Source: Candidatus Poseidoniaceae archaeon (GTDB taxonomy: Archaea; Thermoplasmatota; Poseidoniia; Poseidoniales; Poseidoniaceae). Taken from it: 64,000 bases of DNA. The translations under genes and the position numbers were made by a program. The stretch covers positions 73,184-137,183 of the forward strand of contig JASLKG010000004.1 of NCBI GenBank assembly GCA_030747695.1, given 5' to 3'. Under the pieces are notes generated by a model, which ran no database searches, was not told the origin of the DNA, and was given only the letters and a program-made list of their open reading frames with translations. This document shows, one piece after another, positions 1 through 64,000 of the stretch. How positions within the stretch are numbered: position 1 is the stretch's first letter; every line of letters begins with the position of its first letter.

Positions 1-11
1 AAGGAGATATT

Positions 12-194
12 GTGAAATTACATCTCCCTGAGATAGAAAGAGATGAACTTACACTTAGAAGCGAATCGGGAATTGTATATGTTGGAATAAATGGACGCGA
101 ACATCCAGTTGAGTTTCCTAGACCGGCAAAAGCCTCAGATGTTATTGCAAAACTTGAGGATGATGTTCTCAGTTTAACATTCCCAACTGATTAA
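12..194 (+). CDS. Small protein or 3' end of a CDS truncated by the window edge; weak resemblance to the C-terminus of an Hsp20/alpha-crystallin domain
   Basis: The frame is open from nt 3. AAGGAG lies 5 nt before GTG at 12. The C-terminal DVIAKLEDDVLSLTFP resembles the last strands of sHSPs. Confidence 0.3.
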   Translation: MKLHLPEIERDELTLRSESGIVYVGINGREHPVEFPRPAKASDVIAKLEDDVLSLTFPTD

Positions 195-236
195 CCATCC
201 GTTGGGTTCAAGTTGGGGTTGCAACTGGCATCCTCT

Positions 237-1601
237 ATGGCACTCGAAGGCTTATCCAGAGGTATCTTCTCTGCTCTTGGGTTGCTGAAGAGTAAAAGAA
301 AACTGGATGAGGCCGAATTAAAGGATATGCTTAGGTCACTTAGAAGGGCTTTACAAGAAGCTGATTTTAATGTAAGACAGACAAAAGAAATCACTGAAAG
401 ACTGGAATCTAGAATTAGAGATGAGGATTTACGCCCAGGTATTACTTTACAAACTCATGCGATGAATATATTGTATACTGAATTAGTTAGGATTCTTGGC
501 CCCGCACGGGAAGTTCGTCCCCATCAAGCAACAATATTGATGGTTGGTTTGTATGGTAATGGTAAAACAACTAGTACGGCAAAATTAGCTGAATGGTATA
601 GGAAGAAACATGGAGTTAGAGTAGCTGTAATTGAGGCAGACGTACATAGACCAGGTGCTTATAACCAACTTTCACAACTACTAGAAGATTCAACTGTCGA
701 AGTGTATGGTGAGCCTGAAAACAATAATGCGGTAGATATTGTTCGTAATGGGTTGAAGAAACACTCGGCTGCAGATCTTGTCATAATAGATACTGCGGGA
801 CGACACAAACTTGACGAGGAACTTGTTCAGGAACTCGAAGATATTGCAAAAGTTGCAAATGCTGAGGAGAAGTTTTTGGTTATTGATGCCCAAGTAGGTC
901 AATCTGCCGGGCCTGTAGCAGCAAATTTCCATGACCTTGCAGGCGTTACTGGTATTGTAATCACAAAATTAGACGGTACCGCGAGAGGAGGGGGCGCTTT
1001 ATCTGCTGTTGCAGCAACAGGTGCGCCAGTAATGTACATAGGTACTGGTGAAAGAGTAGTCGATCTTGAAAAATTCGAATCTGATAGGTTTATTTCAAGA
1101 TTACTTGGTATGGGAGATATTCGCGGCTTGATAGATCTTGCTCCAGAGGATATGGATGAAGAAGAAGCGATGAGAATCACACAACGTATGATGAGTGGTC
1201 GATTTACTTTGAATGATATGTATGCTCAAATGGAAATGATGTCGAAGGTCGGCACTATTGACAAATTACTTTCATTTTTACCAGCAGGTATGTTTGGAGG
1301 CATGGGCGCCATGGGTAAGGCGCAGAAAGAAGCTATGCAAGGAAATCTGGACAGGTACCAAGTAATTATGGATTCTATGACAATCAACGAGAAAGATGAG
1401 CCGGCTAAAATCAAAGCTGAGCGCATACGGAGGATTGCTAGAGGTTCTGGTGTAAATGAAAAGGATGTTCGCGAACTAATTGCTCAATGGAACCGTTCAC
1501 GAAAGATGATGAAGGGCATGAGTGGTAACCGTAAAATGAATAAACAAATGAAGAGAATGATGAGAGATAGTGAAATGGAACTCGATGGATTTGATGTTTA
1601 G
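237..1601 (+). CDS. srp54: Signal recognition particle 54 kDa protein (SRP54 GTPase)
   Basis: GLYGNGKTTSTAKLA P-loop, DTAGR and TKLDG GTPase motifs, Met-rich M domain. ATG at 237 gives the typical MALEGL start; the track TTG at 213 is less likely. Confidence 0.95.
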   Translation: MALEGLSRGIFSALGLLKSKRKLDEAELKDMLRSLRRALQEADFNVRQTKEITERLESRIRDEDLRPGITLQTHAMNILYTELVRILGPAREVRPHQATILMVGLYGNGKTTSTAKLAEWYRKKHGVRVAVIEADVHRPGAYNQLSQLLEDSTVEVYGEPENNNAVDIVRNGLKKHSAADLVIIDTAGRHKLDEELVQELEDIAKVANAEEKFLVIDAQVGQSAGPVAANFHDLAGVTGIVITKLDGTARGGGALSAVAATGAPVMYIGTGERVVDLEKFESDRFISRLLGMGDIRGLIDLAPEDMDEEEAMRITQRMMSGRFTLNDMYAQMEMMSKVGTIDKLLSFLPAGMFGGMGAMGKAQKEAMQGNLDRYQVIMDSMTINEKDEPAKIKAERIRRIARGSGVNEKDVRELIAQWNRSRKMMKGMSGNRKMNKQMKRMMRDSEMELDGFDV

Positions 1602-1609
1602 ATTGATCT

Positions 1610-3103
1610 CTAGTAACTCTTTGAAAGGAGGACTTTACGAGTTGTTGGTTTCCCACTCATGAAGCATTTCCTTTCCTCTGCATATGGCTCAGTAGCATCA
1701 CCTAAAAATGATAATCCTGTTGTTCTTTCTATAGTTTCAGCATGTGAGTCTGTACCGTCAAAAGCCATTTCGTATATTTTTCCATCTTCTATACTGTTTA
1801 AATCGGTAATTGTTTGAATGATGTTATTGCAATGCTCAGAGGCTCGGAGCCGCAATACCTCTGATATTTCCGATAATACTTCGGTACAATTTTCTACAAT
1901 ATTTTCCATCGTTAAAGGCCTCTTGCCACCTGTTCGTAATGCAGCATATACCGATTTATTTTCTATATCTCTAGGTCCTATATCTAGCCTAAGAGGTACA
2001 CCCTTTATCTCCCAATCGAAATATTTCTGTCCTGCGTGAATATCTCTTTCATCTACTTTAACACGCAATCCGGAATTTCTCAAAATAGATGCAATTTCCC
2101 TGGATTTAGAAATCGTATCAACTTCTGAATTTTTTCTTATCAGCGGGCAAATTACAATTTGATATGGTGCAATTGATGGTGGCATTATTAGTCCATTATC
2201 GTCACCATGCATTCCAACAATCGCTCCTAATAGTCGCTCTGACATACCATATGTAGTCTGGTGACAATATTCCTGTTCTGCTTCTAAATTTTCATATGTC
2301 AAGTCGAATGCTTTAGCCCATTGATCTCTATAATGATGGCAAGATGCAACTTGTAAAGTCCTTCCGTTGGGCATTATTGCATCAATTCCTATTGTATACC
2401 ACGCGCCTGGAAATGTATCCCATATCGGTCTCTTTGCCTTAATTACAGGTAAGCACAACTCATGCATGATATTGTCAACTATCTCCAAATCTTGTCCTAT
2501 TTGCCTAGATGCACAATCCTCATCCTTGTGTGCTGTATGTGCTTCGAAGAAATGAATTTCTCTGACACGTATGAATGATCTTGTTTGTTTTGTCTCATAT
2601 CTAAAAGTATTAACCATCTGGTACACTTTTAATGGCAAATCTTTGTGAGAACGAATCCATAGAGGAAACATTGTGTACATTGCAGTCTCCGAAGTAGGTC
2701 GTAAGAACATTGGAATATCGAGATCATTTTCACCAGCATGCTTGACCCAATACACTTCTTTTTTGAATCCACCTTCTTCCACATGGTCTCTTAATTCATC
2801 TGGATCTACACCTTCTTCTCTAGCACGCTTTAACCTAGCAACAAGTGCATTTTCCTTCTCAAGCAAATTTTCCGGAATAAGTAATGGAAAATTGACTTCA
2901 TCATGATCTGTCCGTTCCATTTCCTTATGTGTCAATGAATCAATCATTTTCATGGCCTTCCATCCATAAGGCCTCCAAACATCCATCCCTTTGATAGGAT
3001 ATCTCTTATCTACTAATTCAGCAGCTTCAACAATGAAGGGATACCATGCGTTGAAATCATCAACTTTTGATGGTATACCGCGCTTAGCCTTACCGCCTGC
3101 CAT
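1610..3103 (-). CDS. proS: Prolyl-tRNA synthetase (archaeal/eukaryotic type)
   Basis: FNAWY N-terminus and the class II motif RPTSETAMYTMFPLWIRSHKDLPLKVYQMVNTFRYE. ATG at 3103 is preceded by AGGAG. Confidence 0.93.
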   Translation of the reverse strand: MAGGKAKRGIPSKVDDFNAWYPFIVEAAELVDKRYPIKGMDVWRPYGWKAMKMIDSLTHKEMERTDHDEVNFPLLIPENLLEKENALVARLKRAREEGVDPDELRDHVEEGGFKKEVYWVKHAGENDLDIPMFLRPTSETAMYTMFPLWIRSHKDLPLKVYQMVNTFRYETKQTRSFIRVREIHFFEAHTAHKDEDCASRQIGQDLEIVDNIMHELCLPVIKAKRPIWDTFPGAWYTIGIDAIMPNGRTLQVASCHHYRDQWAKAFDLTYENLEAEQEYCHQTTYGMSERLLGAIVGMHGDDNGLIMPPSIAPYQIVICPLIRKNSEVDTISKSREIASILRNSGLRVKVDERDIHAGQKYFDWEIKGVPLRLDIGPRDIENKSVYAALRTGGKRPLTMENIVENCTEVLSEISEVLRLRASEHCNNIIQTITDLNSIEDGKIYEMAFDGTDSHAETIERTTGLSFLGDATEPYAEERKCFMSGKPTTRKVLLSKSY

Positions 3104-3142
3104 GGTATCACTCCTATGGAAGGGCTTCATCAAGATGCCGCC

Positions 3143-3718
3143 TCACTTGCGTAAGAAAGCAATAATCATCAATAATATACTCGCACCGAGGGCAATATAA
3201 TCTGGTATGCCAAATGTAGGAAATGGCATTGACCAACCCATCTCATTACCTATGTTATGTATATCAATCCAATTTATTCTAGTTGCATCTGCAGTGCACT
3301 TTACAGCATTACAATTGGAATTTAGGAATCCAAATGCTCCAAAAACATTAGCAGCAGCTATAGTTAAGGATAGTGTTGAAAATATTTTCATACCTTTTCT
3401 ACTCTTTTTCACCGATTTAGTTTTCGGAACTATTTCTGGTAATGGCGCGGGAACTGGTGCAGCACCAGGAACGACCTCAATCATCGTAAGGAGTGATTTT
3501 TCCCCTGTACTTCCTCCCTCAACACTCAAATCTTGCATCTGACTTGGTTTGGAAGGTGTAATTGGCTCTATAGTAAGTCCAAATATCCTTTCTGCTAAAC
3601 TGGATAGAACTGGATCAGCCGCAATTTCAGACTCATCAATCTCACCGTCTAAGAGACGTTGAAGTTTCTCATCATCACCAGACAATATACCGCCCCCTGC
3701 ATCAACAGGGGAAGGCAC
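3143..3718 (-). CDS. Hypothetical membrane-anchored protein (acidic N-terminus, two C-terminal TM segments)
   Basis: ORF in a tight same-strand array. Hydrophobic segments IFSTLSLTIAAANVFGAFGF and YIALGASILLMIIAF. No family recognised. Confidence 0.5.
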   Translation of the reverse strand: MPSPVDAGGGILSGDDEKLQRLLDGEIDESEIAADPVLSSLAERIFGLTIEPITPSKPSQMQDLSVEGGSTGEKSLLTMIEVVPGAAPVPAPLPEIVPKTKSVKKSRKGMKIFSTLSLTIAAANVFGAFGFLNSNCNAVKCTADATRINWIDIHNIGNEMGWSMPFPTFGIPDYIALGASILLMIIAFLRK

Positions 3719-3738
3719 ACATTTTCAAGCGTTCCGCT

Positions 3739-4398
3739 TCACGCATTACCTGCTGCTTCGACCTCAGCCCAGTCTTTCATGAACCCGTCGAGTCCTTTGT
3801 CAGTAAGTGGATGGGCTATTAGTTGCCTGAATGTCTTAGTAGGCATAGTCACAGTATGTGCTCCTAGTTGCATACATTGTAGCACATGAGTGGGGTGTCG
3901 TATAGATGCTGCCAATACCTTTGTTTTTACACCATAATTATTCCAAGTTTCCATAATTTCGGCAATTAAGGCCATACCATCCGCACCAGTATCATCTATA
4001 CGTCCTATAAATGGCGATACGTATGTTGCTCCCGCCTTTGCGGCCATCAATGCTTGTGATGCTGAAAATACTAATGTTACATTTGTATCAATTCCATCGG
4101 CAGTCAAAATCTTAGTCGCTGCTAATCCTTCAGGCGTGCAGGGTATTTTGATAATTACATTCTCAGGTAAATCCGCTTTCAATGCTCTACCCTGATCAAC
4201 CATTCCTGCCGTGTCCATAGCAGTTACTTCGGCTGAAATTGGCCCCTCGCATATCGAGGCAATTTCACTTACAACAGTTTTGAAATCCCGCCCACTTTTC
4301 TTAATTAAGCTAGGATTTGTAGTTACACCATCAAGAATACCCCATGAGGCAATTTCTCTAATTTCTTCAACGTCGGCCGTGTCTAGGAAGAACTCCAT
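3739..4398 (-). CDS. tal: Transaldolase / fructose-6-phosphate aldolase (short TalC/Fsa type)
   Basis: MEFFLDTADVEEIREIASWGILDGVTTNPSLI, IKIPCT, VSPFIGR motifs. Confidence 0.9.
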   Translation of the reverse strand: MEFFLDTADVEEIREIASWGILDGVTTNPSLIKKSGRDFKTVVSEIASICEGPISAEVTAMDTAGMVDQGRALKADLPENVIIKIPCTPEGLAATKILTADGIDTNVTLVFSASQALMAAKAGATYVSPFIGRIDDTGADGMALIAEIMETWNNYGVKTKVLAASIRHPTHVLQCMQLGAHTVTMPTKTFRQLIAHPLTDKGLDGFMKDWAEVEAAGNA

Positions 4399-4425
4399 GT
4401 TGTAGTCGCCTACATAGAGGGTGCT

Positions 4426-5364
4426 TCAAACCTTCCTTTCAAGGACTCTTTCAACTGAACTTACTATATGGTGTGATTTTAGCCCCATCAACTCTAGCAT
4501 TTCATCCGCTTGACCAGATTCACCAAATCTATCTCTAACGCCTATTTGCTCCATTGGAGTCGGCTTTTTCGAAACAATATATTCGGCAACTGCGCCCCCT
4601 AAGCCTCCAATTACAGAATGATCTTCAGCAGTTACAATTGCGCCGCATAACTCTATCAAAGAATCAATCAAATTAGTATCGAGTGGTTTGATTGTATGCA
4701 TGTCAACAACGGTCGCAGATATCCCCATTGCATGTAAATCTGCAGCAGCTTGTAAAGCCTCATGTACTAATACTCCACAAGCAATGATTGCAACATCACT
4801 TCCGTTATGTAATACAATCCCCTTTCCAATCTTAACTTCATCCTCTCTCCCTTCATAAAGTACTGGCGTCTTATTGCGAGCAGTTCTCGTGTATGACGGT
4901 TTATTTAAATCGGGTAATTGCATTGTAAGAACTTTTGTCGAAACAACATCGCAGGGGTGCATAACTACTACATTAGGTAACGTTCTATAAATTGCTAAAT
5001 CTTCTATTGATTGGGCTGAAGACCCATCTGTACCTGTGTGGGTTCCTCCATGAGATCCACACAGATGGACTGGTAAATTTGGTCTTGCAACACCATTTCG
5101 CATTTGTTCAAATGCCCTTTCAGTAAATATTGCAAATGTGCTCGCGAATGGAATAAAACCACTGCTTGCTAAGCCAGCAGCAACAAGCAGCATGTTTTGT
5201 TCACCGATACCGCAGGAAATTGTCCGCTCCGGGTATGATTTACGGAAATGAAGGGATTTTGTTGATTTTCCCAAATCAGCTTCTAGAACTACAATCTTAT
5301 CATTAGATGCCATTTCTAGTAATGCATCTCCATAACCATCACGTGTTGCAGCCATTTTTGTCAT
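4426..5364 (-). CDS. Transketolase, C-terminal (pyrimidine-binding) subunit
   Basis: Split archaeal transketolase. GIGEQNM, FASTF and DGSSAQSIEDLA motifs. ATGA overlap with the upstream subunit. Confidence 0.9.
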   Translation of the reverse strand: MTKMAATRDGYGDALLEMASNDKIVVLEADLGKSTKSLHFRKSYPERTISCGIGEQNMLLVAAGLASSGFIPFASTFAIFTERAFEQMRNGVARPNLPVHLCGSHGGTHTGTDGSSAQSIEDLAIYRTLPNVVVMHPCDVVSTKVLTMQLPDLNKPSYTRTARNKTPVLYEGREDEVKIGKGIVLHNGSDVAIIACGVLVHEALQAAADLHAMGISATVVDMHTIKPLDTNLIDSLIELCGAIVTAEDHSVIGGLGGAVAEYIVSKKPTPMEQIGVRDRFGESGQADEMLELMGLKSHHIVSSVERVLERKV

Positions 5365-6188
5365 ACAGCAACCCCCAATTCCTTAAGTGCCAATTGTAAT
5401 TGCTCGTCAGAAGGTGCAGCGCCATGAAATGCTGGGTTATCCTCCATGAATGAGATACCTTTGCCTTTTATTGTATTAGCAATAACCACTGCTGGTTTAT
5501 CAGTTACGCTATCCATCCACTTTATTGCATCAACAATATCAATCATAGAATGTCCATCAATCACCTTAACTTCCCAGCCAAATGATTTCCACTTCGCTGG
5601 GATGTCGAACATCCTCATTTGCACTTCACAGAAGTCATCATTCTGTATTCTATTCCTGTCAACAAATACTTTCAGATTTCCTAATTCATGATGTGCTGCG
5701 GCCATTGCAGCCTCCCAGACACTTCCTTCTTGTAATTCGCCATCCCCTAACATGACATATGCATTCCTTTGACTATTTTCCAACCGACTTGCAATTGCAC
5801 ATCCGAGGCCGAATGAGAGACCCATTCCAAGTGACCCTGCTGAAAAATCAACACCAGGGCACCATTTCATATCTACATGCCCCTGACAAATACCTCCAAG
5901 TACACGGTATGATTCTAAATCGGAATTTGAAATAAATCCCATTTCAGATAATAATGCATACATTCCAGGTGAAGCATGGCCCTTTGACAAAATAAACCGA
6001 TCTCTATCACTCCAATTTGGTTCGTTTGGCCTTACTCTCAATCGATTGCCATAAAGTGCACAAAGGATATCAATTTCAGATAGTGACCCTCCAGGGTGTC
6101 CTGCTTGTGCGCGATGCGTCATACGACAAATTTCCACCCTACATTTACGTGCCATTTCTTCCAATTCAGGTATACTCATTTCAGACAT
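5361..6188 (-). CDS. Transketolase, N-terminal (TPP-binding) subunit
   Basis: HPGGSLS, SKGHASP and GDGELQEGSVWEA motifs. Confidence 0.9.
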   Translation of the reverse strand: MSEMSIPELEEMARKCRVEICRMTHRAQAGHPGGSLSEIDILCALYGNRLRVRPNEPNWSDRDRFILSKGHASPGMYALLSEMGFISNSDLESYRVLGGICQGHVDMKWCPGVDFSAGSLGMGLSFGLGCAIASRLENSQRNAYVMLGDGELQEGSVWEAAMAAAHHELGNLKVFVDRNRIQNDDFCEVQMRMFDIPAKWKSFGWEVKVIDGHSMIDIVDAIKWMDSVTDKPAVVIANTIKGKGISFMEDNPAFHGAAPSDEQLQLALKELGVAV

Positions 6189-6240
6189 AGAAACCCCTGC
6201 TGGAAGTTTGGCCTTTGACTATGGCCTTTGATGGTTGTGC

Positions 6241-8310
6241 TCATTTTTTAGGTAGGCTGAAGACGCCTCTCAACTTCCTTGATGCATCACTAGCGACGTG
6301 CAGCAAGTCATTTAGGAGGTTACCTTTCACTGGTAATGCTCTTGCAGAGAGGAATATGAATACTGCAACGAACCATGCAAAGAAAATGAATGAAAATAAA
6401 TTACCCAAAGTACCTCCGATCCAATCTGAAGGCAGTAATCCAACTGATGGGAATTTACTATCAGCTACTATGAATACTGCCAATAAAACCCCCATCAATG
6501 ATTCTCCCGCAATAAATCCAGCTCCAATCAATACGCCTTTATCTTGAACTTCTTTTACTGCCCTTTCTGCCTTTGGAGATATATTTCCATCGAGTGCACC
6601 ATCAACACGAATTCTAGCACTGCTTAGCAATACATGAGAAATTATCCCCCCAGCCATGATAGGTACAGACAGTGACAATGGCAAATATATGCCAATTGCA
6701 ACACTCATAACAGGCATTTTTAATCTAATCAGTATAATTGCAATAATTACACCTAATAAGACCATTTGTAGGTTTAAATTTCCACCGAACGCACCTTCAA
6801 CTATTGCTCCAATCAATTCGGCTTGTGGAGCAAAAAGTGCATAATCGCATGTAGGGTCTGATGGTAGTGGATTATCTAGACAAGCAGTCTTGGATATACG
6901 AAAAGCATCATGCAGTAATGATAGGACTGGTCCAATAACTATTGCGCCAACCGTAACTCCTATGATTTCAGCTGTCTGTTGCCTCCAGGGTGTTGCCCCA
7001 ACCATATGGCCAGTTTTCAGGTCCTGCATCACATCTCCGGCAATAGCAGCAGATGTTGCAACTATTGCAGCAATGAACATTGTTGCAACCATCATATCGT
7101 TTTGTTCCATCCCCATTATTAAGCCACCAACAACCCATACGAGTCCAATTGTGAATAGAAGAGTGGCTATTGTCATACCCGAAACAGGAGAATTTGATGA
7201 CCCTACTACTCCCGCAATATAACCGGCAACTGCTGCGAAAAAGAAAGCCACTACTGCCAGGAATAATGCACCCGCTAAAGCCATAACAAGGTTCCCTGTA
7301 GCATACCAATAGAACAGGAATATCAACACTACAAGAACTACACAAACCATCATCACTTTGTCTAAGGGTAAATCTTTTTCAGTACGCAACAAATCGTCGG
7401 AATCTGAATTTTTTGATCCGATAGCTTTGGATAAACCTTCGAAGATTGTTTTTCGCATAGACCAAAGAGTGTAAACCCCACCAACGACCATCGATCCAAC
7501 ACCTACATACCTTATCTGGGTTGACCATACTGAAAAATAATCTCCTACTGGTCCTGCACCTGAATTTGGAAAACCATTAATTAGACCATATATTGGAACC
7601 AATATAGCAAATCCAATGAATCCACCAAGGAAGATGAATGAAGCAATACGCAATCCTACGATATAACCCACTGAGAGTAGTGCTAGAGACATTTCGCCTC
7701 CTGCATAAAATCGTGTGCCAATAAACGATGCAACTCCATCAATTTCTGCATGAGTAGCCTTGAATGCCTTAACCATCCATCCATATATGGCGCCAATAAT
7801 CAAGGCATAAATTATCGCAATAAGGCCTGAGCCACCTTTTTCACCTGCAACTAGGACTTCGCGACATGCGACTCCTTCAGGATAAGGTAGTGCTTCTTCT
7901 ACAATGAATAGTCGGCGTAAGGCAATAGTAAACATTGTCCCAAGCATTCCACCCAAAATTGCAATCAGAAATGTATCAAGCCAATTTATTTCATTCCAAA
8001 TACCCAGTACTAATAATGCAGGTACAGTAAAGATCACTCCTGCTGCTAATGATTCTCCAGCCGAAGCCATTGTTTGAACAGAATTGTTCTCTAGTATCGT
8101 AACATCCTTAAATTTGAATCCACGTAGAATCAACATACTCATTACTGCAGCAGGTATTGATGCCGAAACTGTCATTCCAACATACAGTCCTAGGTACGCG
8201 TTTGCAGCTGTCATCAATGCTCCAAGAATAATTCCAATAATAACGACTCGGACTGTAAATTCAGAAATATTTGATTTGGCAGGAATCCAAGGTTCACCTA
8301 ATTCCGCCAT
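6241..8310 (-). CDS. OPT-family oligopeptide transporter
   Basis: About 16 TM segments. EFTVRVVIIGIILGALMTAANAYLGLYVGMTVSASIPAAVMS is typical of the OPT superfamily. ATG at 8310 follows GGGGG; the track start at 8397 is a GTG extension. Confidence 0.85.
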   Translation of the reverse strand: MAELGEPWIPAKSNISEFTVRVVIIGIILGALMTAANAYLGLYVGMTVSASIPAAVMSMLILRGFKFKDVTILENNSVQTMASAGESLAAGVIFTVPALLVLGIWNEINWLDTFLIAILGGMLGTMFTIALRRLFIVEEALPYPEGVACREVLVAGEKGGSGLIAIIYALIIGAIYGWMVKAFKATHAEIDGVASFIGTRFYAGGEMSLALLSVGYIVGLRIASFIFLGGFIGFAILVPIYGLINGFPNSGAGPVGDYFSVWSTQIRYVGVGSMVVGGVYTLWSMRKTIFEGLSKAIGSKNSDSDDLLRTEKDLPLDKVMMVCVVLVVLIFLFYWYATGNLVMALAGALFLAVVAFFFAAVAGYIAGVVGSSNSPVSGMTIATLLFTIGLVWVVGGLIMGMEQNDMMVATMFIAAIVATSAAIAGDVMQDLKTGHMVGATPWRQQTAEIIGVTVGAIVIGPVLSLLHDAFRISKTACLDNPLPSDPTCDYALFAPQAELIGAIVEGAFGGNLNLQMVLLGVIIAIILIRLKMPVMSVAIGIYLPLSLSVPIMAGGIISHVLLSSARIRVDGALDGNISPKAERAVKEVQDKGVLIGAGFIAGESLMGVLLAVFIVADSKFPSVGLLPSDWIGGTLGNLFSFIFFAWFVAVFIFLSARALPVKGNLLNDLLHVASDASRKLRGVFSLPKK

Positions 8311-8429
8311 AAAACCCCCAACATGAATGGGCTTGTGAATCAATCGGCTATAATTAATGGGTAATCCACCCCTATTATGATAAGTTACAAGTTTCACCGG
8401 TGGATTAATCTAGAGTTCAAGGTGGTCCT

Positions 8430-11213
8430 GTGGAAAAACAGTCATGGCATGACAAAACATCCGAAGATATTCTGATGGAGTTCGATACTCCGTTAGGAGG
8501 CTTAGATAGCATAGAGGCAGAAAAGAGACTCAAAGAATATGGGCCAAATAGATTACAAGAACCTGACAGAGTACCTGCAATATACAGATTTCTATCTCAG
8601 TATCACGATCCTCTAAATTATCTGCTTATTGGAGCAGCACTGGTTTCACTTGCAATAGCTCCAGACCATCCTGGTGATGCTATATTTATTGGAATTGTAT
8701 TAACTGCAAATGCATTTTTTGGTTATTGGCAAGAGAACCAGGCAGAACAAGCAATGGATGCGCTGAAGGAAATGTCCGTATCGATTTCTGTTGTTTGTAG
8801 GGACGGTTTGGAAATGGAAATTGATACTAGCAATCTAGTTCCAGGAGATATAGTGAAATTAGAAGAGGGGTTGAAAGTACCTGCTGATATTAGAGTCAAT
8901 GAATCGTGGCAGTGTAAAGTTGACGAGTCGACATTGACCGGGGAAAGTATGCCAACGAAAATACATTCAGGCGCATTACCCCTTGAAACTCTTCTTGCCG
9001 ATCGTACAAACATGCTCTATATGGGTACAACCATTTCCACTGGACGCGCAGTAGGTATTGTTACTTCAACTGGTATGTCTACAGAGTTAGGGAAAATTGC
9101 AAGTGATATTGCAAGTGCCTCTTCCCCAAAAACTCCACTTGAATTAAAATTGGAATCTCTAGGTAAATTCCTAGGGTTTATTGCATTAATAGTTGCAATA
9201 CTACTCGTTTCTATTGAGATGGTAATTACATATTACGAAGCAGGTGATCTATGGGAGGCTGCAGTAGAACAATTCATTATTGCAATCGCTATCTTTGTTG
9301 CAATAGTACCTGAGGGGTTACCTATTATTCTGGTAACTACATTGGCAATTGGTATGCGTAATATGGCTAGGCATAAGGCAATAATTCGCAGGATGAAAGC
9401 CGTGGAAACTCTCGGCTCTACAACTGTTATTTGTACAGATAAAACAGGAACTTTGACGAAAAATCAAATGACTGTTAAGCATTTTATGATGCCTGAAAAT
9501 GAATATGAAATTAGTGGGGAAGGTTTCCAACCAGAGGGTAGTTTGATGCTCAATGGAGAAGAACTCACAAGTGTAGAAATGTCAAATTTGCAAAGCAGGC
9601 TAGGGTTCAGATTAGCCGCTGCATGTCTTTCACTTTGTCACAATTCTCAAATCGCTATAATCGAAGACAATTGGTCTGCAATTGGTGACCCGACAGACAG
9701 TGCTTGTGCAGTAATGGGATACAAAATAAATGGTTCTGTTTCAAAATTTGCTGAAAGGCATCCTCGTGTACACGAATATTTCTTTGATACAGAACGTAAA
9801 AGAATGTCAGTAATTCATGATTACGAAGGTGAAAAATGGTTATTTTCAAAAGGTGGCGCTGGAGGCTTTAAGTCCCTAGTTAAGTGGAAAATTGTAGATA
9901 ATGAAATTGTGCCAATAGAAGAAGGTGATGTTGAGAAGGCCGTTGAGGCAAATAAATCAATGGCAAGTATGGCTATGAGAGTAATTGCCCTTTGTGCCCG
10001 TCGTGTTTCTGATAGCGAGGATTTAGAAGATATGGCCTCAATGGAAAAGGACTTGATATTCTTGGGAATGGTTGGGATAATTGATCCACCACGTGCTGAA
10101 GTTTTTGATGCCATAGAGAAATGTCAAAAGGCTGGAATTAGAGTTAAGATGATCACAGGTGATCAACGAATAACTGCCCAGGCAATTGGTGAACAATTAT
10201 TGATTACTAAACCGCATATTGATGCAGTGGGAGGGGAGAAATTAGCTGAGTTAGATGATGTAGCATTACGCGACATCAGCCAGAATACTGCAATATTTAG
10301 TAGAGTTACTCCTGAGCAGAAAATGCGCATAGTAACGGCATTACAAGATGAAGGTGAAGTTGTCGCAATGACAGGTGATGGTGTAAACGACGCGCCCGCA
10401 CTCTCACGCGCGAATATTGGAATTGCAATGGGTGTTTCCGGAACTGATGTTGCTAAAGATGCTTCAGACATGGTGCTACTTGATGATAATTTTGCAAATA
10501 TTGTGAATGCTGTAGAAGAAGGGCGTAAGGTATATGCAAATATTAGAAATTTCGTGCGCTATCAAGTGTCTACGAATTTTGCTGCAGTAGCATTATTGAT
10601 TTTCGCATCTTTTGTATTTAGATTACCAATACCTTTGACAGCCACACAAATATTGGTAATTAACATCTTGATGGATGGCCCTCCTGCTGTAGCTTTAGGT
10701 GTTGAAAAGAGCCATTCTAAAGTCATGGATAAGCCACCGCGACCTGTAGATGAATCGTTACCAAACCTTTTCGACCTTGGATTGATTTTCTACCTAGGTT
10801 CTGTAATGGTAATAGGAACAATGGCTGTATTCATGCTTGCGTATGAATCTGAGTCTTACCGATATGCTCAAACTATGTGTTTCTCCGTATTTGTCATTTA
10901 TCAATTATTCAATGTAATGAACTGCAGAAGTGGAGATGATAGTGTTTTCAAATTAGGAGTCTTTAGTAACAGGGCGATTTATCTTGCAATATTCACATCA
11001 CTAGGCCTTCTATTCCTCTTGGTTCAAGGTGCACCAATCACCATACCATTTACGGATTTTATGGTAGGGGATTTACTAAAGACACTGCCTTTGGAATTGA
11101 AGGATTGGGGTGTTGTTTTTGCTGTAGCATCTTCTGTTTTCCTTATTGAAGAATTTAGAAAATTCATGGTTAGTGCTGGGATCTTTAGCATCAGATATTC
11201 CAAAAGCCGTTAG
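8430..11213 (+). CDS. Cation-transporting P-type ATPase (P2, SERCA/PMR1-like, probably Ca2+)
   Basis: TGES, VPEGLP, CTDKTGTLT and TGDGVNDAPAL motifs; 927 aa; 10 TM architecture. Confidence 0.9.
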   Translation: MEKQSWHDKTSEDILMEFDTPLGGLDSIEAEKRLKEYGPNRLQEPDRVPAIYRFLSQYHDPLNYLLIGAALVSLAIAPDHPGDAIFIGIVLTANAFFGYWQENQAEQAMDALKEMSVSISVVCRDGLEMEIDTSNLVPGDIVKLEEGLKVPADIRVNESWQCKVDESTLTGESMPTKIHSGALPLETLLADRTNMLYMGTTISTGRAVGIVTSTGMSTELGKIASDIASASSPKTPLELKLESLGKFLGFIALIVAILLVSIEMVITYYEAGDLWEAAVEQFIIAIAIFVAIVPEGLPIILVTTLAIGMRNMARHKAIIRRMKAVETLGSTTVICTDKTGTLTKNQMTVKHFMMPENEYEISGEGFQPEGSLMLNGEELTSVEMSNLQSRLGFRLAAACLSLCHNSQIAIIEDNWSAIGDPTDSACAVMGYKINGSVSKFAERHPRVHEYFFDTERKRMSVIHDYEGEKWLFSKGGAGGFKSLVKWKIVDNEIVPIEEGDVEKAVEANKSMASMAMRVIALCARRVSDSEDLEDMASMEKDLIFLGMVGIIDPPRAEVFDAIEKCQKAGIRVKMITGDQRITAQAIGEQLLITKPHIDAVGGEKLAELDDVALRDISQNTAIFSRVTPEQKMRIVTALQDEGEVVAMTGDGVNDAPALSRANIGIAMGVSGTDVAKDASDMVLLDDNFANIVNAVEEGRKVYANIRNFVRYQVSTNFAAVALLIFASFVFRLPIPLTATQILVINILMDGPPAVALGVEKSHSKVMDKPPRPVDESLPNLFDLGLIFYLGSVMVIGTMAVFMLAYESESYRYAQTMCFSVFVIYQLFNVMNCRSGDDSVFKLGVFSNRAIYLAIFTSLGLLFLLVQGAPITIPFTDFMVGDLLKTLPLELKDWGVVFAVASSVFLIEEFRKFMVSAGIFSIRYSKSR

Positions 11214-11250
11214 GGTTTAATTCAAAGATTACCAACTCTGCGCCTAGTAC

Positions 11251-12462
11251 ATGTCGGATGCCATCCCCCGCGATATGGCATTGGCAGGTTCTAGAATTGA
11301 TTGGCGTAAACACCTATTACAAATGATAGATGATGAAGATATCAACAGTGATTTTCGACCTATAGTTAACAAAATTGTTTCAGGAACCTCTCTCTCATTG
11401 GAGGATGGGATTTATCTTTACAATCATTCGGATTTAGAGACTATTGGAAAATTAGCAAATTTGGTAAAGAAAGCAAGATTTGATGATCGTGCATTTTTCA
11501 ACTTGAATGTACATATTAATCAGACTAATATCTGCACTTTAGCTTGCAAGTTCTGTGCCTTTCGCCGAGGACGAAATTCAAAGGATGCATATGCATTATC
11601 TATCGATGAATATTTACTCGAAGTATCACAATATGCGCAATTTGTCGATGAAGTTCATTCGGTTGGAGGTTTACATCCCGATTGGGACATCAACCATTAC
11701 GAAAGCCTATTTTCAAAAGCCAAATCCTCACATCCAAATATTCATTATAAAGCATTAACAGCTGTCGAGATCAAACACATTGCTGGGATTTCAGGAATTA
11801 GTATTGAAGAAACTCTAGAACGGCTGCAAAATGCCGGACTAGGGTCTTTACCAGGTGGTGGTGCTGAGATATTAGATGATAATGTTAGGAAAATAATTTG
11901 TAATGGTAAAGAGTCTTCTGAAGAGTACTTAGAAATTCATTCAATTGCCCATTCACTTGGTATACCAACTAATTGTACTATGTTATTTGGTACAATAGAA
12001 AATACAAAACAAAAAATCACACACATGATTAAATTACGTAAAACCCAAGAAAACACTGGAGGTTTCCAATGTTTCGTACCATACCCATATCTGCCTGATA
12101 ATTCACGTCTAACTCAGGCGAAATTAGCAACTGGTGTTGAAATATTGCGTACTATTGCAGTTTCAAGATTAATGCTTGACAATATACCTCATGTTAAGGC
12201 ATACCGAATGAATCTTGGAGATTTTGTTTCAGAATTGGCTTTACAATATGGTGCTGATGATATTGATGGAACAGTGCATAAGGAATCCATTATGCATCTT
12301 GCAGGCTCTGATGCCCCACTTGACCATGATTACAATAATATTGCAAGAATTGTCAATGACGCAGGTTGCCGCGCAGTAAAGAGAAACTCGACATATACTG
12401 CCTTTGAAGAAATAATCCCGATTAAGAAAACTCATCGTAAGAAATTACCAATGGCTCAATAA
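11251..12462 (+). CDS. Radical SAM enzyme of the futalosine pathway (MqnE aminofutalosine synthase / MqnC family)
   Basis: CTLACKFC (Cx3Cx2C) cluster motif, family-typical N-terminal region, and location immediately upstream of mqnA. I cannot separate MqnE from MqnC by eye. Confidence 0.75.
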   Translation: MSDAIPRDMALAGSRIDWRKHLLQMIDDEDINSDFRPIVNKIVSGTSLSLEDGIYLYNHSDLETIGKLANLVKKARFDDRAFFNLNVHINQTNICTLACKFCAFRRGRNSKDAYALSIDEYLLEVSQYAQFVDEVHSVGGLHPDWDINHYESLFSKAKSSHPNIHYKALTAVEIKHIAGISGISIEETLERLQNAGLGSLPGGGAEILDDNVRKIICNGKESSEEYLEIHSIAHSLGIPTNCTMLFGTIENTKQKITHMIKLRKTQENTGGFQCFVPYPYLPDNSRLTQAKLATGVEILRTIAVSRLMLDNIPHVKAYRMNLGDFVSELALQYGADDIDGTVHKESIMHLAGSDAPLDHDYNNIARIVNDAGCRAVKRNSTYTAFEEIIPIKKTHRKKLPMAQ

Positions 12463-12473
12463 GAGGTATCTGA

Positions 12474-13259
12474 ATGTGGAAGAAAACTATCGGGAGGGTG
12501 GCATTCATCAATTGTGAGCCTCTATACTATGGCCTTAATAGCCAATGGAGAATTCTTTCTGCACCACCTTCGTGGTTAACTGGACACCTGTTGCGTAGAG
12601 ATTGTATTATTGCTCCAATACCTGCTGCAGATTATGCAAAATATAGTGACGAATTAGTCCTTGTTCCAAATTTATCAATTTCATCAAAGGGTGAAGTGGG
12701 TAGTGTTTTGTTGTTTTCAAAACATAATCTTAACGATGTGAAAACTATAGCGTTACCTTCAGATTCTGCAACTTCTGTAAAATTACTAAAATATTTATTG
12801 AATTCTAGGGGCATTAGGCCTGAATATATTGAAATGGGGCCTGACTTAGATGCTATGCTGGCTAAATGTGACGCATGCTTACTCATTGGTGACAGAGCCC
12901 TAAATGCTTCAACTAATTATCCAGATATAGTCAAACTAGATTTGGGGTCTGAATGGAAAGAAAATAGCGGTTACCCTATGGTTTTCGGTGTTTTTGCTGC
13001 ACGCTCTGATACGGATAAAAAACTCGTTATAGAAGCCCATAATGCATTACTATCACGTCTAGAAGATTTTGAAAACAATCAAGATACGCGTGCTAAAGTA
13101 ATTCTAGAATGTGCAGAAAGGACAAATCAGGATATTTCGCGCCTTGAGAAATATTTTGGTGAAGTTATCAATCGAATGGATGCAGAAGATATGGATGGGC
13201 TCAATCTATTCCTAGGAGATGTTTGTGAAATGCCCCATGGCCCAAAACTAGCCTGGTGA
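12474..13259 (+). CDS. mqnA: Chorismate dehydratase MqnA (PF02621 family)
   Basis: RVAFINCEPLYYGL start, SDSATSVKLLKYLL, and ACLLIGDRAL, typical of MqnA. Confidence 0.8.
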   Translation: MWKKTIGRVAFINCEPLYYGLNSQWRILSAPPSWLTGHLLRRDCIIAPIPAADYAKYSDELVLVPNLSISSKGEVGSVLLFSKHNLNDVKTIALPSDSATSVKLLKYLLNSRGIRPEYIEMGPDLDAMLAKCDACLLIGDRALNASTNYPDIVKLDLGSEWKENSGYPMVFGVFAARSDTDKKLVIEAHNALLSRLEDFENNQDTRAKVILECAERTNQDISRLEKYFGEVINRMDAEDMDGLNLFLGDVCEMPHGPKLAW

Positions 13260-15611
13260 TTATTGATCTCCCTCATCAATAAATCCTTTCAGTAAATCTG
13301 ACTGTAAAGCATCTTCATCAATTTTCTTTTTATCTTTGGAAGGTTTCTTTTTACGTCTAACAGCTTTCCTTCTTGATTTTTCTTTTACTACTGGCTCTGG
13401 TTCGGCTTTTTTGACCTTTCTAGTCCTAACAATAGGAGTTTCTGATACACTCGATGATGAAACAATTTTCTTTTTTGCCACAACATTGCTGTTATCATTA
13501 TCAGAATCTCCACCCAAACGCCGTCTCTTTGTTCGCATTATTGGGCCATCTGTATTTATATCGCGCGAAGTTGATCTTCGTCTTACTTTGACACCTTCGT
13601 TTTCACCAGTGAATTTAGAGTCTGAATTACCAAAATCAGGCTTACTCTTTGGGGGTGTTCGTTTAGGAGGTTTTCGTTTAGGAGGTGTTCTTCTTTGAGG
13701 AGGACTTGAGTCAAAAGAATCATTATCCCCATCCTCTTCAATATCTAAGTCATTATCGAATTTAAAATCCTCTATCTCTTCTTCTTCATCGTCAAGATCC
13801 AAGTCAATCTTGTTATCTCTGCGCACTAGATAGAGTAATCCTATCATCGAAAGAACTAGGTAAATTGCTAATGCAATAGGATGTGCTAAAATATAGAATG
13901 CTTTTTCGGTATTCGACTCAACTGGTTTAGGTAATTCCTTCATTGATAAATTAAGAGTTTCACCGTCATTTACCCAAATATCAACAGAACTCATAATTCC
14001 ACCTTCACCATGCATTGAGACTGACATCGGATGTGCTGGTGCTAACCATGAAATCGAACCATCTGTTGGTTCAGGCTGACTTGATAATGTCATATTTAAC
14101 GGATACTCAACTACAGATTGGATTAAGAATGTAGTAACTATTGTGATAGTAATTTGTGTTATTGAATCAGTTTCCTGGACCATCACCATACCCCCATAAA
14201 GGGTGCAATGAACACGCCCTGTCCCAAGAGCTCCGCTCGAAAGTGTAATCGATTCCCTCCATTGCTCAATTATATCATCATCATCCATATTTTCACACAT
14301 AGCATCCGCAAATAGATCTGCTTCCAACTCACTTATTTTGTGGTCATCGTGCTGGGCCAATCGACTCAAATTTCTGATGGAACTTGAAGGGACTGGTGGT
14401 AATGTAATGTGATCTGAAATAGTTAGAATGCCTTCCTCAAAATGAAAATCAGCCTTTCTAATTTTAGCAAGATTTGGAAATTCGGAGCAAGGTACATCTT
14501 CAGGGGAATCACATCCTATGTCATTATCCCATTGATCGTTTAATCCATCTCCATCATCATCTTCATCCAATATGTCCGGAACAAAATCTTTGTCTGTATC
14601 CTTTCCTGGCTGGCCATAGCCTAGAGGTAATAATTCACTTCGATAGGTAGCGATTCCACCAACTCCGCCCGCTACAAATATTGTTGTGATTCTACTTAAT
14701 TCATCATCAATTATCTCAGCATCATAGACCTGATGAAAGAAACTGGTTTGTGTTGCCTCAACCAGACCAATGATGTCCAATGTTACTAAACCATGCACCA
14801 TATTAGTACTGTATGCGACATGTACTCTTTGGCCATTATGTGAAAATAATAATTGTTTGGCTCCATCAATTTTATGTGAGTCTTGATGTTGACCATCAAT
14901 CCCTTTTCTAATAATCTCGCCTAACTCATTGATTATGAGGTAGGAGTTACTATCGGGAGTAAACATACAATCAGTTAACAGAGTTCCGTGTTGCATATAG
15001 GACCCTACCAATTGTGAATCTGATACATCCCATATTGCATACCTGCCACTTTCATCACCTGTAATTATCCAATTCCCATCAGAACTATAATCGATGCATG
15101 TTACATCAGAATTGTGCACACCAGAGAGAGTTGCTTTTAACGTCATATCATTTGTCCTAAATAGATCTACATCACCAGATTCCCCCGGTGCTGCTAATAC
15201 TGTATCGTCGATACTCCATGCAATATCCACAGCCTTGTCATCTGCTACCGCCTCTTGACTCAAAACTATTGAGTCATCAATGTCTATAATTTTAAGTGAT
15301 TCCCTTACAGTAAACGTTGCACCTTTGCTAACTGCTAGCAAGCTACCATCATTTGAAAACTCCAAAGTTGAGATTCTTTCAAATTCAAAACTTGCAATTT
15401 TATGTAAATTACTAGTGTCGTACAATGCTACTTCATTATCATGTGCTGCTGCAAGTATTGTCGAGTCCCCATTTAAAGCTATAATACTGCCTTCTGTAGC
15501 ATCATATGACCATGTTGAACCTGTATATGTCAGGCCTGAGGGAGTTGCATTTACAAGCGGTGAAAATAGTGTCAATACTAGAATCACGACTAGGAGCCTC
15601 GCTCTCGACAT
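13260..15611 (-). CDS. Secreted WD40/beta-propeller protein with a TSP3-like Ca-binding repeat, one TM anchor and a Lys/Arg/Pro-rich cytoplasmic tail
   Basis: Signal peptide MSRARLLVVILVLTLFSPLVNA. WD-like blades (CIDYSSDGNWIITGDESGRYAIWDV). DEDDDGDGLNDQWDND. TM segment ILAHPIALAIYLVLSMIGLLYLV. Tail PPQRRTPPKRKPPKRTPPKSKP. Confidence 0.8.
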   Translation of the reverse strand: MSRARLLVVILVLTLFSPLVNATPSGLTYTGSTWSYDATEGSIIALNGDSTILAAAHDNEVALYDTSNLHKIASFEFERISTLEFSNDGSLLAVSKGATFTVRESLKIIDIDDSIVLSQEAVADDKAVDIAWSIDDTVLAAPGESGDVDLFRTNDMTLKATLSGVHNSDVTCIDYSSDGNWIITGDESGRYAIWDVSDSQLVGSYMQHGTLLTDCMFTPDSNSYLIINELGEIIRKGIDGQHQDSHKIDGAKQLLFSHNGQRVHVAYSTNMVHGLVTLDIIGLVEATQTSFFHQVYDAEIIDDELSRITTIFVAGGVGGIATYRSELLPLGYGQPGKDTDKDFVPDILDEDDDGDGLNDQWDNDIGCDSPEDVPCSEFPNLAKIRKADFHFEEGILTISDHITLPPVPSSSIRNLSRLAQHDDHKISELEADLFADAMCENMDDDDIIEQWRESITLSSGALGTGRVHCTLYGGMVMVQETDSITQITITIVTTFLIQSVVEYPLNMTLSSQPEPTDGSISWLAPAHPMSVSMHGEGGIMSSVDIWVNDGETLNLSMKELPKPVESNTEKAFYILAHPIALAIYLVLSMIGLLYLVRRDNKIDLDLDDEEEEIEDFKFDNDLDIEEDGDNDSFDSSPPQRRTPPKRKPPKRTPPKSKPDFGNSDSKFTGENEGVKVRRRSTSRDINTDGPIMRTKRRRLGGDSDNDNSNVVAKKKIVSSSSVSETPIVRTRKVKKAEPEPVVKEKSRRKAVRRKKKPSKDKKKIDEDALQSDLLKGFIDEGDQ

Positions 15612-15695
15612 CTAACCTCTCCGCGCTTGAGCAGAACTAACCTACTTGAAAGGATTGGCCTAATTATTGAATAAGTAAGACGATTTGGAGGGTTC

Positions 15696-16181
15696 ATGGA
15701 GAATTTGGAGGGTGCTGAGTCATGCTGCGATAGTCCTGTAGATTCCGAGATTGAATTTTCATGGAAAGACAAAGGTGTTTGGAAACAAAGTGCGAATAAT
15801 ACAAAATGGTGTCTGATTGGTTGTAGTATTGGAGATTTTGGAACGATAGCAGCTTTCCAGTTTGTTTTCATAGATTCAGGATGGAGTGATATGGCAATAA
15901 TGGCGTTAGCCATGTTTAATGGCATTATGACTTCAATAGCACTTGAAACAATAATTTTGTCTGCGCAATTGCCACTTAATGAAGCATTCAAGGTAGCCAT
16001 TGGTATGTCGTTGATTTCAATGATTTCTATGGAAGCGGCCATGAATGCAGTAGATCTCGTTTTAACTGGAGGAGCGATGTTGACTTGGTGGGTAATTTTG
16101 CCTATGTTTACAGCAGGTTTCTTGACTCCATGGCCATATAATTACTGGCGATTGAAAAAATTTGGTAAGTCCTGCCATTGA
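15696..16181 (+). CDS. Small integral membrane protein, DUF4396-like
   Basis: Four TM segments, with WCLIGCSIGDFG resembling the conserved Cys/Gly motif of DUF4396. N-terminal ESCCDSP. Confidence 0.45.
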   Translation: MENLEGAESCCDSPVDSEIEFSWKDKGVWKQSANNTKWCLIGCSIGDFGTIAAFQFVFIDSGWSDMAIMALAMFNGIMTSIALETIILSAQLPLNEAFKVAIGMSLISMISMEAAMNAVDLVLTGGAMLTWWVILPMFTAGFLTPWPYNYWRLKKFGKSCH

Positions 16182-16223
16182 ATCTGTCGGTGGGCTTTTG
16201 AAATAGACCTAAGTCGCAAGGCC

Positions 16224-17108
16224 ATGACAGAGGGATTGCCCATAGATAATGATGGTAATTACATTGTCAGGATTGGACATTCACCCGACCCTGATGATGC
16301 TTTTATGTTTCATGCAATGACAACCAATGCCTTTGAAACACCAGGTTACAAATTCGTTCATGAATTGCAAGACATAGAGACTCTCAATAAAAGAGCTATG
16401 CGTAATGATCTCGAAGTATCAGCAGTTAGTATACATGCATATCCTGAAATTTCAGAAAACTATGCTCTAATGAATTGTGGAGCTTCAATGGGTGAAGGTT
16501 ATGGACCTATGATTGTAGCAAAAAAGGGCATTTCAATTGATGATGCTAAATCAAATTCTATTGCAATTCCTGGGTTAAAAACTAGCGCTTATTTGGGAAT
16601 TCGTCTTTGTTGGGGTGATTTAGATTATGAAGTAGTTCCATTTGACGAGATTATTCCAAAAATACTCGATGATACTTACAAATCAGGATTAATTATCCAT
16701 GAAGGCCAATTAACATATTCAGATTATGATCTAGAAGTACTAGTTGATTTAGGTATTTGGTGGAATGAAAAAACGGGTGGACTACCAATGCCTCTTGGAG
16801 GTAATGTTGTTCGACGTGACCTTGGAGATAAGGCGATCAATGACATCACAAATTACACAAAAATGAGCATAGAGCATTCACTAAAAAACCCAGAGATAGC
16901 TTTAGAATTTGCCAAAAAATGGGGTCGTGGAATAGACGATAAGACAAACAAAGAATTTGTTTCAATGTATGTAAATGAACGAACAATTGACTACAAAAAT
17001 GAGGGTCGAGATTCGATTCGTAAATTTTTGCAAGCGGGAAAAGAAATTGGTCTAATTTCCGAAAACTTTGATGTTGAAGGTTTGGAATTTGTTGGCTCAG
17101 GTGAATAG
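16224..17108 (+). CDS. MqnA/MqnD-family (PF02621) menaquinone biosynthesis protein, MqnD-like
   Basis: IGHSPDPDDAFMFHAM, DIETLNKRA, VSAVSIHAY and GASMGEGYGPMIV motifs. Confidence 0.7.
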   Translation: MTEGLPIDNDGNYIVRIGHSPDPDDAFMFHAMTTNAFETPGYKFVHELQDIETLNKRAMRNDLEVSAVSIHAYPEISENYALMNCGASMGEGYGPMIVAKKGISIDDAKSNSIAIPGLKTSAYLGIRLCWGDLDYEVVPFDEIIPKILDDTYKSGLIIHEGQLTYSDYDLEVLVDLGIWWNEKTGGLPMPLGGNVVRRDLGDKAINDITNYTKMSIEHSLKNPEIALEFAKKWGRGIDDKTNKEFVSMYVNERTIDYKNEGRDSIRKFLQAGKEIGLISENFDVEGLEFVGSGE

Positions 17109-17109
17109 G

Positions 17110-17592
17110 ATGAGAAATGAAAAGAGAACACCTAGAGTCTCTGAATTTGGCTCAGTTGACCCGGCGCCACCATTATCGATTGGTGATGTGGAATCTTGGA
17201 GAACTACCTTGCTTGATGACAACAAAAAAATGTTTGAAAAAATGCGTGTGGTTTTTTCACTTAGAAATAATCGCTCTCCAAAAGCAGTAATGGCATTATG
17301 TGATGGATTTCGTTCCAATAGTGCCTTACTGCGACATGAAATCGCATATGTTTTGGGCCAGATGCAAGATAAATTGGCAATTCCTACACTCATTGAACGA
17401 TTGAGTGATGTGTCTGAACACATAATGGTAAGGCATGAGGCTGCAGAAGCTCTTGGAGCCATAGGTGAACAGAGGGCAAAAATTGTTCTTGAGCGATTTT
17501 TGACTGATCCAAATCCAGAAGTTGCTGAATCATGCGAAGTAGCATTAGATTTGTTGGAACTATGCGCCAATAATGAAAAAATTGAATGGTGA
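17110..17592 (+). CDS. Half-length deoxyhypusine hydroxylase (DOHH)-like HEAT-repeat protein
   Basis: SVDPAPP, ALLRHEIAYVLGQMQ, MVRHEAAEALGAIG and ESCEVALD match the C-terminal half of eukaryotic DOHH. ATG lies 1 nt after the mqnD-like stop and is preceded by AGGTGA. Confidence 0.75.
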   Translation: MRNEKRTPRVSEFGSVDPAPPLSIGDVESWRTTLLDDNKKMFEKMRVVFSLRNNRSPKAVMALCDGFRSNSALLRHEIAYVLGQMQDKLAIPTLIERLSDVSEHIMVRHEAAEALGAIGEQRAKIVLERFLTDPNPEVAESCEVALDLLELCANNEKIEW

Positions 17593-17849
17593 ATATAGCC
17601 AAATTCAAAGACCCCATGCATTTAGGAACAGTTGAGGGAGACGTTTTGCCACACGAGCATATCGAATTAGCACAGTCACCAAGTGGTGAATTAGGCCCGC
17701 GATGTAAGTCCTGTGGAACACGGATGACATTTGGTGAAGCAATGGTTGTCGACAAAGATTACTACTGTTGGGAACATTATGTTCTGGTAACAGGGTCTGA
17801 TACTGCAACTGTAGAACGCGAGAGAGATGTTAGATTCTGGAAGGAATGA
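17586..17849 (+). CDS. Small zinc-finger protein (Cx2C-x17-Cx2H), unknown function
   Basis: Overlaps the DOHH-like stop by 7 nt, and its own stop overlaps the priS ATG (ATGA). Motif CKSCG...CWEH. Confidence 0.55.
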   Translation: MVNIAKFKDPMHLGTVEGDVLPHEHIELAQSPSGELGPRCKSCGTRMTFGEAMVVDKDYYCWEHYVLVTGSDTATVERERDVRFWKE

Positions 17850-19081
17850 ACTTATCAGCCGTCGGTAATAACAAATTGATGGGCGGTACAATGTCAGGGT
17901 GGGCTAGATTCGCACACAGATTCACTCAATACTACCGAACAGCGGCTCTGTGGACACCACCCCGGCTAAAATCAAGAGAGTGGATGTTTATACCATTTGG
18001 AAATGGTAATCCTCTTCGGCATAAATCATTTTCAAATATAGAAGATGTACGAAAATTTGTTTGTGAACGGCCACAACATTCTTGTTTCTATTCAACTGCT
18101 TACTGGAAGAGACCACATGAACTCAAAATGGCGGATAAAGATTGGCTGGGTACTGATTTGATTTTCGATCTTGATGGAGACCATCTACCGGGAGTTACTG
18201 ATAGAGATTTTCCTGCAATGATAGAAGTTATACAGGAACAAGCTTGGTCATTGTGGAATGACTTCCTTGAACCTGATTTTGGGTTTAAAGAAGATTATTT
18301 ACAAGTAACTTTTTCAGGACATAGAGGCTTTCATTTACATTATCGAGACCCTTCGTATTTACATCTTAACTCTGAATCAAGAAGAGAATTAGTGTCACAT
18401 ATTAGAGGTGTCGGTGTAGAAGTAGTGGATCTTTTTGAGAGATCACAATCACCTCATGCAACTGGTTGGGCGAAACGTATTCGAAAGGGATTTGACGATG
18501 TTGTTGGAAAACTTGATGAGATATATTCAGGTAACAATGAACATTTGAAGACCATGGAAGCTGGTTTGCGAGAAATGCTTGACCGCGAGGGAATTAAGGG
18601 ATTGAGGAGTACAGCATCAATAAGAAAACTAGCCGAATTAATGCAAGATAAAGGACGAAGAGATCGTGTTTTGTCTGGAAGATTTCAGGCCCTGAATAAT
18701 CATGGTTCCTTGTTACAAAATTTAATAAAATCAGATTCAAGTGTTATACTTGGTAGCGCCGGTGAAACTGATGAGGTGGTGACAATTGACACTAGGAGGC
18801 AAATTCGATGGCCTGGTTCCCTCCATGGAAAATCAGGTATGAAAGTAACTGAATTTCCTCTATCTCGACTTGATCCTTCCAAATCAAATTCTTTTGATTG
18901 TTTAAGTGAAGGTATTGCTTTATCTCGGCAGGAAAAGGTTTCAGTTGAAATTATCGAAGATGATGTCGTGGCTCGTTTTGATGACACTGTAATTGATTCA
19001 CCTCGTGGCACTATCATCGAAACGCATGAAGCAGGGGCTACATTCCTCGTTTTGAAGAAATGGGGACGGATTTCAAAATAA
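17846..19081 (+). CDS. priS: DNA primase small (catalytic) subunit PriS
   Basis: DLIFDLDGDH catalytic DxD motif, FSGHRGFHLH, REWMF and YY motifs of archaeo-eukaryotic primase. Confidence 0.9.
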   Translation: MNLSAVGNNKLMGGTMSGWARFAHRFTQYYRTAALWTPPRLKSREWMFIPFGNGNPLRHKSFSNIEDVRKFVCERPQHSCFYSTAYWKRPHELKMADKDWLGTDLIFDLDGDHLPGVTDRDFPAMIEVIQEQAWSLWNDFLEPDFGFKEDYLQVTFSGHRGFHLHYRDPSYLHLNSESRRELVSHIRGVGVEVVDLFERSQSPHATGWAKRIRKGFDDVVGKLDEIYSGNNEHLKTMEAGLREMLDREGIKGLRSTASIRKLAELMQDKGRRDRVLSGRFQALNNHGSLLQNLIKSDSSVILGSAGETDEVVTIDTRRQIRWPGSLHGKSGMKVTEFPLSRLDPSKSNSFDCLSEGIALSRQEKVSVEIIEDDVVARFDDTVIDSPRGTIIETHEAGATFLVLKKWGRISK

Positions 19082-19112
19082 TTCTGAATACCATACGAAG
19101 TATGGTCATTTG

Positions 19113-20252
19113 ATGGTAACGTTCAAGTCTGCATCACTACCCACCGAACACGAGGTGCGCAAGTTGGGGCTTGGTAGGAAGAAGAAAGAGGTTGCTAAAT
19201 TACCGCCTGCTCCAGGCTTACCGCCACTGCCTATGCCACCTGCACCAGGCATGCCACTGCCACCTGCACCAGGCCTACCACCTCTGCCAGCACCACCGGC
19301 TCCTAGTGCCCCAATGCCCCCTGCACCAGTTCCAACTCCAGTTGCACTATCTGATTCAAATAAACAGGAAGATTTGAAACCTCCAGTTGAAGCTTTACCT
19401 CCTGCGATTACTACAGAACCTGAGCCGGAACCTGAAGAAGATTCATACTCCGGTCTGTATGCAAGAAAAAGTGGAAAACCACTTCAGCAAGTTTATGGAC
19501 ACATAGAACGCATTGGGACAGGAGAGGTAGGCAGCCTACTAGATCGTTATGCTGACAGATTTGGCCATGAACTAGATAGAGATATCATTGTGATGCGAAA
19601 GGATGAACGTGAGGACAAAATGTCTGAAGTTAGAGACTCTCCAACAGTCGAGTTATTGAATGTTGAAGAAGAAGATGATTCCCATCTTGATGCAGAAACA
19701 CTAGTTGAATTGAACTCTCAATTGAAAAGCGTTGAAGATGAATTGCGGAGACTTAAACCTGAATATCAGGAAGCAAAAGAACAAGGTGATCGTGCAATTC
19801 TTGTTGAATTAAGGCCAACACTTGAAGCTCTTATGAAGGAAAGGAAGATGATTCAGGCAGTCATTGCAGGTGAGGCAACACTTGATGATTTATTGACAGA
19901 TTCTGATGAAGACTCTGAGGATGTTTACGAAGAAAGCGAAACAGAATATGAAGAAGAAATTGTTGAGGAATCTTCCGATGATGATTTATTCCTGTCATTT
20001 GTAACAATTGTTGATAATCTTCTTGGAAGTAATTTGCCCGAAGACAAAATTGATGAATTTATGCAATCTAGTGGATTTGGACTATACCGTGATGTTGGTT
20101 CTGATCCAGAAAATGCTGATGAAGATAGACGTGCTGAATTCTTCAAAGTTGTAGACTCTTTGTTAGGCGGCATGCCTGATGAAGCTGTTTCCGAATTTGT
20201 TGAATCTGCAGATTTCGATATCTATCGGGCTATTGGAGCGATGTACAGTTAG
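19113..20252 (+). CDS. Polyproline-rich, highly acidic coiled-coil protein with a duplicated C-terminal motif; unknown function
   Basis: An approximately 47-aa PPAPG(L/M)PPLP tract, a central coiled-coil-like segment, and two copies of the (F)xxVVDxLLGxxLPxDxxxEFxxSxxFxxYRxxG motif. Confidence 0.7.
   Translation: MVTFKSASLPTEHEVRKLGLGRKKKEVAKLPPAPGLPPLPMPPAPGMPLPPAPGLPPLPAPPAPSAPMPPAPVPTPVALSDSNKQEDLKPPVEALPPAITTEPEPEPEEDSYSGLYARKSGKPLQQVYGHIERIGTGEVGSLLDRYADRFGHELDRDIIVMRKDEREDKMSEVRDSPTVELLNVEEEDDSHLDAETLVELNSQLKSVEDELRRLKPEYQEAKEQGDRAILVELRPTLEALMKERKMIQAVIAGEATLDDLLTDSDEDSEDVYEESETEYEEEIVEESSDDDLFLSFVTIVDNLLGSNLPEDKIDEFMQSSGFGLYRDVGSDPENADEDRRAEFFKVVDSLLGGMPDEAVSEFVESADFDIYRAIGAMYS
19203..19340 (+). 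repeat. In-frame imperfect tandem repeat of Pro/Ala/Gly codons (unit about 24-27 nt, ccacctgcaccaggc core)
   Basis: ccacctgcaccaggcatgccactg is followed by ccacctgcaccaggcctaccacctctg, with a degenerate copy upstream. This is a local GC spike. Confidence 0.8.
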
Positions 20253-20260
20253 GTGAGAAC

Positions 20261-21127
20261 ATGGGACTATTAGATAAAGTTGACAATTTAGAGGAAAAGA
20301 AACCTGCAGCAAAAAAGCCTGCAGCAAAGAAAGCACCTCCGAAAGCGGTGAAAGTTGCGAAACCAAAAGCGGTCAAAGCTGAAATTAATCTAGTAGAAGA
20401 TGAAATCGAACCTATGACGACAAAGACTGTAAAAATTCGTCCAACTGGACTGCCTGAAGGATTTGAACTAGCTGGTAATATGCCAAGATATATTGGATGG
20501 CTATTGAATTTCGGATGGAATTTTGGTGTAGTAATAGGACTACTAGTGATATTGGGTTCTGGAGGAGATCCTGATTTGACAATTGGCTGGGCATTAGCGG
20601 CCATAATGATTCTTTTCAATTGGTTAGTTGTTCCAATCTGGTTAGGGAGAAATATTGGTGAATTCGCATCACGAACCAAATATATTAATTCTGGAGGAAA
20701 TAAGCCAATATTCCTACATGCTGTATTGAATAATAGTCTTGGATTCATGGCACTTACGGGATTAATATTGGTATTCGTTAATATGTCAGAAGCGGGCGAA
20801 AAGTCTGCCATTATTTGGCTCTCTGTTGGAGCGATAATGACCATACTATGGGTTGTTAATTTCTTCTTCAAGAAAAATAGCGACTATAGCCAAGGATTGT
20901 TTGATCTAATATTTTCAGCATATTTGGTAAAGCACATATCAGAAGGAACTGAAACTGGGTGGGCTGCTAAATTTGAAAATCTTGGAGACTTTGGTGACAA
21001 ATGGGCTGCGAAGCAAGCTGAAAGAAAAGAAAAGGCTGCAAAGAAGGCTGAAGAGCGTGCAAAGAAGGCTGCTGAAGCAAAATCAGAAGGTGAAGATGAT
21101 TCCGAAGATGAGTCCAAAGAGGACTGA
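20261..21127 (+). CDS. Membrane protein with Lys/Ala-rich termini, possibly RDD-family
   Basis: AKKPAAKK tails and 3-4 TM segments. WLGRNIGEFASR and GLFDLIFSAYLV weakly resemble RDD motifs. Confidence 0.45.
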   Translation: MGLLDKVDNLEEKKPAAKKPAAKKAPPKAVKVAKPKAVKAEINLVEDEIEPMTTKTVKIRPTGLPEGFELAGNMPRYIGWLLNFGWNFGVVIGLLVILGSGGDPDLTIGWALAAIMILFNWLVVPIWLGRNIGEFASRTKYINSGGNKPIFLHAVLNNSLGFMALTGLILVFVNMSEAGEKSAIIWLSVGAIMTILWVVNFFFKKNSDYSQGLFDLIFSAYLVKHISEGTETGWAAKFENLGDFGDKWAAKQAERKEKAAKKAEERAKKAAEAKSEGEDDSEDESKED

Positions 21128-21130
21128 TTG

Positions 21131-22057
21131 ATGGACAAACGCGTTGCAACATATGACGGGAGTCAAATCCTTGCAATCATATTTCTACTATTCTTCTTTC
21201 AGTTAATCCCATATGGGTATATTTTTTCTATTTTTTGTTTGCTAATTATATCAAAGCAGATTATCCTTCGAATGATATTTCTGGGGCCTCCTAATAGTCG
21301 GCCTACTCTAAACGATCCTAGATGGGAAAAAATTATTGTTGAAAATGATGGTTTCAAAATTGTTACACATCAGAACTGGGTTAAGGGAAATGCTCCGTTG
21401 GTACTGTTCATTCATGGATGGCAATCAGGATCATCAAGATTTGAGAATAGAATGTCTCTATTTATGGAGAGGGGATGTCACACTATAATATTTGATTTGA
21501 GAAGCCATGGTGAAACGGAAAATACACCGGAATGGACCGCTGGGAAAATTATTTCTGATGTGAAGGCGATAATGAGTACATTAGATCAAGACAAAATTAC
21601 ATCTGTTAGCATGTATGGGCATAGCCTAGGCGGCTTCGTATGCATAGGATTGCACAATAAAAAGCATGATGGTTGGTGGATGAATAATTTTGGAACACTA
21701 ATTCTGGAATCACCAATGGTCGCATATTCACCTGTGTTTTTGGAATCAATTTCAATGATTAGTTTCATGGAACCCATCCTAAAAAGATGGGCCCTAAATG
21801 GGTTCAACAAGATACATCAAGATTCACTATCTTGGGATGATATTGATTTTCCACAGTGGGGATTTCCAAAGTGCCCAACCTTGTTATTACAAGCAGCAAA
21901 TGATAACAGGCTAGGCAGGTTCCATTGGGATCTGCTAAATTCATCTGAAATGAATCTAAATAGTCATTTGTTGGAAACTTTATCTCATAGTGTTAATGAG
22001 ATTCATACTGAAAGAGATGATTTAATTATTGAGTGGATTAATAATAACATAAATTGA
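21131..22057 (+). CDS. Alpha/beta hydrolase with an N-terminal membrane anchor
   Basis: LFIHGW oxyanion region and GHSLGG nucleophile elbow. ATG is 3 nt after the upstream stop. Confidence 0.75.
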   Translation: MDKRVATYDGSQILAIIFLLFFFQLIPYGYIFSIFCLLIISKQIILRMIFLGPPNSRPTLNDPRWEKIIVENDGFKIVTHQNWVKGNAPLVLFIHGWQSGSSRFENRMSLFMERGCHTIIFDLRSHGETENTPEWTAGKIISDVKAIMSTLDQDKITSVSMYGHSLGGFVCIGLHNKKHDGWWMNNFGTLILESPMVAYSPVFLESISMISFMEPILKRWALNGFNKIHQDSLSWDDIDFPQWGFPKCPTLLLQAANDNRLGRFHWDLLNSSEMNLNSHLLETLSHSVNEIHTERDDLIIEWINNNIN

Positions 22058-22059
22058 AT

Positions 22060-23136
22060 TCATTCATCTTCACCATTATTTGCCTGTTCCCTTGCAAGTT
22101 CACGCATATCTTCATGTTCATCTAATTCATCAACTATTTCTTCTCCAAGAAGTGTTTCAATGACATCTTCCATAGTAACAATACCTGCAGTGCCCCCGAA
22201 TTCATCAATCACGGCTAAGATTTGCTGTTTTGATTCCAGGAACCTATCTAGTGCTAAATCTACACTATCATCAGTCGAAATAGTTAGTAGGTTTTTTGAT
22301 AATTCAAATAAATTTGTATCCCATTCATCCTTGGAAGCTGCCATTAATATATCTGAACGAAGAACAAAACCATGTAGATTGTCAATCGTTTCATTGTAAA
22401 CTGGCATTCTTCCAAATCTCAATATTTTTGCTTCATCTAGAACCTGCCTTATGGTCCAATCCTTTTCAAATGATAATGTAACTGTTCGTGGAGTCATTAC
22501 ATCCTTTACAGGTATCTCACGTAATCTTAATAGATTATGAATTACAGTTTCTTCGTCTTCTTCCAATGCTCCTTCTTCTTCGCCAATGTCTGCCATTGCA
22601 GCTAATTCGTCGCGTGTTACTGCAGTGGAATCTCCTTTTGGTAATAACCTCTTGAACCAAAGTAGTGGAACAAATAGTGGGGACATTGCCCATGTCATAC
22701 CGTATAACAGGCGTCCGGCTATGCCTGCTAAACTCTTCCAGTATGCTGATCCGATGGTCTTTGGAATTATTTCTGAGAAAAATAATACAGCAAGAGTTAG
22801 TATAACAGATGCTACTGTTAATGATGAATCTCCCCAGATTCTAGATACTTCTGCTCCCACACCAGCTGCACCCATTGTATGCGCTATCGTATTGAGGGTT
22901 AGTATGGCTGTCAATGGTTTAACTGAATCATCTTCCTTTAGAAGATTCCAACGCTTTCCATTAGATTCATCGCCTTTCAATAATAAGTTCACATGAGATG
23001 CTGACATTGATAATAATACAGCTTCCAGCATAGAACAAATGAAGGAAATCCCTAATGCTAGGGAGGCATAAATGATGAGCATTGTGTAGTCTGCCATTGG
23101 GTTCAACGAACTCCTCAGCCAATCGGCCCAATTCAC
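22060..23136 (-). CDS. CNNM/DUF21 transmembrane domain plus CBS-pair protein (CorB/hemolysin-like divalent cation transporter)
   Basis: N-terminal 4 TM DUF21 pattern (SEIIPKTIG) followed by a CBS pair (VKDVMTPR ... GIVTMEDVIE). Confidence 0.8.
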   Translation of the reverse strand: MNWADWLRSSLNPMADYTMLIIYASLALGISFICSMLEAVLLSMSASHVNLLLKGDESNGKRWNLLKEDDSVKPLTAILTLNTIAHTMGAAGVGAEVSRIWGDSSLTVASVILTLAVLFFSEIIPKTIGSAYWKSLAGIAGRLLYGMTWAMSPLFVPLLWFKRLLPKGDSTAVTRDELAAMADIGEEEGALEEDEETVIHNLLRLREIPVKDVMTPRTVTLSFEKDWTIRQVLDEAKILRFGRMPVYNETIDNLHGFVLRSDILMAASKDEWDTNLFELSKNLLTISTDDSVDLALDRFLESKQQILAVIDEFGGTAGIVTMEDVIETLLGEEIVDELDEHEDMRELAREQANNGEDE

Positions 23137-23227
23137 CTGCTGTGCTTTAGGTTCTTGAGCCTTGTTGCAAGAAATTATGCATAGGTCTCATGTAGTGATA
23201 GCCTGTCGAAGAGGTTAGGGGAAGCCA

Positions 23228-25459
23228 ATGAGTGGGCAACATGTTCTAATTTGTGTGGCATGGCCATATGCAAATGGACCTCTACATCTTGGGCATGTTG
23301 CAGGTTGTTACCTACCTCCGGATATTCAATCACGATTTGAGCGTGCATTAGGAAATAAAGTGCTGATGGTATCCGGATCAGATGAGCATGGAACACCAAT
23401 AACTGTAGCTGCTGAAACAAAGGGTGTAGGTCCTCAAGAGATTGTTGACAAATATCATTCAATCAATACAAAGGCACTTATTGATTTAGGATGTTCGTGG
23501 CAACCAAATATTGATCCACGCGGGGCTGATTTTGGCGGTTCTCTTTTCAACCGTACATCCGACCCTGAACATCATAAATACGTTAGTGAGAATTTTATGG
23601 CACTACTTGAAGCTGGATTATTCGAAAGAAAGACTATGCAACAATATTACGAATTACGTGAAGGTGGCGGCAGATTCTTACCTGACCGATATGTTGAGGG
23701 AGATTGCCCTCAGTGTGGCGAAGATGGTGCTAGAGGAGATCAGTGTGACAATTGTGGAGTCACATATGAATCACATGAACTAAAGAATCCACGCTCCAAA
23801 ATGAATCCTGAAGCTGAGATTGAAATTCGTGATACTGAGCATCTATTTTATCGGCTAGACTTATTTCAAAATGTCCTTGAAGAGCATGCTGAACAACGCC
23901 AAAGCGTTTGGAAGTCAAATGTAAGAGCTATGACAAAACAATGGCTAGACATGGGTCTAAGGCCACGTGCAGTTACTCGTGATTTAGATTGGGGGATACC
24001 TTTACCAATGGATGATGACGAATGGAATGGAAAGTGTATATATGTCTGGTTTGAAGCTGTTCAGGGCTACTACTCTTGTGCACGATTGTGGGCGGAAAGA
24101 TATGCTGAAAATACAGATTGGGAAAAATGGTGGAAAATATCTGAAGACGGTACGAAACCTAGACATTTATACTTCCTTGGAAAGGATAATATTCCATTTC
24201 ACACAGTAATTTGGCCAGCACTAATTATGGGAATTAATCATGCAGCAAAGGGCTTGAGTGCAAGTGAAACCCCCACACTACCGGGCCCGGGAGAATTACA
24301 TTTAGAAGATAATGTTCCTGCAATGGAATACTTGATGTTATCTGGCGGACAGTTCTCAAAATCCCGAAAGCATGCAGTTTGGTTGCCTTCATTCCTAGAA
24401 AGATTCGATCCAGATGCTTTGAGGTATTATCTTTCGATAAATATGCCCGAAAATCATGATACTGATTTTAATTGGCCCGACTTCGTTGAAAAAATTAATT
24501 CAGAATTGATCGGAGCATATGGTAATTTTGTACACCGCATACTTACTCTCGGAGTAAGAATTCCCACTGATAAGATGCTCTCTGATTTTGAGAACCTAGA
24601 TTTTTGTTCAGAAGAAATTACGAAACTTGAATCAATTCATTCTCAAGTTACTAACAGTCTTCAACGTCATCGATACAAAGAGGCTTTGCGTGGGGTCATG
24701 AATGCTGCACAACTGGGTAATCAAATGATTCAGAAGGCAACTCCGTGGGTAGCAATTAAGAAGATTAACGAGGGGGAAGATTTCTCTGAAGAAAGCCTTG
24801 CAAAGCTATCATTTGGTTGGAGAATTTCAAGGCTCTTAGCCATAATGGCACAACCATTCTTGCCTTTCAGTTCCCAGCGGCTATGGAATGCATTAGGTGA
24901 AACTGGAGATGTTTCACTAGTACACTGGAACTCTGCGATAGACTGGGGTACTGTAATGAAATGGTCAAATATCCCAGCAGAACCATTGTTTAAACGACTG
25001 GATTTAGAAGAGATTTTAGCAGAGGAAAAAGGATTAGCAGAAGCGAATGATGAATCTGATAATGATCCAACACATGCTGTAAAAGGTGGAAAGAAGAATA
25101 AGGAGGAAAAGAAAATGCCTGAAGGTACAACATATCTCGATTTTGAGAAATTTATGGAAGTTGAACTACGCGTTGGTCGGATAACATCTGTTACTGATCA
25201 TGAAAATGCTGACAAATTATACGTTGTTAATGTCGATGACGGTAGTGAAAATGGAAGAACGATTTGTGCAGGACTCAAGGAGTATTACACAAAGGAAGAA
25301 ATGGTTGGAAAAAATATTGTATTTGTAGCCAATTTACAGCCACGAAAATTACGCGGGATTATGAGTGAAGGAATGATGCTCGCAGCCGATGATGGAAAAG
25401 GAAATGTAAGTTTAATTACAATTGATGGTGATATTTCTACTGGCTCACGTGTTCGTTAA
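23228..25459 (+). CDS. metG: Methionyl-tRNA synthetase with C-terminal Trbp111/EMAPII-like tRNA-binding domain
   Basis: PLHLGH (HIGH), the CPQCG..CDNCG zinc knuckle, QFSKSRKH (KMSKS), and C-terminal VFVANLQPRKLRGIMSEGMML. Confidence 0.95.
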   Translation: MSGQHVLICVAWPYANGPLHLGHVAGCYLPPDIQSRFERALGNKVLMVSGSDEHGTPITVAAETKGVGPQEIVDKYHSINTKALIDLGCSWQPNIDPRGADFGGSLFNRTSDPEHHKYVSENFMALLEAGLFERKTMQQYYELREGGGRFLPDRYVEGDCPQCGEDGARGDQCDNCGVTYESHELKNPRSKMNPEAEIEIRDTEHLFYRLDLFQNVLEEHAEQRQSVWKSNVRAMTKQWLDMGLRPRAVTRDLDWGIPLPMDDDEWNGKCIYVWFEAVQGYYSCARLWAERYAENTDWEKWWKISEDGTKPRHLYFLGKDNIPFHTVIWPALIMGINHAAKGLSASETPTLPGPGELHLEDNVPAMEYLMLSGGQFSKSRKHAVWLPSFLERFDPDALRYYLSINMPENHDTDFNWPDFVEKINSELIGAYGNFVHRILTLGVRIPTDKMLSDFENLDFCSEEITKLESIHSQVTNSLQRHRYKEALRGVMNAAQLGNQMIQKATPWVAIKKINEGEDFSEESLAKLSFGWRISRLLAIMAQPFLPFSSQRLWNALGETGDVSLVHWNSAIDWGTVMKWSNIPAEPLFKRLDLEEILAEEKGLAEANDESDNDPTHAVKGGKKNKEEKKMPEGTTYLDFEKFMEVELRVGRITSVTDHENADKLYVVNVDDGSENGRTICAGLKEYYTKEEMVGKNIVFVANLQPRKLRGIMSEGMMLAADDGKGNVSLITIDGDISTGSRVR

Positions 25460-26094
25460 TCATTTGACATTCGATCTCTAACTGAATCCATAACTTGCCT
25501 AGATAATTCCCTAGATCTTTCCTTAACTTCCGGAATTTTATTACGTATTTCTACACCAAAATCATCAGGTAAACTTTGTAAATTTATTTCAACGTTAAAC
25601 AATGCACCTTTACAAGCAGCGCTTGCTAATAATCCTGCTACACCTACATCTGAAACTGCATTTGCGTTGCCCTTCATAGCTAATTCTGGTAATAACTCTA
25701 AAATTTCTAGTCCATTAAGTGCAGTTTCAAAAGGAACTTCTGCCGCATGAAGTGTTGATTTACGAATTTGTTCCAATCTACTCTTTTTTTCTGTCTCATC
25801 GCCTTTTGGCAACCTGTAAGCATCCATTACTAAATCAAATGAGTTGCTATCTTCATCTGCCAATTCAGAAGCACGAGACATTACTCTAATTGATGATAAT
25901 ACTGCTTTTTCTGCAGCATCCCATCCCTCAGACCATTTTTCCTTGCCTATCGTGAGGTCTGAAACCATTATTGTTAGTGCGGCAGCTTGACCTAATGAGA
26001 TTGCTGCCGCAGTACCTCCTCCTGGAGTGGGGGATGAAGATGCTAATGCTGCCTGAAATTCTCTAATACTCATTTCTGCCCAAGGTTTTTTCAT
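25456..26094 (-). CDS. Formiminotetrahydrofolate cyclodeaminase
   Basis: SPTPGGGTAAAISLGQAAAL motif of the cyclodeaminase/cyclohydrolase family. ATG is 2 nt after the formiminotransferase stop and preceded by AGGAGGA. Confidence 0.85.
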   Translation of the reverse strand: MKKPWAEMSIREFQAALASSSPTPGGGTAAAISLGQAAALTIMVSDLTIGKEKWSEGWDAAEKAVLSSIRVMSRASELADEDSNSFDLVMDAYRLPKGDETEKKSRLEQIRKSTLHAAEVPFETALNGLEILELLPELAMKGNANAVSDVGVAGLLASAACKGALFNVEINLQSLPDDFGVEIRNKIPEVKERSRELSRQVMDSVRDRMSND

Positions 26095-26096
26095 TA

Positions 26097-27122
26097 TTAT
26101 TCCTCCTTTTCTAATGCCCATTCAATAATTCTTTCATGAGGATCGAATGGTGAAAGAAATGAGAGACCCAAACCCTCAATTGCTGCACTAACTAATTCAT
26201 CCTCTGAACTGCAATCATCTTTAGCATACCATTTTCCTGCCTCTAGAATTGCATCAAGAGGCACCAAACCAACTAATTCAGAACCACAGGTTTCAACACC
26301 GTGATCATTTGCAATTGATTTTACCGCTTCAAATGCTATATGCATTGGAGTTACTGACACGTCACGTAAATTCATTGAAACCTGACTAATTCCATGTACT
26401 TCCAAGGGCAATCCCATTCCTTGAACCATAGATAGCATTCCGGGAATTCGAGTTCTCCTTCCATCTTCGTGTTTTAGTAATCTACCTGATTGACGAACTA
26501 GTGATCCTGCCTTCTTTGCAGCAACTGCATCCTTTTCATCAAGGTTAACATTGTATGCAACTAAAATTCTCCTGGATCCGATAACAACAGCTCCAAATTT
26601 TGCAACATTTTCATTCCATTGTTTTGGACCTAGATCTGGAAGAAATGGCCCACCGTCGTCCAATCTTTTTTTCAGACCTTCATATTGGCCCTTTCTCAAA
26701 TCTGACAGTAATTCTCTGTCCGGAGAACTAGCAGCAGAACCGTATAAAAATGTACACAAATCTAGCTCATCTGCTACTCTTTTTGCCAAATTTTTTGCTA
26801 GTTCAGAACATTCTTCCATTGTAATTCCTTTGAGCGGCACAAAGGGGCATACGTCTACTGCACCAATTCTTGGGTGTTCACCCTCATGTGTACGCATGTC
26901 AATATGCTGATATGCAGCTGAAATTACATTAAATGCAGCTTCACTTACTGCACTTGGATTACCGGCTATTGTTAAAACAGTGCGATTGTAATCTGGATCT
27001 GGCTCTATTCCCAACACTCTAGCTCCATCAATACCTCTTCCTGCATTACAAATTGCCTCAATGATATTTGTATCACGGCCCTCCGAAAAATTCGGAACAC
27101 ACTCTACAATTTGCTTTCCCAT
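26097..27122 (-). CDS. Glutamate formiminotransferase
   Basis: ECVPNFSEGRD N-terminal signature, plus NRTV and HPRIGAVDVCPFVPL. Confidence 0.88.
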   Translation of the reverse strand: MGKQIVECVPNFSEGRDTNIIEAICNAGRGIDGARVLGIEPDPDYNRTVLTIAGNPSAVSEAAFNVISAAYQHIDMRTHEGEHPRIGAVDVCPFVPLKGITMEECSELAKNLAKRVADELDLCTFLYGSAASSPDRELLSDLRKGQYEGLKKRLDDGGPFLPDLGPKQWNENVAKFGAVVIGSRRILVAYNVNLDEKDAVAAKKAGSLVRQSGRLLKHEDGRRTRIPGMLSMVQGMGLPLEVHGISQVSMNLRDVSVTPMHIAFEAVKSIANDHGVETCGSELVGLVPLDAILEAGKWYAKDDCSSEDELVSAAIEGLGLSFLSPFDPHERIIEWALEKEE

Positions 27123-27159
27123 AATGTAAAGGTTTTAGCGACGACTGATGAATATTTAC

Positions 27160-28380
27160 CTAACCATAGAGCGCATCCGGGGTAGATGTTAGGCCATTTG
27201 ATTCTCGCTTTTTCTTAATTCTTTCAATGGCACTGATTACATCGGATTGATTTACCTTAGATTTATCCCCTCTGATTGCAATCATTCCAGATTCAACAGT
27301 CACTGCTTTTAATTCAGCACCACTGAATCCTTCGGTAGATTCTACAATTTTACCAATATTTAATTTCGTCGTAGACATCTTACTAAAATGGATTTCGAGA
27401 ATTTGTTTGCGACCTTTCTCATCTGGTAATGGTATTTCAATAACTCTGTCAAACCGACCAGGCCTCAATAGCGCATCATCCAATATATCTGGTCGGTTTG
27501 TTGCTGCAATTATTTTTACATCTTCTAGTGCATCGAACCCGTCTAATTCTGCAAGAAGTTGCATCAACGTACGTTGGACTTCTCTGTCACCACTTGTCGC
27601 TGAATCAAGTCTTTTTGCACCGATTGCATCAATTTCATCTAAGAATATTATTGAAGGTGATTTATCTTTAGCAAGCGAGAATAGTTCACGTACCATTCTA
27701 CCCCCTTCTCCAATATATTTTTGTGCTAATTCAGAACCAACCATCCTGATAAATGATGCATTTGTATGATTAGCTACAGCCTTTGCTAGCATTGTTTTAC
27801 CACACCCTGGTGGACCAACCAGCAAAACACCCTTCGGTGGTTTTATTCCAACTCTCTTGAATAATTCGGGCTTTTCAAGTGGCAACTCAATAGCTTCTCT
27901 CACTTGTGTAACTTGCTCGTCTAAGCCCCCAACTGTATCGTACGAAACCTCAGGCTTGTCGAATATCTCAGCGCCGCTTACCATTGGATCCCATGCATCA
28001 TGTAAGATTTGTATTATCGCTAAGGTGTCTTGATTTAATGCAACTCTTGTTCCTGGTCGTAATTTTTCTTTGTCTAATCTTTGATTAATGGAAACCTGGA
28101 ATACTGTACCATTAGATGATCGCACTATCCCGCGCTCGTTATCTAAAACATCCTGAATATGTCCAATGATCAGTGGTGGACTTTTGAGAATTCTAACCTC
28201 TTCATCTAAACGATTTGCACGTTTCTTAATTTTCGCAATATCATTTTCAAGATGAACGCGTTCTGAAAGTAATCTCTGTGCCTGATCTTGTAATTTTTTG
28301 TAATCCGATTCCAATGACTTAAAATCGGCATCATCTCCGATTTGCATAGACTTGTCAGCCCTGTCAACTTCGGTGGACAT
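27160..28380 (-). CDS. pan: Proteasome-activating nucleotidase PAN (AAA+ Rpt-like ATPase)
   Basis: N-terminal coiled coil, OB region, GPPGCGKT Walker A, IIFLDEIDA Walker B, and C-terminal LYG (HbYX). Confidence 0.93.
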   Translation of the reverse strand: MSTEVDRADKSMQIGDDADFKSLESDYKKLQDQAQRLLSERVHLENDIAKIKKRANRLDEEVRILKSPPLIIGHIQDVLDNERGIVRSSNGTVFQVSINQRLDKEKLRPGTRVALNQDTLAIIQILHDAWDPMVSGAEIFDKPEVSYDTVGGLDEQVTQVREAIELPLEKPELFKRVGIKPPKGVLLVGPPGCGKTMLAKAVANHTNASFIRMVGSELAQKYIGEGGRMVRELFSLAKDKSPSIIFLDEIDAIGAKRLDSATSGDREVQRTLMQLLAELDGFDALEDVKIIAATNRPDILDDALLRPGRFDRVIEIPLPDEKGRKQILEIHFSKMSTTKLNIGKIVESTEGFSGAELKAVTVESGMIAIRGDKSKVNQSDVISAIERIKKKRESNGLTSTPDALYG

Positions 28381-28483
28381 GTTTGCCCCTCTAATCCTTC
28401 CTTCAATAACTCATCGTGAATCAGAGTGTTCATTTATTGATTCCAAAGCATTATTGCACCTTCCACTTAACGGACAGTTAGGG

Positions 28484-28981
28484 ATGAAGATGGGTGATTG
28501 CGAACTTTGTGGTGCCATGAAGGTAGGCACCCAGTCAGTATTAATGGGTAGAGCCGAGGTTCAATCCTGCAAAAGATGTGTAGAAAAGTTAGGACTTTCA
28601 GAGAAAAAAGTGGCACCAGGATTGCAAAGAGCAATGCAAGGAAATAGTGCTAAAACTAATAATTCTGGGAAAAAAGGTAAAAATATAATGCTAAGAGGGG
28701 AAAAGGAATTATCTCCAGATTTTGCAAAGATTGTCACAAAGGCTCGTGAATTACGCGGGTGGGACAAACGCGAATTAGCGAAGCGAACTGCTGAAAAATT
28801 TAACATAATTCAATCGTTAGAATCAGGTAAAAGACCAACAGATTCGGTCATTAGAAAATTAGAACGCACTTTGGATATAGTTCTAATGGTAGATATCAGG
28901 CCTGATGAAAATCGTCAAATAAACTCTGGGAATATACGTGGTATGACACTTGGAGATTTCCTACTAGGGGATAAGGATTGA
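28484..28981 (+). CDS. Archaeal multiprotein bridging factor 1 (aMBF1; zinc ribbon plus HTH)
   Basis: CELCG...CKRC zinc ribbon, followed by a Cro/C1-type HTH (RGWDKRELAKRTAEKFNIIQSLESGKR). Confidence 0.85.
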   Translation: MKMGDCELCGAMKVGTQSVLMGRAEVQSCKRCVEKLGLSEKKVAPGLQRAMQGNSAKTNNSGKKGKNIMLRGEKELSPDFAKIVTKARELRGWDKRELAKRTAEKFNIIQSLESGKRPTDSVIRKLERTLDIVLMVDIRPDENRQINSGNIRGMTLGDFLLGDKD

Positions 28982-28985
28982 TAAT

Positions 28986-29522
28986 ATGGGAAAAGAGATC
29001 CCAGTACACGCAATATGGCTTGCCCAAGATGACCCAAAGAAGAATACTGCTGTGCGCCTATCACGTCGTGGTGATATAAATTTACACAAGCAATTCAATC
29101 GCTTGCCACGCCACGGTATAATTCTTGAACCATTGTGTGGTAAAGTATTGGGACCTGAAGACCATTCATTATTAACTCAAAAAGGTGGAGCTCTAGTTGG
29201 ATTAGATTGTTCTTGGGCACACATTGAAGAATCCGTTGATCAAGTAATGAAGCGTACTAAACTCAAGGGTAGAATGCTTCCCCTATTACTTGCTGCTAAT
29301 CCAGTAAATTGGGGTAAACCTGGTAAGATGACAACTGCAGAAGCACTAGCTGCATCCCTCTATCTTGTAGGTAGAAAAGACCATGCGAGGAAGTTGTTGG
29401 CCGCATTTAGATGGGGCGAGCAATTCTTTATTTTGAATAAAGAGCCTCTTGATGCATATGCTAAAGCCAAATCATCGGAAGAATTGGTAAAGCTACAATT
29501 TGAGTTCTTCGATATAGATTGA
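28986..29522 (+). CDS. tsr3: 16S rRNA aminocarboxypropyltransferase Tsr3 (DUF367)
   Basis: DDPKKNTAVRL, LDCSWAHIEE and LLAANPVNWGKP motifs. Confidence 0.85.
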   Translation: MGKEIPVHAIWLAQDDPKKNTAVRLSRRGDINLHKQFNRLPRHGIILEPLCGKVLGPEDHSLLTQKGGALVGLDCSWAHIEESVDQVMKRTKLKGRMLPLLLAANPVNWGKPGKMTTAEALAASLYLVGRKDHARKLLAAFRWGEQFFILNKEPLDAYAKAKSSEELVKLQFEFFDID

Positions 29523-29559
29523 TGATAATGGCTATGGTGTTGATTTACTTAGGGGCAAC

Positions 29560-30297
29560 ATGGTAGAAAGGCCAATACATCGCCTTTCAGATAATGGAAT
29601 TACTCCAGAAATGGATGACCTTGCCGAAGAAGAAATTATTACTCTTCGATCAGGTAAAGAAATTATTGTACGCTTACTTGCAACTCCGAGCGATCTTTCA
29701 GATTTAGCACTAGGACATATCAGGTGCGAAGATAGAGGAAAAGTAGATGACCTGAAAATATGTGGTAATGAGGTTATTCTTGAAGGTCATTTTCATGCTA
29801 GACCATCTGAGGATTTACTAACAGCCGCATGTGGTGCCTGCACAGCAGGTGAAATTCAAATACCTGAGAAAATTGTTGAAAATACTGTCCAGATTAATCT
29901 TAGAGTGAGGGATTTGCTTCAATTGATGAATGAAAATCAACCACTTTTCAAAAAAACAGGAGGAGTTCATGCAGCTGCTCTGTTTGCAGCAAATGGAGAT
30001 TTGCTATTTGTAAGGGAAGATGTTGGAAGGCACAATGCGTTCGACAAAGTTGTAGGTGCGGCCATAAAATCTGGTGACGAAATAAAAATAATCGTATTAT
30101 CTGGTAGAACTGGTTGGGAATTAATTGCCAAGGCTGCCAGAATTGGAATTGAAATTGTAATTAGTGTTGGTGCTATTTCAAGTGCAGCAGAATCATTAGC
30201 ACGTTCATGCGGAATCACTTTGGTAGGTTTTGCTTCAAGCGATAAACCATATGTCGTGGGTCCAATTGAACGTATAGTTGACAAATCAGAAGGTTGA
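29560..30297 (+). CDS. fdhD: FdhD sulfurtransferase (formate dehydrogenase accessory protein)
   Basis: GGVHAAALF and EDVGRHNAFDKVVG motifs. Confidence 0.88.
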   Translation: MVERPIHRLSDNGITPEMDDLAEEEIITLRSGKEIIVRLLATPSDLSDLALGHIRCEDRGKVDDLKICGNEVILEGHFHARPSEDLLTAACGACTAGEIQIPEKIVENTVQINLRVRDLLQLMNENQPLFKKTGGVHAAALFAANGDLLFVREDVGRHNAFDKVVGAAIKSGDEIKIIVLSGRTGWELIAKAARIGIEIVISVGAISSAAESLARSCGITLVGFASSDKPYVVGPIERIVDKSEG

Positions 30298-30306
30298 GGG
30301 TACATC

Positions 30307-32601
30307 ATGGCAAATAGGGAGGAGGTACGTGCAACTACGCCTGTAGACCGTAATCACCTCAGTATTAGTAAGCCAAAACAAATTGCTGCTGGAATACCAG
30401 CAGTTACTAGTTCCCTAAAGCATGGATTAACACGAATGGGACTAACTAAAACAATTAAGACGTTGAAAACAGTGAATCAAACAAATGGGTTTGACTGTCC
30501 TGGATGCGCATGGCCTGATCCTGAACATGCTTCACTGTTCGAATTTTGTGAAAATGGTGCTAAGGCGGTTGCAGATGAAGGAACCAAAAAAAGGGTCACT
30601 CCTTCTTTCATGAGTCAACATTCGGTTCAAGAAATGGCTGAAAATAGTGACTATTGGATCAATTCACAAGGCCGTATTACGCATCCTATGATTCTTCATC
30701 CTGGTTCTAATAATTATGAAAAAATTAGTTGGGAATCTGCTTTTGAATTAATTGCTAAAAATATTTCCAACAGCGGCGATCCTAATCGCTCTGTATTCTA
30801 TACTTCAGGGCGGACATCAAATGAAGCTGCGTTTTTGTACCAACTATTTGTTCGTAGTTTAGGAACCAATAATATGCCAGATTGTTCCAATATGTGCCAT
30901 GAATCTAGCGGGCGTGGACTTGGAGAGTCAATAGGTATCGGAAAAGGTACAGTTACTCTTGATGACTTCAATAAATCAAAGCTCATCATTGTTGTCGGAC
31001 AAAATCCTGGAACTAATCATCCACGAATGCTAACGGCTTTGAGAGATGCAAAGAGGAAGGGCGCAAAAATCATTCACATCAATCCACTACCTGAGGCCGG
31101 ATTAATTAGATTTAAACATCCACAAGATTACATGACACTTTCATTTGGGAGTGAACAATTAGCAGATATGCACCTACAAGTCAAAATTGGAGGTGATGCA
31201 GCACTATTTCATGGCCTGATGAAGGTCGTGCTAGAATTGGATTCATTGGATCACAATTTTATTTCAGATTCGACAAATGGATTTGAAGAACTGAAGCGGA
31301 ATGTCACATCTACATCATGGGAGAGAATTGAGAAAGATACTGGTCTCACCAGATTTCAAATTGAACAAGCAGGCAAAATGTGTGCTGATTCTAATGCAAC
31401 TATTGCCTGTTGGGCGATGGGGCTTACTCAACATAAAAATGGCGTTGCTGTTATTCAAGAAGTTGCAAATTTACTACTAATTGGGGGACATATTGGAAAA
31501 CCTGGTGCTGGATTATGTCCCGTCAGAGGACATTCAAATGTTCAGGGTGATCGCACTGTTGGTATTTGGGAAAGACCCAGTGAACAATTTTTGGAGAGGA
31601 TGGATAAAGCAACTGGTATTAATTCTCCAAGGAAACATGGTGTTGATGTAGTTGAGTCTATCATCAGGATGAATTCAGGTGAAGTCGATGTTTTTGTTTG
31701 TATGGGTGGTAACTTTATTTCTGCTACACCGGATACTGAGATTACAGCATCAGGTATTAGGAAGGTCAAACTTACTGTTCAAATCTCCACTAAATTGAAT
31801 CGTAGTCATCTAGTAACTGGCGAAACTGCTCTAATACTACCATGCCTAGGTAGAACTGAAATTGATAAACAAGATTCTGGTGAACAGTTTGTATCAGTAG
31901 AAAATTCAATGGGTATTGTTCACTCCTCAATAGGAGGAATTAAACCAATTTCTGAACACTTACGTAGCGAGGCTTGGATTGTTGCTAAGCTAGCATCAAT
32001 TGTCCTCGATGACAATCGTGATTGGATGGATTTGGTTTCGAATTATGATAACATTAGAGATTTGATGAGCAATGCACTAGAAGGGTTTGATGACTACAAT
32101 GAAAGAGTGCGCAACCCAAACGGCTTTGCACTACCTAATCTCCCTAGAGATAGTCGTCAATTCAACACAAGCGATGGTAGAGCGAAACTAATAACACATC
32201 AACTACCAGAACTTACAATATCTGATGGTAATTACGTAATGATGACTATACGCTCTCACGATCAATATAATACCACGATATATGATCTACATGACAGATA
32301 TAGAGGGATTCATGGAAATAGACGTGTAGTATTGATGAATGCAAACGACATGATTGAACGAGGTTGGAAGACAAGGCACTTTGTAGACATTGTGAGCCAT
32401 TATGAAGGTGAAACACGTAGAGCAAATAGTTGGCAAGTAGTCCCATATGATATTCCTAGCGGAAACATTGCTACATATTTCCCAGAAGCAAATGTATTGG
32501 TTCCACTAAATTCTACTGCTGACAAATCCAATACTCCTACTTCAAAATGGATAATTTGTAGTCTTCTCGAACCGGGACAGTCGCTCGGCGAGGAGGAATG
32601 A
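30307..32601 (+). CDS. FdhF/YdeP-family molybdopterin oxidoreductase
   Basis: GFDCPGCAWPDP, EFCENGAKA, SGRTSNEAAFLYQLF and PDCSNMCHESSG are signatures typical of YdeP-type enzymes. Confidence 0.88.
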   Translation: MANREEVRATTPVDRNHLSISKPKQIAAGIPAVTSSLKHGLTRMGLTKTIKTLKTVNQTNGFDCPGCAWPDPEHASLFEFCENGAKAVADEGTKKRVTPSFMSQHSVQEMAENSDYWINSQGRITHPMILHPGSNNYEKISWESAFELIAKNISNSGDPNRSVFYTSGRTSNEAAFLYQLFVRSLGTNNMPDCSNMCHESSGRGLGESIGIGKGTVTLDDFNKSKLIIVVGQNPGTNHPRMLTALRDAKRKGAKIIHINPLPEAGLIRFKHPQDYMTLSFGSEQLADMHLQVKIGGDAALFHGLMKVVLELDSLDHNFISDSTNGFEELKRNVTSTSWERIEKDTGLTRFQIEQAGKMCADSNATIACWAMGLTQHKNGVAVIQEVANLLLIGGHIGKPGAGLCPVRGHSNVQGDRTVGIWERPSEQFLERMDKATGINSPRKHGVDVVESIIRMNSGEVDVFVCMGGNFISATPDTEITASGIRKVKLTVQISTKLNRSHLVTGETALILPCLGRTEIDKQDSGEQFVSVENSMGIVHSSIGGIKPISEHLRSEAWIVAKLASIVLDDNRDWMDLVSNYDNIRDLMSNALEGFDDYNERVRNPNGFALPNLPRDSRQFNTSDGRAKLITHQLPELTISDGNYVMMTIRSHDQYNTTIYDLHDRYRGIHGNRRVVLMNANDMIERGWKTRHFVDIVSHYEGETRRANSWQVVPYDIPSGNIATYFPEANVLVPLNSTADKSNTPTSKWIICSLLEPGQSLGEEE

Positions 32602-33851
32602 TTGTGTCTGAAGTAGGATATTTCCAACTTCTAAAGAGTAATCGCAAGTTTAGATTCTTTTGGAGTGCTGCAATAATTTCGATGCTAGGTGAATGGTTCA
32701 ATACGATAGCAATATTCACGATATTACTTTCATTTACTGGATCTGAAGCGCTCTTAGGCTTATTGTTCACAATACGGCTGATGTCTTTTGCACTATTGCA
32801 GCCTATTATTGGCTTACTTGCTGATAGGTGGCAACGGAAATCAATAATGATATGGTCGAATCTAATTCAAGTAGGACTTGCTCTTTGCTTTTTACTAGTG
32901 GATGGCCCAGAAGACATGTGGTGGATGTTAGCACTAAATGGGATTATGATGATATTGCATGGAGCTTATATGACTGCTGAACGTGCAGCTTTACCTAATA
33001 TTGTAAGTGATGATGAATTGGCAACTGCAAATGCTCTAGATTCGGCAACATGGTCATTTTCTCTTGCGATTGGTGCAGCACTTGGCGGATTTGTTGTGAG
33101 TGAATATGGAACCGATTGGGCATTCATTATAGATTCTGTAACGTTTTTGCTCGGTACTCTATTGATATTACCAGTTGTAATACCACAAAAGATAAGCAAG
33201 GAAATGCAAGGGCCACTTTTTAGTACTGCGTTTTCAAATATCAAAGCCGGATGGGTACGTACAAAAAATGAGGCGAGACTATTCCGAATAATTTTTGCAA
33301 AGGCCTCATGGAATATTGCAGGTGGTGGACTTGCAGCAGTATATCTAGTTCTAGCTGGTTCAAGTATTACAAATATCGAAATGGCAGCTGGTATGGGATT
33401 ATTTTACATGGCTCGAGGTATCGGTACGGGTATAGGTCCAATATTTGCAAGAAAGGTGTTTCTAGATGAAAAGAAATGGCCTGGGCTTGTTGGAATATTG
33501 GTTGCAGCATCAGGAATATTGTACTTTTTTGTTGGGCTATCCCTCGAACTAAATCTATTCATTATACTATTTCTGATTATAACAGCGCATGCAGCAAGCG
33601 GTGCTAATTGGGTCCTATCAACAATCCTAACTCAAAAATGGGTAGAAGATGAAATGCGCGGTAGGGTTTTCAGCATGGATATGATCTTAATGAGCCTATC
33701 ATTTTCAATTAGCACACTCATCGCAGGTGCATTACTCGAATACAATATATTTAGTTTGAAAGAAGGTATGCTGATATTTGCATCAGTTATGGTTGTTGCA
33801 GGTATTTTGTTTACACTATGGCGTCCAGATAAGGCTTCTGCATCAGCATAA
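32598..33851 (+). CDS. MFS transporter
   Basis: 12 TM segments, FRFFWSAAIISMLGEWFN N-terminus, GLLADRWQRK loop. ATGA overlap with the ydeP-like stop. Confidence 0.8.
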   Translation: MIVSEVGYFQLLKSNRKFRFFWSAAIISMLGEWFNTIAIFTILLSFTGSEALLGLLFTIRLMSFALLQPIIGLLADRWQRKSIMIWSNLIQVGLALCFLLVDGPEDMWWMLALNGIMMILHGAYMTAERAALPNIVSDDELATANALDSATWSFSLAIGAALGGFVVSEYGTDWAFIIDSVTFLLGTLLILPVVIPQKISKEMQGPLFSTAFSNIKAGWVRTKNEARLFRIIFAKASWNIAGGGLAAVYLVLAGSSITNIEMAAGMGLFYMARGIGTGIGPIFARKVFLDEKKWPGLVGILVAASGILYFFVGLSLELNLFIILFLIITAHAASGANWVLSTILTQKWVEDEMRGRVFSMDMILMSLSFSISTLIAGALLEYNIFSLKEGMLIFASVMVVAGILFTLWRPDKASASA

Positions 33852-33903
33852 ATCACTAGATATTTTAGACAATCAATAAGGATGAGTCCCTCTAGCATCG
33901 AAC

Positions 33904-35934
33904 ATGGCAACTGATATTGATGCGATGAGAATACATGTATCAGATGGTATACCACTTGATTTGCCAGAACATCCCGGAATTTGTCAAGATGTAGATCATG
34001 CACCTGCACGCCGACAAGTATTATCTAATTCTGAAAAAAAAATGGCTTTACGTAATGCTCTCAGGTATTTCCCTAGTGAATTACATGAGCAACTTGCACC
34101 AGAATTTGCAGAAGAATTAGAAACATATGGTAGAATATGGATGATGCGTTACCGCCCATCAGAGTATAAAATCAGGGGCTATCCCATTGATTCCTACCCA
34201 TGCAAATCAACAAGTGCTGCTGCAATAATGTTGATGATTCATAACAATCTCGATGTGAATGTTGCCCAATTCCCTCACGAATTGATTACATATGGTGGGA
34301 ATGGAGCTGTATTCCAAAACTGGGCTCAATACAGACTTGTTATGAAATACTTGTGCGAAATGGAGGATGATCAAACATTAGTGATATACTCTGGACATCC
34401 CCTAGGTATTTTCCCTTCAAACGAAAATGCACCGAGAGTAGTTATTACAAATGGAATGGTTATACCTAATTATTCATCACAAGACGATTATGATAGGATG
34501 AATGCAATGGGAGTTAGTCAATATGGGCAAATGACTGCTGGATCATACATGTACATTGGACCACAAGGAATTGTTCATGGAACTACTATTACAATACTTA
34601 ACGCAGCCAGAATGCATGCTGGTGCTACTGACTCCCTTTCTGGAGTTAGTTTTGTTACATCTGGTTTAGGTGGTATGTCTGGAGCACAGGCAAAAGCGGC
34701 AGTAATTGCAGGAGCCTCGTGTATTGTAAGCGAAATCAATCCACATGCAGCAGAAAAGAGACACAGGCAAGGGTGGGTCAATGTAATTGCCAATTCTACT
34801 GATGAGGCTATCGATCTAATGCTTGATGCTGTAAACGCTGGTGAGGCTATTTCTATTGCACATGTAGGTAACATTGTAGATCTTCTCGAAAGGATAGTTG
34901 AGAGAAATGTAAATGTCGATTTACTTTCTGACCAAACAAGTTTACATAACCCATGGCAAGGAGGATACTATCCTGTCACATTATCCTTTGATGACAGTAT
35001 AGAAATGATGTCATCTAATCCAACGCAATTTAAATCAGAAGTTCAGAAATCATTACGGCGGCACGCAGAAGCAATAAACAAACTAACCGGAAGTGGTACA
35101 TATTTCTGGGATTATGGTAATGCATTCTTGCTAGAAGCTAGCCGTGCTGGTGCTGACGTAATGGATGATTCGGGTACTGGTTTTAGATATCCAAGTTATG
35201 TTGAAGATATAATGGGGCCAATGTGCTTTGATTACGGATTCGGCCCATTCAGATGGGTATGCACATCTGGGAAGCCTGAAGATTTAATTGAATCTGATTT
35301 AATTGCTGCAAAAATACTAACGCAAATGTCTGATAATTCTCCAGAGGAAATTAAACAACAGATGTTAGATAATCTTCGCTGGATTAAGGATGCAAACAAA
35401 AACAACCTAGTTGTTGGAACACAAGCAAGAATATTGTATGCCGATGCTGAAGGAAGAAAGCGTATTGCAAAAGCCTTCAACGATGCTATATCCGATGGAA
35501 GAATCTCAGCTCCTATTGTATTAGGGCGTGATCATCACGATGTTTCTGGTACTGATTCTCCCTACAGAGAAACTGCAAACATACAAGATGGGTCCATGTT
35601 TACTGCCGATATGTCAGTTCAAAATTTCGTTGGTGATTCCTTCAGGGGAGCGACGTGGGTAAGTTTGCATAATGGTGGAGGTGTTGGATGGGGTGAGGTC
35701 ATTAATGGTGGCTTTGGATTACTAATTGATGGAACCATGGATAGTGAAATTAAGTTGAAATCAATGCTTGATTGGGATGTTAATAATGGGATTACACGTA
35801 GAGCTTGGGCCCGTAATGATGGTGCATTATTTGCAATAAGAAGAGCGATGGATTCTAATCCTAAACTAAAAGTAACTCTACCTCATGTTTCAGAGGACAA
35901 ACTCATTGACTCGTTCTTTCACGGTGGTGTCTGA
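33904..35934 (+). CDS. hutU: Urocanate hydratase (long, 676-aa form)
   Basis: ITYGGNGAVFQNW, QYGQMTAGSYMYIGPQGIVHGT, GLGGMSGAQ and RDHHDVSGTDSPYRET motifs. Confidence 0.92.
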   Translation: MATDIDAMRIHVSDGIPLDLPEHPGICQDVDHAPARRQVLSNSEKKMALRNALRYFPSELHEQLAPEFAEELETYGRIWMMRYRPSEYKIRGYPIDSYPCKSTSAAAIMLMIHNNLDVNVAQFPHELITYGGNGAVFQNWAQYRLVMKYLCEMEDDQTLVIYSGHPLGIFPSNENAPRVVITNGMVIPNYSSQDDYDRMNAMGVSQYGQMTAGSYMYIGPQGIVHGTTITILNAARMHAGATDSLSGVSFVTSGLGGMSGAQAKAAVIAGASCIVSEINPHAAEKRHRQGWVNVIANSTDEAIDLMLDAVNAGEAISIAHVGNIVDLLERIVERNVNVDLLSDQTSLHNPWQGGYYPVTLSFDDSIEMMSSNPTQFKSEVQKSLRRHAEAINKLTGSGTYFWDYGNAFLLEASRAGADVMDDSGTGFRYPSYVEDIMGPMCFDYGFGPFRWVCTSGKPEDLIESDLIAAKILTQMSDNSPEEIKQQMLDNLRWIKDANKNNLVVGTQARILYADAEGRKRIAKAFNDAISDGRISAPIVLGRDHHDVSGTDSPYRETANIQDGSMFTADMSVQNFVGDSFRGATWVSLHNGGGVGWGEVINGGFGLLIDGTMDSEIKLKSMLDWDVNNGITRRAWARNDGALFAIRRAMDSNPKLKVTLPHVSEDKLIDSFFHGGV

Positions 35935-37472
35935 TGGTTGTCAAACTTGATGGCAATACCCTCACCGCAAATGAGGTTGACATGGTTGCCAATGGTGAGA
36001 AAGTAGAAATTGCTACAGATGCTTGGGAATGTGTCGATAATTCACGTAATGTTGTCGAAAGAATTTTAGAAAATAATCATACAGTTTACGGAATTAATAC
36101 AGGCTTTGGGGCTCTTGTCAATGAAAGAATTTCACTAGCTGATTTAGCACAATTACAAATTAATTTGATTCGATCACATGCTTGCGGTTTAGGCGAGCCA
36201 ATGTCAAAAAAGGATACAAGAGCAATGATGTGTGTAAGGGCGAACTCTTTGGCCAAGGGTAATTCCGGTATTCAGAGAAAGGTTTTGATTCAACTGATTG
36301 AATTCCTAAATGAGGATATTGTTCCTGTAGTTCCGAGAATTGGAAGCCTTGGTGCATCCGGTGATTTAGCACCTCTTTCGCATGTTGCATTATCTCTTAT
36401 TGGTGAAGGTGAAGTGTGGAATGGTGATGAAATAGTCGACACTTCTACAGCCTTAAAAAGCAAAGGTCTTATTCCTGTAGAACTTGGTGCTAAGGATGGA
36501 TTATCTCTGATTAATGGTACTGCACAGATGTGTGCATTTCTTGTAAATGCCGAACAACGGCTACAAAATCTGCTAGTCATGGCTGATTTAATAGCATGTA
36601 CAACCATTGAAGCAAGAGAATGTTCGATTAAGCCAATGGATCCACGTGTACAAAGGGCCAGACCACACCCAGGCCAGACAAAAATTGCTGAAAGGATAAG
36701 AGGTATAATGGAAAATTCTCCTATTGTGAAGATGCATCAAAATTGCGATCGTGTACAAGACGCCTACTCATTTAGATGTATACCACAAGTACACGGCGCA
36801 GTTTTACAACGTCTTGAAGAACTAATGAAAACACTCGACATCGAAATTAATAGTGCAACTGATAACCCTCTAATTTTCCCAGATTTAGCCAATCCTGGAG
36901 AACATGAAGTGATTAGTCAAGGTAATTTCCACGGAGAAGTTTTAGCTCTTGCAGCAGATTCAATGTCTCATGCAATATTCGAATTAGCACATATAAGTGA
37001 AAGGAGAATTGATCAAATGATTGATCCAAATAGGAGCAATTTGCCAGCATTCCTAGCAGCAAATTCGGGATTAGAATCTGGTATGATGATTGTGCACTAT
37101 TCAGCTGCGGCTGCACTAGCTGAAATGCATGGGCATGCAATGCCACATTCAGCCTTTTCAACTCCAACCTCGGCTGGTCAAGAAGACCATGTTTCAATGG
37201 GGGCAACTGCCTGCTGGAATCTTATTCTAGCTACAGATAGACTAGCAAATGTACTTGCCTGCGAATTACTTGTTGCATGTGAAGCATTAGAATATAGAAA
37301 AGAGGACCCTGCAAGTCATGTAATGGGTCTTTACAATCTTGTTCGTACTGTAAGCAAACCACTAAATGGTGACAGATCTACTTCAAGCGAGATACAAGTC
37401 TTGTCACAAGAAATATCACAAGGTGGATGGCTTGCTAGAATTGAAGCCGAACATGGAAGATTGATTAGATAA
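35934..37472 (+). CDS. hutH: Histidine ammonia-lyase
   Basis: GSLGASGDLAPLSH (the MIO-forming ASG triad) and YGINTGFG. Start overlaps the hutU stop by 1 nt. Confidence 0.93.
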   Translation: MVVKLDGNTLTANEVDMVANGEKVEIATDAWECVDNSRNVVERILENNHTVYGINTGFGALVNERISLADLAQLQINLIRSHACGLGEPMSKKDTRAMMCVRANSLAKGNSGIQRKVLIQLIEFLNEDIVPVVPRIGSLGASGDLAPLSHVALSLIGEGEVWNGDEIVDTSTALKSKGLIPVELGAKDGLSLINGTAQMCAFLVNAEQRLQNLLVMADLIACTTIEARECSIKPMDPRVQRARPHPGQTKIAERIRGIMENSPIVKMHQNCDRVQDAYSFRCIPQVHGAVLQRLEELMKTLDIEINSATDNPLIFPDLANPGEHEVISQGNFHGEVLALAADSMSHAIFELAHISERRIDQMIDPNRSNLPAFLAANSGLESGMMIVHYSAAAALAEMHGHAMPHSAFSTPTSAGQEDHVSMGATACWNLILATDRLANVLACELLVACEALEYRKEDPASHVMGLYNLVRTVSKPLNGDRSTSSEIQVLSQEISQGGWLARIEAEHGRLIR

Positions 37473-38325
37473 GTTCATCTATTCTGCTTTCTACTTCATC
37501 GAATCCGGTTAATTGTCTAACTCTGAAACGTAGTTTTGTTACCTCAGATATATGGCCTCTTTCAAGTAGAATATCTAAGCGATTATCTAATTCAACTGCA
37601 CGCCTTATCTTTGCTTCTACTGTTGAATACAATGTGTATGCGTCATCATCTGTCTTGTGTAATGCAGGTTCTAATTCTGAAACATCTAATCCCATCCTCC
37701 GCCACTGTAGTATCCGTCTACGCAAAATATCCTGTGTAAATCCTTCTCTTTGTAATCTTGTTAAGAATGATAACGCAGTGCCACCATCTTCAGATAATGA
37801 CATTTCCTCGTTGTTTTCTTCAATTATTATTCCATCTTCAGTCTCAATTATATTGACCTCGATTTCGGGGAAATCCCACTTAGGAGCTTCCCTATGCCAT
37901 CTTTTCAACTGCACTGAATCTAAAATATCAGTGTCAAGAGCAAATAATATCATCCAAGGGCGTCGATTTAGTGCATCTATAAGTTGCATTTGCAATTGCT
38001 GAACTGCGGCAACACCATGCATGTCAATCAATAATTCGATACCCTCCATAACAACCACACCAGAATGGGCCATTAATCTTGAATTTACTAAGTCATGTAT
38101 TTGGTCAATCGAAGGTTGTATGGAACCAGAGACCTCTTGTGTAGTCATCCAATATGCCTCAACTTTATCGAGATGAACATGCTCCAATAGCCTCCTCTGT
38201 GGCAGACGTGAAATCAATAAAACATGATAATTTTCTTGCATCGATATTTTGTCTGTCCATGTTAATAATTCAACTGGATCTTTCATGCTTAAAGTACATG
38301 CTTTACCTAATTGAATTTCCTCCAT
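37465..38325 (-). CDS. DUF835-like domain protein with a C-terminal helical extension
   Basis: YHVLLISRLPQRRL ... AYWMT ... IQPS ... VVVMEGIELLIDMHG ... ILFALD follows the DUF835 pattern (isR.P ... WLt ... ldglEyLi). Confidence 0.55.
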   Translation of the reverse strand: MEEIQLGKACTLSMKDPVELLTWTDKISMQENYHVLLISRLPQRRLLEHVHLDKVEAYWMTTQEVSGSIQPSIDQIHDLVNSRLMAHSGVVVMEGIELLIDMHGVAAVQQLQMQLIDALNRRPWMILFALDTDILDSVQLKRWHREAPKWDFPEIEVNIIETEDGIIIEENNEEMSLSEDGGTALSFLTRLQREGFTQDILRRRILQWRRMGLDVSELEPALHKTDDDAYTLYSTVEAKIRRAVELDNRLDILLERGHISEVTKLRFRVRQLTGFDEVESRIDELI

Positions 38326-38423
38326 AATTCGACCTCAAGCCCCTCGGACAATGTGAGGCGTGTAACTTCAAGTCCATGAACCATTATATCTTGAAAGGGG
38401 GTGGGCGAGACGGAGTGACAGTA

Positions 38424-40025
<1,602 letters not shown>

Positions 40026-40027
40026 TC

Positions 40028-40384
40028 ATGCCAAAAGATGGGCTTGATACCCTTATAGGAAAGGAATCATGTCCCGTGTGCGGCACTATTTCGGCAAAAG
40101 GAACTGCCAGATGCCCAGAGTGCGGAACATTCCATTCAGGGGTCTATCTTGAAGAGCGAGATGCACCTCCTCCAGAGGATAGGCCAAGCGAGAGAGACGT
40201 TGATCCACTTGATTACTCGATTGATCCCGCTTCTGCAATTACACACGAAGAGTTTGAATCAGATGATGCATCAGTAAAAAGCTGGAAAGGAGGGTCAACA
40301 GATTTTTCCTTTGAAGATGATGAACCTGTGACAAAAGTCAACGATACTAAGATTCCTGATGATGAAGAAATTCTTTCAGATTGA
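40028..40384 (+). CDS. Small acidic zinc-ribbon protein
   Basis: CPVCG-x10-CPECG. ATG is 3 nt after the upstream stop. Confidence 0.6.
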   Translation: MPKDGLDTLIGKESCPVCGTISAKGTARCPECGTFHSGVYLEERDAPPPEDRPSERDVDPLDYSIDPASAITHEEFESDDASVKSWKGGSTDFSFEDDEPVTKVNDTKIPDDEEILSD

Positions 40385-40432
40385 TTTTATATTAATTATT
40401 GCTTAATTAAGAAATAATGATAAATCATTATT
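40385..40432 (+). terminator. Possible terminator region: T-rich tract and an AT-only hairpin between convergent units
   Basis: TTGATTTTATATT directly after the stop. Hairpin aataatga-taaa-tcattatt at 40413-40432. Confidence 0.3.
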
Positions 40433-40445
40433 AAGAGTTGAGAGT

Positions 40446-40518
40446 GGGCTCGGCCAGAATTGAACTGGCGATCTTTGCCATGTCAAGGCAACGTCATAAC
40501 CCCTAGACCACGAGCCCT
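40446..40518 (-). tRNA. tRNA-Val (anticodon GAC), 73 nt, no intron, CCA not encoded
   Basis: The reverse complement is GGGCTCGTGGTCTAGGGGTTATGACGTTGCCTTGACATGGCAAAGATCGCCAGTTCAATTCTGGCCGAGCCCA. It has a 7-bp acceptor stem, anticodon stem TTGCC/GGCAA with loop TTGACAT, and T arm GCCAG-TTCAATT-CTGGC. Confidence 0.93.
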
Positions 40519-40539
40519 CAAATTCACCCACAATGACGG

Positions 40540-40556
40540 TCTATATATCGAAATCG
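40540..40556 (-). promoter_or_regulatory. Putative TATA box/BRE for tRNA-Val
   Basis: The minus strand reads CGATTTCGATATATAGA, centred about 27 nt upstream of the mature tRNA 5' end. Confidence 0.45.
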
Positions 40557-40565
40557 GTTTACTAA

Positions 40566-40718
40566 TCAGCTTACGATCTTTGAGATTTTACCAGGACATC
40601 CAGTCCGAGAACAAAACCCTGCGCATCGAGTTCGCCCATTACTCATCTTGATTAGTTTGCCATCCTTTATTGGACCATAATTTTTACATTTTAAGCAATA
40701 TCCACTTACTTCTGCCAT
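40566..40718 (-). CDS. 50-aa zinc-ribbon protein, DUF5679-like (below the ORF-track cutoff)
   Basis: Hand translation gives MAEVSGYCLKCKNYGPIKDGKLIKMSNGRTRCAGFCSRTGCPGKISKIVS. The YCxKCK ... NGR ... GxC ... GCxGK pattern matches my recollection of DUF5679. Confidence 0.6.
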   Translation of the reverse strand: MAEVSGYCLKCKNYGPIKDGKLIKMSNGRTRCAGFCSRTGCPGKISKIVS

Positions 40719-40900
40719 AATGACCGTAACAGCGACAGCGCATCGGCTCTATCAATTCTGTGTTCATTGAGTGATTTTCAAAAAAATGGGATTTTACCCC
40801 AAATACCCCCTACTTTAGGGGTGATTTTTGATATTTATTTAGAAATATTGCCAGAAACGAGGTACTGCGAGGCTATTGTCTAGTACATGTTTTGAAGTAC

Positions 40901-40924
40901 GTCGCATAATGTACGTTATGCGAC
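40901..40924 (-). terminator. Hairpin immediately downstream of the 40927-41262 gene
   Basis: Perfect 9-bp inverted repeat gtcgcataa / ttatgcgac with a 6-nt loop, starting 3 nt after the stop. No oligo-T tract follows. Confidence 0.3.
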
Positions 40925-40926
40925 AA

Positions 40927-41262
40927 CTAGTGTGTCGACTTTTTGAGATTTTTTGGATCTAGCGAAAAAATCCCAACCAAAGGGGGCCCAGAGAGTAGAG
41001 ATTCGATCCCTCCGTCTCTTGAATCGAACTCCTTGTTTACAGATTCTGAGATATTTCTCCAGGATTCTTCATTGAGATAAATCGATTGGACTAGAAACAT
41101 TGGTTGCCCATCAATTGAGCGTGTAACCCACGCTCGAACGCATCCGTCACTGCGGCGCTTCATTTCTTGTCTTGCTTCTAGCATTCGAGCTAATCTCGCA
41201 TCTGCGCCTTTCCTTGATGAACACACAACTGTTTCCATCCAATATGTTTTTTTTGATTTCAT
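40927..41262 (-). CDS. Small alpha+beta protein, ABM (antibiotic biosynthesis monooxygenase)-like
   Basis: 111 aa. DGCVRAWVTRSIDGQPMFLVQSIYLNEESWRNISES fits the ABM pattern. The assignment is weak. Confidence 0.4.
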   Translation of the reverse strand: MKSKKTYWMETVVCSSRKGADARLARMLEARQEMKRRSDGCVRAWVTRSIDGQPMFLVQSIYLNEESWRNISESVNKEFDSRDGGIESLLSGPPLVGIFSLDPKNLKKSTH

Positions 41263-41285
41263 GATAAACGCCTTTTGAAATGTAT

Positions 41286-42527
41286 TTAATGATAAATCAA
41301 TTCACCTTCAATAATTGTTGCAGAAAATGGATTTATTCCTGGACGTAGACACCAAGACTCCCAATTTTCACTCTCCAAAATATTCAAGTTGGCAATCGAG
41401 CCCTCCTGGATCCTTCCATGAACTAAACCAGAAGGGTGTGGAGAAGTCTCTGCTGAATTTCTACTACAGGCTGCTAGAGAAGCCAATGGGTCAATGTCAT
41501 TGCGCTGAACTAATATTGATGCTAGAAACGGCAGACTCAAGGTTTGACAATTTGGATTAAAATCTGAGGCATATGACCATAGCCACTCATTATCTATACA
41601 TTCCTGAAACGGTGGGAATTCTTCACCCATAGAATATGGAGTACCTGGTAGAAATCCAGCATTAACTCCTGCATCGGACATTGCTTGTCTAGCATCGTTG
41701 TTAGTCCAATGTGCATGGTCCGCTGTTGTAACTTTGAGTTCTGCTGCTAATTCACCGCCACCACCATCTACAAACTCATCGATATGAATTCTTAGATCCA
41801 TCCCTCCTGATTTAGATGCTTTTAGAATATCTTCAGATTGTTCAACAGAAAACCAACCGGGTTCGCAAAACACATCAGCGCTTCGGGCGATTCCCTGTTC
41901 AATTATTTCTGGTAATTGCTCAGACAATATCTCTTCAGTATAGGTTTCTATGTTTTTTCCAGGTGGCGCGGCATGTGCTCCAAGCCATGTTAAATCAAGG
42001 GAAGGTAGTCCCTCCAAATGCCCTAATTTTGATGCTACTTCTAGCAATCTTAATTCTGTTTTTGTATCTAAACCATAGCCCGATTTTGCTTCTAAATGTG
42101 TTGTACCATTTCTTAGGGCTTCGCGTAATCGTTCAACTCCAAGATGCATTAACTTACTATTGTCAGTTTTGCGTGTTGTCATTACTGTAGAAGCTATCCC
42201 TCCTCCCTTTTCTGCAATATCTTTGTATGACATTCCTTGTTGTCTCCACCTTACTTCTCTAGATCTATCACCCGCCCAAAGTAAGTGCGTATGGGTATCA
42301 ACTAATCCTGGGATAATCGCTCTACCCTCTAGATCAATACTTTCGAGTTCATTGTACTCCTCACTTAATTCTCCACTTGGAGAAATTTTGGAGATTATGT
42401 GATTATCTATTAATATCCCATAACCTGGATCAATAACATGCTCATCGTCTAGCATTTTACTACCAATAAGAGGGCCATTTCCAGCAAGGTGGACTATCGG
42501 ACCTGCGTTGAGTAAAAGCCTCTGCAT
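41286..42527 (-). CDS. hutI: Imidazolonepropionase
   Basis: Amidohydrolase fold with the PGLVDTHTHL metal motif. Family-typical length, and hut genes lie nearby. Confidence 0.85.
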   Translation of the reverse strand: MQRLLLNAGPIVHLAGNGPLIGSKMLDDEHVIDPGYGILIDNHIISKISPSGELSEEYNELESIDLEGRAIIPGLVDTHTHLLWAGDRSREVRWRQQGMSYKDIAEKGGGIASTVMTTRKTDNSKLMHLGVERLREALRNGTTHLEAKSGYGLDTKTELRLLEVASKLGHLEGLPSLDLTWLGAHAAPPGKNIETYTEEILSEQLPEIIEQGIARSADVFCEPGWFSVEQSEDILKASKSGGMDLRIHIDEFVDGGGGELAAELKVTTADHAHWTNNDARQAMSDAGVNAGFLPGTPYSMGEEFPPFQECIDNEWLWSYASDFNPNCQTLSLPFLASILVQRNDIDPLASLAACSRNSAETSPHPSGLVHGRIQEGSIANLNILESENWESWCLRPGINPFSATIIEGELIYH

Positions 42528-42578
42528 GACACAGCGATGAAGCCCTAGTTTGATATGATATTGGTTGAACGGCGTTAT

Positions 42579-43592
42579 ATGGGGCTAGATGGTTGGGTGC
42601 TTGGTATTGAATCCACTGCACATACCTTTTCATTTGGCCTTGTAGACTCTAATGGTTTGCCAAGACCATCAGTTAGTGACACACTGCGGCCTGATTCGGG
42701 AGGTATTCATCCACGTGAAGCTGCTGATCATCATGTCGAATTGGGAGCTAAATTACTCAAAGATTTACTCGACCGAGAAAATCTTGTTCCTAACGATATT
42801 GCAGCTATTGCATATTCGCAAGGACCTGGAATGGGCCCCTGCTTGAGAACAGGTGCTGCTGCTGCTAGAGCTCTCTCTACATATCTATCTGTTCCACTTA
42901 TTGGAGTAAATCATTGTGTAGCACATATAGAGATTGGTAGAGAACAGTGCGGTTGTGATGATCCTATACTCCTCTATGTTAGTGGAGGAAATACTCAAGT
43001 TATTGCAAGACTAGATGGTAAATACAGAGTTCTGGGGGAAACACTTGATATTGGAATTGGAAATATGCTTGACAAATTTGCACGGGCTCATGGAATCCCA
43101 TTTCCAGGTGGACCTGAAGTAGAAAAAATGGCCCAAAAGTGGTTAGATTCCAATCCAAATTCCTCATTGAAAGAACTAGAATTACCATATGCGGTACATG
43201 GAATGGATCTAGCATTCTCAGGATTATTAAGTGCTGCTAATCGATTAGTAAAAGATGGTTCACCATTCGAAGCGGTTTGTTGGTCCTTACAAGAACATGC
43301 ATTTGCTGCTTGTATTGAAGTTGCTGAACGTGCACTAGCGCACACAAGGAAAGATCAAATCCTTCTAGGTGGAGGTGTAGCTTGTAATCAAAGGTTGAGG
43401 ACAATGTCTGAAATTATGTGTCGGGAAAGGGGTGCATCGAGCTATTGCCCTCCAAAAATGTACTGTATTGACAATGGTACTATGATTGCGAGGTTAGGAT
43501 GGTTAGAATTGATTAATGGACGAGTTACAAGCCTTGAACATTCTGCTGTTGACCAGGAACTAAGAACAGACCATACTGCTATCATCTGGTGA
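42579..43592 (+). CDS. kae1: Kae1 (tRNA N6-adenosine threonylcarbamoyltransferase, KEOPS catalytic subunit)
   Basis: LGIESTAHTFSFGLV, GVNHCVAHIE, YVSGGNTQV and GGGVACNQRLR motifs. Confidence 0.92.
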   Translation: MGLDGWVLGIESTAHTFSFGLVDSNGLPRPSVSDTLRPDSGGIHPREAADHHVELGAKLLKDLLDRENLVPNDIAAIAYSQGPGMGPCLRTGAAAARALSTYLSVPLIGVNHCVAHIEIGREQCGCDDPILLYVSGGNTQVIARLDGKYRVLGETLDIGIGNMLDKFARAHGIPFPGGPEVEKMAQKWLDSNPNSSLKELELPYAVHGMDLAFSGLLSAANRLVKDGSPFEAVCWSLQEHAFAACIEVAERALAHTRKDQILLGGGVACNQRLRTMSEIMCRERGASSYCPPKMYCIDNGTMIARLGWLELINGRVTSLEHSAVDQELRTDHTAIIW

Positions 43593-43611
43593 ATTAATCA
43601 TCCCAAGGGTT

Positions 43612-44481
43612 ATGAAAGGCCTACAAGGCCCCTTGTATATGGAAAAGCGCCGGCGTAGGGATGAACCGTTCAATCCGTTTGCCCCCAATGCTGGACAAAA
43701 AGCAAGAGATAGGAGAGATAATCCTAGCCGTCAACGCCCAACTCAGCGTCAAGACTCTACAGAAAAACCAAGTCAGGGCGACCTTGCAAAGAAGCAAAAA
43801 GCGGCAATGGAAGCAATGAAGCAACAACGTGAAAAACAGCAACAGGCATCGCAAAAGTCCGAACATAAACCTCCACCAAGAGTTGCACCACAAATAAAAT
43901 CACCACCCCCAAAACAGGGTGCAAAAAAGAAAAATGATCGAGAAGATAGATTGGCCAAACTACGGGCAAAATCAGCAGCGACTGCACAGTATGCAAAGGA
44001 TGCTATTGGTAGCAATAAATCGAATGATGAAGAAATTGGTGCTGCAATAGAAATGGTTGAACAAAAACCAGAAGTTGCCGTTGAAAATAGTGAGATTGAG
44101 GATAAGTTAAATGATTCGTCAGGTAAAATTTCTGCTGGAAATGTATTCAAAACGATCAAGACTGAAATTAAGTCGACTGATAAACGTCCAAGAAGAAGGA
44201 GGCACGATCGTCGAGGGGGTGGCCGTCAACCACAAACAAGGAAATTAGACAGGCGTAAATACCTCGAATACAAATACGTTGCAAGAGAATTGTTAGATAA
44301 TGATTCAATTAGTGAAGAACATCGTTCCAATGTATTGGGTCAGGTTTGGGCTAAAGGAGAACGGATTGGTGTTGAAAGTGCCCTGGAATTTATTATTCAA
44401 AAAGAAGAGGAATTGATTTTGCCAACGGAAGTAGCAGATGAATTTAGAAAATTAGTAAAGAAATATACAACAAAGAGGTGA
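43612..44481 (+). CDS. Highly basic, Gln/Lys/Arg-rich protein with a structured C-terminal domain of about 75 aa; unknown function
   Basis: Long low-complexity basic region (RRRRHDRRGGGRQ), then KYLEYKYVARELLDND...ALEFIIQKEE. The start may be the internal Met at 43639. Confidence 0.55.
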   Translation: MKGLQGPLYMEKRRRRDEPFNPFAPNAGQKARDRRDNPSRQRPTQRQDSTEKPSQGDLAKKQKAAMEAMKQQREKQQQASQKSEHKPPPRVAPQIKSPPPKQGAKKKNDREDRLAKLRAKSAATAQYAKDAIGSNKSNDEEIGAAIEMVEQKPEVAVENSEIEDKLNDSSGKISAGNVFKTIKTEIKSTDKRPRRRRHDRRGGGRQPQTRKLDRRKYLEYKYVARELLDNDSISEEHRSNVLGQVWAKGERIGVESALEFIIQKEEELILPTEVADEFRKLVKKYTTKR

Positions 44482-44960
44482 ATAAATTGACAATAGTTGA
44501 AGAAAACAAGGTAGTTACAGTTCATTATACTGGAACTTTACCAGATAGTGGAGATACATTTGATACGAGCATTGACAGAGATCCATTGACGTTTCTTGTA
44601 GGGCACAAAAATATGATTCCCGGTTTTGAGAGAGAATTGATGGGTAAGGCTGTAGGTGAAAAAGTAAAATTTACACTTTCATCAGAAGATGCATATGGAG
44701 ACTACAATCCGGATGGTGTACAGAAAGTACCTGTTGAGATGTTTGGTGAAATAACACCTGAAGTTGGAAAGACTTTGGTTAGTGACATTGGGCCATTTAC
44801 TATTAAGGAAGTATCAGATGAATTAATCACTGTTGATTTCAATCATGAATTAGCAGGTCAATCTCTTTGTTTTGAAGTTGAAATTATCGAAATTCGCGAT
44901 GCTACTGAAGAAGAAATTTCACATGGGCATGCTCATGGACCTGGCGGTCACCACCACTGA
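44478..44960 (+). CDS. FKBP-type peptidyl-prolyl isomerase, SlyD-like, with a His-rich tail
   Basis: VTVHYTGTL, FLVGHKNMIPGFERELMG and the IF-domain insert. The tail is HGHAHGPGGHHH. Confidence 0.85.
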   Translation: MNKLTIVEENKVVTVHYTGTLPDSGDTFDTSIDRDPLTFLVGHKNMIPGFERELMGKAVGEKVKFTLSSEDAYGDYNPDGVQKVPVEMFGEITPEVGKTLVSDIGPFTIKEVSDELITVDFNHELAGQSLCFEVEIIEIRDATEEEISHGHAHGPGGHHH

Positions 44961-44975
44961 TAGGAGCGTGAGCCA

Positions 44976-46538
44976 ATGGCAAGCCAGAGGAGAGAAGACT
45001 GGCAAACATTGGGAGGCATTGATTTGCCGAATATTGTTGGCCCTGAAACCTCTGGGAATCCGCCATACACCAGAGGTATTCATGAGACAATGTACAGATC
45101 ACGTCTTTGGACTATGAGGCAATATGCAGGGTTTGGTAGTGCCAAAGAAACAAATGAGCGATTTAAACTGCTTTTAGAGAGGGGTCAGAAGGGACTTTCT
45201 GTTGCATTTGATCTACCAACACAATTGGGCCTAGATGCAGATGACAAACTTAGCGAAGGTGAAGTTGGCAAAGTCGGTGTTTCTATTTCTTGTCTAGATG
45301 ATATGAGAGAATTACTTTCCGGAATACCATTAGATGAGGTTTCTACTTCAATGACAATCAATGCTCCCGCAATGATTTTGCTAGCAATGTATGTGGTAAT
45401 TGCTGAAGAGCAAGGTATATCGGAAGACAAAATTAGGGGGACAATTCAGAATGATATTTTGAAGGAATACATTGCTCGAGGGACATATGTATTCCCACCA
45501 GAACCTTCCATGAGATTAATTACAGATACATTTGATTACTGTGCAAATAATATTCCGTCTTGGAATACAATATCCATATCTGGTTACCATATTAGAGAAG
45601 CTGGTTCAACAGCTGTCCAAGAAGTTGCCTTCACAATTTCAAATGCACTCGAATACATTGATGCTGCTATTTCGAGGGGTTTAGATATTGATGATTTTGC
45701 ACCTAGAATCTCATTCTTCTTTAATTGCCATAATGATTTCTTTGAAGAGGTTAGTAAATTTCGTGCTGCAAGAAAACTCTGGCATGATTTAATTAAAGTT
45801 CGTTATTCTCCTAATAATCCAAAAAGTTCGATGCTAAGATTTCACACACAAGTTGCCGGAGTGTCTCTTACTGCTCAGCAACCACTCAACAATATTTCCA
45901 GAGTGACAATACAGGCTCTTGCTGCCGTTTGTGGTGGAACTCAAAGCCTTCATACAAATTCTTATGATGAAGCTCTTGGATTACCAACCGAAAATAGTGC
46001 AACAGTTGCACTGAGAACACAGCAGATTATTGCAGAAGAAAGTGGAGCTGCTAATGTTGCTGATCCCTTGGGTGGATCACATTTGGTAGAGTTTCTTACT
46101 GATGAAATTTATCGCAAATCTAAAGAAAAAATTGAGACAATTGAAAAAATGGGTGGTGCCATGAAGGCGATAGAAAGTGGTTTCCAGCAAAAGGAGATTC
46201 ACGAAGCCGCTTGGAAGCATCAGTCTGATGTTGAAAATGATGATAGATTAATTGTTGGAGTCAACCATGGTGTACTCGATGAAGAAAAAATGCCTCCTCT
46301 ATTGAAACCTGATCCTGCTCTAGGGGAAAAACAGAGAATTAAATTACAAGAATTAAGAAAAGCTAGGGATGAAATAAATGTGCAGAAATGCCTTGGTGAA
46401 ATAAAATCCTGCGCAGCAGGTGATGGGAATATGTTCCCACTAGTTATTGATGCGCTTAAAGCCAATTGTACACTAGGGGAAATAATGGGAGCAATGAAAG
46501 AGATATTTGGAACGTGGATGGCGCCAAGTGGTTTTTAG
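44976..46538 (+). CDS. Methylmalonyl-CoA mutase, catalytic (large) subunit without the B12-binding domain
   Basis: PYTRGIHETMYRSRLWTMRQYAGFG, GQKGLSVAFDLPTQ and ISISGYHIREAG motifs. Confidence 0.92.
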   Translation: MASQRREDWQTLGGIDLPNIVGPETSGNPPYTRGIHETMYRSRLWTMRQYAGFGSAKETNERFKLLLERGQKGLSVAFDLPTQLGLDADDKLSEGEVGKVGVSISCLDDMRELLSGIPLDEVSTSMTINAPAMILLAMYVVIAEEQGISEDKIRGTIQNDILKEYIARGTYVFPPEPSMRLITDTFDYCANNIPSWNTISISGYHIREAGSTAVQEVAFTISNALEYIDAAISRGLDIDDFAPRISFFFNCHNDFFEEVSKFRAARKLWHDLIKVRYSPNNPKSSMLRFHTQVAGVSLTAQQPLNNISRVTIQALAAVCGGTQSLHTNSYDEALGLPTENSATVALRTQQIIAEESGAANVADPLGGSHLVEFLTDEIYRKSKEKIETIEKMGGAMKAIESGFQQKEIHEAAWKHQSDVENDDRLIVGVNHGVLDEEKMPPLLKPDPALGEKQRIKLQELRKARDEINVQKCLGEIKSCAAGDGNMFPLVIDALKANCTLGEIMGAMKEIFGTWMAPSGF

Positions 46539-46546
46539 GTGATATT

Positions 46547-46960
46547 ATGAAGATCTATTTGGACCATATAGGGATTGCATGCAACGACCTAGAATCATCT
46601 TCGGGTTTTTGGAGATTGATAGGTTTAGTTGAAGGTGATAAAGATGAGACTGTTACTAATCAAGGAGTAATTACACGATTTTTTTCTACAACTTCTAATG
46701 ATAAAAAACAACCAAGAATTGAACTATTAGAGCCAACCGGCGAAAATACACCTATTGGCAAATTTCTCAAGAATCGAGGGCCTGGAGTCCAACAAATTTG
46801 TTTTAGGGTCGATGACTTAGAAAAAATGATTCAATATCTAACGGCAAATGAAATACAAATGATCGACCAGGAGCCGAGGATTGGAGCACACGGAAACAGA
46901 ATTGCATTTGTACATCCAAAAAGCACTGGTGGAGTATTAGTAGAGCTGACACAATATTAG
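46547..46960 (+). CDS. Methylmalonyl-CoA epimerase (VOC/glyoxalase fold)
   Basis: LDHIGIA, GPGVQQICFRVDD and RIAFVHPKSTGGVLVEL motifs. Lies directly after the mutase gene. Confidence 0.85.
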   Translation: MKIYLDHIGIACNDLESSSGFWRLIGLVEGDKDETVTNQGVITRFFSTTSNDKKQPRIELLEPTGENTPIGKFLKNRGPGVQQICFRVDDLEKMIQYLTANEIQMIDQEPRIGAHGNRIAFVHPKSTGGVLVELTQY

Positions 46961-46962
46961 GG

Positions 46963-47799
46963 ATGGATCAAATGTCTGATGCAATGTTAACAATTGAGGG
47001 CGTTGCAAAACATTTCGGAGAGGTTAGTGCACTTTCTAGCATCGATCTCGAGATTTCTAGTGGCCAAGTCATTGGTCTGGTTGGAGGCAATGGTGCTGGT
47101 AAAACTACGCTGTTACGCCTTATGGCAGGAGTTATGGAGCCATCTAGTGGTGATGTTTTGTTTAGGGGTAAACCTGTTAGTTCAATGCGAGCAAAACTAG
47201 GTGTTGTTCCTGAATCTACAGGGCTATATTCACGTCTAACCGCATGGGAAAATATTCGCTACCACTCCCGAATGTTTGGTATTGACGATACAGTGGCATG
47301 GAATCGTACATCACATTTCGCAAAACGTTTGGACTTGAGTGATTCTTTATCGCGCCATACAAAGGGTTTCAGTCGAGGTATGCGCCAAAAAACAGCCCTA
47401 TTACGGGCCTTAGCACATGGACCTGATATTCTACTTCTTGATGAGCCAACAGCGGGTCTTGATGTTACCAGTGCTCGTACAGTGCGAACGTTAGTTAGAC
47501 AGTTACGTGACGAGGGTGGTACAGTAATCTATTCAACACACCATCTAGCTGAGGCACAGCAGGTATGTGACCGCATCATTATAGTTCACAATGGTACAAT
47601 TCGTGCAGATGGTTCACCAAATGATTTGTTAGAACTGACTGAATGTTCAAATCTTGAGGATGCATATGTCGCCCTAACATCAGACAAAGCACGTGCGAGG
47701 ACAGAAGAGCCTCGTAGTGAAAGCAAATTGGCACGTTGGTGGAAGGTTTTCCTTACAGGACGAACTCCAGATACTGTGGGTGGTGATGATGATGAGTGA
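46963..47799 (+). CDS. ABC transporter ATP-binding protein (ABC-2/NatA-like exporter)
   Basis: GGNGAGKTT Walker A, the FSRGMRQK signature region, and LLLDEPTAGLD Walker B. Confidence 0.9.
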   Translation: MDQMSDAMLTIEGVAKHFGEVSALSSIDLEISSGQVIGLVGGNGAGKTTLLRLMAGVMEPSSGDVLFRGKPVSSMRAKLGVVPESTGLYSRLTAWENIRYHSRMFGIDDTVAWNRTSHFAKRLDLSDSLSRHTKGFSRGMRQKTALLRALAHGPDILLLDEPTAGLDVTSARTVRTLVRQLRDEGGTVIYSTHHLAEAQQVCDRIIIVHNGTIRADGSPNDLLELTECSNLEDAYVALTSDKARARTEEPRSESKLARWWKVFLTGRTPDTVGGDDDE

Positions 47800-49009
47800 A
47801 TCATGGAGATACATTCGCGTAATCTCAGCTAAAGAAATAATTGAATTTATTCGAGATTGGCGTACACTTGTGGCGGTTATTGTCATACCTCTCCTAATTT
47901 TCCCCGCTCTATTTATTGCCTTACCAATGTTAATGCAATCAGAAGCGGCTGAACTCGATGCCCTAACTCTTGAGGTAGTCTGGCAGGGAGATGTGGAGGA
48001 TGATTTACATCTAAAATATCAAGATTTGAAATTGAATTTAACATTTGAAGAACTATCTGATGACGCAGAAAATTTGTCCGATCCAGGAAGTGACTTAGAT
48101 CGACTAAGAAATCAGGAATATGATGCAATATTCAGACTTCGTAATTCAAGTGGCACATGGGAGTTCTCGATATTACATCTTTCAACATCTGAATATTCAG
48201 CAGAAGCAAAAGCGAGAATGTTAGGTGCGCTATACGACTGGGAAATGGAAGTAATCAATGGGACACTCACAGAAGCTGGACTCGAACCAAATGAGACTCT
48301 AAATCCTGTAAAGTGGGATGGTAATCCAGAATATGCAGATGCAGCTACTAAGGGGGAACAAGCAGGTTTGGCATTGTCACTATTCATTCCGATGGTAATT
48401 GCTATTTGGACTGCCACCAGCGCAATTCAACCATCGATTGACATGACCGCAGGTGAAAGAGAAAGGGGGACTCTCGAAGCGCTACTTTGTCTCCCCTGCA
48501 GCCGGGTACAATTGTTAGCAGGTAAATGGCTAGCAGTAGCAACGATCACTAGTGTCGGTGTTGGATTACAACTTGCAGGATTAATGTTTGCAATAACATA
48601 CCTTGCATCTTCATCCATCATAGGCGTCCCAAGTATATCATGGTCCTCTGTAATGTTACTCGGTATTGCCATTCTAATTTTTGCAATAATGGTTGTTGCG
48701 TTTGAACTTGCAATAGCCATGAAATCACATAGTGTCAAAGAAGCAGGGTCACTTCTGGGCCCTGCAATAATTTTCATAATGTTCCCTGCAATATTCACTC
48801 AATTCATTAACCTAGATGGAATTGAGGCGTTCTGGTTTTCAGTGCCACTTGTGAATATATTACTAGCAATGAGGGAATTGCTGCTAGATAGAGTCATTTT
48901 AGAACATATAGTTGTGTGGCTGGTTTCTAGTTTGTTATATGCTGGAATCGCAGCATGGTATGCAGCAAGGCAATTCAAGCGAGAGGACCTCGTAGCATCT
49001 CTTTCCTGA
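47786..49009 (+). CDS. ABC-2 type permease (NatB-like) with a large extracytoplasmic loop
   Basis: N-terminal TM, a loop of about 150 aa, five C-terminal TMs, and an ERERGTLEALL motif. The start overlaps the ATPase stop. Confidence 0.8.
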   Translation: MMMSESWRYIRVISAKEIIEFIRDWRTLVAVIVIPLLIFPALFIALPMLMQSEAAELDALTLEVVWQGDVEDDLHLKYQDLKLNLTFEELSDDAENLSDPGSDLDRLRNQEYDAIFRLRNSSGTWEFSILHLSTSEYSAEAKARMLGALYDWEMEVINGTLTEAGLEPNETLNPVKWDGNPEYADAATKGEQAGLALSLFIPMVIAIWTATSAIQPSIDMTAGERERGTLEALLCLPCSRVQLLAGKWLAVATITSVGVGLQLAGLMFAITYLASSSIIGVPSISWSSVMLLGIAILIFAIMVVAFELAIAMKSHSVKEAGSLLGPAIIFIMFPAIFTQFINLDGIEAFWFSVPLVNILLAMRELLLDRVILEHIVVWLVSSLLYAGIAAWYAARQFKREDLVASLS

Positions 49010-49064
49010 GTAATTTTTGGATCGCGGATTAAGAGCAATAATCACACGAAGTAAAAAATAAGGA

Positions 49065-49105
49065 TATTACTAGAGTATTACTATAGGAATACTTTGATAA
49101 ATATG
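49065..49105 (+). promoter_or_regulatory. Putative operator (direct repeat TATTACTA x2, 11-bp register) plus a TATA-like box upstream of the RHH/que operon
   Basis: TATTACTA occurs at 49065 and at 49076. TTGATAAATAT is centred about 25 nt before the ATG at 49124, which is consistent with a leaderless transcript. Confidence 0.35.
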
Positions 49106-49123
49106 AGGTTTCAGCCTTAGACC

Positions 49124-49300
49124 ATGCCTAAGGTAAGTTTAGACATGCCAGCACAAATTCTGGCAGACTTGAAATTGCATGTTGGTGACGATGGGAAATT
49201 CGTCAGTGTCGCTGATGCTATACGCACCGCATGTCGAAAATTGCTTGATCAGTTGGATGAAATTGATTCAAGGCATGGTCGAATGGAGGAGATGAAATGA
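49124..49300 (+). CDS. 58-aa ribbon-helix-helix (CopG/Arc-like) protein (below the ORF-track cutoff)
   Basis: Hand translation gives MPKVSLDMPAQILADLKLHVGDDGKFVSVADAIRTACRKLLDQLDEIDSRHGRMEEMK, with a beta-strand/helix/helix pattern. Its stop overlaps the folE ATG (ATGA), and GGAGGAG lies inside its 3' end. Confidence 0.65.
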   Translation: MPKVSLDMPAQILADLKLHVGDDGKFVSVADAIRTACRKLLDQLDEIDSRHGRMEEMK

Positions 49301-49872
49301 CCTCCAAAGAGGAAGCAATGCAGGCAGTTAGCACGCTGCTAAATTATATCGAAGGAGGAAATGATAGAGAAGGCCTCATAGATACTCCTAGAAGAGTGAT
49401 TGAATCATTCGAAGAAATATTTGCAGGATATGAGATGACCTCGTCTGAAGTCCTTTCTTCTACTTTCAATGGTGAAGGATATAATGGAATTGTTCTTCTG
49501 CGCGATATTGAGTTTCATTCCACCTGTGAACACCATCTTCAGCCTTTCAAAGGAAGAGCACATGTTGCATATATTCCAACTGAAAGAATTGTAGGAATTA
49601 GTAAACTTGCGCGAATTGTTGAACTACATGCTCGCAGATTACAAAACCAAGAAAGAATCACAAAAGGTGTTGCCGACGACCTAGAAGAGCACTTACATCC
49701 ACTTGGGTCAGCAGTAATTATCGAAGCTGCTCACGGATGCATGCAGTGCCGAGGAGTCTCCAAACAAAATGCAATTATGACTACTAGTGCAATGCGTGGA
49801 GTGTTTTTTGATAAAAGTGAAGCACGAAGCGAATTACTGCAATTGATCCAAAATCCTCCATTGTCAAGATAA
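49297..49872 (+). CDS. folE: GTP cyclohydrolase I (FolE type)
   Basis: FHSTCEHHLQPF, ISKLARIV and RLQNQERIT motifs. Confidence 0.92.
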   Translation: MTSKEEAMQAVSTLLNYIEGGNDREGLIDTPRRVIESFEEIFAGYEMTSSEVLSSTFNGEGYNGIVLLRDIEFHSTCEHHLQPFKGRAHVAYIPTERIVGISKLARIVELHARRLQNQERITKGVADDLEEHLHPLGSAVIIEAAHGCMQCRGVSKQNAIMTTSAMRGVFFDKSEARSELLQLIQNPPLSR

Positions 49873-49880
49873 GTGATAAC

Positions 49881-50477
49881 ATGGCCTCATATCCAATTGT
49901 GGAAATTTTCCATTCCGTCCAGGGTGAAGCATTTCACGCTGGCATTCCCCATGTTTTCATTAGATTCGGGAATTGTAATCTCAGATGTGAATGGTGTGAT
50001 ACTGATTTCTTGACATTTCAAGAAATGGAACTGGATGAAATTGTTAATCAGGTTCTCTCATATGATTGTAAAAGGGTTATTTTCACTGGAGGAGAGCCTT
50101 GTTTACATGATTTGGACACGATTGGAAACGAACTAAAGAAGCATGGAATCAATCTCTCAATCGAGACCAATGGAACAATACCTGTCCCCGATATTATTGA
50201 TTGGATTTGTGTATCTCCTAAGGACCAACTTTACCCCAATGTTTCAATCAAACAAAGGAAGGGCGATGAATTGAAAGTCGTATATTGTGGGCAAGATTTG
50301 TCGATGTATGATGAATTGAAGAATGGTTTTACACATCAATTTATACAACCATGTTACATAGAAAGTGACTCTATTGAGGAAAATGGGCGGCATTTTGCTA
50401 AAGTTGAATCGCTTGTTAAATCAAACCCGGGATGGAGATTATCCCTCCAAACGCACAAGTGGATGGGGGTAAATTAA
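49881..50477 (+). CDS. queE: 7-carboxy-7-deazaguanine synthase QueE (radical SAM)
   Basis: EIFHSVQGEAFHAG, CNLRCEWCDT and TGGEP motifs. Confidence 0.9.
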   Translation: MASYPIVEIFHSVQGEAFHAGIPHVFIRFGNCNLRCEWCDTDFLTFQEMELDEIVNQVLSYDCKRVIFTGGEPCLHDLDTIGNELKKHGINLSIETNGTIPVPDIIDWICVSPKDQLYPNVSIKQRKGDELKVVYCGQDLSMYDELKNGFTHQFIQPCYIESDSIEENGRHFAKVESLVKSNPGWRLSLQTHKWMGVN

Positions 50478-51565
50478 TGCAGGCAGTGATGGCTTTTAGT
50501 GGGGGAATGGATTCTACCAGTTTACTACTGCGACTACTCGCTGATGGCTATGAGGTGAGTTGCCTATCATATGAATATGGTCAAAAACACAACGTTGAAT
50601 TAGAAAGAGCAAAGGCCAATATTTCTTATCTAAAATTAAACGGAATAGAAGTTGAACACAAAATTGCTGATTTATCTTCTGCCATGAGTATTTTTCATTC
50701 TGCACTTACTGATGAAAATATTGAAATTCCTGAAGGTCACTATGAAGCTGAACAAATGAAATCAACAGTTGTACCAAATCGCAATGCAATTTTTTCTTCG
50801 ATTCTTTATGGATATGGGCTATCTGTGGCTCTTAAGAGTGGTGAGAATGTAATAATAGCATTAGGAGTTCACTCTGGTGATCACGCAATTTATCCTGATT
50901 GCCGACCTGAATTCTATGAGTCTATTGGAAAATCATTTGCACTTGGAAATTGGGAGAGTGAATCAGTATCATTCCATCTACCATATATCGATGGCAGTAA
51001 GGAAACAATATTACGCGATGCTCTAGATGCTTGTGAGATTTTAAAATTAGACTTTGATACTGTTTTTTCAAACACTAATACATCATATAATCCTGACAAA
51101 GAAGGAAGATCTAGTGGAACAAGCGGTGCTGATATTGAGAGAATTCTTGCTTTCCATGCAATCGGCAGGGCAGATCCCGTTGAATATGTAACCACGTGGG
51201 ATGATGTTTTAGAAGGGGCATTAAAGGCAGAACTAAGGCACCATGTCATGAAAGAAAGTGGAACAGAACGTGCTTTCACTGGAGAATATGACAAACATTT
51301 TGAAGTTGGTACATACTATTGTTATGATTGTGGAAAACCACTATTTGATTCCACGTCTAAGTTTGATTCAGGTTGTGGTTGGCCTGCTTTTAATTCGGAA
51401 TTAGTAGATGCAAATATTGCAAAATCAACAGATAATAGCCATGGAATGAGTCGAATAGAGTTGCGATGTTCGCAATGCGATTCACATTTGGGACATTTGT
51501 TCCAGGAAAATAGAGGACTTAGATATTGTATAAATTCAGTATGTTTAGATTTTAAGGAGAATTAA
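50477..51565 (+). CDS. queC: QueC-like PP-loop ATPase (7-cyano-7-deazaguanine synthase) fused to a C-terminal MsrB (SelR) domain
   Basis: The N-terminal part has AFSGGMDST, VPNRNAIF and HSGDHAIYPDCRPEF. The C-terminal 130 aa have GTYYCYDCGKPLF, GCGWPAF, RCSQCDSHLGHLF and RYCINS. The reading frame is single and uninterrupted, with a TAATG junction to queE. Confidence 0.85.
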   Translation: MQAVMAFSGGMDSTSLLLRLLADGYEVSCLSYEYGQKHNVELERAKANISYLKLNGIEVEHKIADLSSAMSIFHSALTDENIEIPEGHYEAEQMKSTVVPNRNAIFSSILYGYGLSVALKSGENVIIALGVHSGDHAIYPDCRPEFYESIGKSFALGNWESESVSFHLPYIDGSKETILRDALDACEILKLDFDTVFSNTNTSYNPDKEGRSSGTSGADIERILAFHAIGRADPVEYVTTWDDVLEGALKAELRHHVMKESGTERAFTGEYDKHFEVGTYYCYDCGKPLFDSTSKFDSGCGWPAFNSELVDANIAKSTDNSHGMSRIELRCSQCDSHLGHLFQENRGLRYCINSVCLDFKEN

Positions 51566-51567
51566 TT

Positions 51568-52017
51568 ATGACAACAAGTATACGAAGATATGTTGAAACT
51601 GATACCGGGCATAGAGTTCCAAATCATAAATCAAAATGTAGCCACATGCATGGGCATAGGTACCGATTTGAAGCTGAAATAGAAGGAGATGTTGTTGATT
51701 TTGAGGGTGCTTCAGAAGAAGGAATGATAATTGATTTTTCAGATGTTTCTACAATACTCAAGGAACATATTCATGATATTATTGATCATGCATTTGTGAT
51801 ATACGAGCGTGATGATTTACTCGTCAATCTGTTTAAGCAACTGCCAGAGAATCACCGTATTGTAATTGTTCCATTCATACCAACTGCAGAAAATCTTGCT
51901 AAATGGGCTTTCGAGCAGGTCAAACCGCACCTAAAAACTACTTATGGAAATAACTTGAAACTAGTAGCAATGCACGTTAGAGAGACGCCTAAGAGTTGGG
52001 CTTGTTGGAAGGAATGA
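51568..52017 (+). CDS. queD: 6-carboxytetrahydropterin synthase QueD (PTPS family)
   Basis: The CSHMHGHRY zinc/His motif, and the DHAF motif. Confidence 0.88.
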   Translation: MTTSIRRYVETDTGHRVPNHKSKCSHMHGHRYRFEAEIEGDVVDFEGASEEGMIIDFSDVSTILKEHIHDIIDHAFVIYERDDLLVNLFKQLPENHRIVIVPFIPTAENLAKWAFEQVKPHLKTTYGNNLKLVAMHVRETPKSWACWKE

Positions 52018-52813
52018 CACGTTTTCTTCTATCTTTATGCCACATTTCATCACCGCTTAACTTCTGCAACGCTGTTGTTGCTTGAATTAAAGCCCCAATT
52101 AAGCGCTCTGCTTCTGTATCCATTGGTAGTCCACGCATTATTACACGGTCAATAACATCAGAAAATAGATCTGATTTCTCAGTATCAAGTGATTGAGCAA
52201 ATTCATTTATTGATTGCTTCAATATTTTGCGTAGTTCTGGTGCTAATGTTCGATTTTTTTCGACACCCAATACTCTTTTTCCAAAAATTACTCTATCTCT
52301 ATGCAATTCATAAACACAATGACCGACTGCCTGTGACAAATTTGTAATTGGATATCCTTCCCAAGTTGGTAATGTCAAGAGTAGGTCACATTTTTCTAGA
52401 TCTTCAGTAGACAGACCTTTACCTTCTTCTCCAAAAATTAAGGAAATATTACCTTCGAAAGTTCGAGCTTTTTCAGCAAATTCCCAAGGTAGAATGAAAT
52501 GACGGAACAAAATTTTGCTACCAACTTCGCGCTTGCCACTTGTTCCAACTACCATTGAAGATTCTGAAACTGCTTCTTCAAGTGTTTGAACGATTCTTGC
52601 TGAGTCGAGAATTATTCCAGCATGCTTTGCTCTATTTCTGGCAATCTCATCATCAACCGAACATTGTGGATTTACTAGAATTAGTCTATCATATCCATGA
52701 TTTAGCATTGCCCTACAAATCGCTCCTAAATTCCCAGGATGATTGATGCCGACCAATACGATATCTAAATTATAACTAGAAGATGGTAGGGAGACATCAA
52801 GCCTATCTCCCAT
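51989..52813 (-). CDS. SpoU/TrmH-family RNA 2'-O-methyltransferase (TrmJ-like)
   Basis: VGINHPGNLGAICRAMLNHG, IFGEEGKGL and PITNLSQAV motifs. ATG at 52813 shares 1 nt with the upstream stop (TAATG). Confidence 0.8.
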   Translation of the reverse strand: MGDRLDVSLPSSSYNLDIVLVGINHPGNLGAICRAMLNHGYDRLILVNPQCSVDDEIARNRAKHAGIILDSARIVQTLEEAVSESSMVVGTSGKREVGSKILFRHFILPWEFAEKARTFEGNISLIFGEEGKGLSTEDLEKCDLLLTLPTWEGYPITNLSQAVGHCVYELHRDRVIFGKRVLGVEKNRTLAPELRKILKQSINEFAQSLDTEKSDLFSDVIDRVIMRGLPMDTEAERLIGALIQATTALQKLSGDEMWHKDRRKRVIPSNKPNS

Positions 52814-53016
52814 TACATTACCTCCGTTATCCATCTTGGATCGCAAGGCGCATATAGGAAAAATACTGCTTCCTCTTCATTTTCTCTATCTGGCATTATT
52901 AGCGAGTGCTTACGCATGTTGTACTTAGTCCTCAAATGTTGAATGAGTTTCTCTAATTCAAGCTTTGAACCATGAACACTTACTGGTGTACGCTCCCAGG
53001 CGACACGTATCGCCAT
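52813..53016 (-). CDS. Conserved-looking 67-aa hypothetical protein between rps17e and the trmJ-like gene
   Basis: Compact same-strand placement, with a TAATG junction to the downstream gene. No family recognised. Confidence 0.45.
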   Translation of the reverse strand: MAIRVAWERTPVSVHGSKLELEKLIQHLRTKYNMRKHSLIMPDRENEEEAVFFLYAPCDPRWITEVM

Positions 53017-53025
53017 TATGAAGCC

Positions 53026-53217
53026 TCAATCAGTACGACGTTGACGATAACGAGTTACGTATCCTGCTATCCAGTTACGTAACTTCTTAGATTCAACATC
53101 AGTCAACTCCGCGACCACTTTTTTGTTGTGATCAAAATCATCAGTAAATTTCTCACCGTGTTCTTCACACAAAATTATTGCACGTAATTTGATAAAAGTA
53201 GGACGAATATTACCCAT
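53026..53217 (-). CDS. rps17e: Ribosomal protein eS17
   Basis: [10 protein letters not shown] ... [19 protein letters not shown] lies 7 nt upstream of the ATG at 53217. Confidence 0.9.
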
Positions 53218-53219
53218 TT

Positions 53220-53495
53220 TCACTCCTCCATTAACTTCACTTCAATAGGAATATCTGGCTCATCGTGACGAGTTACTTGTAATCTAATCTTACGTGGTGG
53301 ATTTTCAATTCCACGCTCCCAAATCTTTTCATTAACCGCCGGATCAATCCAGACTTCTTCATCCTCAGCAACCTTCAGATGCTTGACTACTTCATTCTTG
53401 ATAATTTGAACAGCACGTGGTGCTCTCTTGTAACGCGTAATACTCCATGCCTTCCTCAAAGGTACTATTAATTCACTGACTGCTGCGCGTACCAT
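53220..53495 (-). CDS. rpl31e: Ribosomal protein eL31
   Basis: [54 protein letters not shown] lies upstream of the ATG at 53495. Confidence 0.9.
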
Positions 53496-53500
53496 GATTT

Positions 53501-53656
53501 TCACCTCTGTAATTTACTGCGTCTCCAATGATGGCGCTTAGGATGTGAAACAGTGTTTCGACTTGTTTTCATCATTACCCAAACTGGAACACGACGATTC
53601 TGTTTTCCAACTTTTAACAAGCGAATCTTCTTTGCTGCAGGTTTATTTCTTGCCAT
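53501..53656 (-). CDS. rpl39e: Ribosomal protein eL39 (51 aa, below the ORF-track cutoff)
   Basis: Hand translation gives [51 protein letters not shown]. Confidence 0.92.
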
Positions 53657-53665
53657 ATTAACACC

Positions 53666-54025
53666 TCAAATTCTTCGAATATTTGTTTCGCGGCGGTTTT
53701 CTTGTAAACCTGATAAAATTCTCTTTAATTGCATATCACCAACTGGGGTTGCAATTCGATTATCACCTGATAATTTTGCTAAATGTGATTTTACTCTAGT
53801 CGCTAATTCATTGTTTACCATATTCAAATTTGCTAACCTAGAGCGTGCTTCTGGAGTCAATATCAACTTCATCGCATTGTCTAATGCTGCTATTGCTTGT
53901 GCTTCGGCTTGTGCTTCTATTTCTGCATCAGCTTGTGCTGCAACCTGTTCTTCCATTTGTGACTGGAGTTGGGCCATACGTTGTGCACGTATGTTGGCCA
54001 ATTCATCATCACCAGAAATAGACAT
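53666..54025 (-). CDS. PDCD5/TFAR19-like double-stranded DNA-binding protein (PF01984)
   Basis: ELANIRAQRMAQLQ ... ILTPEARSRLANL ... conserved position between rps19e and rpl39e. GAGGGTG precedes the ATG at 54025. Confidence 0.8.
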   Translation of the reverse strand: MSISGDDELANIRAQRMAQLQSQMEEQVAAQADAEIEAQAEAQAIAALDNAMKLILTPEARSRLANLNMVNNELATRVKSHLAKLSGDNRIATPVGDMQLKRILSGLQENRRETNIRRI

Positions 54026-54048
54026 TACAGACACCCTCTCACTTCCAA

Positions 54049-54540
54049 TTAATACTTTGATAAACCTGGATATTTTTCTTCAGCAGCGCCACGAACAGAG
54101 TGTGCTACTTCATCCAATAACTTCTGTCCTGCAGCAGTTATAGAACGTCCAGCATACAATTTTTGATCGCCATCGACTGACTGCACTGTTTTGGTTTCCT
54201 TCATTTGCAGCAAACCAGCTTCTGTTAATTGTTGCAATGCAGTACGAATAATGTGGCGGCTTCCCATTACAGGTGTATAGGGGTTAGAACCATTGTCCTT
54301 CTTCCCACCATAGAGTTGTGCTAGTGCACTTACACCTATTGGACCCTTACGCGCAACTTTACGTAGAATTGCTGCGCAACGAATTTCCCACCAATTATCT
54401 TGGGTTGGTGGTTTTTCACGGTGAACGCCTGTCTTGACAAAATCCGCCCAATCGGGTCTAGATATCTCATCAACATTAGCAAGCATATCTGCTAGGGCAG
54501 GGTTCAGCAAGTCTGCGGGAACATCATATGACGTCGTCAT
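54049..54540 (-). CDS. rps19e: Ribosomal protein eS19
   Basis: SYDVPADLL, PDWADFVKTGVHREKPP, NWWEIRCAAILRKV and YGG motifs. Confidence 0.9.
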   Translation of the reverse strand: MTTSYDVPADLLNPALADMLANVDEISRPDWADFVKTGVHREKPPTQDNWWEIRCAAILRKVARKGPIGVSALAQLYGGKKDNGSNPYTPVMGSRHIIRTALQQLTEAGLLQMKETKTVQSVDGDQKLYAGRSITAAGQKLLDEVAHSVRGAAEEKYPGLSKY

Positions 54541-54679
54541 CTCAACACCAAGCAACCTGCCGACTTTAACCCTCTATATCAAGGACACTGTTGAGAGGGT
54601 ATTTTTCACACTGTAAAAATAGGGTACTGCGGACCTAGTATGGCAGGGTTCATCAATACCTTATGATTGGCCCACAATT

Positions 54680-55492
54680 ATGAAGAAGGCTTTGGCCCAG
54701 AATCCCAATCTCTTGCGGACTTTGATCGGTCTTGGTTTGACGCTCATTTTACTGCTAGCATATGCCGTATATGGAGCCACAGTAAGCCCGTCATACTACA
54801 TTTATGAATCGCATTCGATTGAAAACGAAGTAGAACTTGGTGATCCTGATCGATTCTATGATGAAGAAGAAAATAAAACTACGTGGACATGGGACTCTAA
54901 CTTAAATGGAACTAATCTAACATGGGTTAATTTAAGTGGCACACAACTGGTAATTGGTGCAACTATGACAATTTCAAATGCTGGTGGTTTCTATGGGCAC
55001 CGTGATTTAGGAAATCCGGATGCTGAAAAGTTTTCTTGCGAAACTGAGTGCTCTAATTTAACTGCCCATAGCACGTTAATTGATTCCACGCAAGAAGGTG
55101 AAATCATACTACTAACAAGTCCTAATCCGGCAATACGTGGGAAGGGTGCTGTATATGCTGATGATTTAGTTGAAGCTGAAAAAAAGTCTAGAGACATCAT
55201 TTCCAATATTCATACACCAATAAGCGTGAAAATTACAATAATTGAGAATGGCAGTAGGAATGTTTCACCGTCTGTAAACCTCACGCAAGTCAATGAAGAA
55301 TTTAGTGACGTAACACAATTTGAAGTTGATACGGCGACAGAATTTATGTGGGCTCTAGCAGCTGTAATTGGATGTTTCAGTATGGTACTTGTTCCATCAT
55401 TTACCCTGTATATCGCTGCACGTGCAAAGCAAAAAAGAACTGAAATAAAAATGGAAAGAGCAACTATTTCATTGGGGATTAGCGAAGAATAG
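54680..55492 (+). CDS. Type-I-like membrane protein (N-terminal TM/signal, Asn-rich ectodomain, C-terminal TM)
   Basis: LLRTLIGLGLTLILLLAYAVYG at the N-terminus, FMWALAAVIGCFSMVLVPSFTLYIAA at the C-terminus, and several N-x-S/T sequons. Confidence 0.6.
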   Translation: MKKALAQNPNLLRTLIGLGLTLILLLAYAVYGATVSPSYYIYESHSIENEVELGDPDRFYDEEENKTTWTWDSNLNGTNLTWVNLSGTQLVIGATMTISNAGGFYGHRDLGNPDAEKFSCETECSNLTAHSTLIDSTQEGEIILLTSPNPAIRGKGAVYADDLVEAEKKSRDIISNIHTPISVKITIIENGSRNVSPSVNLTQVNEEFSDVTQFEVDTATEFMWALAAVIGCFSMVLVPSFTLYIAARAKQKRTEIKMERATISLGISEE

Positions 55493-55541
55493 GTACGTCG
55501 AAGGTGTCATATTTGTCGATGATACGTGTACACTGAGGCGC

Positions 55542-58500
55542 ATGAGTAGAGTTACTGTATTTGTTCTGCTCGCGCTGCTAATTCCAATTGCTGCACCCTA
55601 TGCTGAAGCTACTGCCGGACGAGCAGTAAATATTGACTTAACTCCAGGTGATGTTTCAATAACATATCCAGATACAACAAATCAATCACTGTACCAAATG
55701 TTTTCTTCCAATTATCCAATAGCTCAATTTGACAAACCACAGGAACTTTATGTCACAGATGGTGTTGTCGGCGTTGAGATGAATATCAACATAATAATAT
55801 CTAATCAGGGAAGTTCTCAATCTGGATTTGTTGATGTTACGATTAATGTTCTGCATAATGAATACGCACGGTTTGAGTTACTAAATACCACTAAAACCAT
55901 TAGCCCAATTTCAGGTTCATCATCATCATCTGTCGACATCTTATGGACGCCATATTATTCAGGAAATCATACGTTACAAATATCAGTATCAAACTCTAAT
56001 GGTGATGATGATCAATCAAATAATCAAAAATCTAGACATTTGACTGTTGCCTACTTGTATGATAATTGCATTGATATGTCGCAATGGACAAGTAATGGAG
56101 ATTGGAAGGTTAATTCTGATGCATACATTTCCCAATCTAATTCATTTCACGTAGGCAATGGACAATTTTCTTCTTATTCCGGATCATCGATTTCAACTCT
56201 GACTAGTCCTGTTTTCAATGTAGCAGATGATGTTAGTGGACACAATTCTGCAATTGGATACTCATTTTTCTACACGGGAGGTGCTGGTTCCGGAGATCAA
56301 ATGAAGGGACATATCAAAGACAATATGGGTAATTGGGATGAAACATTTACAATGCAAAATGTTGTTGATAATAACTTTCAAGATGGAATCAGTTGGCAAA
56401 CATTTTCTGCCACATTTAACGGCAGAAATTCACCATTAATTCCAGTTGATAATTCGCATTTTCATTCATCAACACAAATTAGATTTACATTTACATCTGA
56501 TGCTGTAAATTCAGATATTGGATATTGGATTGATGATATTGTAATTATTTATGATCAAGCCGCGCGTAAGAGTGAATACAACGTTGGCCTTTCAGGTGTA
56601 AGTGTAATGGGTGGTTTGCCTGGGGACTGGTCAACAACACGCCTCGAAGTGGCAAATATTGGAAATATTTCGGCTAGATATTCCCCTTCAGTTGAAGGAA
56701 TACCGAGCAATTGGCAACACTATTTTGCAAACCCTAATGGTGCAAGTATTGGTTCTTCAGGTCTTGAATTAATGCCAGGAGAGTCTCGTGAATTTGACTT
56801 GCATGTCATGATTGATGAAAATTCGACACAGGGAAATATTCCTGTCATGGTAAATATGACTTCAAATCTCTTCAATGATATAACTGATAGTGTACAAACT
56901 AATATCAAAGTTTTACCTGATCGTATTCCAAATATTGTTGTGCCTGAATTCACTCCAAGGTGTCGACCTGGTTTGACTTGTGCATTTTCGATAGAAGTGC
57001 AAAATATTGGTGAAGCAACAGATGTTTTCTCACTTTCACTCGAAGATAAAAACGTGCCATTGGGTTGGGCCATAGATTTTTCATTTAATCAATCAACACA
57101 GGTACTAGTAAGGACTGACTCTCCTGCAGATGTATGGTTCACGGTAACTGTTCCCGAAGGTGTTGAAGCAGATACTACTGCCGAGGTTTGGTTTACTGCA
57201 ACAAGCACCAATAATTCATTACGACTTGATACAAGAGCAATCGAAGTAGCTGCTGCGATAATTAGTAATGCTGAAATTGTGGTTCATGAGCAATTCCAAG
57301 GTATAATTGACATAGATGCTGGTTCAAGTAAGGATATTTCCTTCACCATTTGGAATAATGCATCGAGATTAGATATATTCCAACCACAATTGGATTTTAC
57401 CGAAGTGACAGGATGGAGTGTCGAACTATTATGGAGCCAGGAGTTGGCAATCAATTCAGGTGCACATTCATCCTTTGGGGTCAGAATTACATCTCCTACA
57501 ACTGCGCAAGCTGGTGATAGGGGCCCAATGATTCAACCAAAAGCAACCTCACTTAGATCAGGACAAATAATAGCCGGTGATGGATGGCAAGGGTTGCGGG
57601 TCAATACTGTCAATGATTTATCACTTGAAATTATTGAAGCACCGGTAAAGTTGTCACCAGGTATTGCTAATTTGATTAAGATAAAAGTCACAAATGGTGG
57701 AAATGGCCCTGTTACTGCGATACCTGATTTGCCATGGGCACCAGAATCATGGACATGGTGGGCTCTAAATGAAGGAGAGAATGTAACTGATGGAATTGAT
57801 CTTTCAGTTTCATATGATCTTGAAAATATTAAGGAAATTGATTTTTGGTTACTGCTACCATCATTAGAATCTCCAGGGGAATTTCATGAAATAACTATAT
57901 CGGTTAATCCTGAAAATGGTGCTGATATTTCACCAGAGGACAATGCAATAATGTTTGAAGCATCCACTGAGATTGTAAAAAATCCAAGATTAGATGGATA
58001 TCCGGATGAAGCGGTAGTAAGAACTGGAGATACATACACCTTCAACGCAACCGCATGGAATATTGGAAATGCAGCAGATGCATTTAGCCGTGCAAGATTA
58101 GTAATGAATACATCACCACCGACGCAGTGTGTAATTGGATTTTTATCAACTGATGATGGGCGCTCTACAGATGCTGGATCGTGGCTGAACCTGAACCTGG
58201 GACCAACTAAAAGTGTAGAACTAATTGCTGAAATCCTTATTGGTAAGGATTGCGATTTGAATACTAGAATTTCTATGCGTCTCGAATTTGAAGGCGGGGA
58301 AGATGAATTTGGTAATCAAATACTTAGGTCACTAGATTCACTAATAATGGTTGGTGAACGACGTAATGTAGTTTTGGAAGATGTACCTCGTGATCTTGGA
58401 GACAATATTGACCCAAATACACCGCAATTAATATGGGTAAATTTGACCTCAACCTCAACGCAAATCGAGAATTTGGACATAGAAGCAACAATCCCAGAGG

Positions 58501-59042
58501 GCTGGGGGATACTATGCGACGGCAAGGCACTACATCTTGAAAACGTTCGAATCGAAATGAGTGTTGGCCATATTTCTACACAAAGATACGATTTACGCTG
58601 CGAACTAATGAGAGAATCAGGAGATTGGGAAGGTGAAATATTTATCAAAATCACCAGCACTGATAATGAAATTAATTATAGTGTTAACAGCAAAATTAGT
58701 TGGGATAAACCAACTGTAGAAGATGGATTTTCATCAGTACTTATGGCTGGATTAAGTGCTGCTGGATTTACGGTAATTAGTTTCATAATCATACTTTTTA
58801 TGCGCAGAAAAACAAGCATTGATGATGATGAATATGAAGGGGAAAAATACAATTCTGAACTCGAACAATTACCCACTAGTTCAATGACTTCTGGCCCGCC
58901 AGCAACTGGCCCACCAGCCTCAGCATTTACAGAAGAAGTTGTTACTGATACTGCAATGCTTGAGTATCAAAAACAGTTAGAAGAGTATAATCAGAAAATG
59001 GCTGAATATCAACAGTGGCAAGATTCGCAAGGTTCACAGTAA
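55542..59042 (+). CDS. Giant (1166-aa) cell-surface protein with signal peptide, multiple beta-rich (CARDB/NEW3-like) modules, a C-terminal TM anchor and a short cytoplasmic tail
   Basis: Signal MSRVTVFVLLALLIPIAAPYAEA. Recurrent motifs of the type EVxNxGNxxD (VANIGNISA, VQNIGEATD, VTNGGNGPV, AWNIGNAAD). TM segment VLMAGLSAAGFTVISFIIILFM. Confidence 0.8.
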   Translation: MSRVTVFVLLALLIPIAAPYAEATAGRAVNIDLTPGDVSITYPDTTNQSLYQMFSSNYPIAQFDKPQELYVTDGVVGVEMNINIIISNQGSSQSGFVDVTINVLHNEYARFELLNTTKTISPISGSSSSSVDILWTPYYSGNHTLQISVSNSNGDDDQSNNQKSRHLTVAYLYDNCIDMSQWTSNGDWKVNSDAYISQSNSFHVGNGQFSSYSGSSISTLTSPVFNVADDVSGHNSAIGYSFFYTGGAGSGDQMKGHIKDNMGNWDETFTMQNVVDNNFQDGISWQTFSATFNGRNSPLIPVDNSHFHSSTQIRFTFTSDAVNSDIGYWIDDIVIIYDQAARKSEYNVGLSGVSVMGGLPGDWSTTRLEVANIGNISARYSPSVEGIPSNWQHYFANPNGASIGSSGLELMPGESREFDLHVMIDENSTQGNIPVMVNMTSNLFNDITDSVQTNIKVLPDRIPNIVVPEFTPRCRPGLTCAFSIEVQNIGEATDVFSLSLEDKNVPLGWAIDFSFNQSTQVLVRTDSPADVWFTVTVPEGVEADTTAEVWFTATSTNNSLRLDTRAIEVAAAIISNAEIVVHEQFQGIIDIDAGSSKDISFTIWNNASRLDIFQPQLDFTEVTGWSVELLWSQELAINSGAHSSFGVRITSPTTAQAGDRGPMIQPKATSLRSGQIIAGDGWQGLRVNTVNDLSLEIIEAPVKLSPGIANLIKIKVTNGGNGPVTAIPDLPWAPESWTWWALNEGENVTDGIDLSVSYDLENIKEIDFWLLLPSLESPGEFHEITISVNPENGADISPEDNAIMFEASTEIVKNPRLDGYPDEAVVRTGDTYTFNATAWNIGNAADAFSRARLVMNTSPPTQCVIGFLSTDDGRSTDAGSWLNLNLGPTKSVELIAEILIGKDCDLNTRISMRLEFEGGEDEFGNQILRSLDSLIMVGERRNVVLEDVPRDLGDNIDPNTPQLIWVNLTSTSTQIENLDIEATIPEGWGILCDGKALHLENVRIEMSVGHISTQRYDLRCELMRESGDWEGEIFIKITSTDNEINYSVNSKISWDKPTVEDGFSSVLMAGLSAAGFTVISFIIILFMRRKTSIDDDEYEGEKYNSELEQLPTSSMTSGPPATGPPASAFTEEVVTDTAMLEYQKQLEEYNQKMAEYQQWQDSQGSQ

Positions 59043-59061
59043 GAAACTGATTCGGATAAAT

Positions 59062-59241
59062 ATGTCCGAGTTACCAGTCATGTGGTATCTGCTAATGGCG
59101 CTCGTAGCTATTTTTGGAGTTAGTACATGGTGGTTACATAATTTTTCAGAACATGAAAATCTGAAAAAAATCTCTGCATATAGCGGAATTATATCAATGA
59201 TATCCTTGTTATATCTGACCTGGAGTACTGAGGGGATTTGA
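59062..59241 (+). CDS. 59-aa two-TM membrane protein (below the ORF-track cutoff)
   Basis: Hand translation gives MSELPVMWYLLMALVAIFGVSTWWLHNFSEHENLKKISAYSGIISMISLLYLTWSTEGI. Its stop shares 1 nt with the next ATG (TGATG). Confidence 0.5.
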   Translation: MSELPVMWYLLMALVAIFGVSTWWLHNFSEHENLKKISAYSGIISMISLLYLTWSTEGI

Positions 59242-59627
59242 TGGAAAATGAAGATTGGTCCAAACTAATTCCTATCCGCATCCCAGTCGACTGGGAGTAC
59301 ATAGACGAACCTGGTATTTATCCTGATATTGAGGGTGTTACTGGTAGAAATGTAGTATTATTAATCGAAAAGAAATTTACAAAATTTGAACGTTTGTTAG
59401 CAAAAGTTCTCAGGGCACCCAAAATAGTTCGCCGAACTATGCATCACACACAATCAATGCTCTGGGAACTAATTGATGGAAATAGAAATTTTGAAGAAAT
59501 CTGCACAATTATGGAATCATTATATCATGAAGATATTTCACCAGTTGATGAGAGAGTTAAAGCATATCTGGAGATATTTATCAATCTTCGAGTTGTAAAA
59601 GTTTTCAAGACTAAGGAAGTAGTTTAG
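59241..59627 (+). CDS. PqqD-family (RRE-like) protein
   Basis: SMLWELIDGNRNFEEICTIMESLYHEDISPVDERVKAYLEIFINLRVV matches the PqqD winged-helix pattern. Confidence 0.65.
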   Translation: MENEDWSKLIPIRIPVDWEYIDEPGIYPDIEGVTGRNVVLLIEKKFTKFERLLAKVLRAPKIVRRTMHHTQSMLWELIDGNRNFEEICTIMESLYHEDISPVDERVKAYLEIFINLRVVKVFKTKEVV

Positions 59628-59934
59628 TTATCAAATCTGGCGGTCTGCCAATTACTGCTTCGTGATTACTTACCAATATTGGACGTTGAAGTAATTTTGG
59701 TGTACTAAGTAATAATTTTGCAACTATTTTAGCATCAGCGAGATCATCTTTCGAATTTTGAAATTCCTTTTCGTTTGTTCTGACAACATTCGGGAGATTG
59801 GATAGAATACCAATATCTTCTTTCGAAATACCTACCTCTAGATAGCGATAATCCTCAAATTCAATACCTCTAGCAGTTAAAATAGCATGCGCTTGACGAG
59901 ATTTTGAGCATCTGGGGTTATGATAGAGACGCAT
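59611..59934 (-). CDS. ArsC/Spx-family thioredoxin-fold protein (arsenate reductase-like, YffB type)
   Basis: MRLYHNPRCSKSRQA ... LLQRPIL. Confidence 0.8.
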   Translation of the reverse strand: MRLYHNPRCSKSRQAHAILTARGIEFEDYRYLEVGISKEDIGILSNLPNVVRTNEKEFQNSKDDLADAKIVAKLLLSTPKLLQRPILVSNHEAVIGRPPDLITKLLP

Positions 59935-59960
59935 ATTATGTTCCACCTGAGAGGAGTTAA

Positions 59961-60617
59961 TCACAATGGCGCCCAAACCAAACGAAAACCAATACTATCA
60001 CTACGTCTATCAACATTTACGCGGGTAAATGCGGAGGATGTTGTTGATTCGGACTCCATTAACCACGAACCACCTTTTGTCACTCGTTTCAAGCCATCAC
60101 TGCATGAAGTCCATTCGGAAACATTTCCGTGCATATCAAAAAATCCCCAGGGATTTGCCTTTTTTTGACCAACTTCTCGAGTAGTTGCACCTGAATTGCC
60201 GGCATGCCATCCAACCTCGTCTAAATCGGAATCTTTGTCACTATGAAACCAGCGTAATTTAGTTCCTGCACGACAAGTATATTCCCACTCAGCCGAAGTG
60301 GGAAGGCGCCACCTACCAGATAATCCAAGTCGTAATTTATCCTCATTTTCATTAAGTTTTGAAATGTAATCCTGTACTTCAAGCCAGCTTACTTTCTCTA
60401 CCGGGCGTAATCCAGCAGACCAACCATCCTGAAACCTAGAAGGATTCTCTCCCATCACTGAAGTCCATTCAACTTGAGTCACTGGACGAGCACCCATAAA
60501 AATGGGTTTTATTACCTCCAGTACAGCATTTTCGACTTCTAATTTTCCTGGCTCGATTAGAATAAAACTCCCTCCAAAGTCGTTAGTAAAAGTAGGACGC
60601 ACATGATGACGACCCAA
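59961..60617 (-). CDS. Formylglycine-generating enzyme (FGE/SUMF1) domain protein
   Basis: PVTQVEWTSVMG, RLPTSAEWEYTCRAG, ANPWGFFDMHGNVSEW and KGGSW motifs. Confidence 0.85.
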   Translation of the reverse strand: MGRHHVRPTFTNDFGGSFILIEPGKLEVENAVLEVIKPIFMGARPVTQVEWTSVMGENPSRFQDGWSAGLRPVEKVSWLEVQDYISKLNENEDKLRLGLSGRWRLPTSAEWEYTCRAGTKLRWFHSDKDSDLDEVGWHAGNSGATTREVGQKKANPWGFFDMHGNVSEWTSCSDGLKRVTKGGSWLMESESTTSSAFTRVNVDRRSDSIGFRLVWAPL

Positions 60618-60667
60618 TAGGGTCGTATCAATTCGCCGGAACCATGTGCAGGTAATGCTTATCCCGT

Positions 60668-62899
60668 ATGTTATTGCCAGCCCACATGGTGACAGCCATG
60701 TCTGAGGGCGAAGGGAAGAATTCGATTGAAGGGGCTATTGATACTGCAGCTGAGATAACTGATGCCATGATGTCCTCAATGGCAGAAGTCGTAAGAGGTG
60801 TTGTTTCTTCGGCAAAGGTTGAAAATCAAAGTAACAATATTGCTGATAATGCTGGTAACCAAGAGCAACAGACTGTTGTTGATGTTAATGCGATGGTAAC
60901 TGAGGGTGAAGCAGCTCATCGCTCTGGCGATCATGAAGGGGCTCTTATTTTATTTAACAAATCAATTGCACTTGACCCATCAAATGCAATGGCATGGTTC
61001 AACAGAGGAGTTCTGCTAGAAGCTCAACAAGACTCCAAGGGTGCTCGCCAGTCATTTGTTATTTGCCTTGACCTAGATCCTAATCACGGGCCTGCTCTTG
61101 CAAATCTAGCAGTACTTTTGGATCGCATTGGCGAAAATGATGGGGCGGCTGAAATTGCTGACAAGGCCTTGAATCATTACCCTGGACATCCATCTCTCAT
61201 GAATATATTAAATTCAGCAACTGCCGCTGGTGGTGTCATACCAAGTACGCCAAAAGTTATGCCGCATTCAAATGATTCAGTTGTAGATGCGACAATACAT
61301 CATGCGGGCACTGAAATCACTGCAGAAAATATAGTTACAACTGTGCAAGTTGTTGAAGATACTAATACCTCACCAATCGAGAGTCCTGAATTAGTTATGG
61401 TCGACAATCAATCTGATATCCTATCTCATCAACCTGTAGTTGATGTTGTAGAAAGGCCAATTGTCGCCGTCCTAGAACCTGAAGAAGTAAATCTTGACAA
61501 CTTGTGTGATGAAGCAATGAGCAAACTCACTGCTGGTGATGCTAAAGGTGCTCTGACAATTCTAAAAGAGCATTTGCATGGTAGCGCTGCTGAGCACTTC
61601 AATTCTTGGAAAATTTCGGCAGGAGCAATGGCCTCTTTGGGTCTAGATGATCATGCAATTGAAGCATATAATCATGCTATCGGGTTAAATGATGATGATG
61701 CAAAATGTTTCTTTAATCTTGGGGCATTGCATCAAAGAAAAGAAAATCTAGAAGCCGCATTAATGTGTTTTAGAAGTGCAGTTGAAAGAGATGGAACCTA
61801 TACTAAAGCCACAGAAAGAATAGCCGAAATAGCGGAACAAGTTGGCGATGTTGAAAGCCTATTACATGCTAGAAGATTACTTGCTAATACTAGCGATGAT
61901 GGGGCAATAGTACTAGCAACATTACTGGTAGAACTAGCAGAAGGTGAAGCAGAAATTCTTGCAAACCTTGCAGGATTACCTCCTACAATTCCTGCAGGGC
62001 CAGAGTTAGCCGGTGAGGCTTTGAACCATTTGACGTCAAATTCTAAACTTAGAGGGAGAGCGCTTTCAGCATGTGGTCAACATACTGAAGCAGTACTCTG
62101 TTGGAAATCAATTATAGAAACTGATAAATTAAATCCAACACTTTGGAGAGGGCTAGCAAAAGCACTTGAAGCAGCTGGTGACATGACCACAGCACAAAGG
62201 TGTCACGAAAAGGCACAAAACTTAGAAAATCCTCAACCGTCATTAGAATCAACAAATCTTGCTGCTAATATTTTGGCTGAAGAACAGACCCCTGTTCAAC
62301 CAGAAATACAAATGCAAACGGAACAAATAACTGAACCAGTTTTACGACAAGAATTACCTGATTTAACACCTAGGCCTGAAGTTCAAATCGCTGAGCAACA
62401 AACAAATGTACAGGTTGACTTAGCTGCAGCTGCGTTGGAAGCATCAGCAAAAATTGATGAGCAGTTGCCAATGAATGCAAATTCAAATGCAATTGCAAAT
62501 CAGGACATTGAGTGGTATAACAAGGGCGTAGGATTGATTGAAGACAAAAAATATCGCGAAGCGTTATCATGCTTTGATCGTGCTTTGCCTTCATTTGCTG
62601 ACAATGATGAAATGATTATTAGAATACTAAATGGTAGAGGTAATGCTCTTTACTATCTCGAAGATTATCCCAAGTGTGTGGAATCATATCATAACGCCAT
62701 GGTAATCAACCCCAGTGGCGTTCAGGGAAAAACACTCTACAACATGGGAACTGCTTATGCAGAAATGCAAAGATTTGGAGATGCTGTGAAATGCTTTGAG
62801 CAATCCGTTCCACGTGGCCTTGACGATGAACAGCAGAAATTGGCAAAAGAACAAATCCGTCGATGCAACATTCTATTGAAGGAACAACAAAAGAAATAA
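60668..62899 (+). CDS. Large TPR-repeat protein
   Basis: Multiple 34-aa TPR units (AWFNRGVLLEAQQDSKGARQSFVICLDLDPNH and others), separated by low-complexity linkers. Confidence 0.8.
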   Translation: MLLPAHMVTAMSEGEGKNSIEGAIDTAAEITDAMMSSMAEVVRGVVSSAKVENQSNNIADNAGNQEQQTVVDVNAMVTEGEAAHRSGDHEGALILFNKSIALDPSNAMAWFNRGVLLEAQQDSKGARQSFVICLDLDPNHGPALANLAVLLDRIGENDGAAEIADKALNHYPGHPSLMNILNSATAAGGVIPSTPKVMPHSNDSVVDATIHHAGTEITAENIVTTVQVVEDTNTSPIESPELVMVDNQSDILSHQPVVDVVERPIVAVLEPEEVNLDNLCDEAMSKLTAGDAKGALTILKEHLHGSAAEHFNSWKISAGAMASLGLDDHAIEAYNHAIGLNDDDAKCFFNLGALHQRKENLEAALMCFRSAVERDGTYTKATERIAEIAEQVGDVESLLHARRLLANTSDDGAIVLATLLVELAEGEAEILANLAGLPPTIPAGPELAGEALNHLTSNSKLRGRALSACGQHTEAVLCWKSIIETDKLNPTLWRGLAKALEAAGDMTTAQRCHEKAQNLENPQPSLESTNLAANILAEEQTPVQPEIQMQTEQITEPVLRQELPDLTPRPEVQIAEQQTNVQVDLAAAALEASAKIDEQLPMNANSNAIANQDIEWYNKGVGLIEDKKYREALSCFDRALPSFADNDEMIIRILNGRGNALYYLEDYPKCVESYHNAMVINPSGVQGKTLYNMGTAYAEMQRFGDAVKCFEQSVPRGLDDEQQKLAKEQIRRCNILLKEQQKK

Positions 62900-62936
62900 A
62901 ATTGGACATTGAGTTGGAATCAATGCACATATTGAT

Positions 62937-63341
62937 ATGTGTCCGGTGAGTCCAAAGCACATGGACTGTAATACCTGTGACTCAACTGGCGCAGTATTGG
63001 TACACACTCCCGAGGTGGTTGAGGTATCCTTAACTATAACTTTACAAGCAAAAGAAATGCTTGAAAACGCATTTGGTGATGATAGATCACATGCCCTACT
63101 TGTAGGTGTCTTATCAGGTGGCTGCTCAGGGTACATGTATGATTTACAAATTGTAGAATCAACTGAACAAGATTGTCAGGAACTTATTATTGAAGGATTT
63201 CGAGTTTTGGTTCCAAATGCTACATCACATTTACTCGATGGAATTGAAATCGATTATGTTGACCGTCTGATGGGTGGCGGTTTCAAAATCAACAATCCAA
63301 ATGCTAGCAGTGCATGTGGCTGTGGCGAATCCTTTGCTTGA
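62937..63341 (+). CDS. HesB/IscA-family iron-sulfur cluster insertion protein with an N-terminal Cys-containing extension
   Basis: GGCSGYMY and the C-terminal NPNASSACGCGESF signature. The N-terminal 25-30 aa (CPVSPKHMDCNTC) are extra, and the start is uncertain. Confidence 0.85.
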   Translation: MCPVSPKHMDCNTCDSTGAVLVHTPEVVEVSLTITLQAKEMLENAFGDDRSHALLVGVLSGGCSGYMYDLQIVESTEQDCQELIIEGFRVLVPNATSHLLDGIEIDYVDRLMGGGFKINNPNASSACGCGESFA

Positions 63342-63350
63342 GGCTTTGAT

Positions 63351-64000
63351 ATGGGCGTTTTTGCCCTTGATAGTTATGTTCTAATTCTTAGAGGAAATGA
63401 TGTTTTACAATTCATAAATGGCCTTTCTACAAATAAGGTAAATGGCACGTGTACAACTGTATTTACAACTATCAAGGCAAAAATAATAGATATGTGTGAT
63501 GTAATTGTAATGGATGATTTCGTTGCACTTATTGGACATAACCCGTACAAGGAATCGCTACTTTCCCATTTGAAAACACGCATCTTAGACTCCGATGTTA
63601 GCATAGGGGATGCAAGTTTTAGTAACGAAGTTTTTCTTTCTACAGCCGATATAGAGGTCAATGAGGGTGTTACAAAGGCCAATACTTTCAGAGGATTTCT
63701 GATAATATCTCCAATAGGAAAAGGACCTGAAGTAACTATGACTGAAGAGCAATTTTCTAACTACAGAGTAGATAATATGATCCCACATCATGGCCATGAA
63801 ATAACTCCTGAATTCAACCCTCTAGATTGTGGGCTGGGACATCTTGTTCATGACAACAAGGGGTGTTATATTGGCCAAGAAATTATTGCTAGGATGCGTT
63901 CTAGAAATAAACAACTAAAACAGTTTGTAAGAGTTTCAACACATGGAGAAGATAAACCTACAACTGTCGGTGAGAACTACTGTTTAACAATAAAGAGGAT
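63351..64000 (+). CDS. YgfZ/CAF17-type folate-binding protein (GcvT-like), 3' end truncated by the window
   Basis: The frame is open from ATG 63351 to the window end. It contains the KGCYIGQE signature. It is absent from the ORF track because it has no stop. Confidence 0.75.
   Translation, partial: MGVFALDSYVLILRGNDVLQFINGLSTNKVNGTCTTVFTTIKAKIIDMCDVIVMDDFVALIGHNPYKESLLSHLKTRILDSDVSIGDASFSNEVFLSTADIEVNEGVTKANTFRGFLIISPIGKGPEVTMTEEQFSNYRVDNMIPHHGHEITPEFNPLDCGLGHLVHDNKGCYIGQEIIARMRSRNKQLKQFVRVSTHGEDKPTTVGENYCLTIKR

What the first reader, a model, noticed from the sequence alone, without database searches (positions are those of the whole stretch)
17110..17592. Half-length homologue of eukaryotic deoxyhypusine hydroxylase (DOHH) in an archaeon
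The 160-aa ORF is more than a generic HEAT-repeat protein. It reproduces, in order, the landmarks of the C-terminal half of eukaryotic DOHH as I recall the human and yeast sequences:
- SVDPAPP (human SVDPAPP, yeast SIDPAPP)
- MFEKMRVVFSLRN (human LFERYRAMFALRN)
- SALLRHEIAYVLGQMQ (human SALFRHEVGYVLGQLQ)
- MVRHEAAEALGAIG (human MVRHECAEALGAI)
- ESCEVALD (identical in human)

Eukaryotic DOHH is about 300 aa. It is an internal duplication whose di-iron site uses the His-Glu motifs of both halves. This ORF carries exactly one half with both HE dipeptides, so an active site would require a homodimer.

To my knowledge, archaea that carry hypusine on aIF5A are reported to lack an identifiable hydroxylase. 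A single-half DOHH could therefore be either the missing archaeal enzyme, a pre-duplication form, or a transferred fragment. The gene is tightly chained by overlapping or 1-nt junctions between an mqnD-like gene and a zinc-finger ORF plus priS, which argues that it is expressed.
Basis: partly seen in the sequence, partly recalled or inferred. Interest (0 to 1): 0.8.

Follow-up and report, generated by a model that had tools for sequence, protein, structure and literature searches.

The report
Half-size deoxyhypusine hydroxylase in marine archaea
A 160-residue gene in this Marine Group II archaeon is a real, strongly conserved, single-domain relative of the eukaryotic two-domain enzyme that completes the hypusine modification of translation factor 5A, an enzyme the literature says archaea lack.

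Summary
ORF 17110..17592 (+) encodes 160 aa, and its only strong natural match among solved structures is human deoxyhypusine hydroxylase (DOHH, 4D4Z; E 1.7e-65). It aligns without gaps to each half of DOHH and scores better against the C-terminal half. Both His-Glu motifs (H76-E77, H109-E110) and G83 fall on the published iron and substrate residues.

The gene is not a fragment or a one-off:
- It lies 1 nt after mqnD.
- 159-163-aa orthologues occur in both families of Poseidoniales (MGIIa and MGIIb), always directly after mqnD.
- dN/dS is about 0.05.
- HE motif 2 and the SVDPAP motif are intact in 243/243 relatives, and HE motif 1 in 241/243.

A published annotation table for an MGIIb genome lists deoxyhypusine synthase, aIF5A and this gene together (KEGG K06072), but no paper I found discusses it.

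Most likely it is a homodimeric di-iron hydroxylase that makes hypusine on aIF5A. Dimerisation and activity are inferred: a tandem-fusion AlphaFold model did not reproduce the closed DOHH architecture.

Its origin is unresolved between capture of a eukaryotic C-terminal half and a pre-duplication relic. I rate it a new variant of a known kind, of moderately high interest.

The parts
17110..17592 (+). Gene for the 160-aa single-domain (four HEAT repeat) DOHH homologue
   Evidence: ORF. Best solved-structure match is human DOHH 4d4z, E 1.7e-65. Identical protein P0001 from a Poseidoniaceae MAG. Eight helices, i.e. four hairpins, in the AF2 model. dN/dS about 0.05 among orthologues.
17152..17172 (+). 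SVDPAPP motif (aa 15-21), an N-terminal extension before the first HEAT helix. In eukaryotes it corresponds to the conserved start of the C-terminal half at the inter-domain linker.
   Evidence: Aligned to human SVDPAPP. Present in 243/243 MGII-type proteins. Absent from the N-terminus of 93/93 eukaryotic DOHHs.
17335..17340 (+). His-Glu motif 1 (H76-E77). It is equivalent to human H56-E57 and H207-E208 (iron ligand His; substrate-binding Glu).
   Evidence: Gap-free alignment. Residue roles from PMC3306375 and PMC9117371. HE intact in 241/243 relatives.
17356..17358 (+). G83, equivalent to human G63/G214 (reported substrate-binding glycine)
   Evidence: Alignment. Role from PMC9117371. Invariant in alignment A1.
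17434..17439 (+). His-Glu motif 2 (H109-E110). It is equivalent to human H89-E90 and H240-E241 (iron ligands).
   Evidence: Alignment. Roles. Present in 243/243 relatives.
16224..17108 (+). mqnD (1,4-dihydroxy-6-naphthoate synthase type, VitK2_biosynth). It lies immediately upstream and is the only gene whose adjacency is kept in both MGIIa and MGIIb.
   Evidence: Pfam PF02621, E 8.6e-65. Synteny in 80 MGIIa-type loci and in MGIIb loci L081-L084 after an inversion. Named mqnD/K11785 in PMC9723583.
17586..17849 (+). 87-aa CxxC...CxxH small ORF overlapping both the DOHH-half stop and the priS start. It travels with priS, not with the DOHH-half gene.
   Evidence: ORF. No Pfam hit. Conserved next to priS in MGIIa. 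In MGIIb a 65-aa ORF sits upstream of priS on the opposite strand from the DOHH-half gene; its homology to the 87-aa ORF was not tested.
17846..19081 (+). priS (DNA primase small subunit), downstream neighbour in MGIIa only
   Evidence: Pfam DNA_primase_S. Synteny.
11251..13259 (+). mqnC (radical SAM/CofH_C) and a second VitK2_biosynth gene (mqnA type). These are the rest of the futalosine-pathway cluster that flanks the gene.
   Evidence: Pfam. The homologous genes are named mqnA/K11782 and mqnD/K11785 in PMC9723583.

Best explanation
The gene encodes a single-domain, four-HEAT-repeat relative of deoxyhypusine hydroxylase. It is a vertically inherited, single-copy core gene of the order Poseidoniales (Marine Group II).

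Proposed mechanism:
- Each chain supplies one His (H76) plus one His-Glu pair (H109-E110), enough to hold one iron. E77 and G83 are available for the deoxyhypusine side chain.
- Two chains pack concave face to concave face, as the N and C halves of eukaryotic DOHH do, and so build the oxygen-activating di-iron centre.
- The homodimer uses O2 to hydroxylate deoxyhypusine on aIF5A, which is made by the lineage's deoxyhypusine synthase from spermidine, giving hypusine.

Shown here:
- DOHH-specific homology.
- Exact alignment of ligand and substrate residues.
- Half length is real and not a broken gene.
- Strong purifying selection.
- Presence in both MGII families.
- Co-occurrence with DHS and aIF5A in a Poseidoniales genome.

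Inferred: iron binding, dimerisation, substrate and product.

On origin, I lean weakly (about 0.5) to an ancient capture of the C-terminal half of a eukaryotic DOHH in the Poseidoniales stem. The phylogeny does not resolve this.
For: Homology
- Human DOHH is the top solved-structure match (E 1.7e-65). The query aligns without gaps to both halves, 122 bits (C) and 99 bits (N).
- In a search of 1.84 billion representatives, the best non-repetitive hits are two-half proteins of about 300 aa. All those whose names I checked are eukaryotic DOHHs: Phytophthora, Bigelowiella, Hirondellea and Plasmodiophora.

Catalytic residues
- H76, H109 and E110 align to H56/H207, H89/H240 and E90/E241, which anchor the di-iron centre. 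E77 and G83 align to E57/E208 and G63/G214, which bind the deoxyhypusine side chain (PMC3306375; PMC9117371).
- HE2 and SVDPAP are intact in 243/243 MGII-type proteins, and HE1 in 241/243.

A real half-size gene
- mqnD ends 1 nt upstream, so there is no room for an N-half.
- Orthologues in 75 loci are 156-162 aa, apart from one outlier.
- There is no second copy in the window or in any 12-kb locus.
- Only one HEAT/COG1413 gene appears in the held annotation table of an 82-92% complete MGIIb MAG.

Selection and distribution
- dN/dS has a median of 0.047.
- 374 GTDB species genomes carry a relative, and the best 80 are all Poseidoniales.
- MGIIb is confirmed by the name 'Candidatus Thalassarchaeaceae archaeon'.

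Pathway context
- The MGIIb MAG SIMO Bin 19-2 carries DHS (K00809, next to speD), aIF5A (K03263) and this gene (K06072, between mqnA and mqnD). Transcript coverage was detected for it.
- The DHS and aIF5A entries have their best eggNOG hits (MG2_1533, MG2_1047) in the reference MG-II genome, which also encodes the half-DOHH (L065).

Ecology
- Poseidoniales are aerobic surface-ocean heterotrophs (abstracts). This fits an O2-dependent enzyme.
Against: - There is no biochemical evidence of any kind.
- The one dimer test I could run was a head-to-tail fusion of the protein modelled with AlphaFold2. Both domains were confident (pLDDT 87.7), but pTM was only 0.56. TM-score to 4d4z was 0.41-0.45 with rmsd 9 A, so the closed two-layer DOHH arrangement was not reproduced. 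Closure is reported to be iron-mediated (PMC9040561), so this result is inconclusive rather than negative.
- Early amino-acid analyses found mainly deoxyhypusine in Euryarchaeota, including Thermoplasmatales (PMC5178350).
- The conserved operon partner is mqnD (menaquinone synthesis), not DHS or aIF5A.
- Eukaryotic N and C halves are only about 36% identical to each other. They may have specialised roles that a symmetric homodimer cannot fill.
- DHS and aIF5A were not verified in this particular genome, because the window lacks them.
- Transcript coverage in the one available table is low.
Confidence: 0.6

Rival explanations
1. Pre-duplication relic. The Poseidoniales protein descends from the single-domain, homodimeric ancestor of DOHH that existed before the internal duplication seen in all eukaryotes. 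It might even come from the lineage that donated DOHH to eukaryotes. It would function as in the best explanation; only the origin differs.
For: - In the full NJ tree, Poseidoniales, eukaryotic N-halves, C-halves and the outgroup are each monophyletic, and N groups with C, leaving Poseidoniales outside the duplication.
- Poseidoniales proteins are closer to both halves (0.45 and 0.42 identity) than the halves are to each other (0.36). They are also closer to generic HEAT outgroups (0.30 against 0.26).
- Their sequence is a mosaic of N-like and C-like states, and several of the N-like states are ancestral by outgroup comparison.
- They were never nested beside one particular eukaryotic lineage. 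The nearest eukaryotic sequences are simply the slowest-evolving ones (Spearman 0.62) and come from unrelated groups.
Against: - Bootstrap support for N+C is only 9-13%, no better than for Poseidoniales+C at 11-15%. Sister-group tallies give a plurality to the C-half.
- No site shows an N+C synapomorphy.
- A short Poseidoniales branch alone explains the distance pattern.
- The (Y/F)xSVDPAPP extension is shared only with the C-half.
- The core also scores higher against C in 64/80 eukaryotic proteins.
- Among the hits I could inspect, the gene appears in one archaeal order only. That order's two families split about 1.1 Ga by one estimate (PMC10877094). A relic would therefore require loss in all other archaea.
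Confidence: 0.2
2. Same fold and probably the same di-iron chemistry, but a different substrate. The protein would be an oxygenase acting on a small molecule or another protein. One possibility is a link to quinone metabolism, because it is translationally coupled to mqnD inside the futalosine (mqnC-mqnA-mqnD) cluster.
For: - The mqnD-to-DOHH-half junction (1-3 nt) is the only adjacency kept in both MGIIa and MGIIb, even after the inversion that moved priS away.
- Euryarchaeota were reported to carry mostly deoxyhypusine.
- The gene is not linked to DHS or aIF5A.
Against: - Identity to eukaryotic DOHH halves is 45-50%. This includes the residues shown to bind the deoxyhypusine side chain (E57/E208 equivalent E77; G63/G214 equivalent G83), not just the iron ligands.
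- From general knowledge, the futalosine pathway needs no extra hydroxylase after MqnD.
- Archaeal operons commonly mix unrelated housekeeping genes. In MGIIa the same operon continues into priS.
Confidence: 0.13
3. A non-catalytic HEAT/PBS-lyase-like repeat protein (scaffold or adaptor), whose resemblance to DOHH reflects a shared repeat consensus. This is how NCBI labels it ('HEAT repeat domain-containing protein', 'PBS lyase').
For: - Pfam and NCBIfam return only generic families: HEAT_2, HEAT_PBS, and weak NblB/CpcE hits.
- The eggNOG best hit for the MGIIb orthologue was a generic thaumarchaeal PBS-lyase HEAT protein.
Against: - Those libraries contain no DOHH model. The NblB and CpcE scores are 32 and 22 bits against cutoffs of 300 and 330.
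- Against sequences, DOHH scores 223 bits, while natural HEAT_PBS structures score 22-24 bits.
- The generic repeat has R/A where this protein, like DOHH, has the invariant His-Glu (consensus lines).
- HE motif 2 is invariant and HE motif 1 nearly so (241/243), and dN/dS is 0.05.
Confidence: 0.05

Closest known systems
Eukaryotic deoxyhypusine hydroxylase (human DOHH, yeast Lia1; EC 1.14.99.29; PDB 4D4Z)
   Same: - 43-50% identity to each half.
- HEAT-hairpin fold.
- Both His-Glu motifs of a half, the substrate-binding Glu and Gly, the MVRHEAAEALG and ESCEVALD blocks, and the SVDPAPP motif that opens the C-terminal half.
- Occurs in a lineage that has DHS and aIF5A.
   Different: - Half the size: four HEAT repeats and two HE motifs per chain instead of eight and four.
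- The di-iron site, which in eukaryotes lies between the two covalently linked halves, would have to form between two identical chains.
- Archaeal host; embedded in a menaquinone gene cluster.
- No biochemical data.
HEAT_PBS / phycobilisome-lyase-type repeat proteins (CpcE, NblB, E. coli YibA, M. thermautotrophicus MTH187, designed alphaRep proteins)
   Same: The same repeat type and about the same repeat length. Pfam HEAT_2 and HEAT_PBS match, and structures match by Foldseek.
   Different: - These proteins lack the His-Glu pairs and the DOHH-specific blocks.
- Sequence scores are about ten-fold lower for natural members (22-24 bits).
- They are binders or lyase subunits, not oxygenases.
Bacterial EF-P hydroxylase EpmC (YfcM)
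   Same: From general knowledge, it is a functional analogue. It hydroxylates the modified lysine side chain of the bacterial homologue of a/eIF5A as the last step of the modification.
   Different: Unrelated fold and family, and a different substrate modification (beta-lysyl-lysine). It was not compared computationally here.

Membership tests
Deoxyhypusine hydroxylase (DOHH/Lia1, EC 1.14.99.29) | Sequence homology specific to DOHH rather than to generic HEAT repeats | tested here: met
   4d4z scores E 1.7e-65 and 223 bits, against 22-24 bits for natural HEAT_PBS structures. The top non-repetitive hits among 1.84 billion representatives are two-half DOHH-type proteins of about 300 aa.
Deoxyhypusine hydroxylase (DOHH/Lia1, EC 1.14.99.29) | Eight HEAT repeats in one chain, arranged as a symmetrical dyad of 4+4 | tested here: not met
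   160 aa with eight helices, i.e. four hairpins. The upstream gene ends 1 nt before the start. All orthologues are 156-163 aa. The dyad could be met only at the level of a homodimer.
Deoxyhypusine hydroxylase (DOHH/Lia1, EC 1.14.99.29) | [quoted passage not shown] | tested here: inconclusive
   Each chain has two HE motifs, aligned exactly to the ligand positions of either half. Four motifs would require two chains, and dimerisation is not shown.
Deoxyhypusine hydroxylase (DOHH/Lia1, EC 1.14.99.29) | Residues that bind the deoxyhypusine side chain (E57/E208, E90/E241, G63/G214) | tested here: met
   E77, E110 and G83 align to them. G83 and E110 are invariant and E77 nearly so in MGII proteins.
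Deoxyhypusine hydroxylase (DOHH/Lia1, EC 1.14.99.29) | Closed two-layer architecture with the active site sandwiched between the two halves | tested here: inconclusive
   The tandem-fusion AF2 model gave pLDDT 87.7 but pTM 0.56, and TM 0.41-0.45 with rmsd 9 A to 4d4z. A true homodimer prediction could not be run.
Deoxyhypusine hydroxylase (DOHH/Lia1, EC 1.14.99.29) | Co-occurrence with the substrate pathway (deoxyhypusine synthase and a/eIF5A) | tested here: met
   This was met for the lineage, not for this genome. The MGIIb MAG SIMO Bin 19-2 lists DHS, aIF5A and the K06072 gene, and its DHS and aIF5A entries have their best eggNOG hits in the reference MG-II genome. Neither DHS nor aIF5A is present in the 64-kb window.
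Deoxyhypusine hydroxylase (DOHH/Lia1, EC 1.14.99.29) | Di-iron content and O2-dependent hydroxylation of eIF5A(Dhp) to hypusine | not testable with these tools
   This needs recombinant protein, metal analysis and an activity assay.
Phycobilisome lyase / NblB-type HEAT_PBS proteins | Score above the curated family threshold of an equivalog model | tested here: not met
   NblB scored 32.1 bits (cutoff 300), CpcE 22.5 bits (cutoff 330) and CpeY 13.2 bits (cutoff 600).
Generic HEAT_2 / HEAT_PBS repeat superfamily (Pfam PF13646, PF03130) | Repeat-level profile match above the gathering threshold | tested here: met
   HEAT_2 scored 73.5 bits (cutoff 27.7) and HEAT_PBS 49.5 bits (cutoff 20.9). DOHH itself belongs to this superfamily, so this result does not discriminate.

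The most novel reading that the evidence does not exclude
The Poseidoniales protein is a living representative of the pre-duplication, homodimeric form of deoxyhypusine hydroxylase. The eukaryotic enzyme would then have arisen by tandem duplication and fusion of a gene like this one, and an archaeal lineage outside Asgard would preserve (or have donated) the ancestral state of a eukaryotic signature enzyme.
Probability: 0.2. Interest if true: 0.85.

Novelty: new variant of a known kind. Interest (0 to 1): 0.66.

Why it matters
Reviews and primary papers from 2012 to 2016 state that DOHH is absent from archaea, and the 2021 review I read places hypusine modification only in 'certain archaea' without naming an archaeal enzyme. 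The enzyme that makes hypusine in archaea is unknown (PMC3306375, PMC5178350, PMC9117371).

This gene would matter in three ways.
- **An archaeal DOHH.** It shows that one of the most abundant archaeal groups of the surface ocean carries a clear DOHH relative together with DHS and aIF5A. It predicts that these Thermoplasmatota make full hypusine, unlike their cultured relatives.
- **A test of how DOHH evolved.** It is a natural 'half enzyme'. It makes directly testable the idea that the pseudo-symmetric di-iron site of DOHH began as a homodimer interface. The gene is small, soluble-looking and easy to synthesise, so dimerisation, iron loading, the long-lived peroxo-diiron intermediate and activity on aIF5A(Dhp) can be examined even though the organisms are uncultured.
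- **Inter-domain history.** It records either an old eukaryote-to-archaeon transfer of part of a gene or a relic of the pre-duplication enzyme.

It does not solve the question of the crenarchaeal hypusine hydroxylase.

Tried and rejected
1. **Single-sequence AlphaFold2 of a head-to-tail fusion.** pLDDT was 49, so the model is unusable.
3. **Fusion modelled with eukaryotic DOHH and MGII rows.** The domains were confident but not the closed arrangement. I treat this as inconclusive.
4. **Distance phylogeny.** I ran NJ with bootstraps, 20,000 random quartets, a four-point test on group means, sister-group tallies and site-pattern polarisation. None resolves whether Poseidoniales branch with the C-half or outside the duplication. 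No maximum-likelihood program was available.
5. **A specific eukaryotic donor.** None was found. The nearest eukaryotic sequences are the slowest-evolving ones and come from unrelated groups.
6. **DHS, aIF5A or a second half in the window and 80 loci.** Nothing was found.
7. **Broken gene or pseudogene.** Rejected on gene spacing, ortholog lengths and dN/dS.
8. **Recent transfer.** Rejected. GC of the gene is 0.40, equal to the window mean, and synteny is conserved across the order.
9. **The zinc-finger ORF as a functional partner.** Rejected. It stays with priS when the region is inverted in MGIIb.
10. **Papers not held.** Park 2006 and Kim 2006 could not be read. The Rinke 2019 supplements did not list the MAG names I searched for.
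Full report
**1. What is at the coordinates**

The + strand carries an ORF from the ATG at 17110 to the stop at 17590-17592, encoding 160 aa. A longer TTG-initiated reading from 17068 overlaps the upstream gene and is not supported by the ortholog lengths. The human strings quoted from memory are also correct, as shown by the residue-by-residue alignment to chain 4d4z_A.

The upstream gene (16224-17108) is a VitK2_biosynth/MqnD protein and ends 1 nt before the start. The stop overlaps the ATG of an 87-aa CxxC...CxxH ORF (17586-17849), and that ORF's stop overlaps the ATG of priS (17846-19081).

The window is ordinary chromosome of a Marine Group II archaeon. It encodes SRP54, ProRS, MetRS, an OPT transporter, a P-type ATPase, a proteasome-type AAA ATPase with the proteasomal OB domain, urocanase and one tRNA-Val. 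GC is 0.40, and the gene itself is also 0.40. An identical protein, P0001, is on record from a 218-kb contig of a 'Candidatus Poseidoniaceae archaeon'.

**2. Is it DOHH-like rather than merely HEAT-like?**

Pfam and NCBIfam have no DOHH-specific model.
- They return HEAT_2 (73.5 bits) and HEAT_PBS (49.5 bits).
- PBS-lyase equivalogs score far below threshold: NblB 32 bits against a 300-bit cutoff, and CpcE 22 against 330.

Sequence-to-sequence searches settle the question.
- Among all PDB chains the best hit is human DOHH, at E 1.7e-65 and 222.7 bits.
- Residues 8-150 align without a gap to the C-terminal half (122 bits). Residues 26-151 align to the N-terminal half (99 bits).
- The best natural non-DOHH structures (MTH187, CpcE, YibA) score 22-24 bits.
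- In an exhaustive HMMER search of 1.84 billion representative proteins, the top hits fall into two groups. One is giant proteins with 9-25 HEAT repeats, whose scores are sums over repeats. The other is two-half proteins of about 300 aa at 40-52% identity.
- Those I looked up are eukaryotic DOHHs: Phytophthora, Bigelowiella, the amphipod Hirondellea, and Plasmodiophora.

**3. Catalytic residues**

The PDB chain index runs 5 ahead of native numbering, because chain residue 11 is native E6. The gap-free alignments therefore give these equivalences:

| Window residue | Human N-half | Human C-half |
|---|---|---|
| H76 | H56 | H207 |
| E77 | E57 | E208 |
| G83 | G63 | G214 |
| H109 | H89 | H240 |
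| E110 | E90 | E241 |

The literature assigns H56, H89, E90, H207, H240 and E241 to the di-iron centre. [quoted passage not shown]

- the second HE motif and the SVDPAP motif are intact in all 243;
- the first HE is intact in 241;
- the two exceptions are singleton metagenomic sequences.

**4. The half length is real, and the gene is a core gene of the order**

A scan of one genome per GTDB species found 374 stretches encoding relatives. The best 80 are all Poseidoniales, including the original MG-II genome CM001443.1, and are 57-69% identical to the query.

In those loci the order mqnD, DOHH-half, small Zn ORF, priS is essentially invariant.

A more divergent group (about 58% identity, 159 aa) belongs to MGIIb. 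One member is named 'Candidatus Thalassarchaeaceae archaeon'. There the region has been inverted. priS and a small 65-aa ORF lie on the other strand, but the DOHH-half gene still starts 3 nt after mqnD.

So the conserved partner is mqnD, not the zinc-finger ORF or priS.

Further points:
- Ortholog lengths are 156-162 codons, with one outlier from my ORF-extension heuristic.
- No locus has a second copy.
- Pairwise Nei-Gojobori dN/dS has a median of 0.047 over 32 pairs with unsaturated dS.

The gene was therefore already present, half-sized and next to mqnD, in the common ancestor of the two families. One molecular-clock study places that split near 1.1 Ga (PMC10877094).

**5. Pathway context**

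Neither DHS nor aIF5A lies in the 64-kb window or in the fetched loci.

The supplementary annotation table of a metatranscriptome study (PMC9723583) covers the MGIIb MAG SIMO Bin 19-2, genus O1, which is 82-92% complete. It lists:

| Gene | Annotation |
|---|---|
| 886 | deoxyhypusine synthase (K00809), next to S-adenosylmethionine decarboxylase |
| 1092 | aIF5A (K03263) |
| 936 | a 480-nt 'PBS lyase HEAT' gene that KEGG assigns to K06072 DOHH |

Gene 936 sits between mqnA and mqnD and is followed by a small ORF and the primase. Low but non-zero transcript coverage was recorded for it.

The best eggNOG hits of the DHS and aIF5A entries are MG2_1533 and MG2_1047 of taxid 274854, the reference MG-II genome. 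That genome also encodes the half-DOHH (locus L065). In the held part of the table, gene 936 is the only HEAT/COG1413 gene of that MAG. This argues weakly against a heteromeric partner of the same family.

**6. Is it already described?**
- Papers from 2012 and 2016 state that DOHH is absent from archaea or that no archaeal orthologue is known.
- Full-text searches combining DOHH or hypusine terms with Asgard, Marine Group II, MGII, Poseidoniales or Thalassarchaeaceae found no discussion.
- Automatic pipelines already call these proteins 'deoxyhypusine monooxygenase' (JGI names; KEGG K06072).
- NCBI calls them 'HEAT repeat domain-containing protein', 'PBS lyase' or 'hypothetical protein'.

**7. 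Dimer test**

The natural C-terminus followed by the N-terminal ...SVDPAPP closely mimics the eukaryotic linker.
- Without an alignment the model was poor, with pLDDT 49.
- With 80 eukaryotic DOHHs and 30 MGII proteins as rows, both domains were confident: pLDDT 87.7, eight helices per copy.
- However, pTM was 0.56 and the linker was disordered.
- Foldseek ranked 4d4z first (E 4e-18), but with TM 0.41-0.45 and rmsd 9 A over 284 columns.

Each half therefore looks like a DOHH half, but the closed sandwich was not reproduced. Closure of DOHH has been reported to depend on iron (PMC9040561), and AlphaFold2 does not model iron. I count this test as inconclusive.

**8. Origin**

I cut 80 complete eukaryotic DOHHs into N and C halves and aligned them with 25 MGIIa proteins, 27 MGIIb proteins and 10 segments of giant HEAT proteins as outgroup (129 columns).

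Mean identities:

| Comparison | Identity |
|---|---|
| Poseidoniales vs C-half | 0.45 |
| Poseidoniales vs N-half | 0.42 |
| N-half vs C-half | 0.36 |
| Poseidoniales vs outgroup | 0.30 |
| C-half or N-half vs outgroup | 0.26 |

The archaeal proteins are thus a short branch near the N/C node. Their estimated distance to the centre is 0.36, against 0.57 for C and 0.71 for N.

NJ bootstraps:

| Grouping | Support |
|---|---|
| MGIIa | 90% |
| MGIIb | 99.5% |
| MGIIa + MGIIb together | 78% |
| Poseidoniales + C | 14.5% |
| N + C | 9% |
| Poseidoniales + N | 3.5% |

The deeper position is unresolved.
- Quartets and the four-point test are split between the first two groupings.
- Sister-group tallies give a plurality to the C-half.
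- No site is a clean synapomorphy either way in the core.

Three observations lean towards the C-half.
- A profile of the archaeal core scores higher on C than on N in 64 of 80 eukaryotic proteins.
- The full-length profile does so almost always.
- The invariant N-terminal (Y/F)xSVDPAPP extension is shared only with the start of the C-half. It is absent from the N-terminus of 93/93 eukaryotic proteins.

No particular eukaryotic group stands out as donor.

I therefore lean, weakly, to an ancient capture of the C-terminal half of a eukaryotic gene (or capture of a whole gene followed by loss of the N-half) in the Poseidoniales stem. A pre-duplication relic is not excluded. Both readings predict a homodimeric enzyme.

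**9. Verdict**

- It is not a member of the DOHH family in the strict architectural sense, because one chain has four repeats and two HE motifs, not eight and four.
- In every sequence feature I could test, it looks like one half of that enzyme.
- The best-supported mechanism is a homodimeric di-iron deoxyhypusine hydroxylase acting on aIF5A (confidence about 0.6).
- The main rivals on function are the same chemistry on another substrate, suggested by the conserved coupling to mqnD (about 0.13), and a non-catalytic HEAT protein (about 0.05).
- It is a new variant of a known kind. Annotation pipelines recognise it, but I found no description in the literature I could search.

Noticed in passing
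window 17586-17849 (+); L081 4855-5052 (-): An 87-aa ORF with a CxxC-x17-CxxH pattern and no Pfam hit overlaps both the DOHH-half stop and the priS start. In MGIIb loci a 65-aa ORF sits just upstream of priS even after the region is inverted. I did not test whether that ORF is homologous to the 87-aa one. It looks like a small zinc-binding protein coupled to the primase small subunit.
   Followed up: partly
window 13260-15611 (-): A 783-aa protein has an N-terminal signal-like segment and WD40 beta-propeller hits (best Pfam matches are to eukaryotic-type propeller models, all below their cutoffs). It also has a hydrophobic segment near residue 590 and a long Lys/Asp/Glu-rich tail. It is inserted on the opposite strand between mqnA and mqnD. 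It is present in most MGIIa loci but absent from about 17 loci that span both flanks.
   Followed up: partly
window 15696-16181 (+): A DUF4396 membrane protein lies between the WD40 gene and mqnD. It is found at this position in only about 12 of the 80 related loci, so it is a variable insert in an otherwise fixed gene order.
   Followed up: partly
window 19110-20252 (+): A 380-aa ORF has a proline-rich N-terminal third (repeated PPAPG/PPLP) and a very acidic C-terminal part, with no Pfam hit. It is conserved directly downstream of priS in most MGIIa loci.
   Followed up: no
window 38376-40025 (+): A 549-aa protein has several EF-hand calcium-binding motifs and a weak match to a membrane-protease transmembrane region. 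EF-hand domains are uncommon in archaeal proteins.
   Followed up: no
proteins P0097 and P0305 (relatives of window 17110-17592): Two singleton metagenomic relatives have a broken first His-Glu motif: RHGIAY (E to G) and LKNEIAY (H to N). Everything else is conserved. They may be sequencing errors or rare inactive alleles.
   Followed up: no
L054 6001-6486 and L080 426-914: One MAG (CTOTU8138) carries two different copies of the half-DOHH gene on two contigs. L080 is close to the copy in another species' genome (L077, dS 0.30). This is probably a mixed bin rather than a true paralogue pair.
   Followed up: partly
PMC9723583 supplementary file 4, gene 936 of SIMO Bin 19-2: The eggNOG best hit of the MGIIb orthologue is a generic Nitrosopumilus HEAT protein (Nmar_1251), not a gene of the reference MG-II genome. 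Yet that genome's DNA encodes a 60%-identical copy (L065). The gene was probably not called or not included in that reference proteome, which may explain why it went unnoticed.
   Followed up: no

What the first reader, a model, noticed from the sequence alone, without database searches (positions are those of the whole stretch)
50477..51565. QueC lacking its zinc-binding cysteines and fused in frame to an intact MsrB domain
Within the folE-queE-queC-queD operon the QueC gene continues, with no stop, into a complete methionine-R-sulfoxide reductase B domain. That domain has both CxxC zinc pairs (CYDC, CSQC), GCGWPAF, HLGHLF and the catalytic RYCINS.

Canonical QueC ends in a Cys-rich zinc site of the form SCY ... 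CGxCxxCxxR. Here the corresponding stretch reads TSY ... SSGTSGADIER, so all four cysteines appear to be replaced.

Two readings are possible. The fused, zinc-containing MsrB domain may substitute structurally for the lost QueC zinc knuckle. Alternatively, it may link 7-deazaguanine (archaeosine precursor) synthesis to redox state or oxidative-damage repair. I do not know of a described QueC-MsrB fusion.
Basis: partly seen in the sequence, partly recalled or inferred. Interest (0 to 1): 0.65.

Follow-up and report, generated by a model that had tools for sequence, protein, structure and literature searches.

The report
Zinc-site-free QueC fused to MsrB
A marine archaeon (Marine Group II) really does encode one protein that joins the preQ0-making enzyme QueC, lacking its usual four zinc-binding cysteines, to an intact methionine sulfoxide reductase B; but the cysteine loss is an older trait shared with unfused archaeal, planctomycete and phage QueC, so the join is best read as two neighbouring operon genes that lost the stop between them.

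Summary
ORF 50477-51565 (+) encodes 362 aa: QueC (Pfam 4e-42) followed by MsrB/SelR (4e-42). It lies in a tight folE-queE-queC::msrB-queD operon. All four QueC zinc ligands are replaced one-for-one (S203, S213, S216, D219). Every other QueC signature residue and every MsrB catalytic and zinc residue is kept.

It is not an artefact. Two independent metagenome runs give identical contigs across the junction, and 240 listed database clusters carry both domains.

The same cysteine-less QueC stands alone in Poseidoniales with a separate or absent msrB, in marine Pirellulaceae, and in most of the viral contigs examined. One such virus is a cultured Flavobacterium phage whose DNA is fully substituted with a preQ0-derived base.

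In Poseidoniales, every msrB examined lies between queC and queD, usually overlapping the queC stop by a few bases, and fusion removes that stop. Both domains are under strong purifying selection (dN/dS 0.02-0.06).

Best reading: an independent bifunctional fusion built on a zinc-ligand-free QueC variant. I found no paper describing either feature. Interest is moderate.

The parts
49297..49872 (+). folE, GTP cyclohydrolase I; first gene of the preQ0 operon
   Evidence: Pfam PF01227, E 1.9e-65
49881..50477 (+). queE, a radical-SAM CDG synthase; its stop codon overlaps the queC start as TAATG
   Evidence: Pfam PF04055, E 1e-12; sequence; conserved position in relatives
50477..51565 (+). queC::msrB fusion gene, 362 aa
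   Evidence: Identical contigs in two independent runs.
50477..51190 (+). QueC domain (aa 1-238). It keeps SGGMDS (aa 8-13), YGQKHNVE (34-41), VPNRN (99-103) and YPDC (139-142).
   Evidence: Pfam 4e-42. The signature residues are invariant in all groups. The motifs are defined in PMC13329287. Foldseek matches 3bl5/2pg3 with TMt 0.66-0.73.
51083..51142 (+). Former zinc knuckle (aa 203-222): S203-Y204...S213-G-T-S216-G-A-D219-I-E-R. The four Cys ligands are replaced by Ser, Ser, Ser and Asp.
   Evidence: Alignment A1. Ligand table. D219 and Y204 are invariant in 104 fused homologs.
51197..51250 (+). Junction helix (aa 241-258). The QueC C-terminal helix runs directly into the MsrB N-terminal helix. 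This linker is about 14 residues shorter than in the ~380-aa fusions.
   Evidence: AF2 secondary structure gives H241-258, with block pLDDT 91 and 82. Alignment A1.
51236..51556 (+). MsrB domain (aa 254-360). Zn ligands are C282/C285 and C331/C334, the resolving Cys is C300 (GCGWP), the histidines are H337/H340, and the catalytic Cys is C351 (RYCINS, nt 51521-51538).
   Evidence: Pfam 4e-42; TIGR00357 scores 140 against a cut-off of 113. PDB phmmer E 2e-32 to human MsrB3. Foldseek TMt 0.72-0.78. These residues are invariant in A2.
51500..51520 (+). Shortened loop before the catalytic Cys: F-Q-E-N-R-G-L in place of the canonical F-x-D-G-P-x-x-Y-G-G-E. This is a 4-residue deletion plus an Asp-to-Glu change, shared by the 362-aa clade.
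   Evidence: Column counts in A2. Gap in the alignment to MsrB3.
51568..52017 (+). queD, the 6-carboxy-tetrahydropterin synthase (PTPS family); last gene of the operon
   Evidence: Pfam PF01242, E 1.3e-27
51989..52846 (-). Convergent SpoU-family RNA methyltransferase gene that overlaps the queD 3' end by 29 nt. It is a conserved neighbour, not part of the operon.
   Evidence: Pfam PF00588, E 4.5e-23. Synteny.

Best explanation
The gene encodes a bifunctional polypeptide with two independently acting enzymes.

- The N-terminal domain is a preQ0 synthase (CDG + ATP + NH3 -> ADG -> preQ0). It belongs to a large, mostly marine QueC lineage in which a Ser/Thr/Asp set has replaced the four-cysteine zinc knuckle. 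That lineage includes phages, Marine Group II archaea and Pirellulaceae.
- The C-terminal domain is an ordinary zinc-containing two-cysteine MsrB that reduces methionine-R-sulfoxide and is presumably recycled by thioredoxin.

In Poseidoniales, every msrB examined sits between queC and queD and is translationally coupled to queC: the start overlaps, or lies within a few bases of, the queC stop. The fusion arose when that stop was lost, and in the window's clade the linker was later trimmed to one continuous helix. The consequence is obligatory 1:1 co-expression, not substrate channelling.

Shown here:
- the domain content and the residue replacements;
- the distribution of fused, adjacent and absent states;
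- the independence of the cysteine loss from the fusion;
- purifying selection on both domains.

Inferred, not measured:
- both catalytic activities;
- that the preQ0 feeds tRNA archaeosine;
- that the two domains are not functionally coupled.
For: - Domains and motifs.
- Four operon states among the Poseidoniales species representatives: 16 short fusions, 12 long (~380 aa) fusions, 9 with a separate msrB (ATGA or TGATG-type overlaps, or a single in-frame stop in L022), and 6 without msrB.
- Five of five sampled stand-alone Poseidoniales MsrB genes lie at folE-queE-queC-msrB-queD. In four of them the called queC gene overlaps msrB by 4 nt. In the fifth (L167) no queC gene was called.
- The cysteine-less QueC is found in all 41 MGII sequences whatever the fusion state, in all 13 Planctomycetota sequences, and in 65 of 68 distinct viral sequences. 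None of the 80 viral loci contains an MsrB.
- All QueC catalytic signature residues defined by mutagenesis in PMC13329287 (Y35, R99, Y131 and Y189 equivalents) are invariant.
- Phage immuto_2-6A encodes a cysteine-less QueC, and its dG is completely replaced by the preQ0-derived fdPreQ1 (PMC10516641).
- dN/dS is 0.02-0.06 for both domains in the unsaturated pairs.
- The AF2 model has pLDDT 85.8 and pTM 0.80, and both folds are recovered.
Against: - No activity was measured for either domain.
- QueC is reported to need zinc (PMC13329287). TIGR00364 scores 132.7, below its 150.3 cut-off.
- The phage evidence is indirect, because the host QueC could contribute.
- msrB keeps its place inside a tRNA-modification operon across an entire order. 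The junction helix is rigid, pTM is 0.80, and the clade has a remodelled MsrB active-site loop. This is more integration than a purely accidental fusion needs.
- I could not check whole genomes for a second msrB, msrA or queC, or for arcTGT.
Confidence: 0.65

Rival explanations
1. Dedicated coupling. The tethered MsrB works on the pathway itself. It might repair oxidised conserved methionines of QueC (M11 in the SGGMDS P-loop, M94 next to VPNRN) or of partner enzymes in sunlit oxic water, or it might gate preQ0 synthesis by redox state.
For: - msrB lies inside the preQ0 operon in every sampled context across both MGII families.
- M5, M11 and M94 are invariant in 104 fusions.
- A continuous junction helix and pTM 0.80 suggest a fixed domain arrangement.
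- The tightest fusions carry a 4-residue deletion and an Asp-to-Glu change beside the catalytic Cys, which could mean an altered substrate.
Against: - Fused, separate and absent states are intermixed among close relatives, so fusion is dispensable.
- The MsrB keeps all generic catalytic features.
- There is no MsrA partner for the S-epimer in the operon or the window.
- The cysteine-less QueC of phages and planctomycetes has no MsrB nearby.
Confidence: 0.2
2. Changed chemistry. Loss of the zinc site marks a QueC paralogue that no longer makes preQ0. It might stop at the amide ADG, like the proposed QueC* of some phages, or act on another substrate.
For: - The zinc motif is described as a hallmark and zinc as required (PMC13329287).
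- TIGR00364 scores below its cut-off.
- QueC* ADG synthases are proposed in phages (PMC10516641).
Against: - All the other signature residues are invariant, including the essential Tyr next to the first ligand position.
- It is the only queC in a complete folE-queE-queC-queD operon.
- Phage immuto, which has a cysteine-less QueC, carries a preQ1-derived base, and that base requires nitrile formation.
Confidence: 0.07
3. Structural compensation. The zinc-bound MsrB domain packs against QueC and replaces the stabilising role of the lost zinc knuckle.
For: The two features co-occur in this protein, and the AF2 model gives a confident overall arrangement.
Against: - The cysteine-less QueC is stand-alone in 15 Poseidoniales representatives, in 13 planctomycete sequences, in 65 of 68 distinct viral sequences and in a cultured phage.
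- The knuckle sequence keeps its length and its Gly, Tyr, Glu and Arg framework.
- Unfused forms already carry the C-terminal helix.
Confidence: 0.03
4. Artefact or pseudogene. A misassembly or sequencing error joined two genes.
For: None was found. Some MAGs show local defects: an internal stop in L007, and no queC gene call in L167.
Against: - Contigs are identical in two independent runs.
- 240 listed protein clusters from many assemblies carry both domains.
- Both halves are under purifying selection.
Confidence: 0.01

Closest known systems
Canonical QueC / 7-cyano-7-deazaguanine synthase (B. subtilis 3BL5, E. coli; PF06508 'Cluster 1' of PMC13329287)
   Same: - The same fold (Foldseek TMt 0.66-0.73).
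- The SGGxDS, YxQxHxxE, VPxRN and YPDC motifs, and the essential Tyr after the first ligand.
- The same operon partners: folE, queD and queE.
   Different: - The C(x)8CxxCxxC zinc motif is replaced by S(x)9SxxSxxD.
- There is a ~20-residue extra C-terminal helix.
- It scores below the TIGR00364 cut-off.
- It is fused to MsrB.
Phage QueC of 7-deazaguanine DNA-modification clusters, e.g. [quoted passage not shown]
   Same: - The same long-type QueC lineage (43-66% identity).
- The same loss of all four cysteines, with one Asp kept among the four positions (SDSS or SSSD).
   Different: - The phage genes serve DNA modification with DpdA.
- They have no MsrB nearby.
- The largest viral group places the Asp at ligand position 2 rather than position 4.
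Stand-alone zinc-containing two-Cys MsrB (E. coli MsrB 6SYM, human MsrB3 6QA0)
   Same: - 43-50% identity and TMt 0.72-0.78.
- Two CxxC zinc pairs, the resolving Cys in GCGWP, HLGHxF, and the catalytic RYCINS.
   Different: - It is N-terminally welded to QueC.
- The window's clade lacks 4 residues of the FxDGPxxxGG loop and has Glu in place of the conserved Asp.
Known MsrB fusions (MsrA-MsrB, PilB Trx-MsrA-MsrB; 3E0M, 5FA9, 7E43)
   Same: MsrB acts as a module in a multidomain protein. Such fusions arise from neighbouring genes.
   Different: In those fusions the partners share a pathway (sulfoxide repair). Here the partner is an unrelated nucleobase-biosynthesis enzyme.
Gat-QueC (glutamine amidotransferase-QueC fusion, an archaeosine synthase)
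   Same: A QueC-family domain fused to a second catalytic domain within deazaguanine metabolism (PMC10516641).
   Different: In Gat-QueC the partner supplies ammonia to the same reaction. MsrB has no evident chemical link to the QueC reaction.

Membership tests
Canonical QueC (preQ0 synthase) | SGGxDS pyrophosphatase P-loop | tested here: met
   SGGMDS at aa 8-13; invariant in all groups
Canonical QueC (preQ0 synthase) | YxQxHxxE, VPxRN and YPDC motifs, the conserved Lys, and the essential Tyr following the first zinc ligand (PMC13329287) | tested here: met
   Y34/Q36/H38/E41, V99-N103, Y139-C142, K175 and Y204 are all invariant in the MGII, planctomycete and viral groups
Canonical QueC (preQ0 synthase) | C(x)8CxxCxxC zinc-binding motif | tested here: not met
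   S203, S213, S216 and D219 occupy the four ligand columns. The protein is therefore filed as a zinc-ligand-free variant, not as a canonical member.
Canonical QueC (preQ0 synthase) | Profile score above the curated cut-off | tested here: inconclusive
   Pfam PF06508 scores 144.5 against a cut-off of 22 (met). The TIGR00364 equivalog scores 132.7 against 150.3 (not met).
Canonical QueC (preQ0 synthase) | Genomic association with folE, queD and queE | tested here: met
   Tight operon in the window and in about 45 Poseidoniales loci
Canonical QueC (preQ0 synthase) | ATP-dependent conversion of CDG to preQ0 | not testable with these tools
   Support is indirect only: phage immuto has a cysteine-less QueC and fully fdPreQ1-substituted DNA.
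MsrB (SelR, PF01641 / TIGR00357) | Catalytic Cys in RYC(I/V)NS and the His pair in HLGHxF | tested here: met
   C351, R349, N353, H337 and H340 are invariant in 104 homologs
MsrB (SelR, PF01641 / TIGR00357) | Resolving Cys and substrate Trp in GCGWP | tested here: met
   C300 and W302 are invariant
MsrB (SelR, PF01641 / TIGR00357) | Two CxxC pairs binding structural zinc (zinc-containing subclass) | tested here: met
   C282/C285 and C331/C334 are invariant
MsrB (SelR, PF01641 / TIGR00357) | Score above the curated cut-offs, and the MsrB fold | tested here: met
   TIGR00357 scores 140 against 113.05. Pfam scores 143.3 against 24.9. Foldseek TMt is 0.72-0.78 with rmsd about 2 A.
MsrB (SelR, PF01641 / TIGR00357) | Conserved FxDGP loop with the active-site Asp. 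That this Asp is an active-site residue is recalled from the PilB MsrB structure, not tested here. | tested here: inconclusive
   The window's clade has FxEx----xGxRYC: Asp is changed to Glu and 4 residues are deleted. The long fusions and the stand-alone forms keep FxDGP.
QueC-like defence proteins (QatC, Cap9) | Remodelled active site, defence-operon partners (QatABD, CD-NTase), and a variant zinc motif | tested here: not met
   The canonical QueC active-site motifs are retained. The neighbours are folE, queE, queD and ribosomal protein genes. Cap9 is only a weak hit (E 0.0025).

The most novel reading that the evidence does not exclude
A large, mostly marine lineage of genuine preQ0 synthases works without the four-cysteine zinc site that is currently treated as a QueC hallmark and as required for function. 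In its place is a conserved cluster of three hydroxyl residues plus one Asp (SSSD, SHTD or SDSS; an Asp is always present). This cluster either binds a hard cation such as Mg2+ or Ca2+, or needs no metal at all. That would be an adaptation to zinc-poor, oxidising surface seawater, spread among phages, Marine Group II archaea and Pirellulaceae. In MGIIb-like archaea the enzyme has in addition been rigidly welded to an MsrB whose active-site loop is remodelled, possibly for a dedicated substrate.
Probability: 0.3. Interest if true: 0.65.

Novelty: new variant of a known kind. Interest (0 to 1): 0.45.

Why it matters
QueC is the last step to preQ0, the shared precursor of queuosine, archaeosine and the 7-deazaguanine DNA modifications of phages. 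The most recent family survey (PMC13329287, 2026) lists the C(x)8CxxCxxC zinc motif as a hallmark and zinc as required.

A whole clade of apparently functional QueC lacks every zinc ligand. It includes the QueC of one of the most abundant archaeal groups in the surface ocean and of many marine phages. If these enzymes are active, the zinc site is structural and replaceable. Motif-based annotation of QueC would then need relaxing, and marine microbes may have shed a zinc requirement or an oxidation-sensitive thiolate site.

The MsrB fusion matters in two ways:
- It causes systematic mis-annotation. NCBI names these proteins MsrB and JGI names them QueC, each for one half only.
- It is a clean natural series (absent, adjacent, long fusion, short fusion) for studying how operon neighbours fuse.

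Taken alone, the fusion does not indicate a new mechanism.

Tried and rejected
- **Assembly or frameshift artefact.** Rejected.
- **Exact-product look-up of the window protein.** Nothing is on record. I used P0058 instead.
- **RNA evidence.** No RNA run could be listed for the gene, so transcription of the fusion was not shown.
- **Phylogeny.** I built an NJ tree with 100 bootstraps to test for a single cysteine loss and to count fusion events. The long-type QueC clade gets 100% support, but the cysteine-less subclade gets only 37% and the fusion states are unresolved. I therefore make no claim about how many fusions or fissions occurred.
- **Other genes in the window.** I looked for a second MsrA/MsrB by motif and ran Pfam on 20 large ORFs. 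Neither found a second MsrA/MsrB or arcTGT, but 64 kb is not a genome.
- **QueC-like defence protein (Cap9/QatC).** Rejected on active-site motifs and on context.
- **Viral origin of the locus.** Rejected. The operon lies in conserved chromosomal synteny next to SpoU and the S17e/L31e/L39e/S19e genes.
- **Planctomycete hits as mis-binned contigs.** The L042 neighbours are ordinary bacterial genes (RlmKL-like, ComM-like, WYL, MFS) on a 221-kb contig. L008, labelled Phycisphaerae, does look mis-binned.
- **Model coordinates.** They were not available, so I could not measure the geometry of the S/S/S/D cluster or the interdomain interface.
- **dN/dS.** Most pairs were saturated at synonymous sites. 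Only L001/L002 and L006/L050 were usable.
Full report
**1. What is in the sequence**

The + strand holds an uninterrupted ORF from the ATG at 50477 to the TAA at 51563-51565.

- Pfam places QueC (PF06508) on residues 2-228 (E 4e-42) and SelR/MsrB (PF01641) on residues 254-360 (E 4e-42).
- NCBIfam's MsrB domain model TIGR00357 scores above its cut-off (140 vs 113). The QueC equivalog TIGR00364 falls just below its own (132.7 vs 150.3).
- The genes on either side are folE (49297-49872), queE (49881-50477, its stop overlapping the queC start as TAATG) and queD (51568-52017). This is a tightly packed preQ0 operon.
- A longer 377-aa reading from an ATG at 50432 exists, and many database entries use it. 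The 50477 start fits QueC profile position 1 and the coupling signal better.
- The rest of the window is an archaeal chromosome: SRP54, ProRS, primase small subunit, MetRS, PAN ATPase, Kae1, S19e and L31e. The closest relatives are Poseidoniales (Marine Group II) MAGs.

**2. The zinc ligands are gone; everything else in QueC is kept**

Alignment to the nearest cysteine-containing QueC sequences and to gammaproteobacterial QueC puts the four ligand columns at S203, S213, S216 and D219.

- The window reads T-S-Y-N-P-D-K-E-G-R-S-S-G-T-S-G-A-D-I-E-R.
- L052 reads T-C-Y-K-P-N-S-Q-G-Q-S-C-G-R-C-G-S-C-N-E-R.
- The spacing, the two glycines, the Tyr after ligand 1 and the E-R are all conserved.

A 2026 family study (PMC13329287) defines the canonical signature as SGGxDS, YxQxHxxE, VPxRN, YPDC, the C(x)8CxxCxxC zinc motif and an essential Tyr inside the zinc region. 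It states that zinc is required. Here every one of those features except the cysteines is present, and they are invariant across all groups examined.

**3. The MsrB half is complete**

- Both CxxC zinc pairs (C282/C285, C331/C334), the resolving Cys and Trp of GCGWP (C300, W302), HLGHxF (H337, H340) and RYCINS (R349, C351, N353) are invariant in 104 fused homologs of 54-80% identity.
- The best solved relatives are human MsrB3 and bacterial MsrB (E about 1e-32 to 1e-29).
- An AF2 model built on those 104 sequences has mean pLDDT 85.8 and pTM 0.80. It shows one continuous helix (aa 241-258) across the junction.
- Foldseek recovers MsrB (TMt 0.72-0.78) and QueC 3BL5/2PG3 (TMt 0.66-0.73).
- One derived feature stands out. 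The 362-aa clade, including the window, has lost four residues of the FxDGPxxYGGERYC loop and carries Glu where the conserved Asp sits. The ~380-aa fusions and the stand-alone genes keep the canonical loop.

**4. It is not an artefact, and it is not rare**

- Logan contigs of 2841 nt from two seawater metagenome runs of different studies and years cover 50393-51800 without a single difference. Two further runs give shorter identical pieces that reach or cross the junction.
- All 120 best hits of the window protein carry both Pfam domains, and so do all 120 best hits of a divergent fused relative.
- Source names are inconsistent. NCBI calls these proteins peptide-methionine (R)-S-oxide reductase, and JGI calls them 7-cyano-7-deazaguanine synthase.
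- For the two pairs with unsaturated synonymous divergence, dN/dS is 0.02-0.06 in both the QueC and the MsrB parts.

**5. How the fusion arose**

Among GTDB species representatives the operon occurs in four states:

| State | Number of loci | Loci |
|---|---|---|
| queC-queD with no msrB | 6 | L023-25, L027, L030, L031 |
| queC and msrB as separate genes | 9 | L022, L029, L033, L034, L036, L038, L041, L053, L058 |
| Fusion of ~380 aa with a long linker | 12 | L014-21, L026, L035, L048, L056 |
| Fusion of 362-368 aa with a linker about 14 residues shorter | 16, plus the window | L001-13, L028, L032, L050 |

In the separate-gene state, the msrB start overlaps the queC stop (ATGA or TGATG type) or lies a few bases after it. 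In L022 a single in-frame stop separates the two genes.

I sampled five stand-alone Poseidoniales MsrB proteins from independent assemblies. All lie at folE-queE-queC-msrB-queD. In four of them the called queC gene overlaps msrB by 4 nt, and in the fifth (L167) no queC gene was called. So msrB is a long-standing member of this operon, and fusion needs only the loss of one stop.

An NJ tree could not resolve how many times fusion happened.

**6. The cysteine loss is independent of MsrB**

- All 41 Poseidoniales QueC sequences examined lack the four cysteines, whatever their fusion state.
- So do 13 marine Pirellulaceae/Planctomycetota QueC sequences (mostly S-H-T-D). These stand alone among ordinary bacterial genes.
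- So do 65 of the 68 distinct QueC sequences from the 80 IMG/VR viral contigs (S-S-S-D, S-S-T-D, S-N-T-D, or the large S-D-S-S group). These lie in phage-like folE/queD/queE clusters with no MsrB.
- Every cysteine-less sequence keeps at least one Asp among the four positions.
- Cysteine-containing members of the same long-type lineage (L052, L059, L094, L095, L108 and several representatives) branch at its base. The lineage as a whole has 100% bootstrap support. The cysteine-less subset has only 37%.
[quoted passage not shown] Its QueC reads TSY...SDYKSASSVER. [quoted passage not shown] This is indirect but strong evidence that a cysteine-less QueC makes preQ0, with the caveat that the host enzyme might contribute.

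**7. Interpretation**

The best-supported reading (confidence 0.65) is a bifunctional fusion of two independently acting enzymes, produced by stop-codon loss between coupled neighbours, on the background of an older zinc-ligand-free QueC variant.

- The redox-link idea remains open (0.2). The order-wide placement of msrB inside a tRNA-modification operon, the rigid junction and the remodelled MsrB loop in the tightest fusions are suggestive. But the free interchange of fused, separate and absent states argues that physical linkage is dispensable.
- A change of QueC chemistry (0.07) is made unlikely by the invariant catalytic residues, the operon context and the phage example.

That the preQ0 feeds archaeosine in tRNA follows from established archaeal biology. 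It was not tested, and no arcTGT was seen in the ORFs I scanned.

**8. Novelty**

I found no paper that mentions a QueC-MsrB/SelR fusion or a cysteine-less canonical QueC. Only the held library was searched, so this is not proof of absence.

The proteins themselves are abundant in public databases. I rate this a new variant of a known kind. The fusion alone is a modest curiosity. The zinc-free QueC lineage is the more consequential observation.

Noticed in passing
L083-L162 (IMG/VR viral contigs); L163/L169 (Flavobacterium phage immuto): Most marine viral QueC homologs lack all four zinc cysteines. Eleven distinct sequences (L083-L093) read TSY..S[SN]G.[ST]G.D.ER. A much larger group (54 distinct sequences) reads TSYKP..SDYKSASSVER, with the Asp moved to ligand position 2. 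Only three distinct sequences (from L094, L095 and L108/L109) keep CCCC.
   Followed up: yes
P0123, P0124, P0139, P0142 (insertion at GDH|C...N|SIYPDC); P0145 (insertion inside CGRCGS|C...HN|CTER): Close QueC relatives in metagenomes carry inteins, some with LAGLIDADG domains. The inteins are inserted in the conserved GDHAIYPDC active-site motif or exactly at the fourth zinc-ligand cysteine. P0134 has an N-terminal HNH endonuclease domain. Both features are typical of phage genes.
   Followed up: partly
window 51500-51520 (aa 342-348): The 362-aa fusion clade has a 4-residue deletion and an Asp-to-Glu change in the MsrB loop just before the catalytic RYCINS. L028/L032 (368 aa, short linker) keep the canonical loop, so the linker shortening and the loop deletion are separate events.
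   Followed up: partly
window 51989-52846 (-): A SpoU-family RNA methyltransferase gene converges on queD and overlaps its 3' end by 29 nt. It is followed by the S17e, L31e, a PDCD5-like dsDNA-binding protein and S19e genes. This synteny with the preQ0 operon is conserved across Poseidoniales.
   Followed up: partly
window 46963-49009 (+): An ABC transporter ATPase (Walker A GGNGAGKTT) and a permease lie between the methylmalonyl-CoA mutase/glyoxalase genes and folE. In relatives (L081, L164-L166) only two small ORFs occupy that position, so this looks like a lineage-specific insertion upstream of the operon.
   Followed up: no
L007 (about codon 91 of queC); L167 3225-4001: One MAG has an in-frame stop early in the fused gene. 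Another has no queC gene call in the 775-nt gap between queE and msrB. These are possible pseudogenes or sequencing errors in individual MAGs.
   Followed up: no
L008 (NZFX01000056.1, labelled Phycisphaerae bacterium): This contig carries the complete archaeal folE-queE-queC::msrB-queD-SpoU arrangement at 76-88% identity to the window, with many ambiguous bases. It is almost certainly a mis-binned Poseidoniales contig.
   Followed up: no
window 33904-37472 (+) and 41286-42527 (-): Histidine-utilisation genes are present: urocanase, histidine ammonia-lyase and an amidohydrolase (imidazolonepropionase-like). They are conserved near the operon in L081/L082.
   Followed up: no
window 38376-40025 (+): A 549-aa protein has several EF-hand calcium-binding motifs and a membrane-protease-like transmembrane region. 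This is unusual for an archaeon.
   Followed up: no
window 53553-54143 (+): A 196-aa ORF lies antisense to the PDCD5-like gene (53666-54034, -). It has an Ala/Cys/Ser-rich low-complexity stretch and is probably not a gene.
   Followed up: no
window 50432 vs 50477: Gene callers split between a 377-aa product, which overlaps queE by 46 nt, and the 362-aa product. Database entries of both lengths exist for the same gene family.
   Followed up: partly
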